A stretch of 64,000 nt of DNA from Chrysemys picta bellii. Taxonomy: Eukaryota. The stretch is taken from contig NC_088807.1 of NCBI RefSeq assembly GCF_011386835.1, forward strand, positions 25,296,001 to 25,360,000, given 5' to 3'. The notes beneath the pieces were generated by a model. That model was not told the DNA's origin and did not search any database. It worked only from the letters and a program-made list of their open reading frames with translations. Both the position numbers and the translations under genes were made by a program. This document shows positions 1 to 64,000 of the stretch, piece after piece. How positions within the stretch are numbered: the first letter of the stretch is position 1; each line of letters starts with the position of its first letter.

Positions 1-215
1 CTGGAACCAGCCCCCTGCTCTAACCGCCAGCCCCCAGCCCCCTCCCAGAGCCGGGAGAGAACCCAGGAGTCCTGGCCCCCAGCCCCCCCCCCTGTTCTAA
101 CCACTAGACCCCACTCCCCTCCCAGAACAGGATTGAACCCAGGAGTCCTGGCCTCCAGCCCCCCCCGTTCTAACCACTAGACCCCACTCCCCTCCCAGAG
201 CCGGGACAGAACCCA
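1..215. repeat. GC-rich tandem/dispersed repeat family (GGAGAGAACCCAGGAGTCCTGGCTCCCAGCCCCCC...CTCTAACCACYAGACCCCACTCCCCTCCCAGAGC)
   Basis: About 3 units of a ~75-80 bp motif. The same family recurs at 880-1200, 16130-16250, 18230-18580, 19365-19545 and in many KDM5C introns. Confidence 0.9.
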
Positions 216-879
216 GGCGCTCTGCTCGGGGGGGGGGGGGGGTACACTGGAGAAGGCTCTTGCAGAGGGCGGGGGGAGCGGGCTAGATTTCAGACAAGGC
301 TTCAGTGAGGGGGAGGGAGGGAACTTCACCTTTCCAGGGGAACCGGGGCCAACCGGGGGGAGCCCCCCATCCCCTGACCCGTCCACACCCAAGGCAGCCT
401 GGAGCTGAGGTGTCTCCCCCCCCGCCGCCTCCCCCCCAGTCTCTGTCACTTCCTCTCCAGCTGCTGAGTCCGTGTCTTTCCCTGCCAATCAATTTCCTTC
501 CGCCACTGGGAGTCCCAGCCCCCCCCCCCCCATCTGCTGGTGCCCCTCACTCCCGACCGCAGCCCCCTGCACCATGTCATATTGAAAGCAGAAGCGGGTG
601 TCGGGGGCGGGGGGCTGGAGGTGAAGACTATAACTCTCATCATTGCAATTTCCAAGTGTGTGTGTTTGGGGGGGTATTTTAACCTCCAAAGGTCTGGAAA
701 GGCCTAAACTCCCTTAACCCTTTGGACCCCATCCCCAGCTGGGGTGTTTGGGGGCTTCAGATGGGGGTGGGGAGGGGCCGGGTGTCTGCAGAGACCCCTC
801 CAAAGAGCTGTGTAAGTATCTGGGATCAAGGCATCCCCCCTCAATTCCACCCCCCCATAAAAATTGCTCCAGCACCCCT

Positions 880-1200
880 GGATAGAACCCAGGAGTCCTG
901 GCTCCCAGCCCCCCCTGCTCTACCCCACCAGCCCCCCCCTTCCCTTCCAGAGCTGGGGAGAGAACCCAGGAGTCCTGGCTCCCAGCCCCCCCTGCTCTAA
1001 CCACCAGACCCCACTCCCCTCCCAGAGCTGGGGAGAGAACCCAGGAGTCCTGGCTCCCAGCCCCCCTTGCTCTACCCCACCAGACCCCACTCCCCTCCCA
1101 GAGCTGGGGAGAGAACCCAGGAGTCCTGGCTCCGAGCCCCACATCTTCTAACCCGCAGACCGCACTTCCCTTCTGGAGAACCCAGGAGTCCTGACTCCCA
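880..1200. repeat. Tandem array of the GGAGAGAACCCAGGAGTCCTGGCTCCCAGCC family
   Basis: About 4-5 near-identical ~78 bp units seen directly. Confidence 0.9.
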
Positions 1201-2184
1201 TCTACCTTGGTTTGGGGCAGACTGGTCATTAAATGACTCCAATGCCCCCCTTTACTGGGGAAGGGGGGGAGGGAGTCCTGGAATGCAGGGGGGGTCCCTT
1301 TAAGGGTGGGTTGCTGCCCCCTGCTGGCCCCGTCACGTTTCATGTGTTCTTTATATTAAAAGCAACAAGCCCAGAAAGTGGTGGGAAAGTCGCAGCGGGC
1401 TCCCCCCGCCCCCCGCGATCACCCCAGTATCTGCTCCCCTTGGGCCGCAGGCCAGAAGCCACCTTTCCCCCTCCCCCCTGGGCAGGGTCTGATCTCTGGG
1501 GGTGGGCAGATCAGAGCTGGGCAAAGGGGGGTCCCCCCCATCCCTGTCCACTAGTGACATTTGTGCCAATTTCTCTTCTGGCCTTTTTTGCCCGGCGCTC
1601 TCCGGGACCAGAGCCGGGGCCTCTCCGGGAGGGGAGGGTGTTCACACCGGCTTGATTCACCTTTGGGAAGTGGGTCGTTTGTTCCCAAACTGTGTGTGTA
1701 TGTGTGGGGGTAGATTGACCCCCCCCGCCACTTCCACGCACGCCCCCCCCCCAACGGTCGCCCCTGGAAGATCTGGCGCACGTTGGTGCCGGGGAGGAAC
1801 GCCCGTTTTTGGCCTGGGGTGGGGGATCGAGAAGCTGGATTTCTCCCAGGCGTGCGCAGATTAGGTCCCTGCTCCTGTTAAGAGATTTGCCCCGGGGATC
1901 AACTGGATCCCAGATCCTGCACAGAGAGCTGGTCCCGCCCCCGTGGATCAACTAGGTCTCAGCTCTGGGTCCTAGGGACCAACGAGATCCCTCTTCCTGT
2001 TAACAGACTGGATCCTGGTAAAAGCTTTGTCCCAGGGACCCACTAGATCCCAGCCCCTTCCCCGTTTTTTGGCAAGCATTGCCCTGCCCAGAGATCTCCT
2101 GGGATCCCGTAACAGACCCTGGCCGGCTGCACACACGGTAGAGCCGGCAGGTTACGGGGTGAGATCCGAAGAGGAAAGGAACTG

Positions 2185-2850
2185 GGGAGGGGGTGTTTTG
2201 TGGGTGTTGTGGGCAGGACAGGGTGTGGGTCTGCCGAAGGGCGGTTGTTGGTTGTCGGGAGTTGTGCGTCTCTGCTGCGTAGTCAGGGTGGTTGGAGCGC
2301 CGGGAAGGTGAGAGTCTCTGGGCCCAAGAGGGGTGTGTGTGTGGGGGGGGGGGGTTGTGTGTTGGGATGGTGTGGGAGGATTGTGTGTTGTCGGGGTGGC
2401 TGTGTAGAGTGGTGGTGTGTGTGTTGGGGGGGTTGTGTATGAGGTTGTGTATTGTGTTGGGGGGGTGGGTATGAGGTAGTGTTGTGTGTGTTGTGCAGGG
2501 CTGTGTCTGGGGTCATGAGGTTGTGTGTTGGGATGGTGGGGGAGGGTTGTGTCAGAGGTTGTGGAGTTGTGTGTTTGGGGAAGTTGTTTGGGCTTGTGTG
2601 TTGTGCTGGTATGTGGGGTTGTCTGGTTGCGTCGGGGGTTGTGCATTGGGGTAGTGTGAGTAGAGGGGGTTGTGTGTGGTGGGATGGGGTGTGTTGGGGA
2701 AGGTGTGGGGTGTGTTGGGGTGGGAGGTTGTGTGGTCGGGTGGTGTGGGTAGTGGGGGTTGTGTCTGGGGTTGTGTGTTGTGGCTGTGTATTGTGGTGGT
2801 GTGTGTGTAGTGGGGGTTGTGTGTTGTGGGGTGGGGTGTGTTGTATTCCC
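2185..2850. repeat. GT-rich low-complexity degenerate repeat (GTGTGTTGTGGG-like) in the TFE3 5' region
   Basis: Almost only G and T on the + strand. The V/C/G/W-rich ORFs here are artefacts. Confidence 0.85.
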
Positions 2851-3286
2851 TAGATGGTTAACGCTGCTCCCCCATCTGTGTTGGGGACCCTCCCCATAGC
2901 AGCCATTTCAGGGTCCCCACAACCTCACCACCTTGGGTCTCCCTCTCTGGGTCAATCTCAAACCAGGAAGTGTCCGTCCCGTCCCCCCCCCCCGGTGTGT
3001 CTGGGGGGTTACCCCTGCTCCCTACCCCTCATCGCCCGAGGGCCTGGTGCAAGGATGGGCAGGGGGTGGGGAGGCGTCTAGGGGCGGGCACCAGGCAGTA
3101 GGGGGCGCTCGCGAGTCCCTCATGACAATGACGCCCATGGCCAACGCCCATGGCCAACACCCAAGGCCAACTCTTGCGTCTACTGGAGAGGCACGAGGGG
3201 ACGGGGGGAGGATGCGCCGTGAGAAATTTGCACAAGATCCATGCACGAGGATTCACGCTCGCTCTGTCTCCCCCGCCCTCCCCCAG

Positions 3287-5961
3287 CCTCGAGTCTTTGC
3301 TCCCTGAGTCGGGCATCGTCGCGGACATTGACTTAGAGAACGTCTTCTCCTTGGCCGGGGACAACTTCTACGAGCTCAAAAGCCAGCCCATCTCCGGGAG
3401 GTAAGGCGGCCATCTTTGGGGCAGCTCTTAGCAGGGCTCCGCTCCTGTCACCCTGCTTTGCCCCCCCCCCCATCCTGCAAACCCCATGGAGATGCAAGGA
3501 CCCCAATGCCAGATGGTGACTGGGGGGGGGGGCATTCCCTGGGGCAGCCTCCCACCCCAGGCTCTGACCGCCAGGGGGCGGAGAAGGGGGGTGGGGGAGC
3601 AAAGGGCCCCCTCACCCCAATTATACAAGTCCCCTCCCCCAAATTGGCCCCAGCGCCCCCATGGACTAAATCCAAGATGGCCACCTTTAGCCGTCTTCGA
3701 TATTTGCCTGTGGACAATGGGGGTGGGAGGGGGATGGACAGGGAGCAGGAAATGGGGGGAGGTGTACAGGGAGGGGTGGGGGGAAGGGGAGGATTTTGGG
3801 GGGCTGTATGGGGGGAGGGGGAGGATTCTGCACATGCCCGCCCCCCCGTCTCTAATCCTGTCTGTCTCTCCCAGCCCCCCGGCCGCCCCCCTGCAGCCGC
3901 CGGCCCCCCCAGCCCCGGGGGACCCCCCCGGCCCCAGCATGTCGTCGTCGCGGGTGCTGTTGCGGCAGCAGCTGATGCGGGCGCAGACCCAGGAGCAGGA
4001 GCGGCGGGAGCAGCAGCAGGCGGCCCAGTTCCTGCCCCCCAACCCCGCGCCCCCCACCCCGGCCATCTCCGTCAGCAGCCCCCTGCCCCGCCCTGCCGCC
4101 CAGGTCCCGGTCGAGGTGCTCAAGGTGAGAGCCCGGGGCCCTGTGGGGAATGGGGCTGGGGCCTGCCCCCTCTAGGGGGTGCCGGCTCCCATCAGCCCCA
4201 GGGCAGGGACTGGCTGGCTCAGGGGGGCAGGGAATGGGGCAGGGGCCTGTCCCATCTAGGGGGCGCCGGCTCCCATCGGCCCCAGGGCAGGGACTGGCTG
4301 GGTCAGGGGGCAGGGAATGGGGCAGGGGCCTGCCCCCTCTAGGGGGCGCCGGCTCCCATCGGCCCCAGGGCAGGGACTGGCTGGCTCAGGGGGGCGGGGA
4401 ATGGGGCAGGGGCCTGTCCCCTCTGGGGGGCGCCGGCTCCCATCGGCCCCAGGGCAGGGACTGGCTGGCTCAGGGGGGCGGGGAATGGGGCGGGGGCCTG
4501 TCCCCTCTGGGGGGCGCCGGCTCCCACCGGCCCCAGGGCAGGGACTGGCTGGCTCAGGGGGGCGGGGAATGGGGCAGAGGGCCTGTCCCCTCTAGGGGGT
4601 GCCAGCTGGCATTCAGGGGCTGGCTGTGGGGGAGGGGCTCACCCCTAACGGCCCCTGTTCTGCCCCCCCGCAGGTCCAGACCCACCTGGAGAACCCGACC
4701 CGGTACCACATCCAGGAGGCCCAGCGGCAGCAGGTCAAGCAGTACCTCTCCACCACCATGGGCAACAAGCTGGCCGCCCAGGCCCTGGCGGGCTCCAGCC
4801 CCGGGGCCCCCGCCCGCTCCCCGCAGGCTGCCTCGGCCCCCGAGCCCCACAGCCTGCCCCCCCGGCAGCAGCCCGCCTCGGGCCCCGGCAGCGCCCCCAA
4901 CAGCCCCATGGCCATGCTGCACATCGGCTCCAACTCGGAGAAAGAGGTGAGTGGGGGCCCCCCCCTCTGCGCCCCCGCCCCGAATCCCTGCCCCCCATCC
5001 AGCCCCTCCTGCTCCCCCATTCCCCCAGCTCCCTTCCCTTCCCCACTCTGTGCCCCTGCCCCAAATCCTTGCCCCCCATCCAACCCCTCGGTGCCCTCTG
5101 CACCCCCATTCCCCCAAACCCCTTCCCTTCCCCCCCTCTGTGCCCCCACCCCAAACCCCTGCCCCCATCCAGACCTTCTGCGCCCCCATGGCCCCCAGCC
5201 CAGCCCCTTTTCCTTCCCCCAGGCTCCCATCCTAGCCCCCCAGCCCACATCTCTGTGCTCCTGCTGCCCACATCCCAGCTGCCCTCCCCGTCTGCCCCTC
5301 TCCTGCCCCTCCCAACCTACCCCGCTCCCTGCACACTGTGCGGGGTGGGGCGGGGACACCCACTTTCCCCTCTACCCTGGGAAACACATCTAATGACCCC
5401 CCCGTCCCCAGATCGATGATGTCATCGATGAGATCATCAGCCTGGAGTCCAGCTACAATGACGAGATGCTGAACTACATGTCCGTGGACGGGGGGCTGCA
5501 GCTGCCCAGCACGGTAATGGGGGGCAGGGTCGGGGGGGGCCCTTGCAGATCACAGCTGGGGTGGTAGGAGGGGGAACACCGCCCCTTTAAGGGTGACTGG
5601 GAGGTGCTGGCTAGCTTGGACTCCGTCCCTTTAAGGGCAACTGGGTAGGTTGGGACACCGCCCCTTTAAGGGTGAGTGGGAGGTGGTGGCTGGCTTGGAC
5701 TCCGCCCCTTTAAGGCCGACAGGGGTGGGTTTGGACTCTCCCCTTTAAGGCCGACTGGGAGTGGCGGCCAATTGAGGCTTCACCCTTTTAAGGGCACCTG
5801 GGTGGGCAGGAACATCCCTGCCAAGATGCCGCCCCTTTAAGGCATCCTGCAAGGTAGTGGCCGGGCCAGACAGCGCCCCCCTAGGCCGGGAGGCGTCACT
5901 GCCCCGCAATGAGTTTTAACCCCTTGTCTCCCGCGCAGCTGCCGGTGGCCGGGAACCTGCT
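3287..5961 (+). CDS. TFE3: Transcription factor E3 (MiT/TFE family), partial: exons 2-6; bHLH-LZ exons missing in the gap
   Basis: GT-AG exons with consistent phases: 3287-3400 ([35 protein letters not shown]), 3875-4124 ([25 protein letters not shown]...QVPVEVLK), 4674-4946 ([28 protein letters not shown]...[19 protein letters not shown]), 5412-5513 ([20 protein letters not shown]...LQLPST), 5939-5961+ (LPVAGNL, cut by Ns). [10 protein letters not shown], RAQxQEQERRE and [20 protein letters not shown] fit TFE3 better than MITF or TFEB. The first coding exon was not confidently found. Confidence 0.93.
4150..4615. repeat. ~84 bp VNTR in TFE3 intron 3 (about 6 units), each with CCTCT(A/G)GGGGG(C/T)GCC
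   Basis: Unit [83 protein letters not shown] repeated. Confidence 0.9.
4955..5260. repeat. C-rich degenerate tandem repeat in TFE3 intron 4
   Basis: Recurrent CTCTGTGCCCC...CCAAATCCYTGCCCCCCATCC units. Confidence 0.75.
5575..5845. repeat. Array of 7 CCCTTTAAGG cores in TFE3 intron 5
   Basis: Cores at about 5583, 5627, 5662, 5706, 5741, 5783 (variant with an extra T) and 5833. Confidence 0.85.
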
Positions 5962-6461
5962 NNNNNNNNNNNNNNNNNNNNNNNNNNNNNNNNNNNNNNN
6001 NNNNNNNNNNNNNNNNNNNNNNNNNNNNNNNNNNNNNNNNNNNNNNNNNNNNNNNNNNNNNNNNNNNNNNNNNNNNNNNNNNNNNNNNNNNNNNNNNNNN
6101 NNNNNNNNNNNNNNNNNNNNNNNNNNNNNNNNNNNNNNNNNNNNNNNNNNNNNNNNNNNNNNNNNNNNNNNNNNNNNNNNNNNNNNNNNNNNNNNNNNNN
6201 NNNNNNNNNNNNNNNNNNNNNNNNNNNNNNNNNNNNNNNNNNNNNNNNNNNNNNNNNNNNNNNNNNNNNNNNNNNNNNNNNNNNNNNNNNNNNNNNNNNN
6301 NNNNNNNNNNNNNNNNNNNNNNNNNNNNNNNNNNNNNNNNNNNNNNNNNNNNNNNNNNNNNNNNNNNNNNNNNNNNNNNNNNNNNNNNNNNNNNNNNNNN
6401 NNNNNNNNNNNNNNNNNNNNNNNNNNNNNNNNNNNNNNNNNNNNNNNNNNNNNNNNNNNNN
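5962..6461. other. Assembly gap (500 N, true size unknown)
   Basis: Exactly 500 N. It interrupts TFE3 exon 6; the rest of TFE3 and SYP exons 1-2 are absent. Confidence 1.
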
Positions 6462-6973
6462 CCTCCCCACCCCCCCTCCAGTTCTGGATCAGCTCCCGAC
6501 TCCCCCACGTCCTCCAATTCTGGAGTAGCTCCCGGCCCCCCCCTGCTGGTTCTCGAGCAGCTCCTGGCCCTCCCCACCTGATGATTGTGGAGTGATTCCA
6601 GACCCATTCGCTTGACATTTCTGCCGTATTATGGACCCATTTATCCAGCTGGTTGGGGAACGATTCCAGGGCCCATGGACCCTGCTGGTTCTGGATCAGA
6701 CCCACGGGCCCAGCCAGCCTGGTATCCGCCCCCCAGAATGTCCGCATGGGCCCATCCGCAGTATCCCCCCCTTTCCACTTCCAGCGCGCGGGGGGGGCGG
6801 GGGACAGAGGAGTGCGGCCGATGCAGACAGATGGACAATTGGGTCAGACAGGTTCTTATCTCGTCCCAGCACTCGGGGGGATTAGAGGGGGCGGGACCCA
6901 GCTAACCCTCTATAATTACCCACAATTCCTCTCCGCTCCACCCGCCTCCTCCTCCCCGAGGCGGGGTTATTAA

Positions 6974-10857
<3,884 letters not shown>

Positions 10858-11065
10858 GCGGGTGAGTTAACCTGGGGTGCAGGGAGGGGGGTTGCGTTGT
10901 GTGGACGCAGGCCAGACTTACAGACTTCGGGGGAGTCTATCCTGGAAGCAGCGACGCTGGATTTGGGGAGCGTGGGGGTCGCGGGCCAAAAGAACTAGGG
11001 CGATGTTGGGGTGTATAAACAGGCGACTCTCGAGTGGGAGCAGAGAGCTGATTTGGCCTCCGGAT

Positions 11066-11400
11066 CTGGCCCTGGTGTGACAACGGCTGGGATCCCGGGT
11101 CTGGCTCTGGTGCGACAACGGCTGGGATCCCGGATCTGGCTCTGGCTCTGGTGCGACAACGGCTGGGATCCCGGGTCTGGCTCTGGTGCGACAACGGCTG
11201 GGATCCCGGGTCTGGCTCTGGTGCGACAACGGCTGAGATCCCGGATCTGGCCCTGGTGCGACAACGGCTGGGATCCCGGGTCTGGGTCTGGTGCGACAAC
11301 GGCTGGGATCCCGGGTCTGGCTCTGGTGCGACAACGGCTGGGATCCCGGGTCTGGCTCTGGTGCGACAACGGCTGGGATCCCGGGTCTGGCTCTGGTGCT
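11066..11400. repeat. 35 bp minisatellite (9 units) CTGGCTCTGGTGCGACAACGGCTGGGATCCCGGGT inside the CR1
   Basis: GACAACGGCTG counted 9 times at ~35 bp spacing. Confidence 0.95.
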
Positions 11401-11763
11401 CGCAGTTCAAGGAGGACGTGGATCAATCGGGGAAGGGCTCCGAGAAGAACCGCGAGAATGATTCAGTCCCTGAGAGCGAGAGACGCCAGGATCTCCCGCT
11501 GTTCGGCTGAACAAAGGGAAGGTGAAGGGGTGAATTGATCCTGTCTCCCGGGGGAACAAATATCTAATAACGGGCTCTCCCGTCTGGCCCTCAGAGGTCG
11601 AACGCAATCCAGTGGCTGGAAGATGAAGCTGGACAAATTCAGCCTGGAAATCAGGTGTCCGTTTTTAACGGCAGGCGTAATTCACCATTGGAACAATGTG
11701 AGCAAGGGTCACGGTGGATTGTCCATCACAGGCGATTTTTCAGTCAAGCTGGGACGTTCTAAC

Positions 11764-11884
11764 TAGGGTGACCAGATGTCCCGATGTTATAGGGACAGTC
11801 CCGATTTGGGTTTTTTTCTTATATAGGTGCCTATTACCCCCCATCCCCGTCCCGAGTTTTCACACTCGCTGTCTGGTCAGCCTA
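11764..11884. mobile_element. 121 bp non-autonomous DNA transposon (MITE), hAT-type
   Basis: TIRs TAGGGTGACCAGA ... TCTGGTCAGCCTA (1 mismatch), flanked by an 8 bp target-site duplication GTTCTAAC (11756-11763) / GTTCTAAA (11885-11892). An 8 bp TSD is typical of hAT. Confidence 0.85.
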
Positions 11885-12049
11885 GTTCTAAAAGATCAAT
11901 TCTAGGAATTATTTGGCGGCCGTTCTGTGGCTTGGGTGATACAGGAGTTCAGGGTCGATATTCACACTGGACGATTCTGGCCTTGAAATCCCTGAATCTA
12001 TAAGCAAACTGGGAAGGGTCCGATTTGCCCCCGTAATGTCACCGCGCCG

Positions 12050-12705
12050 AACAAACAAACAAAATATGTCCATCAAGAATCAAAATGTATACATGGGCAA
12101 AGCCAGAGAAATGGGTAAAAGTGAAAAAGTGCTTCAAACCCATCATTTCAACTGTGAACATTGAAATCAGTTAAAAGAAAAGTTCTTAAAGCCCGTAGTT
12201 TTGCACAGCTATGAACATTTAAATGGATGAAAATTGAAAAAAATGCTTAACCCGCAATTTTAACGGTGAAAATTTAAATTAGGAAAAATAAAAATGTGCT
12301 TAAAGCCCATAATTATGCACCACTGTGAAAATTTACATCAGTGAAAAGATTAAAACCCATCAGTCTGATGGTGAAAATTTAAATTGGTAAAAATAAGAAA
12401 AGTGCTTAAAACCTGTAATTGTGCAGAGCCGTGAAAATTTAAATCCATGAAGATCGAAAAATTGCTTGACACCCATTCTTGGGCACGGCTGCTAAATCGC
12501 AATCAATACAAGTAAAAAATACCAATGCTTAAAACCCATCATTTTAGCTGTGAAGGTTTACATTGGTTTGAAAAATTGCTTAAAACCCATCATTTTGCAC
12601 AGTGGTGAAAATTTAAATAGGTAAAAAAAAAAAAAAACTTAAAAATAACCATCAATATTGTCCATCAAAATTATATTAAAAAAAATCAAATTCTGCCAAT
12701 CCCAT
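12050..12705. repeat. AT-rich element with about 10 degenerate 55-60 bp internal repeats (putative non-autonomous DNA element)
   Basis: Recurrent AAAATGCTTAAAACCCATCATTTT...GTGAAAATTTAAAT. A short reverse-complement-like remnant lies near 24690-24770. Confidence 0.65.
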
Positions 12706-13279
12706 ATTAACGAATTCCGTGTCTCGCCTTTCTCAAGGACTTTCCATTTTGATCGCTTCGCTAAAAAAAAGGATTCGAGCGTTGAATTTAACTGTATGGA
12801 GTTTTATTAGCTGTGCATAACAACAACCATGAAGCGTGCAAGATAGAAGGATGCAAAAATGGTGTCGCGCTATGATTTGGCATAACATAAACCAGACAGT
12901 TGGTCGATCTACCCCTCCCACATTTCCAGAATCAAATAACACTTATCCTCCGTCACCAGCTTGGAAGGTGACTTTGTTTAGAATAGTCCCTCGCTTGTGC
13001 CAGTTGCTTATGAAATCTGGGGTTGCTAACACAATCGAGGAAAAAGAATCTAGATCTAAACAGAAGACATAAAGGTCGTGTTCCCATTGATCTGTAGTCA
13101 ACCTTTTAACCTACTTCTCCATGAGTTATATTAATAGAGTCATCGACTCTGTCCTCCTGTGTCACACCTATGGCCTTTCTCCTCCTTCCCTGGCTCTATA
13201 CTGACTTCTCCTAAAACCTCACGCAAAAAATCATGAGGCGAGGAGTTCCAATGGATTACATCATAAACTGGTGCTTCTT

Positions 13280-13470
13280 TGGGTCTGCTACAGATTCTCA
13301 GAAGGGACCATCGGGATTATCTAGTCTGACCTCCTGTATCACACAGGACTTCCTCCAAATAATTCCTAGACCAGATCTTTTAGATCTTGATTTTAAAATT
13401 GCCCAGGATGGAGAATCCACCACGAGCCTTGGGAAATTCTTCCAGTGGTGACTTATCCTCACCTAGAGCT
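13280..13470 (-). mobile_element. CR1 LINE 3' end fragment
   Basis: AGAAGGGACCATC...ATCTAGTCTGACCTCCTGTAT...CCAAATAATTCCTAGA...GATGGAGAATCCACCAC is the reverse complement of the CR1 3' end seen at 11700-12000. Confidence 0.85.
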
Positions 13471-13699
13471 TGTGAGGCCATAGAAACCGTTAAGCCTGGT
13501 GGGATGTTTCCCAGTCAAGAGGAACTTGTTCCGTTTGGGAGCAACTTTCCCGCAATCTCGAGCAGCACCCGCTCCAGAACAAGGACCTTCCCAGGGACGC
13601 CGGGACAATCTTTAAAGCGCGTGTACTGACACCTACACGTCCTGATTAATTAGCTACCCAGCTTCAGGTCAAACAGCATCCAGGAACCAAGCCACTGTC

Positions 13700-14700
13700 T
13701 AGAACAAAGATTCTATTTGCAGAGGAGGCGAGTGTCCCGGACGTGATTGAGATTTCGTAGCGCTCCGGTGTTTTGCCTGCGTTAGCGTTTTCTGCTCTAT
13801 AGCACAGATCTGTCGTCGTGTTAAGTTGCTTCCCAAGGCATCTCGCTACTGAAAAAGAGGGGGGTGTCCAACCCGTGTGTTGCAACCGACCTTTCAGCCC
13901 GCGGTCGAAAGGCCTTGGATTGAACACCGATGACAGACGCTCATCTGCCGGGCTGAGACCATCAGGATAACGACCCTCCTGCCCATGTTTGACGTACGAC
14001 GCTCCTGCTAACACACCCAGAACGACCTTAGGCGTTTTTGTGGCCACATCCTGTGGCGGGCTCTCCTTCAATCTGTGAGCTGCTCTAAGCTCGAGATCCT
14101 CTTCAGCCATCCCACCGTTAGCCGGCGATGCCCCCGGCGTGGGACTTTTCCTTCCGACGCTCGGCTCGCTGTGAATGGCCTCTTGTCGCATTCAGCCCCG
14201 TTCTCCAACTTGTCCTGGTCATTTTCAGTTCCCCAGTGGGCTGGCCACCTCTCCCAGCCCGGGGTCACCTGCAGCTTTGAGCACAAACTCTCGCTCCAGA
14301 AACACTGGTCGAAAATCAAATGGGCACAAATACAGACAGACAGAGCTCCGTTGATCCGGGCGGACAACCAGCAGCGTGGCCTCTTCTGCAGATAGAGATC
14401 TGTGAACCTTAGGCTGTTCCTACGGGTGCAAACCTCCCCCAAATTCGTGTCCTTCGTACCCTAAGATTTTATCCCGAGGCTGTCTGCCTCTGCTGTCCAC
14501 AGTCGTCGGAGATTTGTACCTGGTGTCTAGCCACGTTTCTGTCCCTTGCCCATTATCTGCACAACCCTCGGCAAAATGCACCTTGATCTCTGTGGCCGCG
14601 CGGACAAAAGCTACTGTAATATACTGGGGGTCAGAGCAGTGGTTCTCTACCCTTTTGATACCAGGGAGCGCCCTGAAAGTGGGAGGAGCCACAGGTGCCC
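13700..14700 (-). mobile_element. Strongly decayed CR1 ORF2 (reverse transcriptase) fossil
   Basis: Minus-strand remnants in order: ETWLDTRYK (~WL.nR.QrV), TGCAGGTGACCCCGGGCTGGGAG (~KFADDTKLGG), ENDQDKLEN (~QNDLDKLEkW), AEEDLELRAAHRLKESPPQDVATKTPKVVLG (~EKDLGV.VDHKLnmSQQCD.vAKKAN.ILG). Frameshifted. Confidence 0.7.
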
Positions 14701-16354
14701 GTGTCGGCCCAGGATACTAGACAGACAAGACGGGGGGGAACATCTTTGATTGGCCCGGCTTCTGCGGGCAGACGAGACACGACGCGTCTTAGGCCCTACG
14801 AGGACCCGCCCGCTCGGTTACCGTTCGCAGCCGGAGTCAGGGACACAGTCTGGTCATTTTCAGGCTTTCAGGAAGGGGCCCGGCTGGGTGCCCCAAGCCG
14901 GTTCCTCTTCTTGGAGGTGCTGGTCTGGGCCAGGCCCCGTGAAGATTAGAGACGCCCAGCTGAAGCGAGAGGTCATGCAACCAGGGGGCCGAGGCGTCCT
15001 CGCAGCTGCAGCCAGCGTCTTCCAGCCCCTTCGTGCGACCCGCCTCGCCGGAGGCGCTGGGTCAGGCCACATTGTTCTTTGTGTGCCAGCCGCCCGTCGC
15101 CTCCGGGGCCTTCCGACCCTTCTCCCTCACCCTCCACGGCTAACTGTGACACCCCGGTTCCTATACGTCCTGCCAGTCGTCTTTTCTCCTGACCTCAGCA
15201 GGAGCTCGGACCTCCCGCTGAACCGATTTGGGCCCTGATGGGTCGGTGACGCGGCTGATTGCTCCGTGCCGATCGGGCGTCCCTGTAATGGTTTCACTTC
15301 CTTTTATTCACCGCCTCTCCCGGCCTAGCTGTGGTGACAAGGCAAGGTAGAGCCATCTTTCTTCACTTCAGTCTGAACGCAACAGCCTCTCCCCGGCGGT
15401 TAAGCCCCACGGTTACAATATGTTCCCCTTACACCCCGCGCACCGTGTTTGCTTCACGTCGCTCTTGTCCCTGCTGTATTGGGTCACGTTAAGAGCCAGC
15501 TATTCCGTTCATGTCTCAACGGCCAGGCGGAGGCAAAGCAGCGGCTCGTGGCCTGCGGCAATCCGTGAATTCACCGGCTCGGGCCCTCAGGGGCCGTGGT
15601 GTGAGCTGATATCTAGGAGACCCACTGCGCTGGGGTGGGACCATGGCTGTTTTGTATCTTGACCCCGCGTTGGCCTGATTCTTGGGGCCAGGCACCAGAA
15701 ACCCCACAGATCCTCAGTCCTGATCCAAGCCCCTTCCCCGGGCATCAGGCCGTGCCCTCCCCATGAGAACAGCGGTGTGTGGGCAGAGATCACTGAGCAG
15801 AGTGGGGTCACCTGGAGAGCGGAAGGACATCAAAATGGCAGGAGAGGCTGAGATGCAGCCATCTCTGCGGTGGGGCGCAGGGGCTGTTTATACAGGGCGC
15901 CCGGCACTCAGATGCGACCGCTTCTGGGGAGAGCTGTTTAGTCAGGGATCTCGTGCCCTCTGCTGGGTTGTTATAATTGGGGGTGCCCGCTGCAGAGTGC
16001 GGGAGGGGTTAGCAGACTCAATCTGGACCCAGATGGACCCCCCGAGGAAGGGAAATGGCACGCCGGGTGGGGGGTTGCCTTAGAATTGCTTTAGCATCCT
16101 GTATTTCATAGCAGGAGCTGGTTCTGACCCACTGCACCCCCACTCCCCACCCGCCCCAGAGCCGGGGAGAGAACCCAGGAGTCTGGGCTCCCAGCCCGCC
16201 CTGCTCTGACCACTACACCCCGCTCCCCTCCCAGAGCCGGGATAGAGCCCCAGTGAGTGAAGAGGGGGGGGGGGCGCATCCATGATGCGGCGCTCGCTGT
16301 ATGTGCTCTTATTAATGACCCCTCCCCATCTTTCTCTCTCTCCACCCCGCCCAG

Positions 16355-17830
16355 GTCTCTCCCCCAGCAGGGGGCGTCGTGAGGAGAAGACGCCTGTCCC
16401 GTCCCACCCCTGCCATGTCCCCTCATGTGGGGGGGCTGGCAGGGGGACCCCAGGATGAATGTAGATGTTTGTGCTGTTTATATATATTATATATATATAT
16501 ATATGAGAAAATACAACTCTAGATAGCTGTGCACCCCCCCACTTCCCCGCAGCACCCCAACTCCAGACAGTTGTGCACCCCCACCTCCCTGCCCTGCCCC
16601 CAGCACCCCACCTCTTGCCCTTTCACCCCCCCCACTCTAGCCAGTTGTACACCCCCTTCCCTGCCCCCACTCACCCCCCAACGCCCTCATCCCCTGAGCA
16701 CAGCTAACTCCGTGCCCCCCTCCCCCTCCCCCCCCAGCACCCCCCCATTCCTGGCTATAGATAGCTGTGCCCTGCACCCCACCCCATCTTTTGATGGCTG
16801 TGGGGGAGATTTCAGGGTTCAGGGGGATCAGCAGCTTGGGGGAGATTTGGGGGGCCCAGCATGTTTGGGGGACTGGAACTGAGTGGGGTACACAGGGCAG
16901 GGGATGGAGGAGGGGCATGTGGGGAGTGCTGGGGGGGGGTAATTTAGGGCCTCCATACCCACCCCATTCCCCGCTGGGGGGAATGTCACGCCGAGGGGGG
17001 ACTCTAGGAAGTGGGGGAGGGGCACCCCCCCAAACAGCACCCGTCACCCCCCAAACAGCACCCGTCACCCCCCCAAACAGCACCCGTCACCCCCAATCCA
17101 TGCCCCTTCTGCAGTGACCAGTCGTGGTGGGGCAGACTGGGGCCTTCCCATGGTAGCCCGCTTTCCACTGGAGGGGGTGTGGGGAAGGTGGTGTAGAACC
17201 CAGGTGTCCGGGGACAGTCTATCTATATAGCCATCAATCATCGATCTCTTCCCTGCCCACCTGCCCATCTATCCCCATCCACCCTGTATCTATCTGCATC
17301 CACCCCCTCTATCTATCTATCCACCCATCCCCATACACCCCCCTTTATCTATCCTCATCTATCCCCGTACACCCCCATCTCTCTATCCCCATCCACCCTG
17401 TATCTATCCATCCATCCCCGTACACCCCCCCTTTATCTATCCTCATCCACCCCCCATCCATCCCCACACATCCCTTCTATTTCTCCCCACCCACTGTCTC
17501 CATCCCTTCCCCTCTTAGCCCCCCCCTCGTCCCCGGGCCCCCCTGCCCCCCGGAAGCACTGCCTCTATATCTCTATACGCCATGTCTGCGCTCCAAGTCG
17601 TGCCGTGCTCGTGAGTTTTGGTTCGTTCGTTCAGGCCCCCTCGCTCGGTGTCGTGAGATTTATTTTTCCTCCCATCTCCGCCAAAAGAAAACTGACGTCG
17701 ACAAAGTAAAGACAAGGACACACTAATAAACCAGCGAAGCCCCCCCATCATTCCGCCAGCGTGCCCCCCAAAATATAGAGAACAAAAGTAACAAAAACCA
17801 AATAAAAAGAGAAAGAGGGAAAACCTTTCA
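16355..17830 (+). other. SYP: Probable SYP non-coding last exon (3'UTR)
   Basis: GTGAGT donor at 10862, 4 nt after the stop codon. Polypyrimidine tract and CAG acceptor ending at 16354. GCTGTTTATATATATTATATATA block at 16473-16504, which resembles my recollection of the mammalian SYP 3'UTR (unverified). AATAAA at 17725 and 17801. Confidence 0.6.
17725..17806 (+). terminator. Candidate SYP polyadenylation signals (AATAAA at 17725 and 17801)
   Basis: Canonical hexamers at the end of the putative 3'UTR exon. Confidence 0.55.
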
Positions 17831-18115
17831 AAGCTTCTCCAGTCTGATTTCCAGGGCTGGGGTGCGGCTGCTTCTGGGGTGGGGGCTGTTTATACAGGGA
17901 CCCTTCACCCAGCGCCGAGATTCAGCTGCCTCTGGGGTGGGGCGCAGGGGCTGTTAATACAGGGACCCTTTGCTCTCTGCTGGTGGACCTGGGAACTGCA
18001 GTCTTTTGGGGTGACAGTCACATGCTGGACACCTGCACCCCGATTTCCCCCAGGGCCCCAAACCCGACGCAAAGACTCAACTCAGCAAAGCATGCGGCTC
18101 CGAGCCTGGTGTGTG

Positions 18116-18121
18116 TTTATT
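18116..18121 (-). terminator. Candidate TREX2 polyadenylation signal
   Basis: TTTATT on + (AATAAA on -), about 470 nt past the TREX2 stop. Confidence 0.55.
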
Positions 18122-18588
18122 AACAGGAAAAACACGGGGGGGGGGCATTCAAATCAGTTGCTCAATAAAATAATTTCATTACCCAACCCCAGATCCCTGG
18201 ATGATCTGACGAACGGAGAGAGGCGTCCACAGGGAACCCAGGAGTCCGGGCTCCCAGCCCCACATCCCCACTCTAACCCGCCAGACCCCACTGCCTTCCC
18301 AGAGCCAGAGAGAGAACCCAGGAGAACTGGCTCCCATCCCCCCCTGCTCTACCCACCAGCCCCCCTCCCCTCCCAGAGCCAGGGAGAGAACCCAGGAGTC
18401 CTGGAGTCCCAGCCCCCACTGCTCTAACCTACCAGACCCCACTCCCCTCCCAGAGCCAGAGAGAGAACCCAGGTGTCCTGGTTCCCAGCTCCCACTGCTC
18501 TAACCACCAGACCCCCTCCCCTCCCAGAGCCGGGGAGAGAACCCAGGCATCCTGGCTCCGACCCCACTCCCCTCCCAGTCCAAGACGC

Positions 18589-19260
18589 TCACTGCGTGGT
18601 GGGGAGGTACATGGGGGTCACGTCCCCCCAGGCCCGGGCCTTCCCCGCCGCCCAGCCCATCAGCTGTGGCGCCCTGGCGAGGAAGATGGCGATAAGGGTG
18701 CGGACGTCTCCCTCAGCCGAGTGGGCCCCGTCGGGGTCCCTCCCGAAGAGCCCCCGGAAGAGCGCCCCCAGGCTGTACCCCCCCTGACCCGCCAGACCCA
18801 GCTCCTTCATGGCCTGCAGTGTGTCCAGGCAGCCGGTGGCGGGGGGCAGCTCGGCCCCAACGCGCGCCAGCTCCGTCCGCAGCAGGGGGAAGTCGTAGCT
18901 CCAGCCGTTGTGGGCCACCAGGCAGAGCGGGGGGGCTTGGCGGGCTAGGAACCCGCCCAGGGCCTGAGCCACGGCCCGGTCCAGGCCCCGCTTCCCGTTC
19001 TCCTCCAGGTCCTGCTGGCTCAGTCCCGTGATGCGGGCGGCTTCCGGGGTGAAGGGCTGTTGGGGGTCGATGCACAGGGTGAGCTGGTCCAGGACGCGGG
19101 GCAGCCGGGGGGCGGGGGCGTCCTGCGGCGGGCACTGCAGGAGGGAGTGGCGGTGCAGGGCGAAGAGAGACAGCTCCGTGATGCGGGGGCGGTCCGGGGG
19201 CAGGCCGGTGGTCTCCAGGTCGAAGAAGACGAAGGTTTGGAAATCTTGGGGGGCCATCAT
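18589..19260 (-). CDS. TREX2: Three-prime repair exonuclease 2 (DEDDh 3'-5' exonuclease), 223 aa, single coding exon
   Basis: ExoI FFDLETTGL, ExoII LVAHNGWSYDFPLL and ExoIII AHSAEGDV are intact. Also ELSLFALHR, LPRVLDQLTLC, GYSLGALF, and the TREX2-type end WGDVTPMYLP. There is no TREX1-type C-terminal TM extension. An acceptor CCTCTTCCTCCCCAG lies 2 nt before the ATG and a candidate upstream donor at 19553-19558, implying a 5'UTR exon. Confidence 0.9.
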   Translation of the reverse strand: MMAPQDFQTFVFFDLETTGLPPDRPRITELSLFALHRHSLLQCPPQDAPAPRLPRVLDQLTLCIDPQQPFTPEAARITGLSQQDLEENGKRGLDRAVAQALGGFLARQAPPLCLVAHNGWSYDFPLLRTELARVGAELPPATGCLDTLQAMKELGLAGQGGYSLGALFRGLFGRDPDGAHSAEGDVRTLIAIFLARAPQLMGWAAGKARAWGDVTPMYLPTTQ

Positions 19261-19855
19261 GGCTGGGGAGGAAGAGGTGTGTGAGCGGAAGCTGGCGATG
19301 CGGCTGCCTCTGGGGTGGGGCGCGGGGGCTGTTTATACAGGGAGCCCATGAAAGGGGTAGAGTAGGGAGCCAGGACTCCTGGGTTCTCTGCCTGGTTCTG
19401 GGAGGGGAGTGGGGGCTGGTGGTTAGAGCAGGGGGGGGGAAGCCAGGACTCCTGGGTTCTCTCTCTGGTTCTGGGAGGGGAGTGGGGGCTAGTGGTTAGA
19501 GCGGGGGGGGCAGGGGAGAGGGCTGGGAGCCAGGACTCCTGGGTTCTTCAGCACTCACCCACCACGTGACTGCAGTTAAGTTTCTCCCTGGCTGTGTGCC
19601 TCAGTTTCCCCTCTGTTGTGTGCAGATAGCTCGTCTCCCGGCTGGTTGGTGTCTCCTTATCTGCTCCCCGGCGCTGTGAGAGCTCTCGGGGGCGGCGCCA
19701 AGGAGGGCTGAGGGTCGGTCACTTGCCATCTGCGGGGGCGGGGGCCGGTTCCTCGTTCCCGGGGAAACCGAAACTGCCCCAGGCAAAGCGATGAGTCACC
19801 GGGGCTCTTTTCGGAGTCAGCTTCCCCTTGGGGGTGTGGGGGGAACGCCCTGCTA

Positions 19856-20212
19856 GCGCCCAGGGAACCCAGGCGTCCGGGCTCCCAGCCCCCGCCCTGC
19901 CAGCGCCCAGGGAACCCAGGCGTCCGGGCTCCCAGCCCCCGCCCTGCCAGCGCCCAGGGAACCCAGGCGTCCGGGCTCCCAGCCCCCGCCCTGCCAGCGC
20001 CCAGGGAACCCAGGCGTCCTGGCTCCCAGCCCCCGCCCTCCCAGCGCCCAGGGAACCCAGGCGTCCGGGCTCCCAGCCCCCGCCCTGCCAGCGCCCAGGG
20101 AACCCAGGCGTCCGGGCTCCCAGCCCCCGCCCTGCCAGTGCCCAGGGAACCCAGGCGTCCTGGCTCCCAGCCCCCGCCCTGCCAGCGCCCAGGGAACCCA
20201 GGCGTCCGGGCT
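19856..20212. repeat. 47 bp CpG-rich VNTR (about 7.5 units) between TREX2 and EMD
   Basis: Unit GCGCCCAGGGAACCCAGGCGTCCGGGCTCCCAGCCCCCGCCCTGCCA. Confidence 0.95.
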
Positions 20213-20489
20213 CCTCCGCCGCTCCCTTCCCGCCACCATGAGACCCCACCCACTCCCCTCCCGGAGCACAGATGGGACCCAGGCGTCCTGGCTGGGTCCC
20301 AGCCCCCAGCCCAGCTCTGGGGCAGCAGGAATTCACGGAGCCACAAACAGCCCCGGGCCCCGCACGGCAGCTACTAGCCACGTGGGGAAACTGAGGCAGA
20401 CGGTGGGGGGGAGGGGCAGAAGGTTGCACGAGGCTTCCGGGCGCCCCACCCCGCTGGGATCCGGGGGGGGGGGGAGTTTCCCGGGGGGG

Positions 20490-20823
20490 GGGGGAGCGTT
20501 GCGAGAGGGACAGGAGAGGGATGGGCGGGGCGTTGGTAGGGGCGGGGCGCGCTGGAAGGGGCGTTGCTAGGCTGGGGGGGGTGTTGCTAGGGGCCGTGCA
20601 AAATGGGCGGGGCGTTGCTATGGACGGGGCAGGCTGGAAGGGGCTTGCCAGGGGCGGGGCGCGCGGGAAGGGCGTTGCCAGGGGGCGGGGCGTTGCCCAG
20701 GCCCGGCCCCTCCCCCTCGTGTCACTTCCGGTCGCTGCTGGCGCCTCCTGTCCTGGGCCTGCTCCGCGCGCCGGAACCGCGGGCCCCGACCCCCCCCCGG
20801 CTGTGCTCCCCCCCGGCCGGGCC
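20490..20823 (+). promoter_or_regulatory. EMD CpG-island promoter: several GC boxes, GTTGCY RFX-like half-sites, ETS site
   Basis: Several GGGCGGGG; GTTGCTAG at 20563 and 20583, GTTGCTATGG at 20614, GTTGCCAG at 20674, GTTGCCC at 20692; CACTTCCGG at 20723; strong Kozak GCCATGG at 20821-20827. Confidence 0.7.
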
Positions 20824-23800
20824 ATGGAGCGGTACCGGGGGCTGACGGACACCGAGCTCATCGCCATGCTGCAGCGCTACGGCATCGCGCACGGGCCCGT
20901 CGTGGGTACGGGGCGCTGCGGGGGGAGGGGGGACGGGGGGCGCTGCGGGGGGAGGGGGGACTGGGGGCGCTGCGGGGGGGAGGGGGGACGGGATGGGGGA
21001 AGTTGGGGCGCTGCGGGGGGAGGGGGGACTGGGGGCGCTGCGGGGGAGGGGGGACTGGGGCGCTGCGGGGGGAGGGGTATCGGGATGGGGGAAGTTGGGG
21101 CGCTGCGGGGGGAGGGGGGACTGGGGGCGCTGCGGGGGGAGGGGTATCGGGATGGGGAAGTTGGGGCGCTGCGGGGGGAGGGGTATCGGGATGGGGGAAG
21201 TTGGGGCGCTGCGGGGGGAGGGGTATCGGGATGGGGAAGTTGGGGCGCTGCGGGGGGAGGGGTATCGGGATGGGGGAAGTTGGGGCGCTGCGGGGGGAGG
21301 GGGACTGGGGGCGCTGCGGGGGAGGGGTATCGGGATGGGGGAAGTTGGGGCGCTGCGGGGGGAGGGGACTGGGGGCGCTGCGGGGGGAGGGTATCGGGAT
21401 GGGGGAAGTTGGGGCGCTGCGGGGGGAGGGGGGACTGGGGGCGCTGCGGGGGGAGGGGTATCGGGATGGGGGAAGTTGGGGCGCTGCGGGGGGAGGGGGA
21501 CTGGGGGCGCTGCGGGGGGAGGGGTCTCGGGATGGGGGAAATTGGGGCGCTGCGGGGGGAGGGGGGACTGGGGGCGCTGCGGGGGGAGGGGTCTCTGGGT
21601 AGTGGGGGGACTGGGCGCTGCGGGGGGAGGGGTCTCTGGGGCGGGGGGAGTTGGGGTGCTGCAAGGGGGGGCAATCTGTGAGGGAGGGGTAGGGCAGGGC
21701 AGCATGGGGGCCCACCTGACCCCCCCCCCTTGTCTCCCCTTCCCGGCCCCCAGGATCGACCCGGAAGCTGTACGAGAGGAAGATCTGCGAATACGAGAGC
21801 CAGCGCACTAAGCTATCGTCCCCAGGGGGGGCTGGGGGCTACTCAGGTGAGTGGGGGGCCAGGAGGGGTGGGGAGGGGCCAGCAGCAGCAGCCACTGACG
21901 CCCCCCCCCCTCCCTTTCCTGTGTGTCTCTTCCCTCCCGCCCCCCAGATCCCGGCACCACCGAGACCTACATTCGGGAATCTTACAGCTACCCCCGGCAT
22001 GAGGAGCGGCGCCGCTATGGGGCAGATGGTGAGAGGGGGCTGTGGGTCAGGAGTGAGGGGCACCTGTGGGGGGTGAGCAGATGGTGAGAGGGGGCTGTGG
22101 GTCAGGAGTGAGGGGCACCTGTGGGGGGTGAGCAGATGGTGAGAGGGGGCTGTGGGTCAGGAGTGAGGGGCACCTGTGGGGGGTGAGCAGATGGTGAGAG
22201 GGCGCTGTGGGTCAGGAGTGAGGGGCACCTGTGGGGGGTGAGCAGATGGTGAGAGGGGGCTGTGGGTCAGGAGTGAGGGGCACCTGTGGGGGGTGAGCAG
22301 ATGGTGAGAGGGGGCTGTGGGTCAGGAGTGAGGGGCACCGGTAGAGTTTTCCAAGACTTGGGGTACCGTGGCCGAGGTGTCTGAATGTTCCTGTCTGCTG
22401 TGGGGGTGGGGCTTCGAGGTGCCTCCCACTGACCCCCCCGTCTCTCTCTGCCCCCCAGACTCCAGCCCCACCACGACGTACACGCGGGAGTTGTATGATT
22501 TCCCTCGTCGTGAGGGTCGCACCGGCTACCTGGGCGATGGTGAGTGGGGGGCGGGTAGAGGGGGCAGCATTTCCTCTGGTGGGGGTGGCAAGAGGGGGAT
22601 ACAGAGCAGCGAGGATGTGGGGGGAATACGAAGGCAGGAAGGGGAGTCTGGTACGATTCCCTTGGCCTGGGCTTGACACCCCATCCCCCGCGCCATGTTC
22701 ACATTCCTGCAACAGGGAGTTCCAGGGGTGGAGCTCCAGTGGGGAAGGGGAGAGCCGTGCCCAGCCCCCCGTCTCACCCCACTCCTCTCTGCCCCCAGAC
22801 ATGGACACCGAGTCCTACGAAGAATCTTCCTCCTCCTCCTCCTCCTGGCTCTATGGGGCAGCCCCAGGTCCCCTGGGGGAAGCCACTGCCCGCCAGCCGG
22901 TAAGTCAACCCCTGGGTGTGGGGGATGGGACATAACCTCCCCAAATAACGTCTCAGGGGTGCGGGCGGCCTGGGAAAGGCAGAAGGCACGGGTGTCTCTC
23001 TCTCCCCCCACCCCTTTGGCGCTACCAACTTTCCAGTCCCCTCACTCCCCCCTGCTTGGTCCTACCACCTCCAACCCCCAACTCTGCCCCCGTCCCAGCA
23101 CCGTGGGGGGCAATCCTGGATTCGGCCGCTGGCCCGGCCTGAAAAACTCGAACCTTAAACCGTTTGCTGCCAGGAGATGTTGGGCCCAGCGGAGCCGGAA
23201 CTGAATTTTGGCAAAAGTGTCTAAAAACCGATGCAACTTCCCGGGAGCTGATTTTCGGCCGGGTCGATAAATTCTCTCGTCGGTAGTTTGCCCCTGTAGG
23301 AAAGATAAAGAACCAGCCCCGGAGAGTTTAATACAGACAGAAACACTGCCCGTCTCCGGGACACCGTCTTGTGCCGCGGCGTTACGTCCCCCAACGCGGT
23401 CAGCTCCCAAAACGACCCTCGTAATGGATGATTTGACAATTTACCAGCCTCTCCCCAGCCCTAAAACCCAGTCCGGTTCTTTGGCTTGTTCTGTCCCCTG
23501 GCCTCTCACGTACCCCCGAGCGTGTCCTGGGCAGAACATTTCTACTCGGGACAAAGTTCTCCTGTTCTAAGAGCGAAACCCACTTCAGCTTCGCAAAAGG
23601 AGGCGGCGTGTATTTGAACAGGGTGATCGGGAGCCGGAGGCCGGTTCAGGGCAGGGACCGGCTAGAAATGTATTCTGAGATACTGTTCTGGTGATAGCGT
23701 GAACTTTCTTTGTGTACGTGATGTGATAAGACGTATTGAGGATATTGTGTGTGTGTGTGTGTGTAATATAACCCCACAAAAGTGAGTTTCAGGAAACTTT

Positions 23801-26402
23801 GTTTTGAAATTGGATTTCTTTATTTCGGGGCTAAAATTTGGCTTGGGAATTTGGTTCCCCTGCCAGTTCGGGTTCATTTTCTGTTCTCTCACGGTGGTTA
23901 CGTTATTTGAACAGGCTGTGTGAGATCGAGACAGAAATTACCCGCCGTTCCGCCTCGTGAGATAATGTCGTCATCTAAACAAGTCGAGATTTTCCCCCCA
24001 AAAGGCTCTTTTCTAACCAAAAAAATAATTGTTTGGAGCCCGTCCATTTTCTGGGTAATTTACAGTCGATTTCTTGCCTGGCGCCCGTTGTTTGCGGATG
24101 GGGTTCGGAAGCGAGTGACTGTCGAGCTGGGTGACGTTTTTCAGCCCGTGGCAGCGTGCGGCGGAGAGATTCTGCGGTGGGACCAGTCCTGGGGCTCTCC
24201 CCCGGTGGGGCGTCCCCATTGCAAAGCCTGGGCGGGCGATCACGCTGCATTGGGAACCTGGGTTTACAATTGCCGGCCCTGGGGCTCCCGGCTGAGACTG
24301 GGCTGCGTAGCCGGGGCTGAGGGTTTTCTGACCCTCTCCATGTGCGTGTGGACCGTCGAGGGGCCCGCACCTGACAGCGAGCCCAGGGCAGCGATGCTTT
24401 TGAGAGTCGCTCGGACTGGGGGGGCTGGCTGGGCTTGTGAAGCCACAGCCAGTGTTTCGCCGTTCGCCCCCCAGGGGCGTGTGGGCACCGCTAATTTATC
24501 CCCCTTCCCCCCGCAAAGTCGTAAGTTAAATCTCCACAAGCGGCAGTAGGGTCCCTTTTCACTCGCCGCGGCCACTCAGGTTAGCCGCCAAATTCAGCCC
24601 CCATAGGTAGGCCCGGCACAAATCGGCTTTCATTGATTTTAATAATTGCGTCAGATAACGGTTGGTTTTGAGCCCCTTTTATTCCAATTTTTTATTTTAT
24701 GGGTTGAAATGTTCTCAGGTGAGAAATTCTGGGTTTGAAGCATTTTTTTTTTTTAAATCCATTTACATTTTCCCAAGTGGGAACAACAGTGGAACGATCG
24801 TGGCCCCTGAGGTTTAGCCTGAATTCCCTCTGCGGATACTCTAGGATCAACCCCACACCTAGAGATACTCGCCTGCTCGGCTAAATTGGGGGGGTTAAGC
24901 ATTTTTATTTTAGTCTATTTCAATTTGCACAGTTGCGGGCAGTTACGGGGGAAAAGGGCAGGGATCGGGGGAGGGGAGACGATAATTATTTGATGACCCT
25001 GGACAGCGAGATTGAAAAATGTAAACTTCATACCCGTTAAAACAGCAACATCCCGTATCCAAGTCCCCGGAAATACACTAACGAGCGCTCCCGCCTGTCC
25101 ATTTCTAGTATTATCCCTTTTTCTTTTTGGTTCTGTGTGTCTGGGGAAATTGAGGCTTACCGGGATCGACCGCTAAAAATCGACTCCGTCCCGTTGGATT
25201 TGCGGTCGACGCGGTGGCAAATGAAAATTGAATCCCACCCTTCTAGTTCCTCCCTTTTTATTTCTGAGCAAGGTCTCAAACGTGAGGTCCAGGCCCGTCA
25301 ACGCTCTCGTTACGTCGCGGGGGGCTGGGCGAGATGTTACACCCACTTCCGGTCAGTCTCCAGGAGAGTTCTTCGCCGCCGCCATCTCTTGGAGAGGCGG
25401 CTGCAGTAGAGGGACGGGAAAACACCTTTTTACTCCCCTTTCGAAGGGAGTTAAATGAAGTGGCCTTAATTTAGTTTCAAGTCTCTCTACTCTAGTATCA
25501 AAGTGCAGCTGCAGGGAGGGTCCATAAGGCACCTATGAACCCAGCAATGCTGGCCACACTGTTCCTTCAGTTAGGGTGAGCTGTCCCCTTCCTCCATTTG
25601 TACCCCCCCAGACCGCTTGCCTTTAGTATCTCATGTCTTCTAGTATCTGCTGTCCCCACAACAATAGGAGGCAGTTTGGGTGTGCAGGATGTGGGGAGGG
25701 GAAACCCCAGTTTAAGGCTTGTATTGCAGCACCGGCCCTGTAGAGGGGATATGCAAATTACCCCCTAGGCAGAGCCGGAGTATGCAAACGAGGGAGGGCG
25801 TGGCCTGCATTACCAGGCTGCCCCTGTAGAGGGGGTTCTGCCCCCCCTCGCTGATGGTGCGTTTCCTTGCAGATCGGAGAGGCCGCGTCCTACACCCCGA
25901 GCAGGTCGGAGGAGACCGAGAGGTGAGATGGGGTCGTGGCGTGGTTGGGTACCCCTTGGGAGGGTGCTACCTGGCATTGAGCTGGGGCAATGGGGGGTGG
26001 GGGGTGGGGACGGTGTGGTTTGTGGGGGGTGCTGCTAGCCGTGGGGGCAGAAGTGGGGGAGATGCCAGGATGGGGGGAGCTGTGGGTGCTGGGGGGCTGT
26101 AAGCACTAACCGCTGCCCCCCCCTTTCTTTTTCCCTCGCCGAGCAGGGACGGCATCTCCTACCAGCGGGTCTGCCAGGCTCGCCCGGCCCCGCCCCCCAT
26201 GCGGGTGGAGCCGCGCCGCGCCATCCACCCCCTGCCCCGCGGGGGGCCGGGCGGGGCCGCAGGGGGAGGCTCCCGGCGCTTCCTGCCTCTCTGGCTTCAG
26301 CTGCTGCTCTTCGGGGTGCTCGCGGCCTTCCTGGTCTACGTGTACTGCGCCCTGCAGGGCGGCGCCGACGACAACCCGTTCGCGCTGCACCATGAGGAGT
26401 GA
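20824..26402 (+). CDS. EMD: Emerin (LEM domain, tail-anchored inner nuclear membrane protein), 247 aa, 7 coding exons
   Basis: Exons 20824-20905 (MERYRGLTDTELIAMLQRYGIAHGPVV), 21754-21846 (GSTRKLYERKICEYESQR...), 21948-22028, 22459-22539, 22799-22899 (DTESYEES...YG...ARQP), 25873-25922 (50 nt), 26147-26402 (RRAIHP...LPLWLQLLLFGVLAAFLVYVYCALQGGADDNPFALHHEE*). They sum to 744 nt in frame. The LEM domain, RRAI motif, PLWxQLLLF TM segment and NPF tail match emerin. Confidence 0.92.
20906..21660. repeat. G-rich VNTR filling EMD intron 1
   Basis: GGGGCGCTGCGGGGGGAGGGG followed by GACT or TATCGGGATGGGGGAAGTT, repeated more than 20 times. Confidence 0.95.
22023..22340 (+). repeat. 55 bp tandem repeat (about 6 units) in EMD intron 3 that includes the exon 3 donor site
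   Basis: CAGATGGTGAGA at 22023, 22078, 22133, 22188, 22243 and 22298. Confidence 0.95.
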
Positions 26403-26419
26403 GGGGGCACCCGGCCTGT

Positions 26420-27230
26420 CCCCTCTATGGGCCCACGACCCATTGCCCTGCCCCCCGACGCCCACGTCCCGTCTCTCAGCCCCCCTGTCCCGTCCCCCTC
26501 CTCCCCAGGCATCCCCAGGGGCCCACGTCCCGTCTCCCTGCCCCCCGACCCCCCAGGGGCCCACGTCCCATCTCCCTGCCCCCCGACCCCCCAGGGGCCC
26601 ATGTCCCGTCTCTCAGCCCCCCTGTCCTGTCCCTCTCCTCCCCGGGCATCCCCAGGGGCCCACGTCCCGTCTCCCTGCCCCCCGACCCCCCAGGGGCCCA
26701 TGTCCCGTCTCTCAGCCCCCCCGACGCCCCCAGGGGTCCACGTCCCATCTCTGTCCCCCCATCCTGTCTCCTCCCCCAGGGGCCCAGGTCCCCTCTCTCA
26801 GCCCCCCATCCTGTCCCCTCCTGCAGGGGCTCACCTCCCCTCTCTCAGCCCCCCTGTCCTGTCCCCCTCCTCCCCAGGGGCCCACGTCCCATCTCCCTGC
26901 CCCCCGACACCCCCAGGGGCCCACGTCCAGTCTCTCAGCCCCCCTGTCCTGTCCCCCTCCTCCCCAGGCACCCCAGGGGCCCACGTCCCATCTCCCTGCC
27001 CCCCGACACCCCCAGGGGCCCACGCCCCATCTCCCTGCCCCCCCGACGCCCCCAGGGGTCCACGTCCCATCTCTGTCCCCCCATCCTGTCTCCTCCCCCA
27101 GGGGCCCAGGTCCCCTCTCTCAGCCCCCCATCCTGTCCCCTCCTGCAGGGGCTCACCTCCCCTCTCTCAGCCCCCCTGTCCTGTCCCCCTCCCCCCGGGC
27201 ACCCCTGTCCCGTCTCTCAGCCCCCCGGCC
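26420..27230. repeat. C-rich VNTR in the EMD 3'UTR
   Basis: Recurrent CCCCAGGGGCCCACGTCCCATCTCCCTGCCCCCCGAC and CTCTCAGCCCCCCTGTCCTGTCCCC units. Confidence 0.9.
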
Positions 27231-27941
27231 CATCCCTGCAGGGCCCCCCGGCCAATCCCTCCTTTCCCCTCCCCTCTCTCCCAGGAACCTCTGTCTCCCC
27301 CTGTCATCTATGCCCTCCCCCATCATCTTCCAAAACCTCCCCCCCCATCATGGCCCTGTCCCCAATTCTGCCAGCTCCCTCCCCCCGTCCCTGCTCAGGG
27401 ATGGTTATTGGGGAGGGGCTCCACAGCTGCCCCCACCTCCAGCAGGCCGGGGTCCCTGCTGGTGCCTGGCGTGTTTACGTAGGGCCTACGCTAAGTGCCT
27501 CCCGGCTCTGCCCTGCCCTGTGCCTACCCCATTCCCCCAGGGGTTAACACTATGGTGGGGGAGGGGCCATGACCTGGGGGGGGGGGGGGGTCCCAACACA
27601 CACTGCAGCTCCTGCCTAATCCAGGATCATCTCTACCCCTCCCATGCTCCTCTCCACGCTCCCCCCGGAGCTCTTCTCCCCCTCCCCCACCCACCCTGCA
27701 GTCCTTCCACTCCTTTTTTGGGGGGGCAGGGAAACTAGACTGCTTCCCCCCCCCCAAGTGTCGGGGGGGCTGTTGCCTCCCTAGGGGAATGGGTGACCAA
27801 GTGGTGCTGGTTAGCTTTTGCTTTTGTTATCTGCTTGGGCAGGTGGTGGTGGAGCAGGGTCTGGGGGGGCGGGGGGGGGCTCTGCATTTTCCTAGCCAAG
27901 GGGTTTGCTTTTGAAACAAACCAGCCGTGTGGGAGCCACTC

Positions 27942-27947
27942 AATAAA
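27942..27947 (+). terminator. Candidate EMD polyadenylation signal AATAAA
   Basis: Followed by a T/G-rich tract (TTTTTTTGGTTGTTTTG), as expected for a downstream element. Confidence 0.65.
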
Positions 27948-28529
27948 ATTGGGGCTTTTTTTGGTTGTTTTGTAAAATTTGGGCTTGTTTGTTTGGGGGG
28001 GAAGTGCCCCAAGCCAACCACCCCCCCTATGTGTGATAGCCCCCCTGGAACCAGTCACCCCTCCTGCTACGGCAACTCCCCCCTCGAATAACACTGCACA
28101 GAGCCAGGACTCCTGGGTTCTCTCCCTGGCTCTGGGAGGGCTGGGCTCCAGGACTTCTGGGGGTGGGGTGGAGCTGGGAACCAGGACTCCTGGGTTCTCT
28201 CCCCAGCTCTGGCAGGGGAGTGGGGGTGGGGGGGATGTAATGGCGATTTTCAGCTGGTCTCCCGCCCACCTCAGAACAAAGTGCCACTGAAGTCGTAATT
28301 TAGCTTGTTGGCCCAAGCCGGCCGGGCCTTCCTGCGTCTAGGCCTAGAACCGCTGCCCGGCCGTGCGCCAATTCCGCCGCGGAGAGCTTAGCGGGAGCCT
28401 TCACCTGCCCGTGGGCCGAGCCCCAACCCCTCGGCTCTGAGTCCCATTCGACGGGGTTTGAAACACGGGCGGCTGAGACAGGAGCTGCTCTGGAAATGCC
28501 AGATTCCCCCACAGCTCACCCAAGGGGGT

Positions 28530-28580
28530 GTTAGCTGCTGTGCCTCAGTTTCCCCATCTATATAATGTGGATAGTACACC
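28530..28580 (+). mobile_element. MIR/CORE-SINE-like fragment
   Basis: GTGCCTCAGTTTCCCCATCT core. Similar cores at ~19595-19612 and, reversed, at ~20385-20400. Confidence 0.4.
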
Positions 28581-29419
28581 AGAGAGTGGGAGACGGGCTG
28601 TCCCAGAGATGTCTCTTCTCCACGGCCAGGCTGGTGGGTCTGGTTCTCATGCTCAGGATTACCAGACTTGGGGTGGAGAAGGGTTCCTCCCAAAATCAGC
28701 CGGGATGTTGGGAGATTTTTCACCTCCCCCTGCAGCCCAGGGCATGGCTCGTCTGGGCCTGTCGCACTGGGGGGCACCTCAGTCTCCCCCAGCCAACAAG
28801 CCATAGGGCTCAACCCCGGGGGAACTGAAGAGGCTTTGCCGAGGCCCCGCGTAGAAGAACTCGGCAAAGACACCGTCCGTCCAGGCTGAATTTGGACGAT
28901 CCCGTTCGTTCACTACTTGTTCTGGGCTCAAGTCACCGCTTCACCTGCTCTGTGCTCAGCTCAATAGCCGGAGCGCCGGGCGTCCCTCCCGCCAAGCCAC
29001 GTTTTCTAATCCTTGAATCATTCTCATGGCACTTCTCCGAAGCCTCCCCAACTGATCAACGTCCTTCTAGAGCCGTGGCTGCAGGATCGCCGCAGCGGTC
29101 ACACCAGGGCCGAATCCACCTACGCGAGCGTCCCCTCTCGGCACCCCAGGGGGGCATTGGCTCTTTCGGCCGCAGGTCGCACGGGCAGCTCCGCCACAAG
29201 CCCCCAGTCCCCCCCAGCAGGTCAGCACGGCCGGCGGTTTGTTCCCACTGAGCCGTGTTCAAACACGCTGTTCCCCAACGCTGCAGCTCGGGCGGTAGCA
29301 GCGACCCATCCTCTGTTATTTCCCGCGGCGGGGGCCGTGTCCATCATCCATTGACTTTTTACCACAGGGGTCAGGCAGACCCAAGGCAAACACCTTCCGG
29401 CGGTCAACATCGGTGACAT

Positions 29420-30350
29420 CTACATGAGTCCCTTTAGCGACCAAACCTGGGAGCTCATTACAAGAAATGAAGTTAATTTGACAGGATCTACTTTTTCTAA
29501 GCCCAGGTGCTTGGCGTTCATTATATTGCCGAGTCCTGTAGTGTCTGCTCTCTTACCTTCCCCGGGCTGAATATCCCGCATTCTCTTTCTTCCAGCCCGC
29601 TGGAGCGTCCCCTGTGCCCCACCCGTAATGAAAACCACCATTGCTGGGCCGGCCAGCTCTTTTCAAACTCTTGGCTGCGAGTTCTACGAGCCGGCCGCTC
29701 TAAAAATGTCCAACTTTGAGTAGCTGGTGTTTGATGTGCACCAGGGATCCTAGTGGAACGGAAGGAGGGTCCTCACTGTCCTTTTCTGCGTTATTATTGA
29801 TCATGGGGAAGGGCAGGTTAGGATCGTTGCGGGTGGGGCTGGGACCGCGTGCTGCCGGCTAGGCCCGCCCAGCGGGATGATGCCGTGATCACTGCTTGAG
29901 CTGGCAGGTGACACGCAGGTTGTCACCAGCCATCCCTTGGCGCGCGAGCATGACCTCGCTGCTCGCCTGGTGACCTGCCCGCAAGCCATCGTACTTCAAT
30001 CCGACCACCTGCACGTGTCTCGGTGTAGACCCTTAGCCCAGAGAGGAGATTGGCTGTTGGAACAGTGTAGCGAGGGGCAGACGTGCAGTAGGTGGCCTGT
30101 AGATTTCAGGCCACTTCTCCGGTTGGTCAAGACCAGTTTGAATTCTCCTCTCATCCCGTCCTCCGCAGACTTTGGGGGTACGCGCTGGGCTGGTACCCCG
30201 ACCTTTACAAAGATACTGAATAGAACAGACCCCTTGAGAACGACTCTGAGGAGACTTCCCACCAGTTGTGCACCTGCCTGCCAGGAGCTGAGGGAATACT
30301 GTAAGTTGGGACTTTCCGTAGCTGGGAACTTTTTTGGTGAAAACGGCATT
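29420..30350 (-). mobile_element. Decayed CR1 ORF2 (RT) fossil
   Basis: Minus ORF fragment VLKGSVLFSIFVKVGVPAQRVPPKSAED resembles GSVLGPxLFNIFINDL...KFADD. Heavily mutated. Confidence 0.6.
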
Positions 30351-31794
30351 GACCGTTTTCGGTCCTTGCTGCGGTTCCTTAAATTCCCGACAGCGTCTCC
30401 TCCTGCAAGGACAGGGTCTGGCTACAGCCCGAGCCCTGGGGCGGGAGCTAGAGCAGCTCGTTTCCAAACCTCCTGCCACCGAGTCGTCTGAGAGAGCTCG
30501 GCCCTGCCAGGTCCCGCCCAACTGCTGAAAACCGCTGTGGTGGGGGTCTCCTAACAGGCGGGGTGCTGAGAGGTTGGGACACTCGGTGTCTCAGTCACTT
30601 GGGCTCATGAATGGCCTCTCCTGTTGCCGTCTCGCTGCTGTTTGTACAGCGCCGTGTTTCCAGCCCGCTGCGTCTATTCCACGGCAGGCGAGGCCAGGCA
30701 GGAGCCGCCGCCGGGGAGCGGCCCGGGCCCCTGGCTCAGTGTGGCTGCGGTTGCCGCAGCCCCTGCAGCGGGTCTGTGGCCCCCTGGCACCACACAGCCT
30801 GAGTGGACTCCAAACACTGCTTCCCCCCCAGCCACCTGGGTCCTGCAGCTGTCACCTGCACCCAGCTGCTCTCTCCTTCTCCCTGCTCGGGATGCAGCCG
30901 CCGCCCCGGCATTTACACCCGGCCAATGGGCGGCGGGTCCAGCTGCGCATGTGCAGGGAAGCCTGGTTGGGTCTAAGACACTAGGTGGCAGCAGGGAGCC
31001 CTGGGGGGGATTGGGGGTCTCCTTGCTCCCAGGTCAGGCCGAGGATCCCGGCTCCACCTCCCCCCACAGGGGACCCAGTCGCAGGAGTCCCCCTCCCCGG
31101 TGCTCGACTGCCACGACTCTAGCGCCTAAGGCGGGGGGGGGCGCGTGAGGATATGGATGGAACAGGGACCCCCAAAGCTCCCTGGAGCGCCACTAATCGC
31201 TGAGACAGGCTGACCAAGCAGGGCAGAGCCGGTGGGGGACTGACCCTATGAGAAAAGGAGTAAAAAAATCTTCAATGAATCAAACACTGAACCCTCCAAG
31301 CTCTGGGGCTAGGCCGCCCCCTTGCGCAGTAAGGGCAGCGCCGCAGGAACACGCTGTGGAGGGTGAAATGCTCCAGGAACCCCAATAACAACAGGGGATT
31401 CCAGCTTGGCTGGGGCTGTGGCGCGTCCGGTGAGAGAGGATCCGGGCCGAGCTGAGCCACTGGCACCGAGCGACCGTCCCGTGATTCAATGTCACGATCC
31501 CACAGTGGGTCAGCTCAGAAAGGGAACTTGGTACGTGTGAATCCGACACAGGAGTGAGACGCCTGCAAGCTGCACGGAAACTCTTTCAAAACAGCGTGAA
31601 AGTCTCAGTCCAAACCTACACCCCACAGCCGTTAATCAGAGGGGAGCCCCCCGCCTGAGCCATTCTGTTCCGGGGACAGATCTGAGGAGTCTAGAGAGGC
31701 GGCTTGGGAAGAAATTAAACCGTAATAAGGCCCTAGAAACGTGGGATTCACCCATGAGTCCTGCAGGAACTCAGCTATGAAACTGCAGCACCAC

Positions 31795-32580
31795 TCGGGA
31801 TCTTGGTAAACTGAGAACTGGGCTAGAGAGAAGAAATGAAATACAGTGAAGAGGGGCTACGCTTTGGGAAGAAAAAGCAAGTGCACCAGTACAGAACGGG
31901 GGAGAACTGGCTGGGCAGCAGCGTTGCTGGGAGTTGTGGTGGATCACAACCTGAACAGGAGTCAGCAACGCGATGCTGTTGAAAAAAAAGCACGTACAAT
32001 TTTCGGTTGCATGAACAGAGGCGTGGCTGCAGGTCCCAGGAGGTGACAGTACGGCTCTGCTCGGCCCAGGCGAGGCCTCAGCTGGAGGAGGGTGTCCAGT
32101 TTTGGTCACCAATGCACAGAAAGGATGTGGAGACACTGGGTAGGACCAGAGGCGAGCGACAAAGCCGATCGAAGGGGTGGGACGCCAGCTACGTGAGCAA
32201 AGGCTGCAGGAAGTGGGAACGCTCAGTTTGGAAAAGAGATTAAGGGGGGACACGCGAGCGCTCTTCGACTACTCGAAAGGCTGCCATAGAAAAGATGGAG
32301 ACAGGTGGTTCTCGCTGGCCCCAGAGGGCAGGACGAGAGGCCGTGGGTTCGAACTACAGCACAGCAGACAGATTAAATCTCAGGGAAAACTTCCGGCCAG
32401 GAAGAGCAGGAGGACGATGGAAGCGAGGCCTCGGGAGGGCGTGGAAGCTCTTTCGAGGAAGGTTTCGAGCGGAGGCCAGAGCCATCTGTCTTGGATGGTT
32501 TAAATCCAGCGGCGTGGTCGGGGGTCAGACTAGGTGCCCCTGGCGGTCCCTTCTCACCCCACGGGTCGAGGAATCTACCC
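31795..32580 (+). mobile_element. CR1 LINE 3' fragment
   Basis: LGVVVDHNLNRSQQRDAVEKKARTIFGCMNRG and ARPQLEEGVQFWSPMHRKDVETL, followed by 3'-end-like sequence ending GAATCTA. Confidence 0.9.
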
Positions 32581-32739
32581 ACTCTGATGTGTGACCAGTC
32601 CAGACTAGCAGACTTGTGCAATGCAGATTTTGAAGAGAGGCGCCAGAGGCGATCCCGGCAGTCCCTGGCCGGGAAGCCTAACTTCAGTACCAGACACATG
32701 GGTTGAAACTCCAGCGAAGAACAGAACCATCGGCCACAT

Positions 32740-33400
32740 GATGCTGGGAAGAGTCAACACGGCTTTTGTAAAGGGAAAATCGCACCTCACCAGTCTCTTA
32801 GAGTTACAAGGGGTCTCTCTGCTCTGGGCGGAAGAAAGTCAATGTTGCTAAGGGCAAAGGAACGCACGTGGGTCACCGGGGCTAGTTCTCTGAAAGCATC
32901 CGCCCAATGTGCAGCGGTTGCCAGAAAAGCTACCGGCACATTGGGAACCATTAAGAGGGAGAGACAGTAAAACAGAAACTCTCACTGTTTAACTCCGCGG
33001 TTCGCCCCCTCCTGGAATACGGCAGGTCGCTCGGGACGGGCTGGATGGTGAGACATCGGGGAGGGGATGGAGAAGAGCCACGCGGGTTAGAAAACCTGCC
33101 CGAGAGCGAGAGACACCCGGAGCTCCAGCTGAGCGCAGAGGCGGCGACGTGATCCCAGTGGGGACCCAATAGTTAATAACTAACCCAAGCCAACGGCGGG
33201 CAGCTGAAACGAGCCAAATTCAACCTGGAAATAAGGTTTCACGCTGAGGGGAATTAAGCAGGGGAACAACTGACCAAGGGGCATGGCGGATTCTCCATCA
33301 CTGGCCGTTTCGAGCACCAGCTGGGCTGGATTTCTGAAAACTCGGCTCTAGGGATTATTTCGGGGCAGGTCTCCGAGGTCCTGTGTGCGCTGAGAATGTC
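32740..33400 (+). mobile_element. Second CR1 fragment with internal deletion
   Basis: CAACACGGCTTTTGTAAAGGGAAAATCGCACCTCACCAGTCTCTTAGAG (~QHGFVKGKSCLTNLLE), CCCCTCCTGGAATAC (~RPxLEY), and 3' GGATTCTCCATCACTGG...CTCTAGGGATTATTT. Confidence 0.75.
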
Positions 33401-34164
33401 ACAGACCCAAGGAAGCACGAGTTTTGAAGTTCACCAGTGGAACTCCTTGCATCATGATCCCCCCCCGGAGGTTTTAGAATTCAGTTATGAGCCCAAGGAG
33501 GGGGAGAACGGGGGCTGGCATTATGCAGATGGCATCGCCAAGCCAGGCTGCAGGCGGAGCCGGCGCTGGACACCCGCCCTGGTGCTCCCCCAAGACCCAT
33601 GGACTGGAAGGTGCGAGTGGAGCGATGCCACCGGCCGTGGGCATTGCGGCTGGTGAAATGGGCCCCAAGAGATGACGTGAGTTTGACGACACATATATGG
33701 GGAGGAAACCCATGGGAGCCCTGGTGGTGCCCCATTCCTGACCCGCAGCACCCTGCTGTCCTGGGAGCAGCCATAGCTTGGCCAGTGCCCCCCACTTGCC
33801 AACACGCCAAGGAGCCCCCACCCCCGAATTACTGTTGTCCCAGTTTCCACCTCTGTCCCTGCAGTTCCAGGCTCAACCCCACCCTGTTCTCCCCCGCGCC
33901 CACCACAGGCCAGAGCACTGGGGGCCAATCAGACCAGGGTGATGGAGGGGGGGGTGCTAAGCCTAGCCAAGCCCAGGGGAAACGGGGGCCAAGTAAACAA
34001 TTGAGATTCCCAGAATCGGGAGGTGGCTGAGATGCAGCCAGCTCTGGGGTGGAGCAGCTGGGGAACAGCCCAATATAACACAGCACAGGGATGAGGCGCC
34101 GAGATGCAGCCAGCTCTGGGCCCCCCCCCGGGACCCCCGGAAACAGCTCCATTAGCCTCCAAAG

Positions 34165-34170
34165 TTTAAT
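34165..34170 (-). terminator. Candidate KDM5C polyadenylation signal (ATTAAA on minus strand)
   Basis: TTTAAT on + strand, about 660 nt past the copy A stop codon. Confidence 0.4.
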
Positions 34171-34830
34171 AATAATAAAAAAATCATAATACAATAACGC
34201 CCCCCCACCCGCCCCCCCCATAGACAGTGATAGGAACACTAAAAAGAGACAGAGAGAGGTTTAGTGTCAGGGCTGGGGCCCCTAAGGGGTGTCATGGGGC
34301 GGGCTGGAAACAGACCAGGTTCCACCCCCCCCCAGCCCTGCCGCCCCCCTCACCACCCCCCGAAAAACCCCAAAGTGGTTCCCCCAATTCCTATAAAAAA
34401 CCCATCCAGGGCTGGAGAGGCAGCTGTGCAGCTCCGGGGAGGGGGGGGCAGGGCTGCAGTGTGTGTGTGTGTGTGTGGGGGGGAGGAATCTGTCCCCCCA
34501 GAGTCAGTCCAACCAGTGGGGGGCGCTGGTCCGGCCGATCTGGCTGTGCTGGTATCTCAGGGGTCCCCGAGACGTCCATGGTGAATCCGGAGGGGCACAG
34601 TTCTGGGGGGGCGGCGCCCCCTGGCCCCCCCACTCCCAGTCTCTGCACCGAGGTATCCATGATACAAAAGGAAGGATAACGTAAAATAATTACATCACTG
34701 GGCAGAGTCCGGGCCGGGGTCCCCGGCAGGGAGCGTCCTGGGGGGGGTCAGCTCCACCCCCTGCCCCCCCCCCCCCCACCAGTCAGGGCGCCATCACGTC
34801 AGCCGTCCGGTCCGGAGGAGGGGGCCGGCG

Positions 34831-48920
<14,090 letters not shown>

Positions 48921-48980
48921 CTGGGGGCAGGGAGGGGAGCAGTTCGCCTGGGTGTCGCCTCTCCAGCCCACGCGGCCACT

Positions 48981-49480
48981 NNNNNNNNNNNNNNNNNNNN
49001 NNNNNNNNNNNNNNNNNNNNNNNNNNNNNNNNNNNNNNNNNNNNNNNNNNNNNNNNNNNNNNNNNNNNNNNNNNNNNNNNNNNNNNNNNNNNNNNNNNNN
49101 NNNNNNNNNNNNNNNNNNNNNNNNNNNNNNNNNNNNNNNNNNNNNNNNNNNNNNNNNNNNNNNNNNNNNNNNNNNNNNNNNNNNNNNNNNNNNNNNNNNN
49201 NNNNNNNNNNNNNNNNNNNNNNNNNNNNNNNNNNNNNNNNNNNNNNNNNNNNNNNNNNNNNNNNNNNNNNNNNNNNNNNNNNNNNNNNNNNNNNNNNNNN
49301 NNNNNNNNNNNNNNNNNNNNNNNNNNNNNNNNNNNNNNNNNNNNNNNNNNNNNNNNNNNNNNNNNNNNNNNNNNNNNNNNNNNNNNNNNNNNNNNNNNNN
49401 NNNNNNNNNNNNNNNNNNNNNNNNNNNNNNNNNNNNNNNNNNNNNNNNNNNNNNNNNNNNNNNNNNNNNNNNNNNNNNNN
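48981..49480. other. Assembly gap (500 N, true size unknown)
   Basis: Exactly 500 N, at the centre of the inverted KDM5C pair. KDM5C exon 1 and the promoter are absent from the window. Confidence 1.
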
Positions 49481-50663
49481 GGCTTCCTCTTCCATCCTCC
49501 CAGCTGGGCTATTGTGATGGCTCTGGCCTGGCCTCTTCTCCTCCCCGACAGCCGGGCAAGTGGGCTCGCTGGGTGGGGGGAGGGGATCTGGGGCTTGGGG
49601 GGGGCAGATCCAAAAGTGGGGGGCTTCCCTGGGGAGGATCTTTGGGGCAGCTCACTGGTCCCATCCCTCCCTGGCCCTGTCTCGGTTAGATCCGGTCGGC
49701 GCAGGGCATTGGAAGGATAGGTTTGAATTCGGCCTGCGTCAGTTTCAGTGGCCTGCGTCGGTTTCGCCTGCCTGCCTGGGTTGCGCATCGGATCCAGAGG
49801 CTGGGGTCCCCCCCTTTCAGAAATGGGGGTGAGGGGAGCGATTGCCTGGCTGGGCTAGTGAACGCTGTGCTGGGCTCCTGACGCCATTGGCTGCCGTCCC
49901 CCTCCCTTGCCCCCCCCCCCTCCCGAAAGATGCTTGATTTGGCCACTGGAGTGCCGGGAAAGGCTCCTGCTGGTCGCAGACCCGGGCAGCCGTGGTCTGA
50001 GATCTCGGGTACCGGGAGAGAGATTTTAGGGTTATAAACTGGTATGTTTACCCCAGAGGTGGCTGCATCTCCTGTCCCTGTGCAGTGTTCTGTGTGGCTG
50101 TTCCCAGCCACCCCACCCAAGAGGTGGCTGCATCTCCGTGCCGGGCAACCTGTCCCTGTGCAGTGTTATGTGCGGCTGTTCCCAGCTGCCTGGTCCCTGT
50201 CCTAGAGGGAGCTGCAGTCCCATGCCGGGGGAAATGCAGATATTTTTGGATAAAGCTTTGCCTGGCCTTAGGGGTGCTAACCCTGGGGTCGGGGCAGGTG
50301 CCCCCTGGCACCAGCGGGCTGGGATGGGAGAGGTGTCCAGTCTGCTCTCAGCCATCTGCCCTCCCTTAGCTCCCCTCCCTGCCGGCGTGGAGGCGCGAGG
50401 TGGTCCTGGCAACAGACATCTTCCTGCCCCCCACTGGAGGGGGACGGACCCTGCTCTGTGTGAGCCCTGATCCCCTCCCTGGGGGCCTGCAGCCCAGCGT
50501 CCCATCCGAGCATGGCCAGGCATGTTCGATCAGGCGATACCCGTTGGCAGAGGGCTGTCCCTGCGGACGGTGCTTGGGAAGAATCTTGGGGGGTCCGAAG
50601 GCAGCGTCGTCTGCTCCAGTAGCCTTTCGTACTAAGCCCCCTCCTTTTCCCGTCTCTCCCCAG

Positions 50664-63922
<13,259 letters not shown>

Positions 63923-64000
63923 CGCCGGCCCCCTCCTCCGGACCGGACGGCTGACGTGATGGCGCCCTGACTGGTGGGGGGGGGGGCAGGGGGTGTAGCT

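Follow-up and report, generated by a model that had tools for sequence, protein, structure and literature searches.

Tandem duplication of exons is a kind of event already known, and its classical cases are said to have been surveyed by Kondrashov and Koonin in 2001 and by Letunic et al. in 2002. Mutually exclusive splicing is frequent among exons duplicated in this way. Emerin is the protein of Emery-Dreifuss muscular dystrophy, and the human gene (EMD) has six exons. Exon 3 of therian EMD, 26 codons long, is the one with Y74, Y85, S87 and K88.

The Src targets in emerin are Y59, Y74 and Y95, and BAF binding is down by 70% in the triple Y-to-F mutant (PMC3810338). Force leads to phosphorylation of Y74 and Y95, both of which are needed for nuclear stiffening (PMC13470575). 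These phosphorylation data come from human cells, and the turtle exon compared with the Y74 exon below is known by its motif and alignment.

In the painted turtle (Chrysemys picta bellii), EMD has two exons, exons 3 and 4, whose products we call modules A and B, whereas therians have a single copy of the module. Like the exons of classical tandem duplications, the turtle exons are homologous neighbours that agree in length and phase and are attributable to local duplication. Unlike the classical mutually exclusive pairs, however, the two copies do not replace one another: both enter the same transcript and make a repetitive linker longer. This is a real and ancient tandem exon duplication; we found no description of emerin exon duplication in the literature.

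The emerin gene of the painted turtle and its paired exons

The window (the whole stretch of DNA analysed, 64,000 nucleotides) contains the painted-turtle EMD gene, which has seven coding exons (Table 1). Exon borders and phases were obtained by exact spliced mapping of P0017, the RefSeq protein 'emerin-like [Chrysemys picta bellii]' of 247 amino acids, onto the window, and RNA gave the same borders; an additional 4-nt 'exon' in the mapping is an artefact of its splice-first search. In tblastn searches the translations of all seven exons were identical to P0017 (100%) inside the exon borders, so the gene model with both exons is already public; two lower-scoring alignments overrun exon ends into introns. 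P0017 stood in for the protein of the window in whole-protein searches, and the last exon was used separately as a query.

The encoded protein has its LEM domain at the N terminus (Pfam PF03020, P0017 residues 4-41, E 2.1e-16; score 59.7 bits, cut-off 24), followed by a long linker, and its tail anchor at the C terminus. The anchor can be read in the last exon as a hydrophobic run of about 20 residues followed by a short tail; the stop codon is TGA at 26400-26402. With the last exon alone as query, phmmer retrieved emerins end to end (1.4e-44 to 4.9e-12), and the best full-length matches, from turtles, squamates, alligator, mammals and amphibians, are all named emerin. By these matches the gene is the orthologue of vertebrate EMD, not of LAP2, MAN1 or LEMD1. 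A tblastn search with P0017 gave a single locus and no second EMD copy within the window. P0017 is filed under two RefSeq accessions, XP_065427630.1 and XP_065427633.1, which correspond either to two transcripts or to two gene copies in the assembly.

Table 1. Coding exons of EMD and the intron 3 repeat in the window, followed by module exons of the species mapped in genomic DNA
Feature	Position	Strand	Length	Phase	Basis
EMD exon 1: start codon and first half of LEM domain	20824..20905	+		ends in 1	spliced P0017 mapping; RNA joint
EMD exon 2: second half of LEM domain and linker	21754..21846	+	93 nt	1-1	RNA joints; P0017 mapping
EMD exon 3: module A (P0017:59-85)	21948..22028	+	81 nt	1-1	RNA joints; P0017 mapping
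Tandem array in intron 3, 99% matches	22022..22339	+	55 nt x 5.8		Tandem Repeats Finder
EMD exon 4: module B (P0017:86-112), YDFP motif	22459..22539	+	81 nt	1-1	RNA joints; P0017 mapping
EMD exon 5: acidic, Ser-rich stretch with YEES motif	22799..22899	+		1 to 0	RNA joints; P0017 mapping
EMD exon 6	25873..25922	+	50 nt	0 to 2	RNA joints; P0017 mapping
EMD exon 7, coding: hydrophobic tail anchor and stop	26147..26402	+			sequence; RNA joint 25922>26147; phmmer
Module exons, Chrysemys, Eretmochelys and Emydura			81 + 81 nt	1-1	genomic mapping
Module exons, Alligator			81 + 87 nt	1-1	genomic mapping
Module exons, emu			54 + 60 + 72 nt	1-1	genomic mapping
Module exons, Rhineura (worm lizard)			81 + 84 + 81 nt	1-1	genomic mapping
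Module exons, echidna			78 + 63 nt	1-1	genomic mapping

AG stands immediately before each of exons 3 and 4 and GT immediately after, the shared end being GATG|GT. Aligned without gaps, they share 50 of 81 nucleotides and 13 of 27 amino acids, identity at codon positions 1, 2 and 3 being 19/27, 17/27 and 14/27; the observed nucleotide or amino-acid identity was reached by none of 100,000 shuffles. Likewise, a Smith-Waterman self-alignment of the protein segment scored 73, compared with 28.5 +/- 5.4 after shuffling (0/200 reached it). Exons 3 and 4 are thus a tandem exon duplication, being adjacent, similar beyond chance, and equal in length and phase; moreover, both copies are found in the mRNA, a further mark of such duplications. 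Both modules carry the short tyrosine-rich motif Y-x-R-E-x-Y-x-x-P-R-x-E ... Y, and among the three tyrosines of the module A peptide are those of a YSYP motif. A preliminary description, made from the letters of the window, had given the exon coordinates, the 81-nt lengths, phases, GATG|GT ends and identities of this pair, and every one of its figures was reproduced here. Its proposal that the exons are paralogues of equal length and phase is borne out by the shuffles, which never reach their identity, and by the P0017 mapping, which gives phase 1-1 twice; the doubled Y..P / Y motif that it described is likewise seen in the module alignments.

For comparison with mammals, the therian module was defined as the 26 residues by which the long and short isoforms of a rodent emerin differ. 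Therian modules align with turtle module B free of gaps and have in common with it Y-D-[FL]-P (YDFP in module B as against YDLP in the mammalian Y74 exon), two basic residues and E; in both, a second tyrosine follows 11 residues past the tyrosine of Y-D-[FL]-P. This gap-free alignment and shared motif argue that module B (exon 4) is the counterpart of the single mammalian exon 3 with Y74, and that module A is the extra copy. The first tyrosine of the therian module lies 14 residues ahead of its last lysine, a spacing that fits the published Y74/K88 numbering. Therian exon 3 occupies the same place as the turtle modules, with the LEM-linker exon before it and the acidic YEES exon after it. Its phase 1-1 is deduced from the 26-residue in-frame cassette, that of the sauropsid and echidna exons having been mapped directly. 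The therian modules differ in lacking the first conserved tyrosine (the T-Y-x-R-E part), whereas both turtle modules keep this third tyrosine.

The tandem array in intron 3 begins 7 nt within exon 3, so that the exon end and donor, GCAGATG|GTGAGAGGG, are repeated five more times; this 16-mer is present in six exact copies, 55 nt apart. Read-through into the array would meet a stop at the second copy, and a transcript spliced from one of the extra donors would be out of frame. Contigs of four RNA runs contain no joints from the extra donors, and the array is absent in Eretmochelys and Emydura. At 22305-22346, each of the four runs has a pile of many unrelated loose-ended contigs, by which the depth of that bin is inflated; from its appearance, this part of intron 3 is a piece of some dispersed repeat that is expressed. 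Between 20910 and 21675, intron 1 consists almost entirely of a minisatellite whose coding strand is rich in G and whose nested periods are 26-27, 39-40, 66 and 133 nt. About 600 nt upstream of the start codon, the GC-rich promoter region holds a 47-nt x 7.9 tandem repeat (19846-20214, 97% matches), and C-rich tandem repeats with periods of 38, 47 and 137 nt begin about 60 nt past the stop codon in the presumed 3' UTR (26460-27150).

Splicing of the module exons

Evidence for use of the exons came from RNA contigs of four runs (X1, X4, X9 and X14), which belong to four studies and three organisms and were inspected over the region 20750-26450; such contigs indicate presence, not isoform ratios or tissue patterns. 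Each run yielded one deep contig with six GT..AG joints, which after correction for the stated cut offsets coincide exactly with the exon borders. The joint between exons 1 and 2 (20905>21754) was found in all four, and the joints 21846>21948, 22028>22459 and 22539>22799 lie in single contigs in all four, placing exons 2-3-4-5 in tandem. Contig depth was 250-610 over exons as against about 5-12 over introns. Since both exons are joined within single deep contigs, the main mRNA holds exons 3 and 4 together, and because both are in phase 1-1 they can be included jointly without a frameshift. In exon 4, the sole difference between organisms B and C and the window is a synonymous T>C at 22491.

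Skipping of the module exons was found in annotation. RefSeq isoforms of four turtles (Caretta, Lepidochelys, Gopherus and Carettochelys) lack exon 4. Squamate models are annotated without the first module (Hemicordylus, Pogona), without the middle module (Candoia, Varanus, Pseudonaja) or without the last (Candoia, Erythrolamprus, Liasis), and one emu model lacks the first. In several mammals, too, there are annotated isoforms that skip therian exon 3, and one caecilian, like these, has annotated isoforms without its single module. Given such isoforms in turtles, squamates, mammals and a caecilian, the module exon family acts, at the level of annotation, as a cassette across tetrapods. Among the painted-turtle contigs no skipping joints were seen at a 5% share, a kind of data that loses rare forms.

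The preliminary description had held that either exon can be skipped, and that this would allow emerin isoforms not seen in mammals. As to the first part, of the two exons only exon 4 is annotated as skipped in other turtles, and no skipping was seen in the painted-turtle contigs; as to the second, the two-module form is indeed absent from therians, but isoforms that carry no module are annotated in mammals too. The possibility it had raised against itself, that one exon might never be spliced in and might not be conserved, is contradicted by the four runs and by the conservation of both exons in turtles.

Distribution and age of the duplication

Emerin sequences were collected by phmmer with the last exon and then by searches with Eretmochelys P0001 and alligator P0051. 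Exons were mapped exactly in genomic DNA of seven species including Chrysemys (Table 1), and every module exon so mapped is in phase 1-1; amphibian modules were judged from protein alone. At the protein level, both turtle modules are present in Pelodiscus, Chelydra, Mauremys and Chelonoidis, three modules in 14 squamates, and four in Elgaria, in which the middle one is doubled. Therian mammals and caecilians have one module each, and two salamanders and one frog have self-similar module pairs of their own (again from protein). The gene spans 328 kb in Ambystoma and 134 kb in Pseudophryne. Every sampled sauropsid has at least two module exons, and the two-exon state is normal for sauropsids, not a turtle oddity.

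Squamate emerin has the same kind of phase 1-1 exons in the same place, of 81-84 nt in Rhineura, and its first module is similar to turtle A, its last to turtle B. It differs in having an additional middle module, starting A-L-G-S-T-R-T-Y, of which the turtle has none, and in that RefSeq annotates isoforms lacking each one of the three modules. A search by tblastn for a remnant of the squamate or emu middle module in intron 3 of turtle or alligator gave matches at noise level only.

Some of the gene models call for comment. Between the two modules of the Pelodiscus sinensis emerin (P0023, 294 aa) lie about 50 unrelated residues, which look like a retained intron 3, so an annotation artefact. 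The emu EMD model (P0112, 144 aa; L004 3001-5085) has a Pro/Ala/Ser-rich tail and no membrane anchor, with probable errors or missing sequence in its 3' part. The emu is also the sole bird whose emerin was recovered by two database searches.

Both exons are kept in the sampled side-necked, soft-shelled and hidden-necked turtles alike, which places the tandem duplication earlier than the common ancestor of all living turtles. The distances agree with an old event: dS between the paralogous exons is 0.9-1.4 versus 0.11-0.39 when each exon is compared from one turtle species to another, and turtle modules are about 80% identical within a type versus 43% between A and B. In exons mapped across three turtle lineages, the 81-nt length, reading frame and splice sites are conserved. 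In three pairwise comparisons exon 3 has a dN/dS of 0.11-0.70 and exon 4 one of 0.33-0.66, values that rest on only 2-8.5 changes per class and resemble those of neighbouring exons. Both the great age and the purifying selection suggested in the preliminary description are therefore in keeping with what we found: frame, length and splice sites are retained, dN/dS lies at 0.11-0.70 (from only 2-8.5 changes per class), both exons occur in three turtle lineages, and comparable exons exist in alligator, emu and squamates. The comparison across turtles, crocodilians, birds, squamates and amphibians that it had suggested for dating the event thus recovered such exons in the turtles, alligator, emu and squamates, the amphibian pairs being known from protein.

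Beyond turtles, in a tree of 64 modules those of the first type are separated at 94/88 from those of the middle and last types, turtle A grouping with the first modules of other sauropsids. Turtle A shares 43% identity with alligator module 1, compared with 24% for turtle B, and turtle B shares 59% identity with emu module 3, compared with 43% with turtle A; squamate last modules, at 36% to turtle B and 34% to turtle A, have no clear preference. From these comparisons the duplication most probably occurred before the turtle-archosaur split, and probably in the sauropsid stem.

Alternative explanations and significance

The explanation that we consider likely as a whole is a tandem duplication that predates turtles, with both copies used and the extra module adding to linker function. 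By tandem duplication, one ancestral symmetric exon, in phase 1-1 and of about 27 codons, gave rise to EMD exons 3 and 4; both copies have stayed open, in phase and spliced ever since, so that turtle emerin has two tyrosine motifs in tandem. Other histories of the exon pair have to be weighed against this one. Exons that arise in tandem are often spliced in a mutually exclusive manner, and exon 4 is missing from the RefSeq isoforms of the four other turtles named above, so it could be asked whether one exon is a decaying pseudo-exon or whether the two exclude each other. Single contigs in four runs hold both exons at full transcript depth, however, and both are open, 81 nt long and flanked by AG and GT in three turtle lineages. 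Because the exons are included in tandem in the mRNA, neither is a pseudo-exon and the pair is not mutually exclusive; the spliced contigs rule out both readings, to which we give practically no credence.

A different question is how often the duplication took place. If the exon were a hot spot, it might have duplicated independently in turtles, crocodilians, birds and squamates, and the A/B likeness would then be convergent. Further events do occur, as in the doubled middle module of Elgaria and the pairs peculiar to salamanders and the frog, and AU tests, which had 27 aligned columns to work on, leave separate duplications unrejected at p 0.17 for turtles, 0.15 for squamates, 0.22 for emu, 0.21 for echidna and 0.055 for alligator. 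Yet the free tree is ahead of such clades by 13.9 lnL units in turtles and 9.4 in squamates, and turtle B groups with emu module 3 in a starred clade (96/91*). The first modules of four sauropsid lineages begin with T/S-E-T/S-Y/F and the last modules with D-P/S-S-P, and with at least two modules in every sampled sauropsid a single early event is simpler. We therefore regard repeated independent origin as improbable. The pair could also be older than we propose, the amniote ancestor already having had A and B, monotremes keeping both and therians having lost A. Echidna has two phase 1-1 exons at the same position (78 and 63 nt), of which module 1 falls on the A side of the tree and module 2 on the B/M side, and its module 1 is 43% identical to turtle A versus 27% to turtle B. 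On the other hand, a sauropsid-only profile gives echidna module 2 a score of 14.6 bits and module 1 none above 3 bits, identity between the two echidna modules is 45%, with their placement as sisters left unrejected by the AU test (p 0.21), and a second monotreme-like protein (P0007) has no module 1. An amniote age for the pair is conceivable, though we would not favour it.

Returning to a duplication that predates turtles, the additional module would, by analogy with mammals, add tyrosine phospho-acceptor and partner-binding sites to the emerin linker, which in mammals is regulated by Src and is found at the edge of the lamin-A-binding part. It may be that the number of modules grades the function of the linker, this number changing between lineages as exons are gained and lost, and within species as they are skipped. 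In a broader form, which we put forward as a speculation more doubtful than probable, the Y74-type module would be a cassette of variable copy number in tetrapods (0-4 per transcript), with at least two copies in the amniote ancestor, one of which therians would have lost, and its number would grade the Src-dependent mechanical response of the nuclear envelope. Turtles, crocodilians, monotremes and salamanders would then have two copies, squamates and the emu three, and therians and caecilians one, with skipping varying the number within species.

The mechanism itself is not new: proteins are known to evolve in this way, by tandem duplication of symmetric exons within low-complexity linkers. 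For genome annotation, the six-exon structure of human EMD would seem to be a reduced state, at least relative to sauropsids, and natural emerins with zero to four modules, counting proteins and annotated isoforms, would constitute a ready-made series for probing the function of the module.
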